Assembly (NCBI GenBank): GCA_035529055.1
Contig: DATKXL010000077.1
Location: 1 to 53,768 of the forward strand
Origin: Bacteroidales bacterium
GTDB taxonomy: Bacteria > Bacteroidota > Bacteroidia > Bacteroidales > VadinHA17
DNA length: 53,768 nt
Direction: 5' to 3'
Made by a program: the position numbers and the translations under genes. Below, one piece after another: positions 1 through 53,768 of the stretch (position 1 is the stretch's first letter; each line of letters begins with the position of its first letter). The notes under the pieces were generated by a model. It ran no database searches, had not been told where the DNA came from, and saw only the letters and a list, made by a program, of their open reading frames with translations.

Positions 1-261
1 GTACCTGTAATCCCCTTTTCTGTCGGTTTTAAAGTCAATATTCATAAAAACCTTGGTTTGGAAGCCGAATATGGTTTTCGTAAAACTTTTTATGATAACT
101 TTGACGGCTTAAAAGATTTGGTTGATCCATCTGACTATGCATGGCTCCATAATAATGACTGGTATTCATTTGTTGGTATAGCGTTGACCTGGAAAATCTT
201 TAACAGACTGGCCGGTTGTCCGGCATTTAATGATGTGGATAACAAAAGAAAGCGCAAGTAG
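1..261 (+). CDS. 3' end of a gene entering from the left edge; probable outer-membrane beta-barrel protein (C-terminal part)
   Basis: Frame 1 is open from base 1 to TAG at 259-261, so the 58..261 track ORF is only its tail. It has an alternating aromatic/hydrophobic strand-like pattern (EAEYGFRKTFY, WYSFVGIALTWKIF) and sits directly upstream of uppS-bamA. Confidence 0.4.
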   Translation, partial: VPVIPFSVGFKVNIHKNLGLEAEYGFRKTFYDNFDGLKDLVDPSDYAWLHNNDWYSFVGIALTWKIFNRLAGCPAFNDVDNKRKRK

Positions 262-263
262 GT

Positions 264-1010
264 ATGTCGCTGAGAGATAAGATTAAAACAGACAGATTGC
301 CAACCCATGTGGCAATTATTATGGATGGCAACGGAAGATGGGCCAGGCAGAAAGGTATGGACAGAATCTTTGGCCATCATGAGGGGGTAAAAGCAGTCAG
401 AGAAGTTATTGAAAGCGCCGCCGGATTAGGGATAAAATATTTAACACTTTATGCGTTTTCGACTGAAAACTGGGGCCGGCCGGATGATGAAGTAACTGCG
501 TTAATGAGCATTATGGTGCAATCGCTTAATGATGAAACAGATACATTAATAAAAAACAATATCAGGCTTAATGCTATAGGCGATGTGGACAGGCTTGCAA
601 AGGATGTAAAGGCCAGACTGTTTGAAACAATCCGGCTTACTTCCGGAGCTACCGGACTAAATCTGGTTATTGCCATGAGCTATAGTTCACGCTGGGAAAT
701 AATGGAAGCTGCCCGGAAATTGTCATCTGATGCATGCAGTGGGAAAATTGAACCTGAATCGGTCAGTGAATCAGATTTTGAAAAATATCTGACTACTTAC
801 GGGATGCCTGATCCTGAGTTAATGATCAGAACGAGTGGAGAATTAAGACTGAGCAATTTCCTTTTATGGCAGCTGGCATATGCAGAATTTTATTTTACTG
901 AAATACTTTGGCCTGATTTTGGTAAAGAAGATTTCTATGAAGCAATAATTGACTTCCAGAAAAGGGAAAGAAGGTTTGGAAAGAGCAGTGAACAGTTGCT
1001 GGATAAATGA
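264..1010 (+). CDS. uppS: Undecaprenyl-diphosphate synthase (cis-isoprenyl transferase)
   Basis: Classic motifs HVAIIMDGNGRWA, YLTLYAFSTENW, IRTSGELRLSNFLLWQLAYAEFYF; about 248 aa; synteny with bamA. Confidence 0.95.
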   Translation: MSLRDKIKTDRLPTHVAIIMDGNGRWARQKGMDRIFGHHEGVKAVREVIESAAGLGIKYLTLYAFSTENWGRPDDEVTALMSIMVQSLNDETDTLIKNNIRLNAIGDVDRLAKDVKARLFETIRLTSGATGLNLVIAMSYSSRWEIMEAARKLSSDACSGKIEPESVSESDFEKYLTTYGMPDPELMIRTSGELRLSNFLLWQLAYAEFYFTEILWPDFGKEDFYEAIIDFQKRERRFGKSSEQLLDK

Positions 1011-1017
1011 TCAAATA

Positions 1018-3534
1018 ATGGTAGTTAAAAGATTTAAAAGTATTGCCGTCTCAATAGCCCTGATCCTGACAGGCTTTATCCTGAGTGCACAGGAAAATCA
1101 GGAGATTCTTGATTATTCAGTTTCTGAAGATTATAAAATCGGAGGTATTACTATTTCCGGTGTCAGATTTCTTGATCCGAATGCTCTTATCGGAATTTCA
1201 GGCCTCAGAATTGGCAGAGAAGTCTCCATACCTGGAGACGCAATAACTATGGCAGTTCAAAAATTATGGCAGCAGGGCCTCTTTTCAGATGTCAGGGTCA
1301 CAATAGCGGAAATTAAATCTGATACAGTTTTTCTTGATATTTATCTTCAGGAGAGACCCCGCATTTCATCAATCAGATTCACCGGATTAAAAAATACTGA
1401 GACACAGGATCTTGTAAAAAAAGTAAATTTGCCGATAGGTTCTCAGCTTACAACATATATTATAAATAATGCCAGCAAGATCATCAAAGATCATTTTGTT
1501 GAAAAAGGATTTCTGAATACCGAAGTAGATTTTATTCAGAAGGATGATCCTGATCAGCCCAACAATATTATTCTCACTATCGAGGTCGATAAAAAAGAAA
1601 AAGTGAAGATTTCTGAAATAACTTTTATCGGGAATGACGACTTTGATGAAAAGCAGCTTCGCAGGAAGATGAAAAACACAAAGAAAAAGAATCTTAACTT
1701 TTTCAAGGCTTCGAAATATATAGGAGACAAATATGATGAGGACAAAGAGAGCCTGTTCACTTTTTATAATGATAACGGATATAAAGATTTTACGATTATT
1801 TCCGATTCTCTTTACCCGGTTTCTGAAGACAGGGTAGGTCTTGTGTTAAAAATTGATGAAGGCAAACAGTATTTCTTAAGAAATGTCGATTGGGTTGGTA
1901 ACAGTGTTTATAAAAAAGAGGATCTTGAAATAATATTCAATATCAAGAAAGGTTCAGTATATAACCAGTCACTTATATCCGACAGGTTAAATGGCACAGC
2001 AGGGGCCCAGGATGCAGTAAGCTCACTTTATCAGGATTTTGGTTACCTGTTTTCAAAGCTGATACCTGTTGAATCAAAGATTGAAAATGATTCCATCGAT
2101 TTGGAAATCAGAATATTTGAAGGTGATCAGGCTTACCTTAACAATATTATTATCTCCGGGAACACCAGAACAAATGAACATGTAGCACGTCGTGAACTAT
2201 ACACTCTCCCGGGAGATCTGTTCAGCAAAGACAAGATTATCAGGTCAATACGCCAGCTGGGTGTTATCGGGCATTTTGACCCTGAAAAGATCAATCCCAC
2301 ACCGCTCGCTGATCCCACAAACGGAACGGTTGATCTGCTATATAAACTGGAGGAAAGAGCAAACGATCAGTTTGAGGTCTCCGGAGGCTGGGGAGCAGGG
2401 ATGCTGGTGGGCACGGTTGGAGTAAGGTTCAACAACTTTGCCATGCGTAATTTTTTCAAACTGAAGGAATGGAGACCTTATCCATCCGGCGACGGACAAT
2501 CATTAAGCATCAGGGCTCAGTCGAACGGGCGTATTTACCAGTCTTATAATATCTCTTTTGTGGAACCATGGTTAGGAGGTAAAAAACCCAATACATTCTC
2601 TGTTTCGCTTTACAGGTCGTTAATGACCAATGGAAAGAGAAAAGATGAGGATGGCCGGCAGTCAATGATCATAGACGGGGCTAGTATGGGTTTTGGAAAA
2701 AGGCTTGAATGGCCTGACGATTTCTTCTCAATGTATGGTGAATTAAGTTATCAGAGATATAACCTGACTAATTACAATGTCATGCGTTTCCTTTTTGAGA
2801 ACGGCGCATCCAATCTTATCAGTCTGACAACAAAACTTACAAGGTTCTCGACCAGCCCGAACCTTATTTATCCAAGGAGCGGATCCTCGTTTACATTTTC
2901 GCTCCAGGCAACCCCGCCATATTCATTTATTAGCGGAAGAAATATGGCAAATGTTAGCGATGAAGTAAAATATAACTGGATTGAATTCCATAAATGGTTA
3001 TTTAAAGCTGACTATTATTACCCGATTACAAAAGATCACAAAATGGTCCTCAATGCTCGGTTTGCATTCGGATACCTTGGACATTATAATAGAGATATAG
3101 GACCGTCACCCTTTGAGAACTTCTATCTCGGAGGCGACGGTATGACGGGATACAGCTTTTATGGCCGTGAAGTTATAGCTTTGAGAGGTTATACAAATGG
3201 CTCTCTGACACCGACTGATCCTGTTAGGGGTGCCCCGGCAGGTAATGTTTATTCCAAAATTACTTTTGAGCTCAGATATCCGATTTCGCTGAATCAGCAG
3301 GCAACTATTTATGCACTTACTTTCCTTGAAGCAGGGAGGGCATGGTATCAGCTCAGGGAGTATAATCCCTTCAAGATGAACCGGTCAGCAGGTATAGGAC
3401 TAAGGGCTAACCTGCCAATGTTCGGCCTCCTCGGGATTGATTGGGGTTATGGTTTCGATCAGGTACCCGATCCTTCTTCTTATCCAAGCGCAAATAAATC
3501 ACAATTTCATTTTGTTATAGGTCAACAGTTTTAA
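1018..3534 (+). CDS. bamA: Outer membrane protein assembly factor BamA (POTRA repeats plus Omp85 barrel)
   Basis: The in-frame ATG at 1018 gives the signal peptide MVVKRFKSIAVSIALILTGFILSAQE. The track start at 949 would overlap uppS. POTRA-like repeats are followed by a C-terminal barrel ending ...FHFVIGQQF (terminal Phe). uppS-bamA-ompH synteny supports the call. Confidence 0.92.
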   Translation: MVVKRFKSIAVSIALILTGFILSAQENQEILDYSVSEDYKIGGITISGVRFLDPNALIGISGLRIGREVSIPGDAITMAVQKLWQQGLFSDVRVTIAEIKSDTVFLDIYLQERPRISSIRFTGLKNTETQDLVKKVNLPIGSQLTTYIINNASKIIKDHFVEKGFLNTEVDFIQKDDPDQPNNIILTIEVDKKEKVKISEITFIGNDDFDEKQLRRKMKNTKKKNLNFFKASKYIGDKYDEDKESLFTFYNDNGYKDFTIISDSLYPVSEDRVGLVLKIDEGKQYFLRNVDWVGNSVYKKEDLEIIFNIKKGSVYNQSLISDRLNGTAGAQDAVSSLYQDFGYLFSKLIPVESKIENDSIDLEIRIFEGDQAYLNNIIISGNTRTNEHVARRELYTLPGDLFSKDKIIRSIRQLGVIGHFDPEKINPTPLADPTNGTVDLLYKLEERANDQFEVSGGWGAGMLVGTVGVRFNNFAMRNFFKLKEWRPYPSGDGQSLSIRAQSNGRIYQSYNISFVEPWLGGKKPNTFSVSLYRSLMTNGKRKDEDGRQSMIIDGASMGFGKRLEWPDDFFSMYGELSYQRYNLTNYNVMRFLFENGASNLISLTTKLTRFSTSPNLIYPRSGSSFTFSLQATPPYSFISGRNMANVSDEVKYNWIEFHKWLFKADYYYPITKDHKMVLNARFAFGYLGHYNRDIGPSPFENFYLGGDGMTGYSFYGREVIALRGYTNGSLTPTDPVRGAPAGNVYSKITFELRYPISLNQQATIYALTFLEAGRAWYQLREYNPFKMNRSAGIGLRANLPMFGLLGIDWGYGFDQVPDPSSYPSANKSQFHFVIGQQF

Positions 3535-3559
3535 TCAGGTAAATTTTAAAATTAAAGTC

Positions 3560-4075
3560 ATGAAAAAAATAGGTTTTATAATAGGTGTGTTTATTCTGAC
3601 TTCGGCTATGGCTGCAGCTCAGAAATATGGTTTTGTAGATTCCGAGTATATCAGAAAGAATATCCCTGCTTTCAATGCAGCACAGGAACAGCTCGATAAA
3701 TTATCCCAAACATGGGAAAAAGAGGTAGCTGACGGCTATGCTATTGTTGAACAGATGTACAAATCATATCAGAATGAGGCTGTTCTTCTGTCGCAGGACA
3801 TGAAAATCAAAAGGGAAGAAGCTATCATTAATAAAGAAAAAGAGATGAAAGAACTCCAGAACAAGTACTTTGGGATGGAGGGAGAACTTTTTAAGAAAAG
3901 AGAAGAACTGGTGAAACCAATCCAGGACGAGATTCTAAAAGCGATAAAAACGGTTGCTGCAGAGGGAAGTTATGCAGTAATCTTTGATTCTGCTGCAGGT
4001 GGCAATATACTCTTCGCCAATCCGAAATTTGATATCAGCGATCAGATACTGGAAAAATTAGGTTATAAAAATTAA
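3560..4075 (+). CDS. OmpH/Skp-family periplasmic chaperone (copy 1)
   Basis: Signal peptide, about 170 aa, Lys/Glu/Gln-rich coiled-coil core, conserved ends (YGFVDSEYI..., AVIFDS), immediately downstream of bamA. Confidence 0.85.
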   Translation: MKKIGFIIGVFILTSAMAAAQKYGFVDSEYIRKNIPAFNAAQEQLDKLSQTWEKEVADGYAIVEQMYKSYQNEAVLLSQDMKIKREEAIINKEKEMKELQNKYFGMEGELFKKREELVKPIQDEILKAIKTVAAEGSYAVIFDSAAGGNILFANPKFDISDQILEKLGYKN

Positions 4076-4112
4076 ATAATTACATTTGCAATCATAAAAT
4101 AAAATATTAAAC

Positions 4113-4637
4113 ATGAAAAGATTTTTAGGAGTTGTGTCCCTTGTTCTGGTGATGACATTTTTGGGGCAATATGCTATTGGACAGAGCTTTAAGTTTGGAC
4201 ATATTAACAGGAATGAACTCATTCAGGGACTGCCTGAATTTGATTCGGCAAGAGTTCAGCTGGAGAAACTGAGTACCGATCTTTCGAATGCTCTCGAGAT
4301 GTTACAAGTCGAATATAATAACAAAGCTGATGCTTATCTGAAAGCAAGTAAAACTCTCACTGACCTTGTCAGGCAGACAAAAGAACAGGAACTGCAGGAT
4401 TACCAGAACAGGATGCAGACTTTTCAGGTGAATGCACAGAATCAGCTTCAGGAGAAACAGGTTGCACTATTCACTCCGATAACCACTAAAGCCGATAAGG
4501 CTATAAAAGATGTCGGAAAAGAAAATGGTTATATCTATATTTTTGATACGTCGCCGGGAGGGCAGGTTATATATTTTGATGAGGCAAAAAGCACTAATGT
4601 CATGGCTCTTGCCAAGGCAAAGCTCGGACTTAAATAA
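4113..4637 (+). CDS. OmpH/Skp-family periplasmic chaperone (copy 2, tandem paralogue)
   Basis: Same architecture as the preceding gene (signal peptide, FKFGHIN..., coiled coil, YIYIFD). A tandem ompH pair after bamA is typical of Bacteroidota. Confidence 0.85.
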   Translation: MKRFLGVVSLVLVMTFLGQYAIGQSFKFGHINRNELIQGLPEFDSARVQLEKLSTDLSNALEMLQVEYNNKADAYLKASKTLTDLVRQTKEQELQDYQNRMQTFQVNAQNQLQEKQVALFTPITTKADKAIKDVGKENGYIYIFDTSPGGQVIYFDEAKSTNVMALAKAKLGLK

Positions 4638-4655
4638 ATTTCGTAATTTAAACCG

Positions 4656-4688
4656 ATGACCATCCTTGTCGGGATGGTCATTTTTTTA
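4656..4688 (+). terminator. Rho-independent terminator after the second ompH
   Basis: Perfect 10-bp stem ATGACCATCC (4656-4665) / GGATGGTCAT (4672-4681), 6-nt loop TTGTCG, then a T-run at 4681-4687. Confidence 0.7.
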
Positions 4689-4700
4689 TATACTGTCAAA

Positions 4701-5501
4701 GTGAAAGAACAACCAATCGGAATATTTGATTCAGGTGTAGGAGGACTAACTGTTGCACATGCAATTAAACAGATCCTGCCTGGCGAAAGTCTTGTCTATT
4801 TTGGCGACACAGCCCATTTGCCTTATGGGGATAAATCCGAGGAATCAATCAGGTTCTATTCACGGAAAATCACGGAGTTCCTGCTTGAACAAAATGCAAA
4901 GGTTATCCTTGTAGCCTGTAATTCAGCCTCAGCTTCTGCTTTCGATTTTTTAAAAGAGCAATTTCGTGGCAGAACTATCCTTATTGATGTGATTGATCCT
5001 GTCGTAGATTATTTAAGCACTAAAAGTTTTAATAAGATAGGGGTTATAGGAACCAAAAGAACAGTAAGTTCAGGGACATATGATCATAAGCTCATGGAAA
5101 AATCTCCGGGTACTTCAGTGGTTTCACTGGCTACTCCGTTGCTTGTTCCAATGATCGAGGAGGGATTTATTTTTGATGATATAAGTAATGCAATTATACG
5201 AACATATCTCTCAAACGAATCATTTTCCGGGATCCAGGCTTTAATACTTGCTTGCACTCACTACCCGATCATAAAAAACCAGATCAGCAAATTTTTTAAT
5301 TTTAATGTCGAAGTAATCGACTCGGCCAGGATTGTATCCCATATACTCAGGGATCTGCTCGAAAAGAATCAGCTTTTAAATGATTCCGGAGTTATCACCG
5401 ACCAGTTTTTCATCTCTGATTACACACCTTATTTCGAAAAGATTGCCAGAATGTTTTTTGAAGGTGATATAAACCTCAGGAAAGCCGATATCTGGAGTTA
5501 A
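4701..5501 (+). CDS. murI: Glutamate racemase
   Basis: IGIFDSGVGGLTV, ILVACNSASA and LACTHYP motifs. I prefer the in-frame GTG at 4701 because the track ATG at 4656 lies inside the upstream terminator hairpin. Confidence 0.88.
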   Translation: MKEQPIGIFDSGVGGLTVAHAIKQILPGESLVYFGDTAHLPYGDKSEESIRFYSRKITEFLLEQNAKVILVACNSASASAFDFLKEQFRGRTILIDVIDPVVDYLSTKSFNKIGVIGTKRTVSSGTYDHKLMEKSPGTSVVSLATPLLVPMIEEGFIFDDISNAIIRTYLSNESFSGIQALILACTHYPIIKNQISKFFNFNVEVIDSARIVSHILRDLLEKNQLLNDSGVITDQFFISDYTPYFEKIARMFFEGDINLRKADIWS

Positions 5502-5618
5502 AGTTTTTTGCCTGATACCCTCGTAAAAGTATGATTAATATCATTCAGAAAAACAGATGTATATCAGATTTGTAATTCTTAATTTTCATAATTTTGTAAA
5601 CCCTAAGCAATAAAAAAA

Positions 5619-5713
5619 CTTTGGGTGCCTTAGTGATATCCTTTGTGTACCTTAGTGGTTTAATCTTTTATAACCACACGAGGCACACCAAGTTCACACT
5701 AAGGAACGCCAAG
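5619..5713. repeat. Composite inverted array of four ~17-19-nt units (CTTNGNGTNCCTTAGTG-like) in the korA leader
   Basis: Direct copies at 5619-5635 (ctttgggtgccttagtg) and 5641-5657 (ctttgtgtaccttagtg). Inverted copies at 5674-5692 (ccacacgaggcacaccaag) and 5695-5713 (cacactaaggaacgccaag). Confidence 0.6.
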
Positions 5714-5789
5714 AAAATCAAAACATTAGTTTTCAGAATTTGATATATCCTGGTTATTTAAGGTAGTTGCTTGTAATACAATTAGTATA

Positions 5790-7634
5790 ATGGATAAAAG
5801 ATCAAAGGTTATTGAAAAAGAAGAAGTAGTGATCAGATTTTCGGGCGATTCAGGAGACGGGATGCAATTAACAGGCACTCTGTTTTCTGATACTGCTGCA
5901 TTGTACGGTAACGATTTATCTACTTTTCCTGATTATCCCGCCGAGATTCGTGCTCCTCAGGGTTCAGTGGGAGGTGTATCAGGGTTTCAGATCCACATGG
6001 GCCATTCCGAAATACATACTCCGGGAGATTATGCCGATGTCCTTGTTGCAATGAATCCTGCTGCGATCAAAGCTAATGCAAAGTGGACAAAGAAAGGTGG
6101 CACCATTATTTATGACAAAGATAATTTCACTGATAAAAACATTGAAAAAGCAGGCTATGAAAAAGATCCTGTAACGGAAGAGAAGCTTGACAGTTTCAAT
6201 GTGATAGCAGTTCCTATCACATCGATGGTAAAACAAGCTCTTAAGGATTTCGGGCTTGATCCGAAATCGGTTCTGAGAACAAAGAATATGTTTGCTCTTG
6301 GAATGGTTTACTGGCTTTTCGACCGTAAGCTAAATTATACGGAACGGTATTTTGAAAAGAAATTTCAAAAAAGACCTGAGATAGCCGAAGCTAACAAAAT
6401 TGCTCTGCGTGCCGGATATTATTATGCCGAAACAATTGAAGCGTTGAATCCGGTTATCAGGATAAGTCCCGCACCAATAGCCAAAGGAACATACAGAAAC
6501 ATATGCGGTAATGCTGCCACTGCCTGGGGACTGTTGGCAGCTGCGGAAAGAGCAGGATTAAAACTATTCATAGGTTCTTACCCTATTACCCCTGCAACAG
6601 GTATTCTTGAAGAGCTTTCAGCCCGAAAAGATCTGGGGGTCAAAAGCTTTCAGGCCGAAGATGAGATTGCCGGGATATGCACGGCTTTGGGAGCCTCCTT
6701 TGCCGGAGACCTGGCTGTTACATCAACTTCCGGTCCTGGATTGGCACTTAAATCTGAAGCTATTGGTCTCGCCGTAATGGCTGAGCTCCCGATAGTAATC
6801 ATAAATGTACAGCGTGGCGGCCCCTCAACAGGACTGCCTACCAAAACGGAACAGGCCGATCTGATGCAGGCTCTTTATGGCCGTAACGGGGAGTGCCCGG
6901 TTGTTGTAATTGCTGCCAGCACCCCCTCTGATTGCTTCCATTTTGCATATGAAGCAGCAAAAATAGCACTCGAACACATGACCCCTGTGATATTGCTGAC
7001 TGACAGTTATTTAGCAAATGGTTCCGAACCATGGAAAATACCTGAGATGAAGTCGCTTCCTGAAATTCATCCTCCCTTTGCTGACAAAAGCGAAACTCCG
7101 TTTTTACCTTATAAACGGGATAAGGAGAAACTCACAAGATTTTGGGCAAAGCCGGGAACAGCGGGTCTGGAACACAGGATCGGTGGACTTGAAAAAACTG
7201 TTAAAGGGACCGTATCCTACATCCCTGAGAATCATGAAATGATGGTGAAATTCCGCGCTGAAAAAGTTGAAAGGATAAGTGAAAGAATACCTGAACTTAC
7301 ACTTTTTGGTGAGAGCCAGGGTGACTTGCTTGTTACAGGCTGGGGTGGGTCACATGGTTATTTGATTACAGCAGTTAGTGAATTGCAGGCGGAGGGTCAC
7401 AGGGTAAGCCTGGTGAACTTTAATTACATCAATCCCTTGCCAAAGAATGTAAGAGATATTTTCACCAATTTTAAGAAAATAGTGGTTTGTGAACTTAACA
7501 TGGGACAATTTGCTGATTATCTGCGGATGAATTACCAGGAGTTCACTTATGAACAGATTAATAAGGTTCAGGGACTGCCGTTTACTGTTTATGAAATAAA
7601 AGAAAAATGCATCACAATACTGAAGGGAGACTGA
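5790..7634 (+). CDS. korA: 2-oxoglutarate/2-oxoacid:ferredoxin oxidoreductase, alpha subunit (fused gamma+alpha type)
   Basis: 614 aa. N-terminal IRFSGDSGDGMQLTG, central GSYPITPAT and QRGGPSTGLPTKTEQADL motifs of the OFOR alpha subunit. Followed 1 nt later by the TPP-binding beta subunit. Confidence 0.88.
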   Translation: MDKRSKVIEKEEVVIRFSGDSGDGMQLTGTLFSDTAALYGNDLSTFPDYPAEIRAPQGSVGGVSGFQIHMGHSEIHTPGDYADVLVAMNPAAIKANAKWTKKGGTIIYDKDNFTDKNIEKAGYEKDPVTEEKLDSFNVIAVPITSMVKQALKDFGLDPKSVLRTKNMFALGMVYWLFDRKLNYTERYFEKKFQKRPEIAEANKIALRAGYYYAETIEALNPVIRISPAPIAKGTYRNICGNAATAWGLLAAAERAGLKLFIGSYPITPATGILEELSARKDLGVKSFQAEDEIAGICTALGASFAGDLAVTSTSGPGLALKSEAIGLAVMAELPIVIINVQRGGPSTGLPTKTEQADLMQALYGRNGECPVVVIAASTPSDCFHFAYEAAKIALEHMTPVILLTDSYLANGSEPWKIPEMKSLPEIHPPFADKSETPFLPYKRDKEKLTRFWAKPGTAGLEHRIGGLEKTVKGTVSYIPENHEMMVKFRAEKVERISERIPELTLFGESQGDLLVTGWGGSHGYLITAVSELQAEGHRVSLVNFNYINPLPKNVRDIFTNFKKIVVCELNMGQFADYLRMNYQEFTYEQINKVQGLPFTVYEIKEKCITILKGD

Positions 7635-7635
7635 T

Positions 7636-8658
7636 ATGACAAATCTAGTTGTGAATCAAAGTAATCCAAAGGATTTTAAGAGCGACCAGGAAGTAAGATG
7701 GTGCCCTGGCTGCGGTGACCATGCTGTTTTAAATGCAGTTCAGAAAGCTCTTTCAGAACTTGGAATCCCAAGGGAAAAGTTCGTTTTTGTCTCAGGAATA
7801 GGATGCTCTTCAAGATTCCCTTATTACATGAATACTTACGGTTTTCATGGTATCCATGGGCGGGCATCAGCAATCGCCACCGGAGTAAAAACTGCGAATC
7901 CTGAACTTTCGGTATGGCAGATTACAGGAGATGGTGATGCCCTCGCAATAGGCGGTAACCACTTTATTCATGCAATCAGACGTAATATTGATATCAACAT
8001 AATTTTGTTCAACAATGAAATATACGGTCTGACGAAAGGTCAGTATTCGCCAACCTCCGAGAGGGGACTGGTTACAAAAACTTCTCCTTTCGGTACAGTA
8101 GAAGAACCTTTTTCAGTAGGAGAACTTGTGATTGGAGCAAAAGGTAAATTCTTTGCCCGTACCCTTGACACAAGTGTTTCACTTTCAACACAGATTTACG
8201 TTGAAGCAGCAAAACACAAAGGTACTTCCGTAGTTGAGGTCCTGCAAAACTGCATAATTTTCAATGACGGTATTCATGATACTATTGCCGGTAAGGAGGT
8301 CAGAGAAGACAGGACTATCATTCTCAAACATGGAGAACCAATGATCTTTGGTAAGGGAAATGACAAAGGGCTTATCCTTGATGGGTTAAAACTCAGGGTG
8401 GTTAAGCTTAGTGAAAATGAATATAACGAAAAAAATGTACTGGTGCATGATGCCACCGAACCTAATCCCGGGATACAGTATATGCTTGCAAATATGAGGC
8501 ACCCCGAGTACCCTGTAGCATTAGGTGTTATAAGATCGGTCGCCGGATCCACTTATGAAGTTTCAATCGAAAATCAGATCGATGAGATTCGAAAAACATC
8601 AAAAATAAAGTGCATGGATGACCTTCTGTCCAGTGGATCAATATGGAAGGTGGAATAA
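7636..8658 (+). CDS. korB: 2-oxoglutarate/2-oxoacid:ferredoxin oxidoreductase, beta (TPP-binding) subunit
   Basis: WCPGCGDH near the N-terminus and GDGDALAIGGNHFIHAIRRNIDI (TPP motif); about 340 aa; coupled to korA. Confidence 0.88.
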   Translation: MTNLVVNQSNPKDFKSDQEVRWCPGCGDHAVLNAVQKALSELGIPREKFVFVSGIGCSSRFPYYMNTYGFHGIHGRASAIATGVKTANPELSVWQITGDGDALAIGGNHFIHAIRRNIDINIILFNNEIYGLTKGQYSPTSERGLVTKTSPFGTVEEPFSVGELVIGAKGKFFARTLDTSVSLSTQIYVEAAKHKGTSVVEVLQNCIIFNDGIHDTIAGKEVREDRTIILKHGEPMIFGKGNDKGLILDGLKLRVVKLSENEYNEKNVLVHDATEPNPGIQYMLANMRHPEYPVALGVIRSVAGSTYEVSIENQIDEIRKTSKIKCMDDLLSSGSIWKVE

Positions 8659-8771
8659 GTGTACATATCACACTTCTATTTCCCAAATACACTTAATATG
8701 ATTCTCAGCATCACCGGGGATAACGGTAATTTTAGTAATTTTAAAAATTAATCTGATCACCTCGTTACCGG

Positions 8772-11700
8772 ATGGAGGACGCAAATTATAAAAGTCTGGA
8801 ATATAAGAGGTTGCTTCATGACCAGCAGGAGAGATTGAAAGAGCTGGGTTGCATCAACCAGACTACTTATATACTTAAGGAAGGAAAACCGATTGAAGAG
8901 ACCCTCCAGCAGATAGTTTTATTATTACCCGCTGCGTGGCAATATCCTGAATTTACGATGGCAAGGATCAGTTACATGAATAACGCTTTTGAATCGATTG
9001 ATTTCAGAGAGACCAAATGGAGAATGGTTCAGGAGTTTAATACCATAGACGGAGAAAAAGGATCGATCGAAATATTCTATGCAACTGAGTTCAGAGTTGA
9101 GAATGAGGGTCCGTTTTTAAAAGAGGAAAGAGATCTTATACAGAATATTGCCAGCCTGATAACCGGATATATCAACAGCTATAAAGCCCGTGACATTATT
9201 CGAATGACAAGGGTTCCTGCCGAAGACGAGGAAGACTATGCAAATATTCCCAGTAAAAAGTTATTGCAGAAATTTCTCGATCGTCACAATGCAGAGAGGG
9301 ATGTTTTTCATGATCTGCAGCCTTTTAAAGTAAAAGAGATACTCCTGGTTGCTAATCTCTATGACGCATATTCAATCGAAGGAGAAGGCAGATTTTCTGA
9401 TCATATGCTTGGTGAATACTATCAGCTGAGTCTCACATCATTACCAAGGGTATCAGGGGTTTCGAGTGAGGAGGAAGCCTTTAACAGGCTCAAGGCCAGG
9501 CATTATGATATGGTTATTATTATGATCGGTGTTGATAAGGAGAGTCCGATGCAACTCTGCAAAAAAATCAAGGATAAGTATCCCTATCTGCCAACATTTC
9601 TGTTGCTTAACAATCCCGGTGACGTTGGTTATGCAAGAAAGCAAAAAGCCGGAGGAGTTCCCTTTGATAACTATTTCGTCTGGACAGGAGAATCAAAAGT
9701 CTTCTTTGCAATGGTCAAGTTACTTGAAGATAAAGTAAATGTTGACAACGATACCAAAAAAGGACTTACCAGGGTGATATTGATAGTCGAGGATTCGGCA
9801 GATTTCTATTCAAGTTATCTTCCGATGCTTTACACCCTCGTACTGGAGCAGACTCGGAACCTGATTGAAGATGTCTCTACTGACGAGTTATATAAAGTTT
9901 TAAAGTTAAGAGCAAGAGCTAAAATCCTCCTTGCTTCGAGCTGGGAAGATGCAATGACCATATTTAATAATTACCAGGACAGCCTTCTATGTGTGATCTC
10001 AGATATGAGATTTCCAAGGAACGGTAAATTGCAGGATAAGGCCGGATTTGAACTTATTCAGCATATTAAAAATGATCTGCCAAATCTCCCGACAGTTCTG
10101 CAGTCGTCTGATCCCGAAAATGCAAAGTATGCCTTTATCCTCAAATCAAATTTCATTAACAAGAATTCCAAGAGTCTTTTTCAGGATTTGAAATCCTTCA
10201 TAAATTATTACCTGGGGTTCGGCCATTTTGTTTACAGAGACACCGGAGGCCGGCAGATTGCTGTTGCCAAATCAATGAAAGAGTTTGAGGCATACCTCGA
10301 AACTGTACCTGAAGATTCTCTTGCATATCATGCAATGAAGAACCATTTCTCCTTGTGGCTGATGGCACGTGGAGAAGTCAAAATTGCCAAACTGATAAAT
10401 CCTGTTAAAGTATCAGATTTCAACAACGTAAAAGAATTAAGAGAGTATCTCATCGATATTATCCGCAAGCGGAGAAGAGAGATGAATAAGGGAAGAGTGA
10501 TTAATTTTGAAGAATCCGCCTTAATCGATGAGACTAATGTTGTCAGTCTTTCATCCGGATCACTTGGCGGAAAGGGCAGAGGACTGGCATTCATAAACAC
10601 TCTTATTTATAGTTTTGAACTTGGCAGGCTGATACCGGGAATAAACATAAAAACTCCTGTTACAGCCATAATCGGGACAGATGAGTTTGATATGTTTATG
10701 GAACGCAATCATCTGTGGGACAAGATAAAAGAAGAAAAGGATTTTGATGCTCTTCAACAGATGTTCCTTGAAGGAAGTCTTAGCTATACTCTCGAAAAAA
10801 ACCTCAGGATCTTCATTAAGAAGATCACAAAACCCCTGGCAATAAGATCGTCAAGCCTTTTTGAGGATTCAATGAGTCAACCTTTTTCAGGTATTTTCGG
10901 GACCTACCTTCTTCCGAATAACGATCGGGATTTTGATATAAGGTTTAAGCAATTAACGGAAGCAATAAAACTTGTCTTTGCCTCAATCTATTCAAAGAGT
11001 GCCCGCATATATTTTGAAGCCATCTGCTATAAAATTGAGCTGGAAAAAATGGCGGTTGTCGTTCAGGAGGTTGTTGGTGAAAGATATCTTGATGCATTTT
11101 ATCCTCATATGAGCGGCTCAGCTCAATCATATAATTTTTATCCGGTTGCCCACATGACCCCTAAGGATGGATTTGCTGTTCTGGCTGTCGGACTAGGTCA
11201 ATATGTTATGGAGGGAGAAAGAGCCTATCGCTTTTCACCGGCTTATCCTTCACTCGACATTATTTCACATGATGACATGTATAAAAATTCACAGGTATTT
11301 TTCTATGCTGTGGATATGGCAAAGAAAAATCTGAACCTTCTGGAGGGTGAAAATGCAGGGCTTGTGACCCTCGACATAGCTGATGCTGAGAAACATGGAA
11401 CCTTAAAACACTCCGCATCAGTTCTGAACCCGGATAATGATATAATAACTCCCGGACTTGATGCTCCCGGACCACGAGTTATTAATTTTGCCGATATACT
11501 CAAGTATAATTATATACCATTAGCGTCCACACTGAGAACTGTGTTGGATGTTGTAACTGAAGCATGCGGAACACCGGTGGAAATAGAATTTGCAGTTGAT
11601 CTTAAAAAAGATGAGGCCGGAAATGCCTCTTTTCACCTTTTGCAGATAAAACCTCTTCTCGGCACGGGAGCAGGATATGACATTGATCCGGATACCATTT

Positions 11701-12218
11701 TCAATGAAGACCTGATTCTGATGACAAAAAGGTGTATGGGAAACGGATTAATTAATGATATTACAGACATTATTTACCTGGAACCACGAAAATTTGATAA
11801 CCTGCTCACAGGGATGATGGCGGATGAGATAGAGAGGATCAATGAAAAAATGTTAAGGGAGCACAAGAAATATATTCTGATCGGGCCCGGCAGATGGGGA
11901 ACAAGAGACAAATATATCGGCATACCCGTAGTATGGCCGCAAATATCCAATGCGAAAGTTATTGTTGAAGTTTCCCTGCCGGATTTCCATCTTGACGCCT
12001 CCCTGGGCTCTCATTTTTTTCACAATGTGACCTCCATGAATGTTGGCTATTTTTCAGTAAATGAGTCATCTCAGGACGGCGTTATCATCTGGAAAAAACT
12101 TATTAATCAGAATGTTGTAGAGGAAGGCAGGTTTTTCAGGCATATCAGATTTAAGAATCCGCTCCTGGTAAGGATGGATGGCAGAAAAGGAATAGCTGCA
12201 ATCTCAATGAATCAATAA
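8772..12218 (+). CDS. Giant multidomain protein: N-terminal sensor-like domain, pseudo-receiver, receiver-like domain, PPDK/PEP-synthase-type ATP-grasp (PPDK_N-like), and a conserved C-terminal GPGRWG module; function unknown
   Basis: ATP-grasp motifs GSLGGKGRGLAFIN and PLAIRSSSLFEDSMSQPFSGIFGTY resemble the PEP synthase/PPDK N-domain. Receiver-like RVILIVEDS...LLCVISDMRFP keeps the acceptor Asp. The first receiver-like block, YDMVIIMIG, has Met at the acceptor position. No GGxTSHAA swivel-His motif is visible. Confidence 0.8.
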   Translation: MEDANYKSLEYKRLLHDQQERLKELGCINQTTYILKEGKPIEETLQQIVLLLPAAWQYPEFTMARISYMNNAFESIDFRETKWRMVQEFNTIDGEKGSIEIFYATEFRVENEGPFLKEERDLIQNIASLITGYINSYKARDIIRMTRVPAEDEEDYANIPSKKLLQKFLDRHNAERDVFHDLQPFKVKEILLVANLYDAYSIEGEGRFSDHMLGEYYQLSLTSLPRVSGVSSEEEAFNRLKARHYDMVIIMIGVDKESPMQLCKKIKDKYPYLPTFLLLNNPGDVGYARKQKAGGVPFDNYFVWTGESKVFFAMVKLLEDKVNVDNDTKKGLTRVILIVEDSADFYSSYLPMLYTLVLEQTRNLIEDVSTDELYKVLKLRARAKILLASSWEDAMTIFNNYQDSLLCVISDMRFPRNGKLQDKAGFELIQHIKNDLPNLPTVLQSSDPENAKYAFILKSNFINKNSKSLFQDLKSFINYYLGFGHFVYRDTGGRQIAVAKSMKEFEAYLETVPEDSLAYHAMKNHFSLWLMARGEVKIAKLINPVKVSDFNNVKELREYLIDIIRKRRREMNKGRVINFEESALIDETNVVSLSSGSLGGKGRGLAFINTLIYSFELGRLIPGINIKTPVTAIIGTDEFDMFMERNHLWDKIKEEKDFDALQQMFLEGSLSYTLEKNLRIFIKKITKPLAIRSSSLFEDSMSQPFSGIFGTYLLPNNDRDFDIRFKQLTEAIKLVFASIYSKSARIYFEAICYKIELEKMAVVVQEVVGERYLDAFYPHMSGSAQSYNFYPVAHMTPKDGFAVLAVGLGQYVMEGERAYRFSPAYPSLDIISHDDMYKNSQVFFYAVDMAKKNLNLLEGENAGLVTLDIADAEKHGTLKHSASVLNPDNDIITPGLDAPGPRVINFADILKYNYIPLASTLRTVLDVVTEACGTPVEIEFAVDLKKDEAGNASFHLLQIKPLLGTGAGYDIDPDTIFNEDLILMTKRCMGNGLINDITDIIYLEPRKFDNLLTGMMADEIERINEKMLREHKKYILIGPGRWGTRDKYIGIPVVWPQISNAKVIVEVSLPDFHLDASLGSHFFHNVTSMNVGYFSVNESSQDGVIIWKKLINQNVVEEGRFFRHIRFKNPLLVRMDGRKGIAAISMNQ

Positions 12219-12231
12219 AAACCTGAATCTT

Positions 12232-15207
12232 ATGACGATCATTGAAGGAATACTTGATCTGCAGAAATACGATTTTACCGACACTCCGTTCAATCTCCTG
12301 ATGCAGAAACGGATTCACAGGGTTCTTGTAATCTGCAGTAATTATGATAATTACATGTTGGAAGAGGATGGACGGATTGATGAGCAGATATTCAATGAAT
12401 ATGTATCGCTTAATCTAAGGTATCCTCCCACATTCTTTCAGACTGATAATGCTGAGGATGCATTCAGAATACTTCAGAAGGAAAATATTGACCTGGTGAT
12501 TTCTATGCTTAGCCTCAGGGGAACCGATGTATTTGCCCTTGCAAAAATAGTTAAGGCTAAATATGAAAGGATACCGATCGTGGTACTGACCTATTTTTCG
12601 AGAGAGGTTTCTCTGAGACTGGCCGGGGAAGATCTGAGTGCAATAGATTATATATTCTGCTGGCTGGGCGATGCCGCGCTGATACTTGCCATAATAAAGC
12701 TCATTGAAGATAAAATGAACGCTGATAACGATATTGAAAAAATTGGTGTTCAGGCAATTATTCTGGTCGAAAATTCAATAAGATATATCTCTTCATATCT
12801 ACCTAATCTTTACAGGATTGTACTTGTGCAGTCTCTTGATTTTCAGAGAGAAGCCTTGAATGAACATCAACGGATGTTAAAAATGAGAGGACGGCCTAAA
12901 ATCCTTCTTGCAAATAATTACAACGATGCACTTGCTCTTTATAATAAATATAAATACAATGTGCTTGGAGTGATTTCAGATATCAGTTATAAAAGGGATA
13001 ATTTAACCGATGAAAATGCAGGAATAGAGCTTTGTAAAGTAGTGATGGCCGACGATGATAATGTACCTTTTCTGCTGCAATCTTCCAGTTCGGAGCATAA
13101 AAAAATTGCTGAAGAGCTTGGTGCAGGATTTATTAATAAGTATGCCAAGTCTTTATCTCTCGAATTAAGGAACTTCATTATCCAGAACCTTGCTTTCGGG
13201 CCTTTTGTTTTTAAGAACCCTGATACCATGGAGCCGATAGCAATTGCCACCGATCTTCAGAGTCTTCAGCAAAAGCTTCTCACGATACCCGATAAAACTC
13301 TTGAGTATCATGCAACCCGGAATCACTTTTCCAAATGGCTGAATGCACGTGCGCTCTTTCCTGTAGCCCAGATGTTTAAATACATAAGGAAAGAGGATTT
13401 CAAGACCATGGATGAGATGAGGCGGTTCCTTTATGTTGCTATATCGAGTTTCCGGCTCGGGAAGGGCAGAGGGGTGATAGCCAAGTTTGATAAGACAAGT
13501 TATGATGAGTACCAGATTTTTTCACGAATCGGCGATGGTTCAATAGGAGGAAAAGCAAGAGGACTGGCATTTATAAACAGGATCATCAAGACCAATAAGC
13601 TGTTTAATAAGTTCCCGGATGTTCTTATTGCCATTCCTCGTACAGTTGTTTTATGCACCGATATCTTTGACGAATTTATGGACCAAAACAACCTGTATTC
13701 AGTTGCATTATCTGATCTAACTGATGATGAAATACTTAACAGGTTTATTAATGCAGAATTACCGGGCAGGGTCTATCAGGACTTCTATGCATTTCTGTCT
13801 GTTTCAAGGATCCATCCTCTTGCCGTCAGATCTTCAAGTAAACTGGAGGATTCACATTATCAGCCATTTGCAGGTATTTATTCAACCTATATGATTCCCC
13901 GGCTTCCTGATAACAAACAGATGGTAAAGGTGTTATCCGATGCGATAAAGGAGGTTTACGCCTCTGTTTATTACAAGGTAAGCAAAGCATATATGACTGC
14001 GACAGCTAATGTGATTGATGAAGAAAAAATGGGAATAATTCTTCAGGAAGTTTGTGGAAACAGACATGGAGATATGTACTACCCTACCATATCAGGTGTG
14101 GCCCAGTCGATAAATTATTATCCTGTTGGTTCGGAAAAAGCTGAAGACGGAATAGCCAATGTTGCTTTTGGCCTTGGTAAACTGATTGTTGAAGGAGGCC
14201 TCTCATTAAGGTTTTCCCCCAAACATGCAAAGAAAATCCTTCAGTTATCATCCCCTGAAGCAGCTTTGAGGGACACCCAAAAAGAGTTCCGCGCCCTTGA
14301 TCTTAGGATTGACAGCTTTGTTCCTTCCACTGATGATGGTGTCAATATTCTTAAAATTGGCATTAATAACGTGAACAACGACGGTGCTATGAAGTATGTC
14401 GCTTCCACTTATGACTATAATAATAATGTATTGCGTGAAGGGATAAATCATCCCGGGAAGCGGGTCATAACTTTATCAAATGTATTGCAACATAAATTAT
14501 TCCCGTTGGCTGAAATCCTAAGTACACTCCTTGAACTCGGACAGCAGGAGATGAACAATCCCATTGAAATTGAATTTGCAGTTAATCTTGAAACACCACC
14601 CGGGACACCAAAAATTTTTAACTTCCTGCAAATCAGACCAATTGTCAATGCCGATGAAACCACTAACATTAACCTGGGAAATATTAAACCTGAAGATACA
14701 ATCATCTACTCGGAGTCCGCTCTTGGTAATGGACTGTTTATAGGGATCCGGGATCTGGTTTATGTAAAACCTGAATCATTCAATCCTGCACAAAACAAAA
14801 ATATTGCGATTGACATCGAAAAGATTAATAATCTTTTTGTTAAGCAGGGTTCCGGATATGTTCTTATAGGTCCGGGCCGATGGGGCTCAACCGATCCGTG
14901 GCTGGGAATACCGGTAAAATGGCCACAGATATCTGCTGCAAGAATAATTATTGAATCAGGTCTGAAAAACTACAGGATCGATCCAAGTCAGGGAACCCAT
15001 TTTTTCCAGAACCTCATTTCATTCAGAGTGGGTTATTTTTCTATCAATCCGTTCATTAAGGAGGGTTATTACGATGTCGGTTTCCTGAATACACTTCCGT
15101 TTATATATGAAAATGAATTCATCAGGCATGTACGGTTTGAAAAACCTCTCGATATCATGATTGACGGGAAGAAACATAAGGGGGTAATAATCAAGCCGGT
15201 ACAATAA
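12232..15207 (+). CDS. Paralogue of the preceding gene without the N-terminal sensor domain: pseudo-receiver, receiver-like domain, PPDK-type ATP-grasp and GPGRWG C-terminal module
   Basis: Collinear motif matches to 8772..12218: IDLVISML (Met at the acceptor position), GVISDISY, GSIGGKARGLAFIN, PLAVRSSSKLEDSHYQPFAGIYSTY, VLIGPGRWGSTDPWLGIPVKWPQIS, GTHFFQN. Confidence 0.8.
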   Translation: MTIIEGILDLQKYDFTDTPFNLLMQKRIHRVLVICSNYDNYMLEEDGRIDEQIFNEYVSLNLRYPPTFFQTDNAEDAFRILQKENIDLVISMLSLRGTDVFALAKIVKAKYERIPIVVLTYFSREVSLRLAGEDLSAIDYIFCWLGDAALILAIIKLIEDKMNADNDIEKIGVQAIILVENSIRYISSYLPNLYRIVLVQSLDFQREALNEHQRMLKMRGRPKILLANNYNDALALYNKYKYNVLGVISDISYKRDNLTDENAGIELCKVVMADDDNVPFLLQSSSSEHKKIAEELGAGFINKYAKSLSLELRNFIIQNLAFGPFVFKNPDTMEPIAIATDLQSLQQKLLTIPDKTLEYHATRNHFSKWLNARALFPVAQMFKYIRKEDFKTMDEMRRFLYVAISSFRLGKGRGVIAKFDKTSYDEYQIFSRIGDGSIGGKARGLAFINRIIKTNKLFNKFPDVLIAIPRTVVLCTDIFDEFMDQNNLYSVALSDLTDDEILNRFINAELPGRVYQDFYAFLSVSRIHPLAVRSSSKLEDSHYQPFAGIYSTYMIPRLPDNKQMVKVLSDAIKEVYASVYYKVSKAYMTATANVIDEEKMGIILQEVCGNRHGDMYYPTISGVAQSINYYPVGSEKAEDGIANVAFGLGKLIVEGGLSLRFSPKHAKKILQLSSPEAALRDTQKEFRALDLRIDSFVPSTDDGVNILKIGINNVNNDGAMKYVASTYDYNNNVLREGINHPGKRVITLSNVLQHKLFPLAEILSTLLELGQQEMNNPIEIEFAVNLETPPGTPKIFNFLQIRPIVNADETTNINLGNIKPEDTIIYSESALGNGLFIGIRDLVYVKPESFNPAQNKNIAIDIEKINNLFVKQGSGYVLIGPGRWGSTDPWLGIPVKWPQISAARIIIESGLKNYRIDPSQGTHFFQNLISFRVGYFSINPFIKEGYYDVGFLNTLPFIYENEFIRHVRFEKPLDIMIDGKKHKGVIIKPVQ

Positions 15208-15213
15208 AAGTGA

Positions 15214-16095
15214 TCAGACTATTGCTGCTTCGGTAAAAACATCTTTATTTACTTTTCTGATAAGTCCCTGCAGGACACAACCAGGTCCGACTTCGATAAA
15301 TGAAGTGACTCCGCCCGCAATCATATTCAGTACGCTCTGAGTCCATTTTACCGGTGATGTAAGCTGCAAAACAAGGTTAGCCTTAATTATCTCAGGTTCA
15401 GAAGATGGATTTGCATTGACATTTTGATAAACAGGGCATATCGGTTCACAGAAATTTGTTGACATGATAGCTTCCTCCAGCTCTCTCTTAGCAGATTCCA
15501 TCAGTGGGGAGTGAAATGCACCACCCACAGCAAGCTTAAGAGCTCTCTTTGCGCCTTTTTCCTTAAGAACTTCAATGGCTTTATCGATTCCTTCATTCGA
15601 TCCTGAGATTACTATTTGTCCGGGACTGTTGTAATTTGCAGGTACCACAATTTCCGGGATTGAATTACATACATCCTCAACGATCAAATCGTCAAGTCCG
15701 ATGATAGCTGCCATTGTTGACGGGATCTTCTCACAGGCCTTTTGCATTGCCATGGCTCTTTTTGAAACAAGTATAAGACCATCTTCGAAGGTGAGGGTTC
15801 TGTTAGCTACAAGCGCCGAGAATTCGCCCAGAGAATGACCGGCAACCATATCAGGTCCAATAGAATCCCCCAGCATGGCAGCAAGTATGGTGGAGTGAAG
15901 AAATACAGCTGGCTGGGTCACCCTGGTTTGCTTCAGATCCTCTTCCGAACCTGTAAACATCAGATCGGAGATCCTGAAACCGAGAATAGAGTCTGCTTGT
16001 TCAAACATCTCTCTCGCTGCAGGATATTTATCATAAAGATCTTTCCCCATGCCGGGAAATTGAGCTCCCTGACCCGGGAATACATATGCTTTCAT
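15214..16095 (-). CDS. fabD: Malonyl-CoA:ACP transacylase
   Basis: FPGQGAQ, VAGHSLGEFSAL and GAFHSPLM motifs; 293 aa. Confidence 0.93.
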   Translation of the reverse strand: MKAYVFPGQGAQFPGMGKDLYDKYPAAREMFEQADSILGFRISDLMFTGSEEDLKQTRVTQPAVFLHSTILAAMLGDSIGPDMVAGHSLGEFSALVANRTLTFEDGLILVSKRAMAMQKACEKIPSTMAAIIGLDDLIVEDVCNSIPEIVVPANYNSPGQIVISGSNEGIDKAIEVLKEKGAKRALKLAVGGAFHSPLMESAKRELEEAIMSTNFCEPICPVYQNVNANPSSEPEIIKANLVLQLTSPVKWTQSVLNMIAGGVTSFIEVGPGCVLQGLIRKVNKDVFTEAAIV

Positions 16096-16096
16096 A

Positions 16097-16744
16097 TCAA
16101 TGCAACTTTGAGCCGATAAGGTGAATGAATTCTTCCCTGGTATTAAGGTTTTTCAGGAATATTCCGGTAAAAGCTGAGGTGGTTGTAACAGAGTTCTGCT
16201 TCTGAACTCCCCTGATCTGCATACACATATGCTGAGCTTCAATGACAACGGCAACACCAAGAGGATTAAGGCAATCCTGAATAACGTTTCTTATCTGTGT
16301 GGTAAGCCTTTCCTGAACCTGCAGCCTGCGGCTGAAAGCCTCAACAACTCTTGCAATTTTACTGAGTCCGGTGATATAACCATCAGGTATATAAGCTACA
16401 TGAGCCTTTCCGAAGAAAGGTAACATATGATGTTCACACATCGAATAGATATCAATATCTTTTACCAGTACCATTTGCTGGTATTCCTCCTTAAACTTGG
16501 CCGAGTTGATTATTTCACAGGGATTCATAGAATAACCCATCGTTAAAAAATTAATGGCCTTTGCAACCCTTTCCGGAGTCTTAATCAGACCTTCTCTCTC
16601 AGGATCTTCTCCAATAAGCTTAATTACTTTATAGTAAATTGAGGAGAGCTCTTTAATGTTTTCCTCGTCCCATGTTTCAACATTGGAGTAGCCGTTTGAG
16701 GTACTGCTTCTTCCCTTGCTGACGGATTCAGTTTTCTTAGCCAT
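16097..16744 (-). CDS. folE: GTP cyclohydrolase I (type 1)
   Basis: [18 protein letters not shown] and [12 protein letters not shown] motifs; about 215 aa. Confidence 0.93.
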
Positions 16745-17168
16745 AATATTCTATTGAGTTATTTTCTGTTTCTTCAATTCTAACACAATGCAGAATTGCT
16801 CCCTGCTGTTCGATAGCCGGTTTAAGTTCATCCCATATCGCAATTGCAAGGTTTTCGGTTGTGGCGATCCTGCCTTTCATGAATTCAACCTCAAGATTCA
16901 TATTCTTATGATCGATCTTTTGAATGACTTTTTCGAGAATGATATGCTTAAGGGTGGTCATATTAATTACAAATCCATGATCTTCAGATATTTTACCTTT
17001 GACAGTCACAAATAGTACATAGTTATGGCCATGCCAGTTTGGATTTGAACATTTGCCGAAGACCTCCAGGTTCTTTTCATCCGTCCACTCATGCCTGAAC
17101 ATTCTGTGAGCAGCACTGAATCTTTCTCTGCGGGTTAAGTAGATCATACAAGGGGTAGTTAATTGCAC
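16737..17168 (-). CDS. 6-pyruvoyl-tetrahydropterin synthase, animal-like PTPS-II type (QueD/PTPS superfamily)
   Basis: FSAAHRM...[14 protein letters not shown]...[10 protein letters not shown]...[11 protein letters not shown] is near-collinear with the mammalian PTPS pattern FGKCNNPNGHGHNY (Cys-x5-HGH, not the QueD Cys-x3-HGH). Its stop overlaps the folE start by 8 nt. Confidence 0.85.
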
Positions 17169-17241
17169 AATAATAGCTATTAAATCTGATCTTTTAAATA
17201 TATTTACCGTGTTCTTTTAACCTGGGGAATCAACATTGCCT

Positions 17242-17922
17242 ATGTCTTTAAGAATTCTATTTGTTACAGCAACCGATTTAGAGGCTGATATTCTGAGAGA
17301 AATACCTGGTATAATACCTGTTGCCGGGGGATTTAGGCTGGGAAATTGTGAGATTAATCGGCTTGTTACCGGGGTAGGATCCATTTCAACAGCCTGGAGT
17401 ATGAAACAATGGCTTTCCTCAAATCCAAAGCCCGATTTATCTGTTAATATTGGCATAGCGGGAAGTTACAAAAAGGAGATCGGGATAGGAAAGGTTGTTA
17501 TGCCGGTATCAGATTGTTTTGCGGATATGGGAATTGAAACAGAGAAAGGATTTCTGACTTTGTCAGAAGCAGGTTTAAGCGATCCCGATAAGTTTCCATT
17601 CAGGAACGGATTAATTAAGGCTGATAATGAATTTGTCAATAAAGCTGAAAAGTATCTCACAGGGGTCAGGGCAGTCACAGTCAATACCGTTTCCGGATCG
17701 GTCAATACAATTAAAAGGATCATTGATAAATATGATCCTGATATTGAAACTATGGAGGGTGCAGCATTTTTCTATGTTTCGGCTATGGAAAGAATACCAT
17801 GTCTGGCAATCAGGTCGGTTTCGAACAGGGTTGAACCAAGAGACAGTACTAAATGGAGAATCTCTGAAGCTGTTAAGAATCTGTCAGAAAAAATTGAAGA
17901 AATTATTTTAATTCTCGAGTGA
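17242..17922 (+). CDS. mqnB: Futalosine hydrolase (MTA/SAH nucleosidase family)
   Basis: PNP_UDP-fold motifs (ILFVTATDLEA, GIAGSY, ETMEGAAFFYV); about 226 aa; directly upstream of an mqn gene. ATG at 17242 preferred over the TTG at 17236. Confidence 0.72.
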   Translation: MSLRILFVTATDLEADILREIPGIIPVAGGFRLGNCEINRLVTGVGSISTAWSMKQWLSSNPKPDLSVNIGIAGSYKKEIGIGKVVMPVSDCFADMGIETEKGFLTLSEAGLSDPDKFPFRNGLIKADNEFVNKAEKYLTGVRAVTVNTVSGSVNTIKRIIDKYDPDIETMEGAAFFYVSAMERIPCLAIRSVSNRVEPRDSTKWRISEAVKNLSEKIEEIILILE

Positions 17923-17925
17923 ACG

Positions 17926-18762
17926 ATGAAACTGAAAATAGGATTCTCCCCATGTCCAAACGATACATTTATTTTTGATGCAATGGTACATGGAAGGATT
18001 GATACTGAAGGGCTGGAATTTGATTATTTCCTTGCAGATGTTGAAGATCTGAACAGAAAGGCTTTTGCTGGTGAGGTGGATATAACAAAGATCAGCTGTC
18101 ATGCATATACATATGTTGCCGGAGATTATCTTATTATGGATTCAGGAAGTGCACTGGGTTACGGGAACGGACCTCTGCTCATAAGCAAGAATTATATTGA
18201 TCCGTCAGAGCTTTCGAAAGCAAGAATAGCCATACCCGGGAAATACACCACCGCTAATCTTCTTCTCAGCATTGCCTGGCCGGAGGTGGGCAGCAAAACC
18301 GAATATCTGTTTTCGGAAATTGAAGAAGCCCTGCTGAAAGACAAGGCAGATGCCGGACTTATTATTCATGAAACAAGGTTTACATATCATACCAAAGGTC
18401 TCAGGATGATAGCTGATATGGGAAAATACTGGGAAGATCTGACCGGACTTCCCATCCCGCTCGGGCTGATAGGTATAAACAGACGAATCCCCTCAGAAAT
18501 TGCTTTGAGGGTTAACCGGATATTGCGTAAAAGCATTGAATATGCTTTTGAAGATTCATCAGCCTCATATGATTTTGTTGCATCCAACGCCAGGGAAATG
18601 GATAGTAAAGTAATGAACAACCATATCAAGCTTTTTGTAAATGAATACTCTATCCAACTGGGTCATAATGGCAGGGAGGCAATTAACACACTGTTCAGAA
18701 TTGCCCGTGAAAAGGGGGTCATTCCAAACATGCCTGAAAATATATTTCTGGTACCACCGTAG
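17926..18762 (+). CDS. mqnD: 1,4-dihydroxy-6-naphthoate synthase (futalosine pathway; MqnA/MqnD family)
   Basis: N-terminal GFSPCPNDTFIFDAMVHG signature that I associate with MqnD; about 278 aa; periplasmic-binding-protein-like fold family; adjacent to mqnB. The MqnA versus MqnD call is from memory. Confidence 0.68.
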   Translation: MKLKIGFSPCPNDTFIFDAMVHGRIDTEGLEFDYFLADVEDLNRKAFAGEVDITKISCHAYTYVAGDYLIMDSGSALGYGNGPLLISKNYIDPSELSKARIAIPGKYTTANLLLSIAWPEVGSKTEYLFSEIEEALLKDKADAGLIIHETRFTYHTKGLRMIADMGKYWEDLTGLPIPLGLIGINRRIPSEIALRVNRILRKSIEYAFEDSSASYDFVASNAREMDSKVMNNHIKLFVNEYSIQLGHNGREAINTLFRIAREKGVIPNMPENIFLVPP

Positions 18763-18826
18763 TATAGTCATCAATCAATTAGGTAAATTTGAATCAGCAA
18801 ATAATTCATTTCAAGAATTCACACAT

Positions 18827-19399
18827 ATGCAACTTAAAGATCTGATAATCAAAACACGGTCATACCGTCGCTTTGATGAATCTCAAGCAATCTCATATCA
18901 TGATATGGAAAACCTTATTGATCTTGCCAGGTTATCAGCATCGGCGGCAAACAGGCAACCTCTGAAATATCTTCTCTATAATAAACCTGAGGAATGTAAG
19001 ATGATTTTCCCTTCAATCGCCTGGGCGGCGTATTTGAAGGAATGGCATGGTCCTGTAAGGGGTGAGAGGCCTGCGGGATATATTATTATCCTTGGTGACA
19101 AATCAATAACAGAATCTTTTAGTGTTGATCACGGGATTGCAGCCCAGAGCATAATGTTGGGGGCAACTGAAATCGGACTGGGTGGCTGTATGATTGCTTC
19201 AATCAAAAGGGAAGAGCTCCGAAAAACCCTTAGTATTCCCGACAGATTTGAAATCCTCTTAATACTTGCGCTGGGGAAACCTGTTGAAAATATAATTATT
19301 GACCCCGTAAAGGATAACGATATAAAATACTGGAGAGATGAGAAGTTAAATCATCATGTTCCAAAAAGATCTCTTGATGAATTGATTATAAAGTTCTGA
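18827..19399 (+). CDS. Nitroreductase-family flavoprotein
   Basis: RSYRRFDE...LSASAANRQPLKY...HGIAAQSIMLGATEIGLGGCMI is the typical nitroreductase fold. The ATG at 18827 avoids overlap with mqnD (track start 18641). Confidence 0.8.
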   Translation: MQLKDLIIKTRSYRRFDESQAISYHDMENLIDLARLSASAANRQPLKYLLYNKPEECKMIFPSIAWAAYLKEWHGPVRGERPAGYIIILGDKSITESFSVDHGIAAQSIMLGATEIGLGGCMIASIKREELRKTLSIPDRFEILLILALGKPVENIIIDPVKDNDIKYWRDEKLNHHVPKRSLDELIIKF

Positions 19400-19412
19400 A
19401 GGAAACAGTGTA

Positions 19413-20135
19413 ATGAAGAGGATCTGGTCAGTTTTGTTATTTACATGTTTAATCTGGCAGGGTGTTTCCTGTCAGATTATCAAACAGAGCGGTTCCAGGA
19501 TTCTGTTTCACGGTTTGGTTATGGATGGAGCTACTCTTTCACCAATAGCTAATTCGCAGATCCTTATTAACAGGTCTTTTTTATCAGTAAGTGATCAGGA
19601 GGGGGCATTTGCCTTTTGGGTTAACAGGAGGGATACAATTGTTTTCAGAAGTCTCGGGTATAAATCGGTTACTTTATTCATCAGCGACACTCTGGTCGGA
19701 AGGGAGTTTATTACAGGTATTTATATGAATACCGATACACTTTCAATAGGAGAAATAATTATTGTTCCAAGACTTGCAAACCTTAAATCTGATTTGCTTA
19801 ATACAAGGACCGAATCGAGGCCTGAAATTGAAAATGCAAAATATAATCTGGCCGTTTCAGCATATCAGGGAAAGCAAAGTCAGAGTATTCTGGGAGATCC
19901 TGGCTCAAATTATGAGTTGTTGCGTCAGAAACAGCGTATTAATGCATTTGAAAAAGGGGGCATACCATCTGACAAAATAATAGGATTAAGTCCCTTTATG
20001 CTTCTCCCTGCAGCTTATCTGTTAATCCATGGATTACCCGAGAAACCGGCACCACTGAAGTCAAATCTTACCAGGCAGGAAGTAGATCAGATACAAAAGA
20101 AGTATCTGGAAACTTTGAAACAGAAAAACCAGTAG
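19413..20135 (+). CDS. Secreted hypothetical protein with a CarboxypepD_reg-like N-terminal beta-sandwich
   Basis: Signal peptide (MKRIWSVLLFTCLIWQGVSC), then a GLVMDGATLSPIANSQILIN...FRSLGYKS pattern. Confidence 0.5.
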   Translation: MKRIWSVLLFTCLIWQGVSCQIIKQSGSRILFHGLVMDGATLSPIANSQILINRSFLSVSDQEGAFAFWVNRRDTIVFRSLGYKSVTLFISDTLVGREFITGIYMNTDTLSIGEIIIVPRLANLKSDLLNTRTESRPEIENAKYNLAVSAYQGKQSQSILGDPGSNYELLRQKQRINAFEKGGIPSDKIIGLSPFMLLPAAYLLIHGLPEKPAPLKSNLTRQEVDQIQKKYLETLKQKNQ

Positions 20136-20150
20136 GTAAGGATTGAGGAA

Positions 20151-20182
20151 GATTGCTTCGTCACTTCGTTCCTCGCAATGAC
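20151..20182. repeat. Short GC-richer intergenic word element (gattgcttcgtcacttcgttcctcgcaatgac)
   Basis: Self-complementary ends (GTCAcTtCG...CGcAaTGAC). It stands out from the AT-rich surroundings in a convergent intergenic gap, and I recall the ...CCTCGCAATGAC word as a recurrent intergenic element in Bacteroidota-type genomes. Confidence 0.4.
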
Positions 20183-20247
20183 TTTCAACAAATCATCTTT
20201 ACTGTACTTCATACCCATCATTGACTACCCGGCACCCGGCATCTAAC

Positions 20248-21159
20248 CTATCCCTTATAAAATATTGCTTTGATAATATGGCTCGCCATTTTTGGATTCT
20301 CTTTCAGCCTCCGTGTTGAATAGCCGAACCATTGTTTTCCAAAGGGTACATAAACCCTCATGGTATGTCCATTATTAACAACACTTTCACGTAAGCGCGG
20401 TGTCACTCCGTAGAGCATCTGGAATTCGTACAGGCTCTTTGGGACATTATATTTCTCTATCAGTTTACAGGCACCTTCAATCAAAGGTTTATCGTGAGTC
20501 GCAATACCAACATGAACCTTATTTTTAAATAAGAATTCCAGATCTTCCAGAAAATGCTGGTTTATCTCCTCATATTTTTTAAAAGCAATTGCCTCAGGTT
20601 CAACATAAATACCTTTACAAAGGCGGAAGCTCAGAGGGAAGACTTCACTGTTGAGATCGAGCATGCTCCTGATATCATTCATTGTTCTTTTCAGATATGC
20701 CTGGATTACCAGTCCAACATTGCCCGGGAATTCCTGTTTCAGCTTCCGGAATAATTCTATCTCCATGTCGGTGCATGGCGAATCTTCCATATCAATCCGG
20801 ATGAATCCGTTATACGATGCTGCTTTTGCAACTATTTCGCGGATATGATTATAACAAACCTGGTTATCGATCAGCAGACCGAAACTCGTTGGTTTCAGAG
20901 AGAAATTCCCATCAATTCCGGTTTTAAGGGTAACGTCAATAAGGTGTAAATACTCTTTTTTATTTGTTTCAGCTTCATCAGGGGTTTTGATAAATTCCCC
21001 GAGCACATCAAGTGTGACTTTTATTTGTTTGCTGTTCAAATCTTTAGAGACCCTCATCGCATCCTCAATTGTCTCTCCTGATATATAGGGCCTGGAAAAT
21101 ATCCAGATGAATTTTTTGGGGAAATAGGGCAGTATTGCCGCGATGAATTTATTGAACAT
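20248..21159 (-). CDS. Proline dehydrogenase (monofunctional PutA-like)
   Basis: SLKPTSFGL, RLCKGIY, GIATHD, EFQMLYG and YVPFG..WFGYSTRRLKENP motifs; about 303 aa. Confidence 0.85.
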   Translation of the reverse strand: MFNKFIAAILPYFPKKFIWIFSRPYISGETIEDAMRVSKDLNSKQIKVTLDVLGEFIKTPDEAETNKKEYLHLIDVTLKTGIDGNFSLKPTSFGLLIDNQVCYNHIREIVAKAASYNGFIRIDMEDSPCTDMEIELFRKLKQEFPGNVGLVIQAYLKRTMNDIRSMLDLNSEVFPLSFRLCKGIYVEPEAIAFKKYEEINQHFLEDLEFLFKNKVHVGIATHDKPLIEGACKLIEKYNVPKSLYEFQMLYGVTPRLRESVVNNGHTMRVYVPFGKQWFGYSTRRLKENPKMASHIIKAIFYKG

Positions 21160-21260
21160 GTTGTATCGGTTTAAAAAGTTCTAATATCAGGAATAAAATT
21201 TAAATAATCTTTTGAAAACAGAATTTAAACTGCTAATAAAATTGATCTTAAAACGTTTTT

Positions 21261-21313
21261 AAATGACCTTTGTCACATGAAAGAGGTGATTTATCACAGG
21301 AAACAGGTCATTT
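21261..21313. promoter_or_regulatory. Nested inverted repeats upstream of the ECF sigma gene (candidate operator)
   Basis: Outer perfect 9-bp inverted repeat AAATGACCT (21261-21269) / AGGTCATTT (21305-21313). Inner palindrome GTGAT-TT-ATCAC (21286-21297). Lies 67 nt upstream of the ATG at 21380. Confidence 0.35.
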
Positions 21314-21379
21314 ATCCAAAATTTCCTTTGTTATGCAACCATTTTTTTCGATAGTATGTCTTAAAATTATCCCTGGCAT

Positions 21380-21943
21380 ATGATGAGCGACCGGCAAATA
21401 ATTGAAGGGTGCGCAAAGCATAACGGAAAAGCCCAAAAGTTGTTGTACGATAAGTATTCACGGTTACTGTTGGGTATTTGCATGAGGTATGCGGGCGACA
21501 AAGCTGAGGCGGAAGATATTTTGCAGGAGAGTTTTTTAAAGATTTTTTTCAGTATAGAAGATTTTTCAGGAACAGGTTCTTTTACAGGCTGGTTAAGAAA
21601 GATAGCTGTAAATACTGCTATTACTCATTATCATAAAAATCTTAAGTACAGATACAATATTGAAATAGAGGAGTATATGTCAGTTGAAACAGGGGCTGCA
21701 GGTTTTGAAGATGACTTTTGCACTTCAGATGAGCTTTTCAGGGTACTTAATGAACTTCCTGCGGGTTACAGGATGGTATTTAACCTTTATGCAATAGAGG
21801 GGTATAAGCACAGGGAGATCGCTGAAATGCTTGGGATTGACACAAATACATCAAAGTCACAGTATAGCAGGGCCAAGGCAGTTATCAGGGAAAAACTTGA
21901 AATCCTGAGAAGACTTAAAAGCAGCTATTCAGACAATATTTGA
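21380..21943 (+). CDS. ECF-type RNA polymerase sigma-70 family factor
   Basis: Region 2 (LLGICMRYAGDKAEAEDILQESFLKIF) and region 4 (LPAGYRMVFNLYAIEGYKHREIAEMLGI..NTSKSQYSRAK); about 187 aa. Confidence 0.9.
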   Translation: MMSDRQIIEGCAKHNGKAQKLLYDKYSRLLLGICMRYAGDKAEAEDILQESFLKIFFSIEDFSGTGSFTGWLRKIAVNTAITHYHKNLKYRYNIEIEEYMSVETGAAGFEDDFCTSDELFRVLNELPAGYRMVFNLYAIEGYKHREIAEMLGIDTNTSKSQYSRAKAVIREKLEILRRLKSSYSDNI

Positions 21944-21956
21944 ACAGATACAAAAA

Positions 21957-23321
21957 GTGAATGTTAAACCGGTGAAAGGGAAAAAAGAAGATAAGATCAT
22001 AAGGGAGTTGTTCAGGCAGAAGCTTGAAAACGCGGAAGTTATTCCCGGTCCATCAGTTAAAGATGAACTGATGCGCAAGGTTGCCAGACGGGAGTTTCTT
22101 CGGTTTAATCCCGGTAGGTTTAATGTCTGGTACATTGGCGGAATCTTAGCTGCCGGTTTGATTGCAGCCCTCCTTATTGTTACTGTCGATCATAAAAAAA
22201 TTGAAAGCATCTCAGAGGCCTCACCAGCTGAAGCCGGACAAACTCCAACTGTTAGCCCTGCACCCGGTTCCGAAGATCTGGTTGTAAAACGTATAGAGGT
22301 CCAGACAGAGAAGATTTCCAAAGAGAGCTTTGAGACTCCTGAAATAAATGTATTGCTCTCTCCGGTGGAAAATCCCGATAATATTACTTTTAGAAATGAA
22401 TTTCAGATAAGGAATAATCTCACACGGACTGAAATAAATGAGAGCCTTTCAGAAAAAGGATTATTTTCAGAATCGGGAAATGATAACAGGAACAATCTTA
22501 AGAACACTGCAAAGCCGGTTGAAGGTTTAATAGAAGCGTCAGCTGCATCCGGTTGCGTCCCTCTGAAAGTACATTTTTCAAGTAAACCTGTCAATGGGAA
22601 TTCTTATCTCTGGACTTTTGGTGACGGAGGTTCATCTGCTGAAAAGGAAACTGACTGGATATTTGATGTTGAAGGAGAATATAGGGTTGTTCTTGATGTT
22701 ATTACTGCTGATGGTACCAGAACAACCTCATCAATCGTCATAATTGTCCATCCTAAACCGGTGGCACGTTTCGAGATAATTCCTGAAAATCCCATTATCC
22801 CGGATGATGAGATCAGATTCATCAACTATTCAACTGATGCCGTAATATTTATGTGGGATTTTGATGATGGAAACAGCTCGGATCTGTTTGAGCCCCGGTA
22901 TAGTTACAAAAAATCAGGCAACTATGATATCCGGCTGACCGTTTCTTCAATTTACGGTTGTTCTGATTCGCTAGTTGTATTGAATGCTTTTACCGGTAAA
23001 GGATATTATGTTAATTTCCCCAATGCCTTTATCCCTAATCCGGGAGGTCCTAGCGGTGGTTATTTTTCTCCCTCCAGTGACGAATCAGCATATATATTTC
23101 ATCCTGAGATGTTTGGAGTTTCAGACTTTCATCTAAGGATATTCTCCCGCAGGGGATTGCTTATCTTTGAAAGCAGGGACATAAATGTTGGCTGGGATGG
23201 CTATTTTAACGGTCAGCTTTGTGAACCAGGTGTCTATATCTGGAAAGTGAGGGGAACCTATATAAACGGGGAATCATTTACGAAAATGGGCGACGTTACA
23301 TTATTGAAAAGTGCACGATAA
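21957..23321 (+). CDS. Membrane-anchored (anti-sigma-like N-terminus) protein with PKD-like repeats and a T9SS type-B C-terminal sorting domain
   Basis: About 65 N-terminal residues with no signal-peptide character (ELFRQKLENAEVIPGP), then a TM helix WYIGGILAAGLIAALLIVTV and two PKD-like repeats (YLWTFGDGGSS, FMWDFDDGNSS). The gliding-motility-type CTD follows (FPNAFIPNP...GWDGYFNG...GVYIWKV...GDVTLLK). The GTG start at 21957 is uncertain. Confidence 0.75.
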   Translation: MNVKPVKGKKEDKIIRELFRQKLENAEVIPGPSVKDELMRKVARREFLRFNPGRFNVWYIGGILAAGLIAALLIVTVDHKKIESISEASPAEAGQTPTVSPAPGSEDLVVKRIEVQTEKISKESFETPEINVLLSPVENPDNITFRNEFQIRNNLTRTEINESLSEKGLFSESGNDNRNNLKNTAKPVEGLIEASAASGCVPLKVHFSSKPVNGNSYLWTFGDGGSSAEKETDWIFDVEGEYRVVLDVITADGTRTTSSIVIIVHPKPVARFEIIPENPIIPDDEIRFINYSTDAVIFMWDFDDGNSSDLFEPRYSYKKSGNYDIRLTVSSIYGCSDSLVVLNAFTGKGYYVNFPNAFIPNPGGPSGGYFSPSSDESAYIFHPEMFGVSDFHLRIFSRRGLLIFESRDINVGWDGYFNGQLCEPGVYIWKVRGTYINGESFTKMGDVTLLKSAR

Positions 23322-23507
23322 TTAGTCTGAAAACCTAAATTTACATACCAGATTGACTATTTACAGTCACCGCAATCACGATCAGGTCTGAATCGTTTAA
23401 TAGATTGTTCAAAAAAGATGTACCTTTTTTAGGAAATATCCGTTTAATGGTATTAGTTATTAGTTACATTAAGCTATTTTCGTCACGTAAACCTAACAAG
23501 ATCGATT

Positions 23508-24497
23508 TTGCTGAAGAGGATAAAATACTCATTCATACTGTCATTAATCATTCTTTTAGATAGTTTTGGCCAGGACCCTACATTCTCCCAGTTTTATGCT
23601 AATTCACTCTATCTGGCACCTTCATTTGCAGGTGCGACAGAAGAATACAGATTTGCACTGAACTACAGAAATCAATGGCCTGCTGTTCCCGGGGTCTTTC
23701 ATACCTATAGTATCTCATTTGATAAAGCTCTGGTGAATTTCAACTCGGGAATCGGGGTACTTGCGACTTATGATGTTGCAGGATCAGGTGATCTGAGCAC
23801 AACGAACATTGGGCTGCTTTATTCTTATGACTTCAATATTGACGAAGATTGGCATATTCGTCCCGGAGTTAATTTTAAATTCAGATACCTGGGTCTTAAT
23901 ATTTACAAGCTGGTATTTGCCAGTCAGATGACCGGCAGCGGAACTGTTCCTACCATTTACCCTCCGCCTTTTGATAATGTTGCTGATATTGATTTTGCCA
24001 CTTCAGCCCTGGTATATAACGACAGGATATGGGCAGGATTCACCCTCGATCATCTCCTGAATCCTAAACAGTCATTTTACGGTGAAGATTCAAACCTTCC
24101 CATCAAGCTGAATGTATTTGGAGGTCTCCAGATTCTCAGGAATACAAGGTTAAAACAGAAACTTCAGGAGGTCCTGTCCGTAGCAATGAACTTTCAGAAG
24201 CAGGGGAAATTTTACCAGTCAGACCTCGGATTATATTATTACAGAGATCCCCTGATATTCGGATTATGGTACAGAGGCATCCCATTTGTTACCTCACAGG
24301 CGGGCGACGCATTAATTGCATTGATCGGAATTAAGACTGATAAAGTTCATATAGGTTATAGTTATGATTTCACCATTTCAAATCTGATCAGCTCCACAGC
24401 CGGATCACATGAGATTTCAATAGTGTACGAATTCAATTCTTTGACACTTGGTCAGGAAAAAAGAAGAGTACGTGCAATTCCCTGCCCGGAATTCTAA
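23508..24497 (+). CDS. Type IX secretion system membrane protein, PorP/SprF family
   Basis: QDPTFSQFYANSLYLAPSFAG N-terminal signature, NYRNQWP, and a C-terminal ...IPCPEF. TTG start as given in the track. Confidence 0.9.
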   Translation: MLKRIKYSFILSLIILLDSFGQDPTFSQFYANSLYLAPSFAGATEEYRFALNYRNQWPAVPGVFHTYSISFDKALVNFNSGIGVLATYDVAGSGDLSTTNIGLLYSYDFNIDEDWHIRPGVNFKFRYLGLNIYKLVFASQMTGSGTVPTIYPPPFDNVADIDFATSALVYNDRIWAGFTLDHLLNPKQSFYGEDSNLPIKLNVFGGLQILRNTRLKQKLQEVLSVAMNFQKQGKFYQSDLGLYYYRDPLIFGLWYRGIPFVTSQAGDALIALIGIKTDKVHIGYSYDFTISNLISSTAGSHEISIVYEFNSLTLGQEKRRVRAIPCPEF

Positions 24498-24661
24498 CCT
24501 GTCATGACGAATCCTTTCCACATGTAATTGCTTATCAGGTAAAAATGTTTTTCTCATCATAGCGGGCCAAAAGGTTAACCGGCAATGTTTTTTTGCCTTT
24601 TATATTCATTAATTTATTTATATTTGCGCCTGATTTATGTTTAACAAATATTCAATCTGCA

Positions 24662-25261
24662 ATGAAGAAACTTGATACCATTCTGTTTGCTGCCATTTTT
24701 CTGTTAGTAGCTCTACTCTATTTTCTGCATTTTTCAGCAAACAAAAAAGTTAAAAATGGTGAGTCAACCACTGTTGCAGCTGAGATACCTGCTCAGTCAA
24801 TTGCTTATGTCAACATCGATACGATCATTTTCAAATTTGATATGTTTTTCGACAGACGCGAAGATTTAATTGCAAAACAACAGAAAGCTGAGGCCGAGCT
24901 TAACTCTAAAGGCTCTCAATACGAAAGAGGGGCAAAAGATTACCAGGAAAAAGTAACCAAAGGTCTTGTAACCAGAGCAACAGCGGCTGAGATGGAGAAA
25001 TCGCTGCTCCAGCAACAGCAGGACCTTGTAAACCTCCGCGACAAATTACAGAATGACCTTTTGGAAGAGGAACAGGTAATGAACAGGCAGATTCTTGAAT
25101 ATATCACCACATTCCTTGAAGATAATAAGGATGAGTACAACTATCAGTATATTCTGGGAAAAAGCTTCGGGAGTGTTGTGCTTTATAGTAATAATGCGCT
25201 GGACATTACTCAAAAAGTACTGGAAGGCCTGAATAAAAAATATAAGGCAGAGAAAAAATAA
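24662..25261 (+). CDS. OmpH/Skp-like periplasmic coiled-coil protein (third copy in the window)
   Basis: The ATG at 24662 gives a membrane-anchor/signal sequence, MKKLDTILFAAIFLLVALLYF. IAYVNIDTI... is followed by a Gln/Glu-rich coiled coil and a conserved ILG tail. Confidence 0.65.
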   Translation: MKKLDTILFAAIFLLVALLYFLHFSANKKVKNGESTTVAAEIPAQSIAYVNIDTIIFKFDMFFDRREDLIAKQQKAEAELNSKGSQYERGAKDYQEKVTKGLVTRATAAEMEKSLLQQQQDLVNLRDKLQNDLLEEEQVMNRQILEYITTFLEDNKDEYNYQYILGKSFGSVVLYSNNALDITQKVLEGLNKKYKAEKK

Positions 25262-25267
25262 AATATT

Positions 25268-26530
25268 ATGGGTTTTGCCTCAACCTACCTTGAAACAAGA
25301 ACACTATTCCCGCAATTAATAAAAGAGGCACCTGATAAGAAAACAGGTATTACAGCTGTAGTGCCTGCATTTGATGAACCGGAAATAACAACTTTGCTTG
25401 ACTCACTTATTAATTGCAATGAACCGGATTGCAAAGTTGAAGTAATTGTTATTGTAAATTCACCATTACATTCAAGCATTGAAAGCCAGGAAAATAACAG
25501 AAAAAGTATTTCTGAAATTGAGACCTGGAAGAAACAAAACATAAACACTTTTTTCAGGCTTTTTCTTGTTGACAAAACTAATTGCCCGATAAAGGAGTGG
25601 GGTGTCGGTCTCGCCCGAAAAACCGGAATGGATGAAGCTATCCGACGGTTTAATAATCTGGATAAGCCTGATGGCGTGATTATTAACCTTGATGCTGATT
25701 GTACAGTAGAAAAGAACTATTTTAGAGCGATATATGAAGAGCTGGCCTCCAGAAAAGAGAGATCAGCTTGTTCTGTTTACTTTGAACACCCGCTATCGGG
25801 AAATAAGTTCCCTGAGAATGTTTTCAGATCAATTGCCCTTTATGAATTACACCTGCGTTATTATTATCAGGGACTAAAGTTTACGGGCTTTCCTTATGCG
25901 TATCATACGGTTGGTTCCGCTCTTGCTGTCAAAGCCATGCCTTATATAAAGTGCGGTGGTATGAACCGGCGCCAGGCGGGTGAAGACTTTTATTTTGTTC
26001 AGAAGCTGCTGCCGGCCGGAGGGTATTTCAGTCTGAATACAACAACAGTCTATCCTTCTCCAAGAGAATCTTTCAGAGTACCTTTCGGGACAGGAGTAGT
26101 TGTTTCAAAGTTACTTGAGGGCCGGGAAACGACTCTCCCCAGTTATAATTTGCAATCCTTCAAAGAGCTACAAGATTTATTCAGTAAAATAGATAAATTA
26201 TTTCATTGTTCAACTGACGATCTTCTAAATCTTTTCGGAAGCCTTCCCCAAGGAATTCAACTGTTTATTAAAGATGATGAATGGGTAAACAAACTTAATG
26301 AAATAAAAGCGAACACTTCAAGCCTGCACTCGTTTCATAAAAGATTTTTTAACTGGTTTAATATGTTCAGGATTGTAAAATATCTTAATCATTCACATTC
26401 ACGAATCTTTAAAAAGACGCCGGTGACCGAATCAGCAGTGGAATTACTTGATATTCTGGGGAATAATTTCAGATCAGATGATCCTCGAGAGATACTTGAC
26501 TTTTATCGCAGATTGGAAAAAGTGGTCTAA
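25268..26530 (+). CDS. Family-2-like glycosyltransferase
   Basis: AVVPAFDEPE...LDSL start of a GT-A fold, NLDADC (DxD) motif, AGEDFYF; 420 aa. Confidence 0.7.
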   Translation: MGFASTYLETRTLFPQLIKEAPDKKTGITAVVPAFDEPEITTLLDSLINCNEPDCKVEVIVIVNSPLHSSIESQENNRKSISEIETWKKQNINTFFRLFLVDKTNCPIKEWGVGLARKTGMDEAIRRFNNLDKPDGVIINLDADCTVEKNYFRAIYEELASRKERSACSVYFEHPLSGNKFPENVFRSIALYELHLRYYYQGLKFTGFPYAYHTVGSALAVKAMPYIKCGGMNRRQAGEDFYFVQKLLPAGGYFSLNTTTVYPSPRESFRVPFGTGVVVSKLLEGRETTLPSYNLQSFKELQDLFSKIDKLFHCSTDDLLNLFGSLPQGIQLFIKDDEWVNKLNEIKANTSSLHSFHKRFFNWFNMFRIVKYLNHSHSRIFKKTPVTESAVELLDILGNNFRSDDPREILDFYRRLEKVV

Positions 26531-26865
26531 TTATTTTTTCTTTTGATCTTCCGATCTTCCTGAGTTGTAACTATTATATAAAGATCTTCGTCGGGCCTCT
26601 TCATTCGATATTGCTCCCGTGCGAATTTCTCGAGGTTTTGATTATCAGTCTTCAATTCGTGAAGCTTTCTTTTATCGTCTGCAATTTTCTTTATATAATA
26701 TTCGTGTTCAGATCGGAGTCTATTAAGGTTTTTGAGCTCTTTGTACCTGGAAATAATATTATTAGAATCAAGGAACAATAACCAGATTATAAAAATTATG
26801 ATAGTCAGGAGATATTTGTTCCTTAGGACCGGAGATATTTTATTTGAAAAATTAAACCTTATCAT
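26527..26865 (-). CDS. Septum formation initiator family protein (FtsB/DivIC-like)
   Basis: 112 aa with a single TM (YLLTIIIFIIWLLFL), then a coiled coil and FAREQYRMKRPDEDLYII, which is typical of the family. Confidence 0.68.
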   Translation of the reverse strand: MIRFNFSNKISPVLRNKYLLTIIIFIIWLLFLDSNNIISRYKELKNLNRLRSEHEYYIKKIADDKRKLHELKTDNQNLEKFAREQYRMKRPDEDLYIIVTTQEDRKIKRKNN

Positions 26866-26891
26866 AATGATACAAACCTACAACTTTTTTT

Positions 26892-27095
26892 TTAACCTCC
26901 ACTCATCAGATAGAGAACCTGAACATTATCCTTATCGTGAATAAAAGTAGAATCATATTTATCTTTTGAAATCAGTGTTCCATTTATCTTTATAATTCTC
27001 ATCCTGAAAGAGAGCTTCTTTATCTGTAGCAGCTCACTTATACTAAGTGATTTGTTATCAAATTCTTCATTCCTGTTGTTTAGTAATATCTTCAT
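26892..27095 (-). CDS. ThiS/MoaD-family sulfur-carrier protein
   Basis: 67 aa, beta-grasp size, C-terminus ...LMSGG with Gly-Gly directly before the stop, 16 nt downstream of a ThiF-type E1. Confidence 0.75.
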   Translation of the reverse strand: MKILLNNRNEEFDNKSLSISELLQIKKLSFRMRIIKINGTLISKDKYDSTFIHDKDNVQVLYLMSGG

Positions 27096-27110
27096 GAGAA
27101 CTTTACAAAT

Positions 27111-27698
27111 CTACTTCAATTTCATAAGAATCTCCATCGCAACATTTGCCTGCATATTTGCAACCACACCAACACGCGGTGCCAGCAGGGGTAAGTCGTC
27201 AGAGGCATCTGAGGTTTCATCACCACATACAAAAAGAGTATCGTCAATCTTTCGGAATCTTATTAATTCATTGTTCCCCCATCCCGCCATTCCCGATCCG
27301 ACCACCAATGGTATTGAGGGCATCTCCGACTGAACTGTTTCTATTATCATCGACTTCATTTCGGAACTGTCGAAAGCTTCAACAATCACATTACAGCCTT
27401 TAAAAACCTCGCAGATATTTGAAGGATCGAGTCTGATTGTATGAATGATTATGCTTATATCGGGTCTGATACGAATAATATTTTCTTTCAGGGCAATAGT
27501 TTTTTTCATCCCGACCTGATCTGAAAAATAATATTGCCTGTTGAGATTTGATTTTTCAACTGCATCAAAATCAGATATTACCAGAGTTCCAACACCTGCT
27601 CTGGCGAGAGCAATAGCACAATTGGATCCAAGTCCGCCTGCCCCGGCAATTCCTACCCTGAATTTCTTAAGATGCTTTTCAATATCAGCTAACCTCAT
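27111..27698 (-). CDS. Short ThiF/MoeB-family adenylyltransferase (E1-like, no Zn/rhodanese C-domain)
   Basis: VGIAGAGGLGS nucleotide-binding loop, DFDAVEKSNLNRQ motif; only 195 aa. Confidence 0.8.
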   Translation of the reverse strand: MRLADIEKHLKKFRVGIAGAGGLGSNCAIALARAGVGTLVISDFDAVEKSNLNRQYYFSDQVGMKKTIALKENIIRIRPDISIIIHTIRLDPSNICEVFKGCNVIVEAFDSSEMKSMIIETVQSEMPSIPLVVGSGMAGWGNNELIRFRKIDDTLFVCGDETSDASDDLPLLAPRVGVVANMQANVAMEILMKLK

Positions 27699-27910
27699 TC
27701 TGGATTTTTTTCAGGTAATAAAGATAATTACAAAATTATTTACCATGAAAAAATTTTGATCAGTAACACCGGATTGATAATAAGGCTTGTCAAAGCCTCC
27801 CGAATTTCACCTTGTATAACATATTGATTATTGTCATGATAAAACCAGACTTTTTTGTTCTAACTTTGATTAAACTTATCATTTATGATATTCACCAAAA
27901 TATCTCGGCT

Positions 27911-30064
27911 ATGGATATAATGTCAGTCAAATCACAGCATAAGTTGCTGAAAAGGTGGGATTATACATGGAAGCCTTTGAGTAAAGGCTATACCGACAAG
28001 ATATTGTATGTTAATGTGGGCACCCTGGATATACACGATAAAGATGTCCCGCTACCCGTGAAAGAAAAATTTATCGGCGGGAAAGGCTATGGATTAAGAC
28101 TTTTGTGGGACGCGACAAGACCGGATACACGTTGGGACGATCCGGAGAACGAAATCATAATCTCTTCCGGCCCCATTGGAGGTATTACTCAGTATTCAGG
28201 TACCGGCAAATCGCTTGTTGTCAGTATATCCCCGCAGACAGGCTCTGTTATAGACAGCAATGTTGGGGGATTCTTCGGACCATTTCTGAAATTCTCGGGT
28301 TTTGATGCTCTTGAAATACAGGGGAAGTCAGAAAATGATCTGATTGTATTTATAGATGGTGTAAATCATAAAGTTGAAATATTTGAAGCTCCTGCTGAAG
28401 CCATAGATAGTCATTTGCTTGCAGAACAGCTGACTGAAATTTTTGCAGATAATGACAATGAAAAGAAGAATATTGGCATAGTTTCATCCGGAAGCGCTGC
28501 AGAAAACTCGCTGATCGGCATGCTTAATTTCAGCTTCTATGATCCTAAACGTAAGAAAGTCAGGTTAAAGCAGGCAGGAAGAGGGGGAATCGGAACCGTT
28601 TTTCGCAATAAAAAGGTAAAAGCTCTTGTTTGCAAAATTCCGGGCGTAAAGGGCAACCTCAATAATGTTGTTGATCTTGAGGCAATTATGGAGCGAGGCA
28701 GAAGATTTAACCGGGAGATTCGCGAACTTGATGATAAACAATGTCAGATGCGCCAGGTTGGTACAGCCCACCTGATGGAAATAATGAATGACCATGACCT
28801 GCTTCCGGTACACAATTATAAGTTTGGGAGCCACCCTGAAGCATATAAAATTGATTCGTCAATATGGAAAGAGAACTTCACGCAAAATATTCCTGATGGC
28901 TGCTGGATAGGGTGTAATATGTCGTGCAGCAAAGGTGTTGACGATTTTGAGCTTAAAACCGGCCCCTACAAAGGACAAAAGGTCATTGTTGATGGTCCTG
29001 AATATGAAAATGCCGCCGGACTTGGATCCAATTGCGGAATTTTTGATCCTGGATATATCATCGAAACAAATTTTTATTGCGATACATACGGAATATGCAC
29101 TATTACATGGAGTACCATTACAGCATTCATTATGGAATGTTATGAGAACGGGATTCTTAATATAGAGAGAACAGGAGGCTTAGAGCTGAGATTTGGCAAT
29201 TCCAACGATGCCCTTGAACTTTTACACCAGGTAAGCAGAGGGGAAGGTTTCGGAAAAACTGCAGGAATGGGTGTCCGAAAGATGAAGGAGATGTTTATTA
29301 AAAACGGATGGGGCGATGCATCTTTTTTGAATGACATAGGGATGGAGAACAAGGGACTGGAGTATTCACAATATATGTCAAAAGAGTCGCTTGCCCAGCA
29401 GGGTGGTTTTGCCATGACAAACAAGGGACCTCAACATGATGAAGCATGGCTGATATTTATGGATATGGTAAATAATCAGATCCCCACTTTCGAAAACAAA
29501 GCTGAAGCATTACATTATTTTCCTATGTTCCGGACATGGTTTGGTCTTGTCGGGCTCTGTAAGCTCCCATGGAATGATGTTGAGCCGGAAAACAACGCCC
29601 AGACCGACGAACCTGCCAAAGTACCTGAACATGTTGATAATTATGTAACTATATATAAGGCAGTTACAGGTCGGGATTTTGATAAGAACCGACTTGTTGA
29701 TGATTCAGAACGGGTGTATAATTTTCAAAGAGTATTTAACCTGAGACGAGGATTCGGAATCCGGATTCATGACAGACAGCCTTATCGTGCTGCCGGACCG
29801 GTTACAACAGAAGAGTATGAATCGCGCGCTGAAAGATATGACAAACAGATCATTGAGAAACTGGGAATAGATCCTTCCGGAAAAACCACTGAGGAAAAAA
29901 TGAAAATACTCCGGAAATACCGTGAAGATCAGTATGAATCATTGCTGGATGCAGTTTATAAGCGAAGGGGATGGAATAGTAACGGTGTCCCTACGATTGA
30001 ATTTCTGAAAAAGATAGGCATGGATCTTCCTGAGGTTGTTGAGGTTGTCAGGGATTACCAGTAA
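27911..30064 (+). CDS. Aldehyde:ferredoxin oxidoreductase family (tungsto-/molybdopterin enzyme), long YdhV-like form
   Basis: KILYVNVGT...FIGGKGYGLRLLW N-domain, Cys cluster region DGCWIGCNMSCSK, central and C-terminal AOR-type domains. Start at ATG 27911 or 27920; the track start at 27812 adds an implausible hydrophobic leader. Confidence 0.88.
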   Translation: MDIMSVKSQHKLLKRWDYTWKPLSKGYTDKILYVNVGTLDIHDKDVPLPVKEKFIGGKGYGLRLLWDATRPDTRWDDPENEIIISSGPIGGITQYSGTGKSLVVSISPQTGSVIDSNVGGFFGPFLKFSGFDALEIQGKSENDLIVFIDGVNHKVEIFEAPAEAIDSHLLAEQLTEIFADNDNEKKNIGIVSSGSAAENSLIGMLNFSFYDPKRKKVRLKQAGRGGIGTVFRNKKVKALVCKIPGVKGNLNNVVDLEAIMERGRRFNREIRELDDKQCQMRQVGTAHLMEIMNDHDLLPVHNYKFGSHPEAYKIDSSIWKENFTQNIPDGCWIGCNMSCSKGVDDFELKTGPYKGQKVIVDGPEYENAAGLGSNCGIFDPGYIIETNFYCDTYGICTITWSTITAFIMECYENGILNIERTGGLELRFGNSNDALELLHQVSRGEGFGKTAGMGVRKMKEMFIKNGWGDASFLNDIGMENKGLEYSQYMSKESLAQQGGFAMTNKGPQHDEAWLIFMDMVNNQIPTFENKAEALHYFPMFRTWFGLVGLCKLPWNDVEPENNAQTDEPAKVPEHVDNYVTIYKAVTGRDFDKNRLVDDSERVYNFQRVFNLRRGFGIRIHDRQPYRAAGPVTTEEYESRAERYDKQIIEKLGIDPSGKTTEEKMKILRKYREDQYESLLDAVYKRRGWNSNGVPTIEFLKKIGMDLPEVVEVVRDYQ

Positions 30065-30174
30065 ACTATATCTCATAAGATTTTCAGGCAGTTAAAATAA
30101 TTCATATCCCGGGTCGGAGTAAGAAGTTTAAAGTAAAAAGCGCAAAGTAATAAGTGAAAAAAGGTAAAAAGTCT

Positions 30175-31356
30175 ATGGAAATGATACGATTTGAAAAAGC
30201 TTATGAGATTGTTATGAATTCATCATTCCCTACTGAAAATGAGATTATTTATTACACAAATTCCCTTAACCGGATTCTTGCCGGTGATGTAATAAGCGAT
30301 ATTGACATGCCTCCTTTCAATAAGTCTTCAGTAGATGGCTTTGCCTGCCTTAAATCTGAACTTGGAGAAGAAATGGAGATCATTGAAACTGTTCCTGCCG
30401 GCACGCCACCTGTAAAAACACTCGGCAAGCTGCAATGCACCAGGATCATGACCGGAGCGGTTGTACCCTCAGGTGCAGATTGTGTATTTATGGTCGAAGA
30501 TTCTGAAATTCTTTCTTCAGGGAAAGTGAGATTTAAAGGGTCTTTTACAAAAGAGAATATTGCTATAAAAGGGGAGGATGTAAAAAAAGGAGATATTGTT
30601 CTGAGACCGGGCAAACAGATCAAACCCCAGGATATTGCAGTGATGGCTTCTGTCGGATGTATAGAGGTAAAGGTCAGCTGCAGGCCACGGGTTGCGGTTA
30701 TCAGTTCAGGTGATGAACTGGTTGAGCCGCATGAATACCCTGGTCTTTCACAAATCAGGAACAGCAACGCTTTTCAGCTGATGGCTCAGGCAGAACGTTC
30801 AGGTGCTCTTGGTGAATACTATGGTATTGCAAGGGACGACGAGGAAAAAACATTCAAAATTGTAGAAAAAGCAATTTCAGAATGTGATATTGTACTTATA
30901 AGTGGTGGTGTTTCGATGGGAGATTTTGATTTTGTTCCATCAGTACTTGAAAGAGCCGGTACTAAAATCCTGTTTACCAGAGTGGCAGTTCAACCAGGTA
31001 AACCAACTACATTTGGTGTACATCAGAAAGCTCTCGTTTTCGGGCTTCCGGGCAATCCGGTATCATCTTTTATCCAGTTTGAACTGCTTGTCAGACCTTT
31101 GATCTGTAAGATGATGGGACATCAATGGCAACCGGCTACGATGCAGCTTCCCATGAAAGATAGCTTTTCAAGATTGTTTGCTGACAGGATGGCCTGGGTA
31201 CCTGTAAGGATCACCGGCGACAGGTGCGTATCAACGGTTGAGTATCATGGATCTGCACATATCTTTTCGTTGCACGAGGCTGATGGTATTATTTCTGTGC
31301 CTGTTGATATAAAAATGATTGAAAAAGGTCAAATCGTAGATTTAAGACTGCTTTAA
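30175..31356 (+). CDS. moeA: Molybdopterin molybdenum/tungsten transferase MoeA
   Basis: PPFNKSSVDGFA, RIMTGAVVP, ISGGVSMGDFDFV and VAVQPGKPTTFG motifs. ATG at 30175 preferred to GTG at 30154. Confidence 0.9.
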   Translation: MEMIRFEKAYEIVMNSSFPTENEIIYYTNSLNRILAGDVISDIDMPPFNKSSVDGFACLKSELGEEMEIIETVPAGTPPVKTLGKLQCTRIMTGAVVPSGADCVFMVEDSEILSSGKVRFKGSFTKENIAIKGEDVKKGDIVLRPGKQIKPQDIAVMASVGCIEVKVSCRPRVAVISSGDELVEPHEYPGLSQIRNSNAFQLMAQAERSGALGEYYGIARDDEEKTFKIVEKAISECDIVLISGGVSMGDFDFVPSVLERAGTKILFTRVAVQPGKPTTFGVHQKALVFGLPGNPVSSFIQFELLVRPLICKMMGHQWQPATMQLPMKDSFSRLFADRMAWVPVRITGDRCVSTVEYHGSAHIFSLHEADGIISVPVDIKMIEKGQIVDLRLL

Positions 31357-31363
31357 TAAAGAA

Positions 31364-31876
31364 ATGAAATTACCTGGTAAATTCGATATTCTTATAATAA
31401 CTCTCAGCGACAGGGCCTTCAGAGGTGAGTATGAGGATCTGAGCGGTCCAAAGATAAAAGAGAGAATATCGGCATTCTTCACTTCCGTTGAATGGGATGC
31501 GGAAATTAATCTGACCATTATACCTGATGATGCCGGGAAGCTCAGTGACCTGCTTCATCGTGAATGCAGGGTTAAGAACATTATTTTTACGACCGGAGGT
31601 ACCGGAATTGGTCCCAGGGATATTACGGTCGAGACTGTTAAACCACTGCTGGATAAAGAGATACCAGGTGTAATGGAGTTTATAAGGGTGAAATACGGAA
31701 TGGAAAAACCAAATGCTCTTTTAAGCCGGGGTGTTGCCGGCATTATTGGTAAATCACTTATTTATACCCTGCCGGGCTCGGTGAAGGCCGTTGATGAATA
31801 CATGGAAGAGATACTTAAGATTTTAAAGCACACAGTTTTAATGCAATATGGTATTGATACGCACGATAAGCACTAA
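31364..31876 (+). CDS. MogA/MoaB-family molybdenum cofactor biosynthesis protein
   Basis: IFTTGGTGIGPRDIT and LPGSVKAV motifs; 170 aa; follows moeA by 7 nt. Confidence 0.85.
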   Translation: MKLPGKFDILIITLSDRAFRGEYEDLSGPKIKERISAFFTSVEWDAEINLTIIPDDAGKLSDLLHRECRVKNIIFTTGGTGIGPRDITVETVKPLLDKEIPGVMEFIRVKYGMEKPNALLSRGVAGIIGKSLIYTLPGSVKAVDEYMEEILKILKHTVLMQYGIDTHDKH

Positions 31877-33195
31877 TCGGATAACTTGTTAAGAGTATTT
31901 ACAATCTGTGTTCCGATAACCCTGTCGTACCTGTCGTATGGATTTCTATAGTAAATGATCACGGTATAATCGTTTTCTGTTTCATAATGACTTCCTTCGA
32001 ATAAGGATGCTACACCATCCGAAGTGCCATCCTTAAGATAAACGTATTCGTAGTTGTACCAGCCCTGCTTCAGGAGCATCACAGATTCATACTGACCGGA
32101 TTCCATATTGTAATTCATGAGATTATTCTTATCAAAGCTCCAGTTATTAAGCGCGCCTGAGACGTATATCTTCCCTCCTGATATTAAAAATTTTGAAGGA
32201 AGGGTGAAATAGACATAAACATAATCCGCATCTGTTTCGGGATTCTGACCCTCCTGGACAGCAACATAGTATTTACCATTAAAATCCTGCCAGTAAAAAT
32301 ATGGTTTGAACTCCCTGTTTTCCGAAGGATAGAGCCAGACATGGTAATTCCCCATTAAGTAATCAATCTTCCTTACATATTCTGTCTGGTATCGGATGCT
32401 TTTAATATCAAAATACCTGAATTCATTTCCGCCGAAGAAAATATTCTTATCTGATAAGGCACTGTATTTAAGTTCATTATTACCAAAAAAATCAGGCTTC
32501 AGGTCTCTTTTTGCATTATTCCAGCGTCCATTCTGTAAAACAGTGGCATAAATGTTCCTGTATGGATCGGTAATATTTACCCCTGAGTGGTTTACTGTAA
32601 AATCAACCTGCTGGCTTGTATTAACATCTGATGTCATTTTTGGCCGGTGCAGATCTATACTGATCCTGACAATCTCTTCAGTTATTATAAACCGGTGTGT
32701 CAGGACAGGTTTTTCGGGTTCATTAACCGGGAAAACTGAAAGGATATAGTTGCCTGACAGCATCAGACGGATCCTGTCGTTTGGAAAGACAAGCTTGTAA
32801 TGGACGTAATTTACTGTAGTATTGAATGAATGCTTATACTCTTCTAACGGGTTTTCAGGATAACCTTCGATAAAATTTCCCGTAAAAATATCCGATTTTT
32901 TCCAGTCTTTGTCGCAATGGATAAATGTGTAATAATATGTTTCTATCTGATCACCAAGCAGGTCAAAATGAAGAACTAATTTTTCGGCACTGTTCAGTCT
33001 GATGATCGGATAGGAGAGATTCCATCCCTCTTTAAATAATTGAACAGTTTTAATCTTATCAGTAAAGATTTGATTTGAAAACAGAAGCGGGTCAGAGAAT
33101 TCACTGCCCGTTAAGAGGCACGGATTAAAAATCGTCGGCAGAGGAGAGTTAACATTAAGGATAAAAACAAATGTGAGAATTAAATATTTCTGCAT
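31873..33195 (-). CDS. DUF5103-like secreted protein (family since linked to the T9SS plug protein)
   Basis: Signal peptide, about 440 aa. The pattern VQLFKEGWNLSYPIIRLNS..LVLHFDLL...YYYTFIHCDKDW matches my recollection of DUF5103. Assignment from memory only. Confidence 0.5.
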   Translation of the reverse strand: MQKYLILTFVFILNVNSPLPTIFNPCLLTGSEFSDPLLFSNQIFTDKIKTVQLFKEGWNLSYPIIRLNSAEKLVLHFDLLGDQIETYYYTFIHCDKDWKKSDIFTGNFIEGYPENPLEEYKHSFNTTVNYVHYKLVFPNDRIRLMLSGNYILSVFPVNEPEKPVLTHRFIITEEIVRISIDLHRPKMTSDVNTSQQVDFTVNHSGVNITDPYRNIYATVLQNGRWNNAKRDLKPDFFGNNELKYSALSDKNIFFGGNEFRYFDIKSIRYQTEYVRKIDYLMGNYHVWLYPSENREFKPYFYWQDFNGKYYVAVQEGQNPETDADYVYVYFTLPSKFLISGGKIYVSGALNNWSFDKNNLMNYNMESGQYESVMLLKQGWYNYEYVYLKDGTSDGVASLFEGSHYETENDYTVIIYYRNPYDRYDRVIGTQIVNTLNKLSD

Positions 33196-33259
33196 TGAAC
33201 CCTTTTTAATATCTTGTTAACAAAAATAGTGCAAATAATTAGAATCATATTTGGCACTT

Positions 33260-33292
33260 TTTGACAAATATGCGAAGGTATTTCTACATTTG
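33260..33292 (+). promoter_or_regulatory. Candidate Bacteroidota sigma-A promoter for the nqr operon
   Basis: TTTG at 33260-33263 and TAcaTTTG at 33285-33292 (consensus TTTG / TAnnTTTG), 21-nt spacing, 67 nt upstream of the nqrA ATG. Confidence 0.4.
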
Positions 33293-33358
33293 TATTTCTT
33301 TGTTAATTAATTAACAGAACTTTTTCCTGAAGAAATATTTTAATAAGATCCTATTAAA

Positions 33359-34711
33359 ATGCCCAGATCAATAAAGTTAAAGAAAGGTTTTGATATTCCA
33401 TTGGCTGGTGCTGCTGAAAAGCTCCTTGCAAGCGTGTCAGAGCCTGTTTTATATGGTGTTAAGCCGGTTGATTTTCCAGGACTTATTCCCAAACTTGATG
33501 TTAAACCGGGAGATATAGTGCAGGCAGGAGCTCCCCTATTCCATGACAAAATCAGGCCTGAGATAAGATTTGTTTCTCCGGTCAGTGGAAGGGTAATTCT
33601 GGTGGAAAGAGGAGACCGCAGAAAGTTGCTTGAGGTTGTGGTTGAAAAGACCGGAGAAAGTTGCGTTGATTTCGGCAAGGCAGATCCTTTAAAACTTACC
33701 GGAGATAAAGTAAGAGAGCTTCTGCTTGTATCAGGTCTCTGGCCTTCGGTCAGGCAGCGTCCCTACCATGTAGTAGCAAAACCCGGTGATGAGCCAAAAG
33801 CAGTTTTTATCTCAGGATTTGACTCATCTCCACTGGCACCTGATTATAATTTCGTAATAGAAAATTCCTCCCTGTCATTTTTCAGGACAGGTATTGCTGC
33901 AATTTCAAGGCTGACCAGGGGTAAAATAAATCTTGTGCTTAATGGTAAAGGAACATCATCGGAAGTACTCACCTCAGCTCCGGGTGTTGAAATATCATAT
34001 TTTTCCGGGCCTCATCCTGTCGGGAATGCAGGTGTGCATATACACCATCTTGATCCCGTAAATAAGGGTGAAGTAGTCTGGTACATTAACCTCCAGGATG
34101 TTATAGCTATTGGAAGACTCTTTGATGAGGGTATTTACAAACCTGAAAGGATAGTAGCTCTCACCGGCTCGGAGGTGATTCATCCTCAGTACTACAGAAT
34201 ACTGGCTGGGGGCTCAGTTGCACCTGTGATACGAGATAATGTAAAGGCCGGTAAACTCAGATGTATCAGCGGTAATGTTCTGACAGGGTCAAAAATTTCA
34301 TCAGATGGATATCTTGGGTATTATGATTCGCAGATTACCGTAATTCCTGAAGGAGATTACCATGAATTTTTCGGATGGGCATCACCGGGCATCAATAAAT
34401 TAAGCTTCTCACGCACATTTTTTTCAAGTCTGATCCCTGAAAAGAGTTTTAAACCCGATACCAATATTCATGGCGGTGAAAGAGCTTTTGTCGTAACAGG
34501 GCAATATGAAAAGGTTGTTCCGATGGATATCTACCCCATGCAGCTTTTCAAAGCGATCCTTGCCCAGGATATCGACATGATGGAAAATCTTGGCATCTAT
34601 GAGGTTGCTGAAGAGGATTTTGCTCTTTGCGAATTTATTTGCCCTTCAAAAATTGAGATCCAGGCAATAGTCAGAAAAGGCCTGGATCTGATGATAAAAG
34701 AGATGAGTTAG
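33359..34711 (+). CDS. nqrA: Na+-translocating NADH:quinone oxidoreductase subunit A
   Basis: IKLKKGFDIPLAGAAE N-terminus typical of NqrA; 450 aa; heads a six-gene nqr operon. Confidence 0.92.
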   Translation: MPRSIKLKKGFDIPLAGAAEKLLASVSEPVLYGVKPVDFPGLIPKLDVKPGDIVQAGAPLFHDKIRPEIRFVSPVSGRVILVERGDRRKLLEVVVEKTGESCVDFGKADPLKLTGDKVRELLLVSGLWPSVRQRPYHVVAKPGDEPKAVFISGFDSSPLAPDYNFVIENSSLSFFRTGIAAISRLTRGKINLVLNGKGTSSEVLTSAPGVEISYFSGPHPVGNAGVHIHHLDPVNKGEVVWYINLQDVIAIGRLFDEGIYKPERIVALTGSEVIHPQYYRILAGGSVAPVIRDNVKAGKLRCISGNVLTGSKISSDGYLGYYDSQITVIPEGDYHEFFGWASPGINKLSFSRTFFSSLIPEKSFKPDTNIHGGERAFVVTGQYEKVVPMDIYPMQLFKAILAQDIDMMENLGIYEVAEEDFALCEFICPSKIEIQAIVRKGLDLMIKEMS

Positions 34712-34733
34712 TAACACGAGAATTAAAAATATA

Positions 34734-35909
34734 ATGAAATTCTTAAGAAAGAAATTGGATAAACTCAAGCCCCACTTTTCAGAGGGGGGCAGGTACGCAA
34801 AGCTGAGGTCGGTATTTGAAGGATTCGAATCGTTCATGTTTGTCCCTGATAAAGTCACTTTTAAAGGGTCACATATAAGGGATAGCATTGACCTTAAACG
34901 AACAATGACGATAGTTTTAATTGCCCTTATACCTGCGCTGTTATTCGGTTCATATAACACAGGTTTGCAGCATTTCAGATCAGTCGGAGCCGAAGCAGGT
35001 ATTTTTCAGGCATTCTGGTTTGGTTTTCTCAGATTACTGCCGCTGATAATTGTAAGCTATGTTGTCGGATTAGGCATCGAATTTATAGCAGCCCAAATTC
35101 GTGGTCATGAAATAAATGAGGGCTTTCTGGTAACAGGAATGCTTATTCCATTGATAATGCCAATAGATATACCATTGTGGATGCTGGCACTTGCAACAGC
35201 TTTTGCAGTGATATTAGGGAAAGAGGTTTTTGGGGGTACCGGAATGAATGTATTTAATCCTGCTCTTCTGGCTAGAGCCTTCCTGTTTTTCAGCTATCCC
35301 GCCTGGATGACAGGGGATAAAGTATGGACCGAGGGTCTGGTAAAAGGACAAAATATCGTGGATGGCTTTTCCGGTGCTACCCCGCTCTCGCTATGTGCTG
35401 CAGGTGATACAACAGGACTCCCTTCTTTCATGGAAATGTTTATCGGTACAATTCCGGGGTCGGTTGGTGAGACATCAACCCTGGCAATACTTCTTGGTGC
35501 AGCCATCCTGATAATGACAGGTGTGGGAAGCTGGAAAATTATTGTAAGTGTTTTTGCCGGCGGACTTATAATGGGCCTCCTTCTGAATGCATTCTCAGCC
35601 AATACTTTTATGGAGCTGCCATTTTATTACCATTTTGTTATGGGTGGTTTTGCATTCGGTGCTGTGTTTATGGCGACCGATCCTGTATCAGGTACACAGA
35701 CTGAAAAAGGGAAATGGATCTACGGATTACTGATCGGGATGGTGTCGATTATTTTCAGAATCCTTAATCCTGCTTATCCTGAGGGCGTAATGCTTGCCAT
35801 CCTGCTGATGAACGCTTTTGCCCCCCTGATCGATCATTTCGTCATTCAGTCGAGTATCAAACGCAGACTTCAGCGAGCTAAAGTTGCAATAAATAACAGT
35901 GTAAAATGA
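34734..35909 (+). CDS. nqrB: Na+-NQR subunit B
   Basis: Polytopic membrane protein with the FMN-attachment region GFSGATPLS and the MATDPVSG motif; operon position. Confidence 0.92.
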   Translation: MKFLRKKLDKLKPHFSEGGRYAKLRSVFEGFESFMFVPDKVTFKGSHIRDSIDLKRTMTIVLIALIPALLFGSYNTGLQHFRSVGAEAGIFQAFWFGFLRLLPLIIVSYVVGLGIEFIAAQIRGHEINEGFLVTGMLIPLIMPIDIPLWMLALATAFAVILGKEVFGGTGMNVFNPALLARAFLFFSYPAWMTGDKVWTEGLVKGQNIVDGFSGATPLSLCAAGDTTGLPSFMEMFIGTIPGSVGETSTLAILLGAAILIMTGVGSWKIIVSVFAGGLIMGLLLNAFSANTFMELPFYYHFVMGGFAFGAVFMATDPVSGTQTEKGKWIYGLLIGMVSIIFRILNPAYPEGVMLAILLMNAFAPLIDHFVIQSSIKRRLQRAKVAINNSVK

Positions 35910-36607
35910 AACACTTCAGTAACAGATATATATTTATTTTCTCATCGGTAATGGTGATTATCGTGGCTGTTTTACTATCGCTTGCCGCTACAATACTCCA
36001 GCCCCGACAGGCAAAGAACCTTGAGATTGAAAAGAAAAGGAGCATGCTTGAATCGATAGGTGTACCCGCCACACGCCAGAACTCTGTGGAACTTTATGAT
36101 AAATATATTAAGGGAAGTTTTGTGCTGAATTATAAAGGTGAGCAGGTTGAAGGTATTGATGCTTTTAATGTGGTGCTTAAAAACGAACAGAAAAAGCCTT
36201 TTGATCAGCAGTCTCTTCCCGTTTTCAGAGCAACACCCGATGACGGTGAGAAAGTAATTATACTGCCGGTCGAAGGAAAAGGTCTCTGGGGTCCGATCTA
36301 CGGTTATATATCACTGAGATCTGATATGAATACCATTTATGGTGTTAACTTCGATCATAAGGGAGAAACTCCCGGCCTCGGAGCTGAGATTAACACGACT
36401 AAATTTGAGAGCATGTTTCAGGGTAAAAAATTGTTTGACGAAGGAAAATTTATATCAGTCAATGTTATTAAAGGAGGTGCCGCACCTGAAGATCTTTACG
36501 GTGTTGATGCCATTTCAGGCGGAACAATCACGAGCAAAGGTCTGGAGAAAATGTTATCCGACTGCCTGGTTAAGTACAATGATTATTTACTAAAAAACAG
36601 AAATTAA
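35906..36607 (+). CDS. nqrC: Na+-NQR subunit C
   Basis: Single N-terminal TM, ETPGLGAEI, FMN-attachment motif AISGGTITSKG; 4-nt ATGA overlap with nqrB. Confidence 0.92.
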   Translation: MKHFSNRYIFIFSSVMVIIVAVLLSLAATILQPRQAKNLEIEKKRSMLESIGVPATRQNSVELYDKYIKGSFVLNYKGEQVEGIDAFNVVLKNEQKKPFDQQSLPVFRATPDDGEKVIILPVEGKGLWGPIYGYISLRSDMNTIYGVNFDHKGETPGLGAEINTTKFESMFQGKKLFDEGKFISVNVIKGGAAPEDLYGVDAISGGTITSKGLEKMLSDCLVKYNDYLLKNRN

Positions 36608-36610
36608 GAT

Positions 36611-37261
36611 ATGAGCAATCAGGAAAGAGAACCGTTATTATCGGCAAAAAATATTAAACTCTTTACCGATCCGATCGGTAAAAACAATCCCATCACCATA
36701 CAGGTTCTGGGTATTTGTTCTGCCCTTGCAGTAACAGTTAAGCTAAAACCTGCTCTCGTTATGGCATTGTCGGTCACCATCGTGATAGCAATTTCCAATG
36801 TGGTCATAGCAGCATTGAGAAAATACATACCTGAAAGGATCAGGATTATTGTTCAACTTGTTGTTATAGCGACACTTGTAATTCTTGTGGACCAGTTTCT
36901 GAAAGCCTATGCCTTTGATGTAAGCAAGCAACTTTCTGTCTTTGTCGGACTCATAATTACGAACTGTATTATTATGGGCCGGCTCGAAGCTTTTGCAATG
37001 GCCAATAAACCATGGCCTTCGTTTATTGACGGTCTTGGTAATGGTGCAGGATATGGACTGATACTGATAATTGTTGCTTTCTTCAGGGAATTTCTGGGAT
37101 CAGGAACAATCATGGGTTATCCGGTACTAGCTAAACTGGGAGTCTTCTCATCAGGCTATGAGAATAACGGGATGATGATACTTCCCCCTATGGCTCTTAT
37201 AATTGTCGGATTAATTATATGGGTTCAGAGAAGCCGTGATAAAAGTCTTATCGAGAAATAA
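36611..37261 (+). CDS. nqrD: Na+-NQR subunit D
   Basis: NqrD/RnfE-type membrane protein ([25 protein letters not shown]); operon position. Confidence 0.92.
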
Positions 37262-37276
37262 CAGAAATGACAGATT

Positions 37277-37894
37277 ATGGAAAACTTACTTAACATATTA
37301 ATCAAGTCAATCTTTGTTGATAATATGGTTTTTGCATTCTTCCTTGGTATGTGCTCATACCTGGCAGTATCAAAAACCGTAAAGACCTCTTTTGGCCTCG
37401 GTATAGCAGTAATCTTTGTTTTGCTGATAACTATTCCTATTAACTTTCTTGTCGAAAATTATGTTTTGAAAAAAGGAGCAATGGTGTGGCTGGGTGAAGG
37501 CTTTGCAGATGTTGATCTAAGCTTCCTGACATTTATGGTTTTCATAGCCGTAATTGCTGCCATGGTACAGATTGTTGAGATGATAATTGAAAAATTCAGT
37601 CCAGCGCTTTATAATTCCCTTGGAATATTCCTTCCTCTTATTGCTGTGAACTGTGCCATTCTCGGTGGGTCGCTCTTTATGCAGGAACGCGAATACCATA
37701 ATCTTGCAGAGGCAACAGTCTTTGGCCTGGGATCAGGTGTGGGTTGGCTGCTTGCTATTGTCAGTATTGCTGCTATACGGGAAAAGCTTCGCTACAGCAA
37801 TGTACCTGATCCCCTTAAGGGTCTGGGGATAACATTTATACTTACCGGTCTGATGGCAATTGCATTTATGGGATTTATGGGAATCAACCTCTAA
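37277..37894 (+). CDS. nqrE: Na+-NQR subunit E
   Basis: NqrE/RnfA-type membrane protein ([23 protein letters not shown]); operon position. Confidence 0.92.
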
Positions 37895-37909
37895 TTGAAA
37901 CATTGAAAC

Positions 37910-39163
37910 ATGATATTAGCTATTTCAACAGTTGGGACCATTTTTTTCAGTATAGCCGTTTTCCTTTTGATAATACTGCTTCTTGTAACAATACTCCTTG
38001 TTGCTAAAAACAAACTTCTTCCACACGGAGACGTAAACCTTCTTATTAACAACCGTGAACTTGTTGTTTCTCCTGGTTCAAACCTTCTTGCAACTCTTTC
38101 AGGTAATGATATTTTTCTTCCTTCAGCATGCGGTGGAGGAGGTACATGCGGAATGTGCCGATGCCAGATCATGGAAGGAGGTGGTTCAATCCTGCCGACT
38201 GAAACCGGATTTTTTACACGAAGAGAGCAACTCGACCAATGGAGACTTGGCTGCCAGGTAAAAATAAGAGAAGATCTGAAGATCAAACTGCCCGAATCAG
38301 TTTTGGGTATTAAGAAATGGGAATGTGAAGTAGTCTCCAACAGAAATGTCGCCACCTTTATTAAAGAATTTGTTGTTAAACTTCCTGAGGGAGAGGAACT
38401 TAATTTTGAGCCGGGAGGATATATACAGATTGATGTTCCTAAATATGAAACAACCTTTAAGGATTTTATCGTGGATGACCATTTTAAAGGCGACTGGGAT
38501 TGTTATAAAATGTGGGATCTGAAGATTAAAAATACAGAAGAGACATTCAGAGCTTATTCAATGGCTAACTACCCTGCCGAAAAGAACCTTATTAAACTGA
38601 ATATCCGAATAGCTACACCCCCATGGGACAACGTTAAAAAGCAGTTTGTAAATGTTCCCCCCGGGATTTGTTCTTCATATATCTTTTCAAGAAAATCCGG
38701 GGATAAAGTGATGATGTCAGGACCCTATGGTGAATTTCATATTAAGAGCACAAACAGTGAAATGGTTTATATTGGCGGAGGAGCCGGTATGGCTCCGCTG
38801 AGATCACATATTTTTCATCTCTTTCACACGCTTAAAACCGACCGGAAAGTATCATACTGGTATGGTGCAAGATCTCTCAGAGAAGTATTCTATGAGGAAG
38901 AGTTCAGAGCTATTGAAAAGAAATTTCCGAATTTCAGTTTTAACCTGGCCCTGTCAGAACCTCTTACTGAAGAGAAATGGACCGGATTCAAAGGTTTTAT
39001 ACACCAGGTACTGCTTGATAATTATCTCAGCAAACATGATGAACCTGAGGATATTGAATATTACTTCTGCGGTCCCCCGATGATGAATAATGCCGTTATC
39101 AAAATGCTTGACAATCTTGGTGTACCTGCTGGAAATATCTCTTTTGACGATTTCGGTATATAA
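37910..39163 (+). CDS. nqrF: Na+-NQR subunit F (2Fe-2S ferredoxin plus FAD/NADH domains)
   Basis: N-terminal TM, CGGGGTCGMCRC 2Fe-2S motif, RAYSMANYP (FAD), GGGAGMAP (NADH). Confidence 0.93.
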   Translation: MILAISTVGTIFFSIAVFLLIILLLVTILLVAKNKLLPHGDVNLLINNRELVVSPGSNLLATLSGNDIFLPSACGGGGTCGMCRCQIMEGGGSILPTETGFFTRREQLDQWRLGCQVKIREDLKIKLPESVLGIKKWECEVVSNRNVATFIKEFVVKLPEGEELNFEPGGYIQIDVPKYETTFKDFIVDDHFKGDWDCYKMWDLKIKNTEETFRAYSMANYPAEKNLIKLNIRIATPPWDNVKKQFVNVPPGICSSYIFSRKSGDKVMMSGPYGEFHIKSTNSEMVYIGGGAGMAPLRSHIFHLFHTLKTDRKVSYWYGARSLREVFYEEEFRAIEKKFPNFSFNLALSEPLTEEKWTGFKGFIHQVLLDNYLSKHDEPEDIEYYFCGPPMMNNAVIKMLDNLGVPAGNISFDDFGI

Positions 39164-39210
39164 AACAAATAATCTCTATGTGATCATAAATAGATGAAGC
39201 TCTTGACCAG

Positions 39211-40227
39211 ATGAATAGTAGATTATTATATGGTTTTATAGTTCTGTTGGCAGCTTTTTCATCCTGTAAAGATAACAAGCCGATATATTTAAAATTCAAC
39301 GGATTTGCACAGGGCACCACTTACAGCATAGTTTACCAAAACGGAGGGGATTTATCTGCAGAAGAAATGATATCAAATGTGGAGAAGATCCTTCACGATT
39401 TTGACATGTCATTATCTCTTTATCAGGATTCCTCTGTAATTTCAAAAATAAACCGGAACGAAATAAGTGTTCCTGATGCTTATTTTACAGAAGCATTCTT
39501 TGAATCAAAGACGATTTCACAATTAACTGAAGGAGCATTTGATATAACAGTGGGCCCTCTGGTCAGAGCCTGGGGATTTGGACCTGATTCGCAGAAGAGT
39601 TTCTCAGAAGCCAGACGCGACAGCCTTTTGAATCTTGTCGGAATGGATAAGGTGGATATAAAAGATGGAATGATAATTAAGACCGATCCTCGTATAAGCC
39701 TCGATTTCAATGCAATAGCACAGGGTTACTCGGTTGATGTGATCAGCAGATATTTTGATGATCTAAAAATTGAGAGTTACCTTGTGGAGATCGGTGGTGA
39801 AGTCAGGGTCAAAGGTATGAAAGGTGATTCAATGTGGCGTATCGGTATTGACAGGCCTGTTGATAACAATATGCTGCCCGGAAATGATCTCCAGACAATT
39901 ATCAGTCTGAAAAACAGATCTTTGGCTACTTCTGGAAATTACAGGAAATTTTATATTGAGAACGGAATAAAATACTCTCATACTATTGACCCTGGAACAG
40001 GATACCCGGCCAGGAACCAGTTATTGAGTGCGACAATCATTGCTGACAGATGTGCCGAGGCTGACGGAATAGCAACGGCCTGCATGGTAATGGGAAAAGA
40101 AAAATCAGTTGAATTTCTCAATCTTCATCCGGAATTCGACGCTTACCTTATCTTTTCGGATGAGAATGGAAATTTAAGAACATGGGTCTCTGAAAAGCTG
40201 AAAAGTTATATTTCGGAACCAGAATAA
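39211..40227 (+). CDS. apbE: FAD:protein FMN transferase (ApbE lipoprotein)
   Basis: Lipobox LLAAFSSC, FDITVGPLV, AIAQGYSVD, SGNYRKF...YSHTIDP; immediately after nqrF. Confidence 0.9.
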   Translation: MNSRLLYGFIVLLAAFSSCKDNKPIYLKFNGFAQGTTYSIVYQNGGDLSAEEMISNVEKILHDFDMSLSLYQDSSVISKINRNEISVPDAYFTEAFFESKTISQLTEGAFDITVGPLVRAWGFGPDSQKSFSEARRDSLLNLVGMDKVDIKDGMIIKTDPRISLDFNAIAQGYSVDVISRYFDDLKIESYLVEIGGEVRVKGMKGDSMWRIGIDRPVDNNMLPGNDLQTIISLKNRSLATSGNYRKFYIENGIKYSHTIDPGTGYPARNQLLSATIIADRCAEADGIATACMVMGKEKSVEFLNLHPEFDAYLIFSDENGNLRTWVSEKLKSYISEPE

Positions 40228-40472
40228 AAATCAGAACCTGCTGCCCGTTGTCTGTCGCCTCCACACAAGGCACAATCTGAAAAATCAGAAATCGGATTAC
40301 AGCCAATTTCATTATGCTGAGCACATTTAATGCCCCTGTCCCTCATCGCTTTATTCCTGCTTATATGCGTTTCAGGAAATCGTCCATTTTCCTTAAAAAG
40401 CATACGGATGCTTAAGAAAGCCAGGGAAGGAATCAGTATTACAGCGCTGATTATCAGTAGTTTTACAAACAT
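40206..40472 (-). CDS. Small single-TM protein with a four-cysteine C-terminal region (hypothetical)
   Basis: 88-aa ORF filling the apbE / E1-dehydrogenase gap. N-terminal TM LLIISAVILIPSLAFLSI, then ...GIKCAQHNEIGCNPISDFSDCALCGG. Overlaps the apbE 3' end by 22 nt (convergent). Coding status unproven. Confidence 0.4.
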   Translation of the reverse strand: MFVKLLIISAVILIPSLAFLSIRMLFKENGRFPETHISRNKAMRDRGIKCAQHNEIGCNPISDFSDCALCGGDRQRAAGSDFYSGSEI

Positions 40473-40617
40473 TATACGTTAGTCTCTTAATTATTTCTTA
40501 TCTTTACATTAAATGACTAGACATCTTTTATAATAAGATGAGTCCAAATATAGTCATCATTCCTCCATTACAGATTAAACAACAAGCAGTTTAATTTGTT
40601 TAAAGTCAAACAGAACT

Positions 40618-43050
40618 ATGAATATCAAAACACACATGCAACAAACCATTAAACCATTAAACCATTATATGAATAAGGAGGACATTTTATCAGACTTCCG
40701 GCTTGCTAACCTGAGCCGCAACCTGAGCATAATTGGTCGCCGTGAAGTGCTTTCAGGCAAGGCAAAATTCGGAATCTTCGGAGACGGGAAAGAGATCATC
40801 CAGCTTGCGATGGCAAAGCAATTTAGAGATGGTGACTGGAGATCAGGCTACTACAGGGACCAGACATGGATGATGGCAATGGGTCTTTATGGTGCCGTTG
40901 AATTTTTTCATCAGCTTTACGGGAATACCGACAGGGATATAAACCCCGGAAGCGGTGGAAGGGTTTTCAATAATCATTTTTCAGTACCTAATATAAACCA
41001 GGATGGTACATGGCGTGACCTTACAAAACAAAAAAACTCTTCGTCGGACATTTCACCGACTGCCGGGCAGATGCCCAGATTGCTCGGTCTTGCTTATGCT
41101 TCAAAACTGTTCAGGCATAATAAAGATCTTCACAGGTTTGTAACTCTTTCACTGGAAGGTAATGAAGTTGCTTTTGGTTCCATAGGCGATGCAAGTACAT
41201 CTGAAGGTCATTTCTGGGAAACAATAAACGCGGCAGGCGTTCTTCAGGTACCGATGGCTGTTTCGGTCTATGACGACGGATATGGTATTTCAGTACCAAA
41301 AAAATACCAGACAACCAAAGGTAGTATTTCCGATATCCTTAAAGGCTTTGAAAATGAACCCGATAAACCTGGTATTCTGATATTCAAAGGTAAAGGATGG
41401 GATTACCCCGGACTGATGTCTCTTTATGAAAGAGGTATTGAAATATGCCGCCGTGATCAAATACCTGTCCTTTTTCATATTGAGGAAGTAACACAACCTC
41501 TGGGACACTCCACATCCGGATCGCACGAAAGATATAAAAGCGCTGAAAGATTGAAATGGGAAGAGGATTTTGATCCTGTCAGAAAAATGCGCGAATGGAT
41601 AATTGCAGAAGGAATTGCATCCCCTGATGAACTTGACAAACTGGCTGCCGAAGCTGAAGAAGAAGCAAAAGAAGCCCGGAAAAAATCGTGGGAAATGTTC
41701 CAGCATCCCATCAGGATTGAAAGGGATGCTCTTGTTAAAATCATCGACGATCGCAGCTGCACATGTGTGGAAGAAGTAAAGGAAGCATCTGTTGATGATA
41801 TTAAGGAAGATTTGAAGAGAGTGCTTACTCCCATAAGAAAAGATAACTTCATGGCTGCCCGCAAGATATTGAGAAATGTGTGCGGTACCTGCCTGAAAGC
41901 CGACAATCTTAAGGAAGAATTACAGGGATGGCTAAAACGCAATTATGAAGATGCCGGTAAAAGCTATAATACTTTCCTTTATAATGAGACCCCAACCTCA
42001 GTACTGAATGTAAAACCTGTTCCTCCGGAGTATTCTGAGAATGCTCCCGTGGTACCGGGCCGGCAGATACTCCGTGATAATTATGATAAGCTGTTTTCAA
42101 AATATCCACTGCTCGTCACTTTCGGTGAAGATACAGGCAATATCGGAGGTGTGAACCAGACACTGGAGGGAATGCAGAAGAAATTTGGTGAACTTCGGAT
42201 CACCGACACAGGCATCAGAGAGGCAACTATTCTTGGTCAGGGAATAGGATTGGCTCTCAGGGGGATGAGGCCGATTGCTGAAATCCAGTATCTCGATTAT
42301 CTTATGTATGCCCTTCAGATCCTGAGCGACGATCTGGCAACAACACATTACAGAACGGTTGGAAGAATGGTTGCCCCGTTGATTATCAGTACCCGCGGTC
42401 ACAGGCTTGAGGGAATCTGGCATTCAGGATCACCGATGAGCATGCTTATTAATTCAGTAAGAGGAGTCTATGTATGTACACCGAGGGACATGACAAGAGC
42501 TGCAGGTTTTTACAACACTCTTCTTGAAGGCCAGGATCCGGCTATTGTAATTGAACCCCTGAATGGTTACAGGCTGAAAGAGAAAATGCCTGACAACATA
42601 GGAGAATTCCGTATCCAGCTTGGAATTCCCGAGATTCTGAATCCCGGAACGGATTTAACACTTGTCACTTATGGATCGACAGTTAAGATTGCAGCAGATG
42701 CCGTAAAACAGCTTGCTGCACACGGGATATCAGTAGAATTAGTTGATGTTCAAACACTTGTTCCGTTTGATATGCCGGGAATCATCCTTGACTCAATAAG
42801 AAAAACCAGCAGAGTTCTCTTCCTTGATGAAGATGTACCCGGAGGTACGACTGCCTATATGATGCAGGAGGTTTTAGAAAAACAGGGTGGATGGAATTAC
42901 CTTGACAGCCCTCCTAAAACTCTGACTGGCAAGGAGCATCGTCCGGCTTACACTACAGACGGCGACTATTTCTCAAAACCCAGTGCAGAGGATATATTTG
43001 ATGCAGTATATTCAATGATGAAGGAGGCTGTTCCGGAAAAGTATTATTAA
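40618..43050 (+). CDS. Fused E1 alpha/beta subunit of a TPP-dependent 2-oxoacid dehydrogenase (BCKDH/PDH E1 family)
   Basis: About 810 aa. The alpha part has GSIGDASTSEGHFWETINAAGV (TPP motif region). A Glu/Lys-rich linker is followed by a transketolase-like beta part (ITDTGIREATILGQGIGLAL, IEPLNGY). Confidence 0.85.
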   Translation: MNIKTHMQQTIKPLNHYMNKEDILSDFRLANLSRNLSIIGRREVLSGKAKFGIFGDGKEIIQLAMAKQFRDGDWRSGYYRDQTWMMAMGLYGAVEFFHQLYGNTDRDINPGSGGRVFNNHFSVPNINQDGTWRDLTKQKNSSSDISPTAGQMPRLLGLAYASKLFRHNKDLHRFVTLSLEGNEVAFGSIGDASTSEGHFWETINAAGVLQVPMAVSVYDDGYGISVPKKYQTTKGSISDILKGFENEPDKPGILIFKGKGWDYPGLMSLYERGIEICRRDQIPVLFHIEEVTQPLGHSTSGSHERYKSAERLKWEEDFDPVRKMREWIIAEGIASPDELDKLAAEAEEEAKEARKKSWEMFQHPIRIERDALVKIIDDRSCTCVEEVKEASVDDIKEDLKRVLTPIRKDNFMAARKILRNVCGTCLKADNLKEELQGWLKRNYEDAGKSYNTFLYNETPTSVLNVKPVPPEYSENAPVVPGRQILRDNYDKLFSKYPLLVTFGEDTGNIGGVNQTLEGMQKKFGELRITDTGIREATILGQGIGLALRGMRPIAEIQYLDYLMYALQILSDDLATTHYRTVGRMVAPLIISTRGHRLEGIWHSGSPMSMLINSVRGVYVCTPRDMTRAAGFYNTLLEGQDPAIVIEPLNGYRLKEKMPDNIGEFRIQLGIPEILNPGTDLTLVTYGSTVKIAADAVKQLAAHGISVELVDVQTLVPFDMPGIILDSIRKTSRVLFLDEDVPGGTTAYMMQEVLEKQGGWNYLDSPPKTLTGKEHRPAYTTDGDYFSKPSAEDIFDAVYSMMKEAVPEKYY

Positions 43051-44807
43051 CTCTTAAATCCGATTATCCTGAGCAATTCTGTTGCAGCTTCCCGTGGTCC
43101 GCTGGTTTCATAACCTGCGATACCAAGCCTTGTCCGCATTTGCCCGACAAAAACATTGTTCTGGAAGAATATATTGAAATATCTTTTTGCGATCTCATCG
43201 TGCAGATCCCTGTATTCCGGCGGCCCGAAAATGTTGGCAAAATAAGAATTGACAAGACCACTTGAGGTGGTGGTACCCTTGCTCATCACAGCCCCTTCAC
43301 GGAAAACAACAAGCGCCTGTTCCACAGAATCAAATTTCTCAATTACCGGATGCTCCGGATCTATTTCCTCATAGTTGTTTGCGTAAAGCACATAATCAAT
43401 TTTATGTCCGTGTACGACCGTCTCGTACCTTGTGACAGGTATAACAATTCTTGAGTTAACCTGACTGGGATTCATGATTATTGATCTGTCGAGATGACCG
43501 TAAGCATAACCTGGCTGGAGATCATCAAGTCGAAGGAACGCACCGGTTTCCGTTCCATAGCCTATGGGACTACCTGCAGTATCCAGTTCAATTGAACCCA
43601 TATCATCGGCAATTATCAGCAGTTCACGAATATGCTTTTCCCCCAGGACACGGAAAGCTTCCAGGGTCTCAGATTTGCCTGCTCCTGTATCACCAATCAT
43701 CAATATGGTAGCCTCCTTGTTCCCCTGAAGAAGAATCTTAACCATAGCGCCATGAAAAGGCATGTTGCCTTTTTTCATAATAATTGAATTATGAAGAGTC
43801 AGTATCATCTTTTTAAGATATCCGAAATAACCGAATTCAGGTCTGTTAGGGATAGCGCCTGCAAACAGATCATTTTCCTCGTCATGAAAAAACAGAGTCG
43901 GGAATTGTCCCAACCCATCCAGCACATTGCCGGGTACCCCGTAAATGAACAGGGCATCCGGTTTTCTCTCAAGGTCAGCATCATCAGCAAGCTGAAAGAG
44001 GTTGCATAAGGATAAACCAAGTTCGAAGAACTCAAGATGAAAGTAAACCATTATTAAAAGTTTACCCACCTTTGCCGGGTAACATAACCACTCTACGGGA
44101 TTCAATTCAATTAGATCAACCGGATTTTGTCCGATCCGTATAAATTGTCCGGTACGTTTATTCATCGGTTGCTGTATCACGAGCGGAGGATAGATCAGCT
44201 CCTGGCGGATAACAGGAACAGAATTCAGCTTCCTGTATTTTTCTGCACTATAGCCAATCTCCTTGGGTAAAGATATCACTGATATCTCAGCGCCGGCAGG
44301 TACCTGACGGTAAACATTAGGGTGACTGCCTGTTATGTTCTCCTGACACCGCCTGTAAACAGTCCGGATCAGATGAGTCAATTGCTCGATTGTCTCATTA
44401 AATGTTCTGTAAGGTCTCTTATCGAGCCGATCACCCTCGGAATCATTAATAATAAACCGGTCAAAATGACGCCAATAGTCATAAAGATACTCAACGAAAT
44501 TGTTAATCAACTGAAGATCACGAAGAAATACCCTGGAGTTTTCAAAGATGTGAGGTACTACACTGTTTTCATATTTAACGAGAAGAGTAAGTGTTTTTAC
44601 CAGGTCATCGACCGCATTCTTGCTGGGTTCACTCTTTTCAAAGATCTCGAGCAGAGGAGAATTTCTCCTTTGAAGAGTTTCAATACAGTGGTCAAGAACA
44701 GACCGGAATTTTTCACTTGCCAGCAGTTCTTCTGCGGTTTCGCACATCCGTTCACGTATATTAAGAACGGCCTTGTTGCCAACAATTCGTAAAGTACTTT
44801 TTTGCAT
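43047..44807 (-). CDS. Hypothetical protein with a C-terminal HprK/PEPCK-like P-loop kinase core
   Basis: FHGAMVKILLQGNKEATILMIGDTGAGKSETLEAF....LLIIADDMGSI parallels the HPr kinase core (HG..v...G.GvLi.GdSGvGKSE.aLEL...LVADD). The N-terminal ~340 aa are unrecognised. Confidence 0.6.
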   Translation of the reverse strand: MQKSTLRIVGNKAVLNIRERMCETAEELLASEKFRSVLDHCIETLQRRNSPLLEIFEKSEPSKNAVDDLVKTLTLLVKYENSVVPHIFENSRVFLRDLQLINNFVEYLYDYWRHFDRFIINDSEGDRLDKRPYRTFNETIEQLTHLIRTVYRRCQENITGSHPNVYRQVPAGAEISVISLPKEIGYSAEKYRKLNSVPVIRQELIYPPLVIQQPMNKRTGQFIRIGQNPVDLIELNPVEWLCYPAKVGKLLIMVYFHLEFFELGLSLCNLFQLADDADLERKPDALFIYGVPGNVLDGLGQFPTLFFHDEENDLFAGAIPNRPEFGYFGYLKKMILTLHNSIIMKKGNMPFHGAMVKILLQGNKEATILMIGDTGAGKSETLEAFRVLGEKHIRELLIIADDMGSIELDTAGSPIGYGTETGAFLRLDDLQPGYAYGHLDRSIIMNPSQVNSRIVIPVTRYETVVHGHKIDYVLYANNYEEIDPEHPVIEKFDSVEQALVVFREGAVMSKGTTTSSGLVNSYFANIFGPPEYRDLHDEIAKRYFNIFFQNNVFVGQMRTRLGIAGYETSGPREAATELLRIIGFKS

Positions 44808-44946
44808 CTGGTTATTTTAAGCGGGTCAAAAATATGACATAATTTCATTGATATTAAGTTTTGGCACGATTTTTTTATATATCATTTAAATTGGTTAGTA
44901 TTTCTTGTTGTAAAAATTTGTAAATTGTAACGGATATTTTTATAGT

Positions 44947-45537
44947 ATGAAACCAGAACTTGATTTGTTTGCCATACTGCCCGAAGATAAGATCCCGGAG
45001 AAAGGAAAAATACTTATTTCAGAGCCGTTCCTTCCCGATACCTTTTTCAATCGGAGTATCGTCTATCTTACTGATCATAATCCGAAAGGTTCGGTAGGAT
45101 TTATACTTAATAAGAAGCTGGATATAAAAATAAGTGATGCTGTTGAAGGATTTAAAGGTTGGAATGAAAATCTTAACATGGGAGGACCTGTTGCTCCTGA
45201 CACGCTCCATTACCTTCACAACCTGGGACATCTGATACCTAAAAGTGTCTGGGTGGATGGAGATATTTACTGGGGTGGAGACATTGATAAGATAAGAGAG
45301 TTGATAAAATCAGGCACCGTTACCCAGAACCAGATCAGGTTTTTTCTTGGTTATTCAGGCTGGTCTCCCGGCCAGCTGGAACGGGAAATCAAAGAGAATT
45401 CATGGGTCATAGTAAAGGTCAAATCCGAAACTATAATGCACAGCCGGGGTATTGATACCTGGAAAAGGGTGCTCAAGGGCTTTAAGAACAAGTACAGGAT
45501 GTGGGCTGATTTCCCTGAATCACCGGAAATGAATTAG
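44947..45537 (+). CDS. YqgE/AlgH-family protein (UPF0301)
   Basis: LISEPFLPDTFFNRSIVYLTDHNPKGSVGFILNK and GGPV...FLGYSGWSPGQLE motifs. Confidence 0.85.
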   Translation: MKPELDLFAILPEDKIPEKGKILISEPFLPDTFFNRSIVYLTDHNPKGSVGFILNKKLDIKISDAVEGFKGWNENLNMGGPVAPDTLHYLHNLGHLIPKSVWVDGDIYWGGDIDKIRELIKSGTVTQNQIRFFLGYSGWSPGQLEREIKENSWVIVKVKSETIMHSRGIDTWKRVLKGFKNKYRMWADFPESPEMN

Positions 45538-45543
45538 AATAAT

Positions 45544-46557
45544 TTAAGAATGAAGGATCTTAAATACCAGTTCCTTCAAAAGATCCCCTGGCTCTGTCCC
45601 GGGGTCACCGAATCCTTTTGACTTCATATCATAAGTTCGTAACAAACTGATTATCTGGACTGTTCTTGATACATTATACTTCAGTGCAGATGTTTCATAA
45701 TCTTTTACAAAAAACGGATTAATCTTCAATGCTGCAGCAACATTATTTCTTGATTTATCGGTAAGATAATGATATGTAAGCAGTTTACTGAAGAAACCAA
45801 AAAGTGATGCAATTGTAAGTGTTATCGGGTTATCTTTCGGATTATTGGAAAAATAACGGATTATCATATTAGCTTTGAATGCATTTCTTTCGCCTATTGC
45901 TTTCTGCAATTCAAAATTATTAAAGTCTTTGCTGATTCCGATATTCTTTTCTATTAATGCATTTGTTATCAATGGTTTACCTGAAGGAAGGGTAATTATC
46001 AGTTTATCAAGCTCATTAACTATTTTGTGAAGATCTGTCCCAAGAAATTCCGTGAGCATTGCACTTGCGCCCGGATCGATCTTAATACCTTTTGTCATAA
46101 GGTACCTTTCAATCCATGCGGGAACCTGGTAATCACGTAATCTGACCGATTCAAAATAGACGGCCTGACTTTCAAGTGCCTTATAGAGTTTGGTCCGCTT
46201 ATCAATCGTCTTGTATTTATAATTAATTACAAGAATAGTTGATAAAAGAGGCTTCTCAATATACAGTATAAGATCTTCAATCTTCTGTAACGACTGAGCT
46301 TCCTTAATAATTACAACCTGATGGCTTGCCATCATAGGAAACCGTCGGGCAGTTTCAATAATGGCTGGGACAGAGGTATCTTCGCCATAGAAAATTAACT
46401 GGTTAAAAGGTCTTTCAGCATCCGAAAGAACCTTTTCTTCTATATAATTTGTAATCAGGTCAATATAATATGGTTCCTCGCCAGCAAGGAAATAAACAGG
46501 CTTAAAAATCCGTTTCCTGAGATCAGAGATTATCTCTTCGTAGGTGGTTCCCATCAT
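45544..46557 (-). CDS. holA: DNA polymerase III delta subunit
   Basis: About 337 aa; PVYFLAGEEPYYID N-terminus; AAA+-like clamp-loader delta layout. Confidence 0.8.
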   Translation of the reverse strand: MMGTTYEEIISDLRKRIFKPVYFLAGEEPYYIDLITNYIEEKVLSDAERPFNQLIFYGEDTSVPAIIETARRFPMMASHQVVIIKEAQSLQKIEDLILYIEKPLLSTILVINYKYKTIDKRTKLYKALESQAVYFESVRLRDYQVPAWIERYLMTKGIKIDPGASAMLTEFLGTDLHKIVNELDKLIITLPSGKPLITNALIEKNIGISKDFNNFELQKAIGERNAFKANMIIRYFSNNPKDNPITLTIASLFGFFSKLLTYHYLTDKSRNNVAAALKINPFFVKDYETSALKYNVSRTVQIISLLRTYDMKSKGFGDPGTEPGDLLKELVFKILHS

Positions 46558-47333
46558 CAGAATCTGAGGTGTTTAACAGAGATCCCATTATTCTTTATCT
46601 CACTTAGTGAATCAATGCCGATTTTCAGGTGCATTTCCACGTATTTGCCGGTTAATTTCCGATCGGTTGCTTCAGTTTTTATACCTGTGGATATCATAGG
46701 CTGGTCGGAGACAAGAAGCAGTGCCCCGGTTGGAATTTCATTTGTGAAACCAACAGTAAAAATAGTCGCTGTCTCCATATCAATGGCCATGGCACGGGTT
46801 TTTACCAGGTATTTCTTGAACCTGTCATCATATTCCCAAACTCTTCTGTTTGTTGTATATACAGTACCCGTCCAATACTCTTTCTTGTGCCTGACGATTG
46901 TGGCCGATATTGCACTCTGAAGCTTAAAAGCCGGCAATGCAGGGACCTCGAGAGGCAGATAATCATTGGAAGTACCATCGCTTCGTATGGCAGCAATTGG
47001 AAGAATAAGATCACCAAGCTTGTTTTTTTTCTTAAGCCCCCCGCATTTGCCAAGAAACAGAACTGCATTTGGACTGATCGCACTTAACAGATCCATAATT
47101 GTAGCTGCATTGGGACTGCCCATTCCGAAATTAATGATTGTTATTCCGTCGGCAGTGGCACTTGGCATGTTCTTATCTTTGCCCTCAACCTGAACATTAT
47201 GCCATTTAGCAAATAGTTCAACATAATAAATGTAATTGGTTAGCAGGAAATATTTGCCGAATGTCTCAAGACTCTTACCTGTATATCGCGGCAACCAGTT
47301 ATTAACAATATCCTCTTTGGTTTTCATAATCAT
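46557..47333 (-). CDS. amn: AMP nucleosidase, catalytic-domain-only short form (PNP_UDP_1 fold)
   Basis: WLPRYTGKSLETFGKYFLLTNYIYYVELF resembles the E. coli Amn catalytic-domain start (..HYTGT..E.FQ.FVLFTNY..YVDEF). GMGSPNAATIMDLL and AIDMETATIF are also present. TGATG 1-nt overlap with holA. Confidence 0.72.
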   Translation of the reverse strand: MIMKTKEDIVNNWLPRYTGKSLETFGKYFLLTNYIYYVELFAKWHNVQVEGKDKNMPSATADGITIINFGMGSPNAATIMDLLSAISPNAVLFLGKCGGLKKKNKLGDLILPIAAIRSDGTSNDYLPLEVPALPAFKLQSAISATIVRHKKEYWTGTVYTTNRRVWEYDDRFKKYLVKTRAMAIDMETATIFTVGFTNEIPTGALLLVSDQPMISTGIKTEATDRKLTGKYVEMHLKIGIDSLSEIKNNGISVKHLRF

Positions 47334-47393
47334 CCGACTCTGAAATTATCTCAATATATTTGTATTTAATGGATTCAAAAGTACAAAACTAAG

Positions 47394-47858
47394 TTGAAAC
47401 AACTAAATCTGCCAACATATTCATTCAGGATAACCGGGAAAGAGGGAAATGAAATGATCCTTGATCCCTTAAGGAAGAAATATGTCAGACTCACCGAGGA
47501 GGAATGGGTTCGGCAGAATTTCGTCAAGTACATGATCCATGAAGGGAACTATCCTCCGGGTCTGATGGGGATTGAAGTTATGTTTGAATTTAACCGGCTT
47601 AAACGGCGGGTGGATATCCTTGTTCACGACAGGTCAGGAAATCCTGTAATGATTGTTGAATGCAAGGGGTTTAATGTTAAGCTGAGTGATAAGGTTTTTG
47701 AGCAGATTGCTGATTATAATCTGAAATACATGGTGCCATATCTGGTTGTTACAAATGGCGATCTTCACTATGCCTGCAAAATGGATTTTGAAAACAAAAA
47801 ACCTGAATATCTCCTCACAATCCCGCTTTATGAAGATCTTTTAACCTCCCTTACCTGA
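47394..47858 (+). CDS. HsdR-N-terminal-like (PD-(D/E)xK nuclease fold) domain protein
   Basis: 154 aa. The pattern RVDILVHDRSGNPVMIVECK fits a D...(D/E)xK core. TTG start as given in the track. Confidence 0.6.
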   Translation: MKQLNLPTYSFRITGKEGNEMILDPLRKKYVRLTEEEWVRQNFVKYMIHEGNYPPGLMGIEVMFEFNRLKRRVDILVHDRSGNPVMIVECKGFNVKLSDKVFEQIADYNLKYMVPYLVVTNGDLHYACKMDFENKKPEYLLTIPLYEDLLTSLT

Positions 47859-48853
47859 TGATCAGCGTTATATGTGCAATTATAAGAAATGATGACAACA
47901 AGGTACTGGTTGTGCAGAGAGGTGAGAGAACGGATCATCCCTTTAAATGGGAATTTCCCGGTGGTAAGCTTGTTCCCGGAGAAAGCGGGGAAGATTGCAT
48001 TGTCCGCGAAATAACAGAAGAGTTAGCCATAAATATTGTTATTTGCGGCAAACTGAATCCTGTTATCCATGATTATGGACATAAACAGATTGAACTTATT
48101 CCTTTTATCTGCGATACGCTCGATGAATTGCCGGTATTATCGGAGCATATAGACTTCAGATGGTCGTCACCTGAAGATCTTGATAAGGTCGATTTTTGTG
48201 AAGCTGATGTATTTGTTGCAAAAGAATATATTGATACTGTTAATAAATTAACAGCAGAAAAGGAAGAAATTATTGAAAACGAACACGATCTGGCGCAGGA
48301 TATAGAGCTTCAGAATATGATCAACAGTATGATGAGCACAAAGGAGGTTGAATGGGTGGCAACATCGGCTATAGAAAATTCCGTTATTTTTCATAAGCTC
48401 CTCGAATATTCTTACAGCAGTGACCCAAAGCTTGCTTTCAGATCATCATGGACGCTGTCGAAGGTATGTGACAGATTTCCTGAACTGATATACCCCCATC
48501 TGACAAGAATTATTGAAGGATTAAAAGGCATAAACAATGAAAGCGCTCAACGGTCGTTCCTGAGAATACTCTCGTTAACCGACTTTAAGCAGATAAACCC
48601 GAAGCTTCATGGCATCCTGGCTGATCATTGTTTCCAGGCCCTCAATTCAGGATTCTCAGCTATTGCGATAAAGGCTTATTCTATGGAAATTCTTTACAGG
48701 CTGGCTGTGATTTATCCCGAACTGGCAAATGAGCTCTCTGCGTCGGTAAATATGCTCCAGGGAGAAGGGTCGGCAGGGATCAAAGCAAGAGGACGGATCA
48801 TACTTAAAAAGCTCGCAGAGATCACTTCAGATCCGGAATCCAGTCAGCTATAA
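47858..48853 (+). CDS. MutT-type NUDIX hydrolase fused to a C-terminal HEAT/ARM-like helical repeat domain
   Basis: Nudix box GGKLVPGESGEDCIVREITEELAI in the first ~130 aa. The C-terminal ~190 aa are all-helical repeats resembling AlkC/AlkD-type HEAT-like repeats. The start overlaps the upstream stop (TGATG). Confidence 0.75.
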   Translation: MISVICAIIRNDDNKVLVVQRGERTDHPFKWEFPGGKLVPGESGEDCIVREITEELAINIVICGKLNPVIHDYGHKQIELIPFICDTLDELPVLSEHIDFRWSSPEDLDKVDFCEADVFVAKEYIDTVNKLTAEKEEIIENEHDLAQDIELQNMINSMMSTKEVEWVATSAIENSVIFHKLLEYSYSSDPKLAFRSSWTLSKVCDRFPELIYPHLTRIIEGLKGINNESAQRSFLRILSLTDFKQINPKLHGILADHCFQALNSGFSAIAIKAYSMEILYRLAVIYPELANELSASVNMLQGEGSAGIKARGRIILKKLAEITSDPESSQL

Positions 48854-48958
48854 TCATTTAGTACCTCCGGAGAAAAAGTCTCTTCAATCTCACGGCACTC
48901 CGGGTGAAGCCCAAAGAAATTTCCCGCTTATCCCGCTGATTTCCGCAGAAAATAATTC

Positions 48959-49003
48959 TTCAACTCTTTCAACCCCTTCAACATTTCAACTTTTCAACAT
49001 TTC
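48959..49003. repeat. Five phased TTCAAC hexamers (8-9 nt period) upstream of yedF
   Basis: TTCAAC at 48959, 48968, 48977, 48985 and 48993, with a partial TTC at 49001. Preceded by three TYCCGC(W)KA direct units at 48922-48949. Confidence 0.6.
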
Positions 49004-49008
49004 TTTTA

Positions 49009-49016
49009 TACTTTTG
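49009..49016 (+). promoter_or_regulatory. Candidate -7 promoter box (TAnnTTTG) for yedF-selD
   Basis: TACTTTTG at 49009-49016, 23 nt before the yedF ATG. No clean -33 TTTG seen. Confidence 0.35.
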
Positions 49017-49038
49017 CAGTTCATTTATTTCAGGAGTA

Positions 49039-49653
49039 ATGAGAATTATAGATACAAAAGGTCAGCAATGCCCTCTGCCATTGATAGCTACTAAGAAAGC
49101 ATTAAAAGAGGCTGATATCGGAGAGGCTTTTATTGTTCTGACTGACAATCATACCTCATTGAATAATCTGACCCGGTTTCTGAAAGATAATAAGGCAGAT
49201 TTTTCGGTTGAAACGGAAGGAAGTGTCTGGAAGCTTAAAATTGTTAAGAATACCGGTGAGAATGCTCAAATAAAAGCAGAAGACTATTGCAGTTCATCAG
49301 TACCGGATTTTCCGAAGGGTGATTTTATCATTGCTTTATCATCCGACAAAATGGGTGATGGGGATGACGAACTCGGTCATCTGCTTATGAGAAACTTTAT
49401 TAATGCTCTAAAGGACCTCGATCGGTTACCTGATAAAATTGTCCTTTATAATAAGGGAGTCACTCTTGTATCATCAGATTCTCCGCTGGTAAGACATTTT
49501 AATGATCTGGAGAAAATGGGGGTAAAGTTACTGGTTTGCGGCACATGTATTCAATTTTACTCCCTTGAGGGAAAAACAGGGGCCGGATCAGTGAGCAACA
49601 TGTTTGAAATAACAGAGGCTATGGCTTCTTCAGGAAATATTATCAGGCCATAA
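49039..49653 (+). CDS. yedF: Selenium-metabolism protein YedF (TusA/SirA-like N-domain plus DsrE-like C-domain)
   Basis: IDTKGQQCPLPLI (CPxP of the TusA fold) and a C-terminal DsrE-like half with LLVCGTC; about 204 aa; 2 nt upstream of selD. Confidence 0.8.
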   Translation: MRIIDTKGQQCPLPLIATKKALKEADIGEAFIVLTDNHTSLNNLTRFLKDNKADFSVETEGSVWKLKIVKNTGENAQIKAEDYCSSSVPDFPKGDFIIALSSDKMGDGDDELGHLLMRNFINALKDLDRLPDKIVLYNKGVTLVSSDSPLVRHFNDLEKMGVKLLVCGTCIQFYSLEGKTGAGSVSNMFEITEAMASSGNIIRP

Positions 49654-49673
49654 TTTTGTTAAAAAACCGGAAA

Positions 49674-50714
49674 ATGAAAATTGATCTTCTTCAGATGGTT
49701 GAAACCGGCGGTTGTTCTGCCAAGATATCACCAAAGCAGCTTGAGGAGATTCTTAAATATTTGCCTCTTCCGGAAGATCCTAATATTCTTGTCGATATAG
49801 ACACTCATGATGATGCGGGTGTTTACCGTGTAAATGATGATCTGGCTCTTGTCCTGACTACAGATTTTTTCCCGCCGGTATGCAGCGATCCATATGAATT
49901 CGGACAGATTGCTGCAGCCAATTCATTAAGTGACGTTTATGCAATGGGAGGCACACCGATTGTTGCCCTTAATATCATGATGTTCCCGGCTGCTAAGCTT
50001 CCAATGGAGGCTTACATAGAAATACTTAAAGGAGGGGCTGATATGGCTTCTCTGGCCGGAACAAGGATTATCGGCGGACATACCATTGATGACTTTCCTC
50101 CGAAATACGGACTGGCGGTTGTGGGTTATGTCCATCCTGATAAAATTATTACAAATGCAGGTGCCAGACCCGGGGACTCATTGATACTTACAAAACCTGT
50201 CGGAACCGGAGTAATTCTTGCAGGGCAGAAGTTAGGAATAGTTTCAGATGGTGATGTAACAGAAGCTAAAAGACAGATGAAACTCCTTAACAGATCAGGA
50301 GCGGATGTGATGAAGAAGTATGATGTCAAAGGTGCAACCGATATCACAGGCTTTGGTCTTGCAGGTCACGCCTTAAAGATGGCAAGAGCCAGTAATGTCA
50401 CGTTCAAAATAAACATGAAAAAGGTTCCTCTGATTGGTAATACTTATGGTCTGGTCGATGAGGGTTGTATTCCGGGCGCAGCATTCAGTAACCTTGATTT
50501 TGCCGAAAATGATACAATTTTTGCTCCGGATCTCGACTATAACCTGAAGATGATCGCATTTGATGCACAGACCTCAGGGGGCCTTCTCATATGTGCACCT
50601 TCAGAAGTCACTGATAATGTGATTTCTGATTTGCACTTAGCAGGTCTGACTTATTCAGCGGTGATCGGAGCAGTGAGTGAATTTCAAAATAGATTTTTCA
50701 ATCTTGAGAATTGA
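49674..50714 (+). CDS. selD: Selenide, water dikinase (selenophosphate synthetase), Cys form
   Basis: GGCSAKISPKQLEEIL (catalytic Cys and Lys loop; E. coli GCGCKISP), DDAGVY, AIR-synthase-like fold. ATG at 49674 preferred to TTG at 49656. Confidence 0.9.
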   Translation: MKIDLLQMVETGGCSAKISPKQLEEILKYLPLPEDPNILVDIDTHDDAGVYRVNDDLALVLTTDFFPPVCSDPYEFGQIAAANSLSDVYAMGGTPIVALNIMMFPAAKLPMEAYIEILKGGADMASLAGTRIIGGHTIDDFPPKYGLAVVGYVHPDKIITNAGARPGDSLILTKPVGTGVILAGQKLGIVSDGDVTEAKRQMKLLNRSGADVMKKYDVKGATDITGFGLAGHALKMARASNVTFKINMKKVPLIGNTYGLVDEGCIPGAAFSNLDFAENDTIFAPDLDYNLKMIAFDAQTSGGLLICAPSEVTDNVISDLHLAGLTYSAVIGAVSEFQNRFFNLEN

Positions 50715-50829
50715 TTTTCAAGCGCCATTAAATTCTTATTAAAATTTTCCGATAGTCAAATAATATTAGTTTGTAAACATAATTAATAACTTGGGACTTT
50801 AATTAAATGCCAACATCAGGATCATAGAT

Positions 50830-51951
50830 ATGGGAACAGTAATAAGCAGTAATATACAGGGATTGACAAGCCTGATAGGCAACACCCCTCTATTTGAGAT
50901 TAAGTTTTTATTTAAGGGTAAGACGGGGAAAATTTATGCGAAAGCTGAGCATCTAAATATGACCGGCAGCATAAAAGACAGAATGGCCCTGCATATAATG
51001 CGTGAAGCTTACAGGAAGAATTTTATAAAACCGGGCGACAGAGTAATTGAGGCTACCAGTGGCAATACAGGTATTGCCTTTTCAGCTGTCGGCAGAGCTT
51101 TGGGTCATCCGGTAACTATTTTTATGCCCGACTGGATGAGCGATGAACGTAAAAACCTTATCAGAAGTTATGGAGCTGATATCGTTCTGATCAGTAAGGA
51201 AGAGGGTGGATTTTTAGGTAGCATAAGACGAACTCAGGAGATGGCTGCTGCTGATAAGAATTCTTTTCTTCCCAGACAATTCGAGAATGAGGATAATATG
51301 ATGGCTCATTATACTACAACCGGACCGGAGATCTGGTGGCAGTTAAGGTTCCATAATATGATACCCGATGCATTTGTAGCTGGAGTCGGTACAGGAGGTA
51401 CTATCATGGGAACAGGGAGATATCTCAGGGAACAAAATCCGGTTATAAAACTTTATCCCCTCGAACCATCAAATTCGCCCACCATGTCAACCGGTTACAA
51501 GGTAGGCACACACCGTATTCAGGGCATCTCTGATGAGTTCATACCCCCGATAGTCAACCTTGATGAACTTGATGAGGTAATTGCTGTTGATGACGGCGAC
51601 TCAATAATAATGGCTCAGAAACTGGCATCCGAACTTGGTATTGCAGTGGGAATCTCTTCGGGAGCAAATTTTCTGGGTGCTGTATTAAAACTTGAAGAAT
51701 TTGGGCCTGATGCTGTAATAATTACTCTATTCGCTGATGATAATAAAAAGTACCTCAGTACCGGATTAATGAAAAATGAACCTGTGAAGAAGGATTTTTT
51801 ATCAACGGACATTAAACTTAAATCCTTCAGAGCACTTAAACGAAGTTGTCTGATGTGCTGCAATCCTGCAGAATGCAAAGCTATTGCCAACCCGGAAGTT
51901 ATCCGCGAAATCAATTTCCCCGCCTGCTACTTAAGGAGTATGAAAATCTGA
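50830..51951 (+). CDS. PLP-dependent cysteine synthase family protein (CysK/CysM-like) with a ~65-aa Cys-rich C-terminal extension
   Basis: [12 protein letters not shown] (PLP lysine), [23 protein letters not shown]. The core ends near residue 305, followed by ...[31 protein letters not shown]. Confidence 0.85.
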
Positions 51952-51986
51952 ATGTCTTAATGTCTTTAGGTCTGTTGATCTGGAGA

Positions 51987-52604
51987 TTAATCAAAAATTG
52001 TTTCGAACACTTTATGTTTTTTTGCTTTGAAGCACATTTCTATCTGATCCTTTGTTGTACGATCAGTTGAAAGAGGTGGCAGTGAATCGGTTGAGAAGAA
52101 TCCTGCAGCAAGGGTCTCTGTATTTTCCATGAAATTGTTTTGTAGCAGCTCACATTCCACAAAGATCTTGTAAATAGTGAAAAGGAACATTTCATTATTA
52201 TGCTTATTCGCCAGGTGGACTGCAATTATTCTTTTTGGCCGGACATGTGCTCCCGCTTCTTCCAGACATTCCCTTACAGCTGACTCACTGACAGATGTGT
52301 TTACATCAGCCCATCCTCCCGGTAATGACCAGGCTCCATCAACTTTCTCTTTTACCAGCAGTATTTTATCATCTTTGAAAACCGCGGAACGGATATCAAC
52401 CTTGGGTGTCTGATAACCTGTTTCCGAAGCAAAGAGATCTTTTAGCTTTTCGTGACTGATATCTGTATATTCCTGCAATATTTCAATGGAGAGGTTTCTT
52501 ATATCCTGATACCTGTCAATATCATACTGGTTTTCTCCGAATGTCAGGCCAGCCTGCGCTATTGACTGGAGTCTGGCTGCCCATTCAAGCCACTTGTGTT
52601 TCAT
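51987..52604 (-). CDS. NUDIX hydrolase with the N-terminal helical NUDIX-associated domain (ADP-ribose pyrophosphatase-like)
   Basis: N-terminal WLEWAARLQSIAQAGLTFGENQYDIDRY and Nudix box GGWADVNTSVSESAVRECLEEAG. Confidence 0.8.
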   Translation of the reverse strand: MKHKWLEWAARLQSIAQAGLTFGENQYDIDRYQDIRNLSIEILQEYTDISHEKLKDLFASETGYQTPKVDIRSAVFKDDKILLVKEKVDGAWSLPGGWADVNTSVSESAVRECLEEAGAHVRPKRIIAVHLANKHNNEMFLFTIYKIFVECELLQNNFMENTETLAAGFFSTDSLPPLSTDRTTKDQIEMCFKAKKHKVFETIFD

Positions 52605-52766
52605 ATAAGGATAAAATGAATTTAATTCTAAATATAGTCAATAATGATGTAAATTTGATATGTAACAGAGTAACGGCTTAGTTGCGCAACGGTGTAATAA
52701 TGACGTAATGGCATAACGGCACAGAGAGCTGCAGAGCTTTTTTATAAGTTTTATATTTTGCTAACT

Positions 52767-52794
52767 TGCAGCCTGTAACATGCAACCTGCAACA
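52767..52794. repeat. Tandem 14-nt duplication TGCARCCTGYAACA x2
   Basis: tgcagcctgtaaca (52767-52780) is immediately followed by tgcaacctgcaaca (52781-52794), 12/14 identical, ending 11 nt before the ATG at 52806. Confidence 0.6.
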
Positions 52795-52805
52795 AAATCT
52801 TTAAG

Positions 52806-53495
52806 ATGAATCAAAAATTTATATTTATTATGCTTGCATTGGCCTTATGGTCTATAGATTGCATTGGTCAAACCATCGCTAAACCCAACCACTCCCTTAA
52901 AAGCCACGAAACACTTGAAATAAATAAGATTGAGACTACCTCCAAATCGACGGTTTTCTATATGAGTGTTGAAAACCGTACAACAGGTGGCTATTTCTGT
53001 GCTGACAGAAATATCTTTATTGTTGATCCTGACGGTAAACGCAGCAAGCTGACCTCCTCAGGCGGAATACCGGTATGTCCGGCCAGCTATAAATTCAAAT
53101 CAATAGGGGAGAGGCTTGATTTCATACTGACATTTCCTCCCCTTAAACAAGGAACGGAATGGATTGATCTTATAGAAGAGTGTGCCGATAATTGTTTTTC
53201 TTTTTATGGAATTACTCTTGATTCTGATCTGAATAAAAAGATAGATGATGCTTTTGCTCTTGCTGAAACAGATAAACCTGCTGACGCTTTGTACAGTTTT
53301 ATAAGAATCGCTGAAGATACAGATAATAAAAACCATGGGATCGAAGGTCTCCTTTATCTAAACATCATTAAGCTTGCCAGAGAAACAGGCAATCCTGAAA
53401 AAGCCTCAGAATGGTATCGCAGAATGATTTCCTCAGATGCTCCGGGGCTCTCCAGGTATATCAAATACCTTAATGATCAGGGGATCATATATTAA
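52806..53495 (+). CDS. Secreted hypothetical protein (beta-rich N-half, helical TPR-like C-half)
   Basis: Signal peptide MNQKFIFIMLALALWSIDCIG; no family recognised. Confidence 0.5.
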   Translation: MNQKFIFIMLALALWSIDCIGQTIAKPNHSLKSHETLEINKIETTSKSTVFYMSVENRTTGGYFCADRNIFIVDPDGKRSKLTSSGGIPVCPASYKFKSIGERLDFILTFPPLKQGTEWIDLIEECADNCFSFYGITLDSDLNKKIDDAFALAETDKPADALYSFIRIAEDTDNKNHGIEGLLYLNIIKLARETGNPEKASEWYRRMISSDAPGLSRYIKYLNDQGIIY

Positions 53496-53501
53496 AAAAA
53501 A

Positions 53502-53528
53502 GAGGCTGAACTCTTGCGAGACAGCCTC
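53502..53528. terminator. Possible bidirectional terminator hairpin
   Basis: GAGGCTG (53502-53508) / CAGCCTC (53522-53528) with a 13-nt loop. The A8 run at 53494-53501 would be a U-run for the minus-strand gene. The T-tract on the plus side is weak. Confidence 0.4.
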
Positions 53529-53554
53529 CTGATAACTTTATTTTATACTTTGTA

Positions 53555-53768
53555 CTAAAAGCTTAAATCTATTCCTACTCCAAACACAAGAGCTTTTTTA
53601 TTATAGGTTTCCAAAGCCGGTATTACTACACCCAGAGCGACAACATGGTTAATAGTCTGTTCATCTTTGATATAATATGTATAACTGGCCCCAAAGTTGA
53701 TCTGGAAATTATCAGATATTGAAAAGGCTCCGCCGGCACCTATTGTATGACTTGAAAGACCATAAGTA
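53555..53768 (-). CDS. 3' end of a minus-strand gene running off the right edge; C-terminus of an outer-membrane beta-barrel protein
   Basis: Not in the ORF track (no start in the window). The reverse frame from 53767 reads TYGLSSHTIGAGGAFSISDNFQINFGASYTYYIKDE...KKALVFGVGIDLSF then TAG (53555-53557). Alternating strand pattern and a terminal Phe. Confidence 0.55.
   Translation of the reverse strand, partial: TYGLSSHTIGAGGAFSISDNFQINFGASYTYYIKDEQTINHVVALGVVIPALETYNKKALVFGVGIDLSF

Follow-up and report, generated by a model that had tools for sequence, protein, structure and literature searches.

The analyzed stretch of DNA, in the following called the window (53,768 nucleotides, contig DATKXL010000077.1 of a Bacteroidales bacterium), carries three consecutive genes on one strand: yedF, a Cys-type selD and the gene for a 373-residue PLP enzyme which ends in a tail with five cysteines. 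Judged by sequence and fold, the third gene encodes a PLP beta-replacement enzyme of the Fn1055 type and not a standard CysK. The term cysKt is used here for the gene of this tailed Fn1055-type enzyme. Our tentative reading, an almost even call, is that in one lineage a selD operon has taken up a variant of a sulfur enzyme, which may supply selenide there. Since bacteria without selenium genes also commonly have the tailed enzyme, it would be at most a recruited helper.

The yedF gene (positions 49039 to 49653, plus strand) encodes 204 amino acids with a TusA-like N-terminal and a DsrE-like C-terminal half (Pfam TusA at residues 3-70, DsrE at residues 120-202). The protein reached 190.1 bits with the NCBIfam model TIGR03527 (cut-off 110), and the CPxP and CGxC motifs of YedF were read in the translation as CPLP in the first and CGTC in the second half. 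For selD (49656 to 50714, plus strand, 352 amino acids counted from TTG), encoding a selenophosphate synthetase, 359.8 bits were obtained with TIGR00476 (cut-off 125), and the loop GGCSAKISP marks the protein as Cys type. All 10 aligned SelD relatives begin at the site that corresponds to the ATG at 49674 (MKIDLL), which is probably the true start instead of the TTG at 49656, leaving a gap of about 20 nucleotides to yedF. An A+T-rich spacer of 115 nucleotides (50715 to 50829) follows, in which no terminator-like site was found on the plus strand, and then cysKt (50830 to 51951, plus strand). The downstream flank is a convergent Nudix hydrolase gene (51987 to 52604, minus strand) with Nudix_N and NUDIX domains. 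The first-pass annotation had described the three genes in a row on one strand, a Cys-type SelD and 115 nucleotides from the selD stop to the ATG of the PLP enzyme gene, and all of this was confirmed by open reading frames and profile scores. It had also placed yedF 2 nucleotides before selD; the adjacency stands, while the distance rests on the TTG.

In the protein encoded by cysKt a PALP domain was found at residues 13-302 (50866 to 51735; Pfam, 244.3 bits). This catalytic core includes K49 (GSIKDR), T76 and S77 (TSGNTG), Q150, a GTGGT motif and D235 (GISDEF), and the five single residues named were invariant in an alignment of 47 homologues. Using the NCBIfam models TIGR01136, TIGR01139 and TIGR01138 for the comparison with CysK and CysM, the enzyme stayed below all three curated cut-offs, with 314.1 versus 344.15 bits for cysKM, 302.3 versus 350.95 for cysK and 252.5 versus 394.2 for cysM. 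The best solved relative was Fn1055 (PDB 5B53; E 3.1e-124 over residues 10-336), with the next chain at 2.5e-68. Foldseek yielded 58-59% identity to Fn1055, and the VIA comparison a Z of 41.6 over residues 5-339 versus at most 33.9 for CysK chains, so that the enzyme is closer to Fn1055 than to CysK both in sequence and in fold. With numbering mapped from the 5B53 alignment, T76, S77, Q150 and D235 correspond to Thr73, Ser74, Gln147 and Asp232, which a review names as catalytic residues of Fn1055. Common to the window enzyme and Fn1055 (CysK2; PDB 5B53/5B55/5Z5C) are the fold, the PLP lysine, the TSGNTG loop, the Gln, the Asp of GISDEF and a C-terminal extension. O-acetylserine sulfhydrylases of the CysK/CysM type are likewise fold-type II PLP enzymes, with 33-42% identity to the window enzyme for solved CysK chains, but these chains align only to about its residue 315-318. 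Fn1055 of Fusobacterium nucleatum is a cysteine (hydroxyl) lyase, forming serine and H2S from cysteine and water (PMC9865163, PMC9600241), and the tailed enzyme may have the same activity. In the available text of these two papers, adjacency of Fn1055 to selenium genes is not reported.

The extension common to both enzymes comprises residues 303-339 (51736 to 51846, starting DDNKKYLST, with a strand at 328-336). The HMMER alignment to 5B53 ends at residue 336, and the chain of Fn1055, 340 residues long, has no tail; its alignment stops about where the five-Cys tail of the window enzyme begins. This tail comprises residues 340-373 (51847 to 51948) with the pattern C340-x2-C343-C344-x4-C349-x16-C366. 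All five cysteines were invariant in two alignments, one of the 47 close homologues and one of 46 tails from several phyla, and the tail is not a chance run of cysteines. Measured against these data, the earlier description of a CysK/CysM-family enzyme holds for the PALP fold and fails for the CysK identity. The five-Cys tail it had pointed out is real, while the end of the core, which it had put near residue 305, lies further downstream, as the part common to Fn1055 runs to about residue 336-339.

The five-Cys pattern was observed in 99 of 155 full-length sequences, and tailed relatives stem from records of Bacteroidota, Gemmatimonadota, Desulfobacterota, Thermoleophilia, Acidobacteriota and Ignavibacteria. 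Within the Fn1055 family, the tail is the mark of a large and uncharacterised branch spanning several phyla. Its block-mean pLDDT was 60-72. Searched as 49 and as 75 residues, it matched no Pfam family at E<=10; none of the 1000 chains of solved structures examined aligned past residue 339, so that none covers the tail, and the best ESM Atlas feature match (0.84, to unnamed clusters) was below a meaningful level. Searching 1.84 billion representatives with a profile of the 46 tails, a total of 76 matches at E<=0.001 were found, all of them 44-339 amino acids long. These looked like fragments, frameshifted copies and one-off chimeras of the C-terminus of the same enzyme, and a second populated protein context for the tail was not found among them. 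The tail might bind a metal (Zn or Fe-S) or work as a thiol relay on which released sulfur or selenium is held; we slightly favour a metal or redox site without specificity for selenium. If it were known whether the tail carries a metal cluster or a persulfide, the control of H2S production or of cysteine synthesis in many anaerobes could be understood.

Searching the whole genome of the window's organism (95.4% complete), selA, selB and tRNA-Sec were not found (selA match of at most 33.6 bits), while selU was present on a separate contig. This agrees with the earlier observation that selA, selB and selU are missing from the window, and indicates that selD already has an ordinary role. selU was also found in all five genomes carrying the trio. 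Bacteroidetes are described as having the SeU trait and no selenoproteins, and selenocysteine lyase as the top partner of YedF (Lin et al., 2015, PMC5322559). The yedF-selD pairs of the SeU trait in Bacteroidota (PMC5322559; Zhang et al., 2008, PMC2432076) resemble the window in a YedF (TIGR03527) directly upstream of SelD, in selU elsewhere in the genome and in selA, selB and tRNA-Sec not being found; the window differs by the PLP enzyme gene added after selD. Lin et al. (2015) use the terms “cysteine synthase”, “CysK” and “PLP” nowhere in their main text (0 occurrences), and no account of a CysK-like gene together with selD was found in the literature searched, although minor neighbours of selD may be listed in the supplements of Lin et al. 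and of the Kayrouz preprint. Judged by titles and abstract openings, none of the papers found on “cysteine hydroxyl lyase” deals with selenium. With regard to sulfur, no cysE over the cut-off was found in the genome (best TIGR01172 match 25.3 bits versus 210.65), which argues against an O-acetylserine route. Of the two CysK-family matches there, only cysKt is full-length; the other is a fragment on another contig. The genome also encodes class-V aminotransferases, which could already serve as selenocysteine lyases.

Comparing the surroundings of tailed enzyme genes, selD or yedF was observed nearby at none of 80 loci from genomes and at 2 of 80 from metagenomes. All nine selD-linked loci fell, together with two loci cut at the contig end, into one clade of 11 rows (UFboot 100, SH-aLRT 99), and outside it selD and yedF were found at none of the 114 readable loci. 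Within the clade selD was directly adjacent at eight of nine readable loci and 1.76 kb away at the remaining one. The spacer between selD and cysKt was 5-18 nucleotides at six loci (L083, L086, L163, L170, L172, L173) versus 115 in the window. Both flanks varied, with Nudix or phosphate-uptake genes as neighbours, while yedF, selD and cysKt stayed together, although SelD identity between these loci has fallen to 64-79%. Further genes of selenometabolite pathways did not recur around the trio. selD was detected in 52 of 60 genomes of the window's genus, but the cysKt of the subclade in only 5 of 39; one congener has the same flanks and yedF-selD without cysKt, in the order yedF-selD-Nudix-hyp, the Nudix gene following directly on selD. 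The adjacency thus has a single evolutionary origin and counts as about one observation, which could also reflect inherited gene order; recurrence in independent lineages was not seen. The earlier expectation that the adjacency is conserved in relatives therefore holds for one subclade, at every readable locus, and not outside that lineage.

Nor was the tailed family confined to genomes with selD. In a sample of 400 genomes of the order, selD was detected in 17 of the 30 genomes with the tail and in 152 of the 370 without it, leaving 13 and 218, respectively, in which no selD was found (Fisher p 0.12). Of the 13 tail-bearing genomes 10 are at least 93% complete. The first-pass annotation had inferred a possible dedicated selenium-handling module and named results that would speak against it. 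For the whole tailed family two of these were obtained, a tail common without selD and an adjacency absent elsewhere, and neither the module nor the co-occurrence of the family with selD is supported. The best explanation of the tailed form is a protein of general cysteine and sulfide metabolism in many phyla and not a selenium-specific one. A conserved neighbour family of the wider tailed family was not found in more than 12 of 160 loci; the most frequent neighbours were a class-V aminotransferase (12 loci), a rhodanese-domain protein (9) and a TrxR-like protein (8).

From this distribution it is quite possible that cysKt is a bystander with ordinary housekeeping functions in cysteine, serine and sulfide metabolism, standing after selD only through one ancestral insertion that was inherited. 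Examples would be cysteine synthesis from serine and sulfide, in a genome in which a serine acetyltransferase was not found, or the breakdown of cysteine to H2S. The single origin of the adjacency, the family unlinked to selD elsewhere, the tail-bearing genomes in which no selD was found, the sulfur genes among the neighbours of the wider family, and cysKt as the sole full-length member of the CysK family detected in a genome with no cysE over the cut-off all agree with this. The 115-nucleotide spacer in the window points the same way, as it allows separate transcription, and it speaks, like the single origin, the 13 of 30 tail-bearing genomes without detected selD and the class-V aminotransferases of the genome, against recruitment. 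A mere inherited order is, however, harder to reconcile with a trio that stays intact while both flanks change, with the operon-like spacers of 5-18 nucleotides at six loci and with a pairing kept over the divergence of SelD. Should inherited gene order be all there is to the adjacency, an annotation note would remain: these proteins should be called Fn1055-like and not cysteine synthase A.

More far-reaching roles in selenium metabolism fared worse. An enzyme dedicated to selenium, with the five-Cys tail as selenium-specific perselenide relay, is very unlikely. It would fit the conserved position after yedF-selD in one subclade, the subclade's own tail ending (FPxC[YF]LR or xPxCFLK, seen in 97 of the 102 full-length proteins in one homologue set) and a subclade-specific Glu152, two residues from the substrate-binding Gln150. 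However, only four core positions set the subclade apart, the same five invariant cysteines occur in many relatives with no selD nearby or with none found in the genome, and most congeners without cysKt do have selD. Still less credit, close to none, is given to a consumer of the SelD product, in which the PLP aminoacrylate would accept selenophosphate to form free selenocysteine or another seleno-amino acid, a small-molecule counterpart of SelA or SepSecS. Those enzymes also use PLP, pass through aminoacrylate and take their selenium from the SelD product (Kayrouz preprint), but they are not homologous at family level and act on tRNA-bound substrates. For Fn1055, the title of PDB 5B55 documents such an aminoacrylate intermediate, and the place downstream of selD would suit a consumer, as selA, TIGR04348 (senB) and selU are among the genes most often overlapping selD (Kayrouz preprint). 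Against it stand the Nudix or phosphate-uptake genes around the trio in place of recurring selenometabolite genes, and a family without a link to selD outside this lineage.

In the recruitment reading, which we prefer, a single event in one lineage of Bacteroidales, the genus of the window, would have brought cysKt to its place right behind the widespread yedF-selD pair, and the trio would since have been kept as a tight three-gene unit. The pair would serve tRNA 2-selenouridine synthesis through SelU, and cysKt would contribute to the supply of chalcogenide. If it handled selenocysteine in the way Fn1055 handles cysteine, the enzyme could release selenide, the substrate of SelD, and thereby take the place held in other bacteria by NifS-type selenocysteine lyases beside yedF/selD. 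Substrate, direction of the reaction and coupling to SelD are presumed here, and we know of no activity on any selenium compound for the family of the tailed enzyme. NifS-type chemistry yields alanine and an enzyme-bound persulfide or perselenide, whereas the window enzyme is expected to give serine and free selenide by water replacement. NifS-type selenocysteine lyases and cysteine desulfurases, although of the class-V aminotransferase fold, may be functional analogues: they too are PLP enzymes found next to yedF/selD, and they could liberate the selenium of selenocysteine. A complex prediction for SelD and the tailed enzyme scored 0.00 in two runs without controls, which says nothing about binding either way. 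For the source of the selenide that SelD uses in the cell, a question not yet settled in the study of bacterial selenium metabolism, NifS-type lyases and unspecific thiol chemistry are the accepted candidates; a cysteine-lyase-type enzyme kept in an operon with yedF and selD would give a concrete and inexpensive way to probe another route. A fold-type II PLP “selenocysteine hydro-lyase” that forms serine and selenide from selenocysteine and water, catches the selenide on the five-Cys tail and passes it to YedF/SelD is rather unlikely; if true, bacteria whose sole selenium trait is selenouridine could thereby recover selenium from free selenocysteine. Bolder still would be a variant using selenophosphate to make a free seleno-amino acid.

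Two single cases were considered separately. The adjacency on a 6.2 kb contig of an apparent second family (G377) suggested horizontal transfer of the selD-cysKt cassette. The contig has a GC of 0.40 versus 0.46-0.48 in two other contigs of that genome, and its tetranucleotides correlate at 0.93-0.95 with the window's lineage (flanks alone 0.89-0.91) versus 0.64-0.77 with its own genome (flanks 0.58-0.73). It is probably mis-binned, and the transfer was rejected on this ground; its SelD shares 69-74% identity with the SelDs of the clade versus 58-59% with those of its congeners. In another genome (G145) a relative of the enzyme has TGA at the first tail cysteine, with the frame open for 44 more codons and the second tail cysteine also lost. 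selA was not found in this genome, while a congener (G263) has cysteine at that position and has selA. A nonsense truncation is more likely here than selenocysteine in the tail.

On the + strand, yedF (49039-49653), selD (49656-50714) and a gene for a PLP enzyme of 373 residues (50830-51951) were found as consecutive open reading frames, and as an observation this arrangement is real and tidy. YedF scored 190.1 bits with TIGR03527 (cut-off 110) and contains a TusA-like (residues 3-70) and a DsrE-like part (120-202). SelD is of the Cys type, with GGCSAK in its translation, and scored 359.8 bits with TIGR00476 (cut-off 125). The PLP enzyme has a PALP domain at residues 13-302 and five Cys in its final 34 residues (Cys340, 343, 344, 349 and 366). 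The first-pass annotation had described the three genes correctly, including the order of yedF and selD; the selD start behind its 2-nt spacing for this pair is probably not the real one. Under a mechanical ORF rule selD opens at TTG (49656), but 10 of 10 aligned SelD relatives begin at the Met of MKIDLL, and this alignment points to the ATG at 49674 as the probable true start. The spacer between selD and the PLP enzyme gene is 115 nt long and A+T-rich, and no terminator-like site was found in it on the + strand. Upstream, at 47858-48853, lies a gene for a MutT-like NUDIX protein of 331 aa, whose NUDIX domain covers only residues 5-117, with about 200 C-terminal residues free of Pfam matches; it is kept upstream of yedF at the related loci L083, L086 and L173.

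Using the NCBIfam cut-offs, the PLP enzyme fell below those of cysKM (314.1 versus 344.15), cysK (302.3 versus 350.95) and cysM (252.5 versus 394.2). Its nearest solved relative was, by a wide margin, PDB 5B53 (E 3.1e-124 over residues 10-336, next distinct chain 2.5e-68; Foldseek, 58-59% identity and TM 0.87-0.88; VIA, Z 41.6 over residues 5-339). CysK chains reached a Z of at most 33.9 with VIA and aligned only to about residue 315-318. 5B53 is Fn1055 (CysK2) of Fusobacterium nucleatum, a PLP enzyme described as forming L-serine and H2S from L-cysteine and water (PMC9865163, PMC9600241). The key residues named by a review, Thr73, Ser74, Gln147 and Asp232, correspond to T76, S77, Q150 and D235 in the sequence alignment to 5B53, and these four and the PLP lysine K49 were invariant among 47 homologues. 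The catalytic core had been taken to end near residue 305; the segment shared with the solved relative extends to 336-339, and Fn1055 ends at the point where the five-Cys tail begins. The AlphaFold2 model (mean pLDDT 79, pTM 0.81) was confident for the core and gave short helices for the tail (block-mean pLDDT 60-72). A second CysK/CysM-like frame in the same genome (contig C167, 2548-3207, - strand) is 36% identical to the window's enzyme over residues 127-346. It lies close to the end of this 3.3-kb contig and lacks its N-terminal half, which is missing beyond an in-frame stop; it may be a fragment or broken gene.

Of 120 candidates in a search with residues 300-373, 116 proteins had E<=0.001, almost all of them annotated as 'cysteine synthase' and 375-386 aa long. 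The five tail Cys were invariant in 47 of these proteins, and likewise in a diverse set of 46 tails that spans several phyla. Among 155 full-length relatives from the retrieved loci, 99 had all five Cys, 19 CxxCCx4C only, 35 CxxC only and 2 none. For the tail, no Pfam match at E<=10, no meaningful Atlas neighbour and no solved chain covering it were found. Its profile gave only 76 matches among 1.84 billion representatives, all short, which looked like fragments or one-off chimeras of the same enzyme's C-terminus. With invariant Cys and no match elsewhere, the tail is, as far as sequence comparison goes, a conserved, family-specific and uncharacterised module, and the enzyme bearing it is a widespread and new form of an enzyme type already known. 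The tail may bind Zn or Fe-S, or may serve as a redox or persulfide relay. In genome G145 (locus L186, contig C968, ~4.6-4.8 kb) the codon of the first conserved tail Cys is an in-frame TGA (KRV*YTYCDP...LPHCTRR). Another 44 open codons follow it, the second tail Cys is also replaced, and selA was not found in this genome. The congener G263 (L185, contig C21) encodes Cys here and carries selA as well as a selD that contains a TGA. The TGA in G145 is probably a nonsense truncation, selenocysteine being the alternative.

The idea of a dedicated selenium module survived only in a narrow, single-origin sense for one subclade; the tailed family at large is not linked to selD. In the best 80 genome loci (relatives made up 526 of the 600 candidate stretches, and up to 6 kb was retained on either side) no SelD or YedF match was found near the tailed enzyme. 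Both were found near it in 2 of the best 80 metagenome loci; in 38 of these 80 the upstream sequence was 2 kb or longer. When 400 genomes of the window's order were sampled evenly, 30 had a tail match and 169 had selD. A co-occurrence of the tail with selD was not borne out, with selD found in 17 of 30 tail-bearing versus 152 of 370 other genomes (odds ratio 1.9, Fisher p 0.12, relatives not being independent). Of the 13 tail-bearing genomes without selD found, 10 were at least 93% complete, and at least 14 genomes with both genes present and placed had them on different contigs. Among 160 loci the commonest neighbour family occurred at 12 at most. Recurrent neighbours were a class-V aminotransferase just upstream (12), serine-dehydratase-alpha-like (10), rhodanese-domain (9), methionine sulfoxide reductase (9) and thioredoxin-reductase-like proteins (8), and are sulfur-related. 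These counts and neighbours identify the tailed enzyme as a protein of sulfur metabolism rather than a marker of selenium use. At loci L003-L162, the gene sits, in some lineages, just downstream of the aminotransferase or of a thioredoxin-reductase-like gene, or near a rhodanese-domain gene. Many selD matches in the order sample fall within reading frames about 730-790 residues long, suggestive of fusion proteins. One in-frame TGA occurs in a few matches, which may be Sec-type SelD, so that both SelD forms seem to exist in the order.

Using at least 76% identity to the window's enzyme as criterion, the subclade formed one clade of 11 in the catalytic-core tree (ultrafast bootstrap 100, SH-aLRT 99), on which a single change suffices for selD adjacency. 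Conservation of this adjacency held inside the subclade: selD is directly upstream in the window and at L083, L086, L163, L170, L171, L172 and L173, with a spacer of 5-18 nt in six loci. At L174 (G467, contig C2), the only case with the two genes separated, selD lies 1.76 kb upstream behind an inserted M20-family peptidase gene (5110-6570) split in two reading frames (278 and 191 aa). Contig ends truncate L084, L085 and L169, which are uninformative here. Outside the subclade the adjacency did not extend, selD being absent from all 114 readable loci. Four core positions distinguish the subclade, including Glu152 next to Gln150; its tail ending, FPxC[YF]LR or xPxCFLK, was found in 97 of 102 full-length proteins of the tail search.

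All genome members of the subclade belong to the window's genus, apart from G377, nominally of another family. Its trio-bearing contig C127 (L163, 6186 bases) has a GC of 0.40 versus 0.46-0.48 in two other G377 contigs. Tetranucleotide correlations were 0.93-0.95 with the window's lineage (flanks alone 0.89-0.91) and 0.64-0.77 with those contigs (flanks 0.58-0.73). C127 is probably mis-binned, and so gives no evidence for transfer of the trio between families. Over the part that can be read, contig C40 of G418 matches the window exactly and is not an independent case. The adjacency thus counts as a single evolutionary event.

The own genome (95.4% complete, 298 contigs) contains selU on contig C113 (341.5 bits versus a cut-off of 219.75), which the first-pass annotation had not seen in the window; the absence of selA and selB it had noted there extended to the genome, with no match over cut-off (best 33.6 bits for selA, and 195.8 versus 242.25 for selB). 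No tRNA-Sec was among the 34 tRNAs reported by ARAGORN, and YedE was not found. All 5 other trio-carrying genomes have selU. This is the ordinary pattern of Bacteroidota, namely the selenouridine trait without selenoproteins, and a link of YedF to SelD, as described by Lin et al. (2015, PMC5322559).

Most plausibly, although we hold this reading tentatively and at slightly less than an even chance, a Fn1055-type enzyme from general sulfur metabolism came to lie behind yedF-selD in a single capture and was retained in an operon with them, where it would act on selenocysteine as Fn1055 acts on cysteine and provide selenide for SelD. The role would be that of the NifS-type Sec lyases beside yedF in other bacteria, thought to feed SelD selenide (Lin et al., 2015). 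No cysE was found over cut-off in the own genome (best 25.3 versus 210.65 bits), which argues against the classical O-acetylserine route. The trio was kept intact while its flanks differ by locus (Nudix genes like those of the window, an insertion encoding a BNR protein, or the phosphate-uptake genes PiT, porin O/P and PstS/C) and the associated SelDs diverged to 64-79% identity. A purely inherited gene order, with the enzyme in a housekeeping cysteine, serine or sulfide role, has an appreciable if smaller chance. Of 60 genomes sampled from the window's genus, 52 were found to have selD, but the subclade's enzyme gene was found in just 5 of 39. In the congener G125 the order is yedF-selD-Nudix-hyp and the flanks are the same, with a gap of 80 nt where the enzyme gene would lie; yedF-selD alone also occurs in two genomes of another genus. 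The enzyme gene is an optional add-on to the core yedF-selD pair.

The original proposal of a selenium-dedicated enzyme with a perselenide-relay tail appears improbable; the sulfur-type neighbours in the wider family are a hint that the tail is involved in the chemistry of thiols or persulfides. We regard as very improbable an enzyme that would use up selenophosphate in making a free seleno-amino acid. Among the papers searched, none joins selD, yedF and 'cysteine synthase'. The terms 'cysteine synthase', 'CysK' and 'PLP' are absent from the main text of the 2015 paper by Lin et al., and 'cysteine synthase' from that of the Kayrouz et al. preprint, where the genes listed as overlapping selD most often are selA, TIGR04348, selU, yedF and duf3343. 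At L163, L170, L172, L173 and L085, a PHO4/PiT transporter, phosphate-selective porin O/P and PstS/PstC-like proteins recur downstream of the trio. Phosphate carriers admit selenite in other organisms; here these genes may reflect plain gene order in the lineage.
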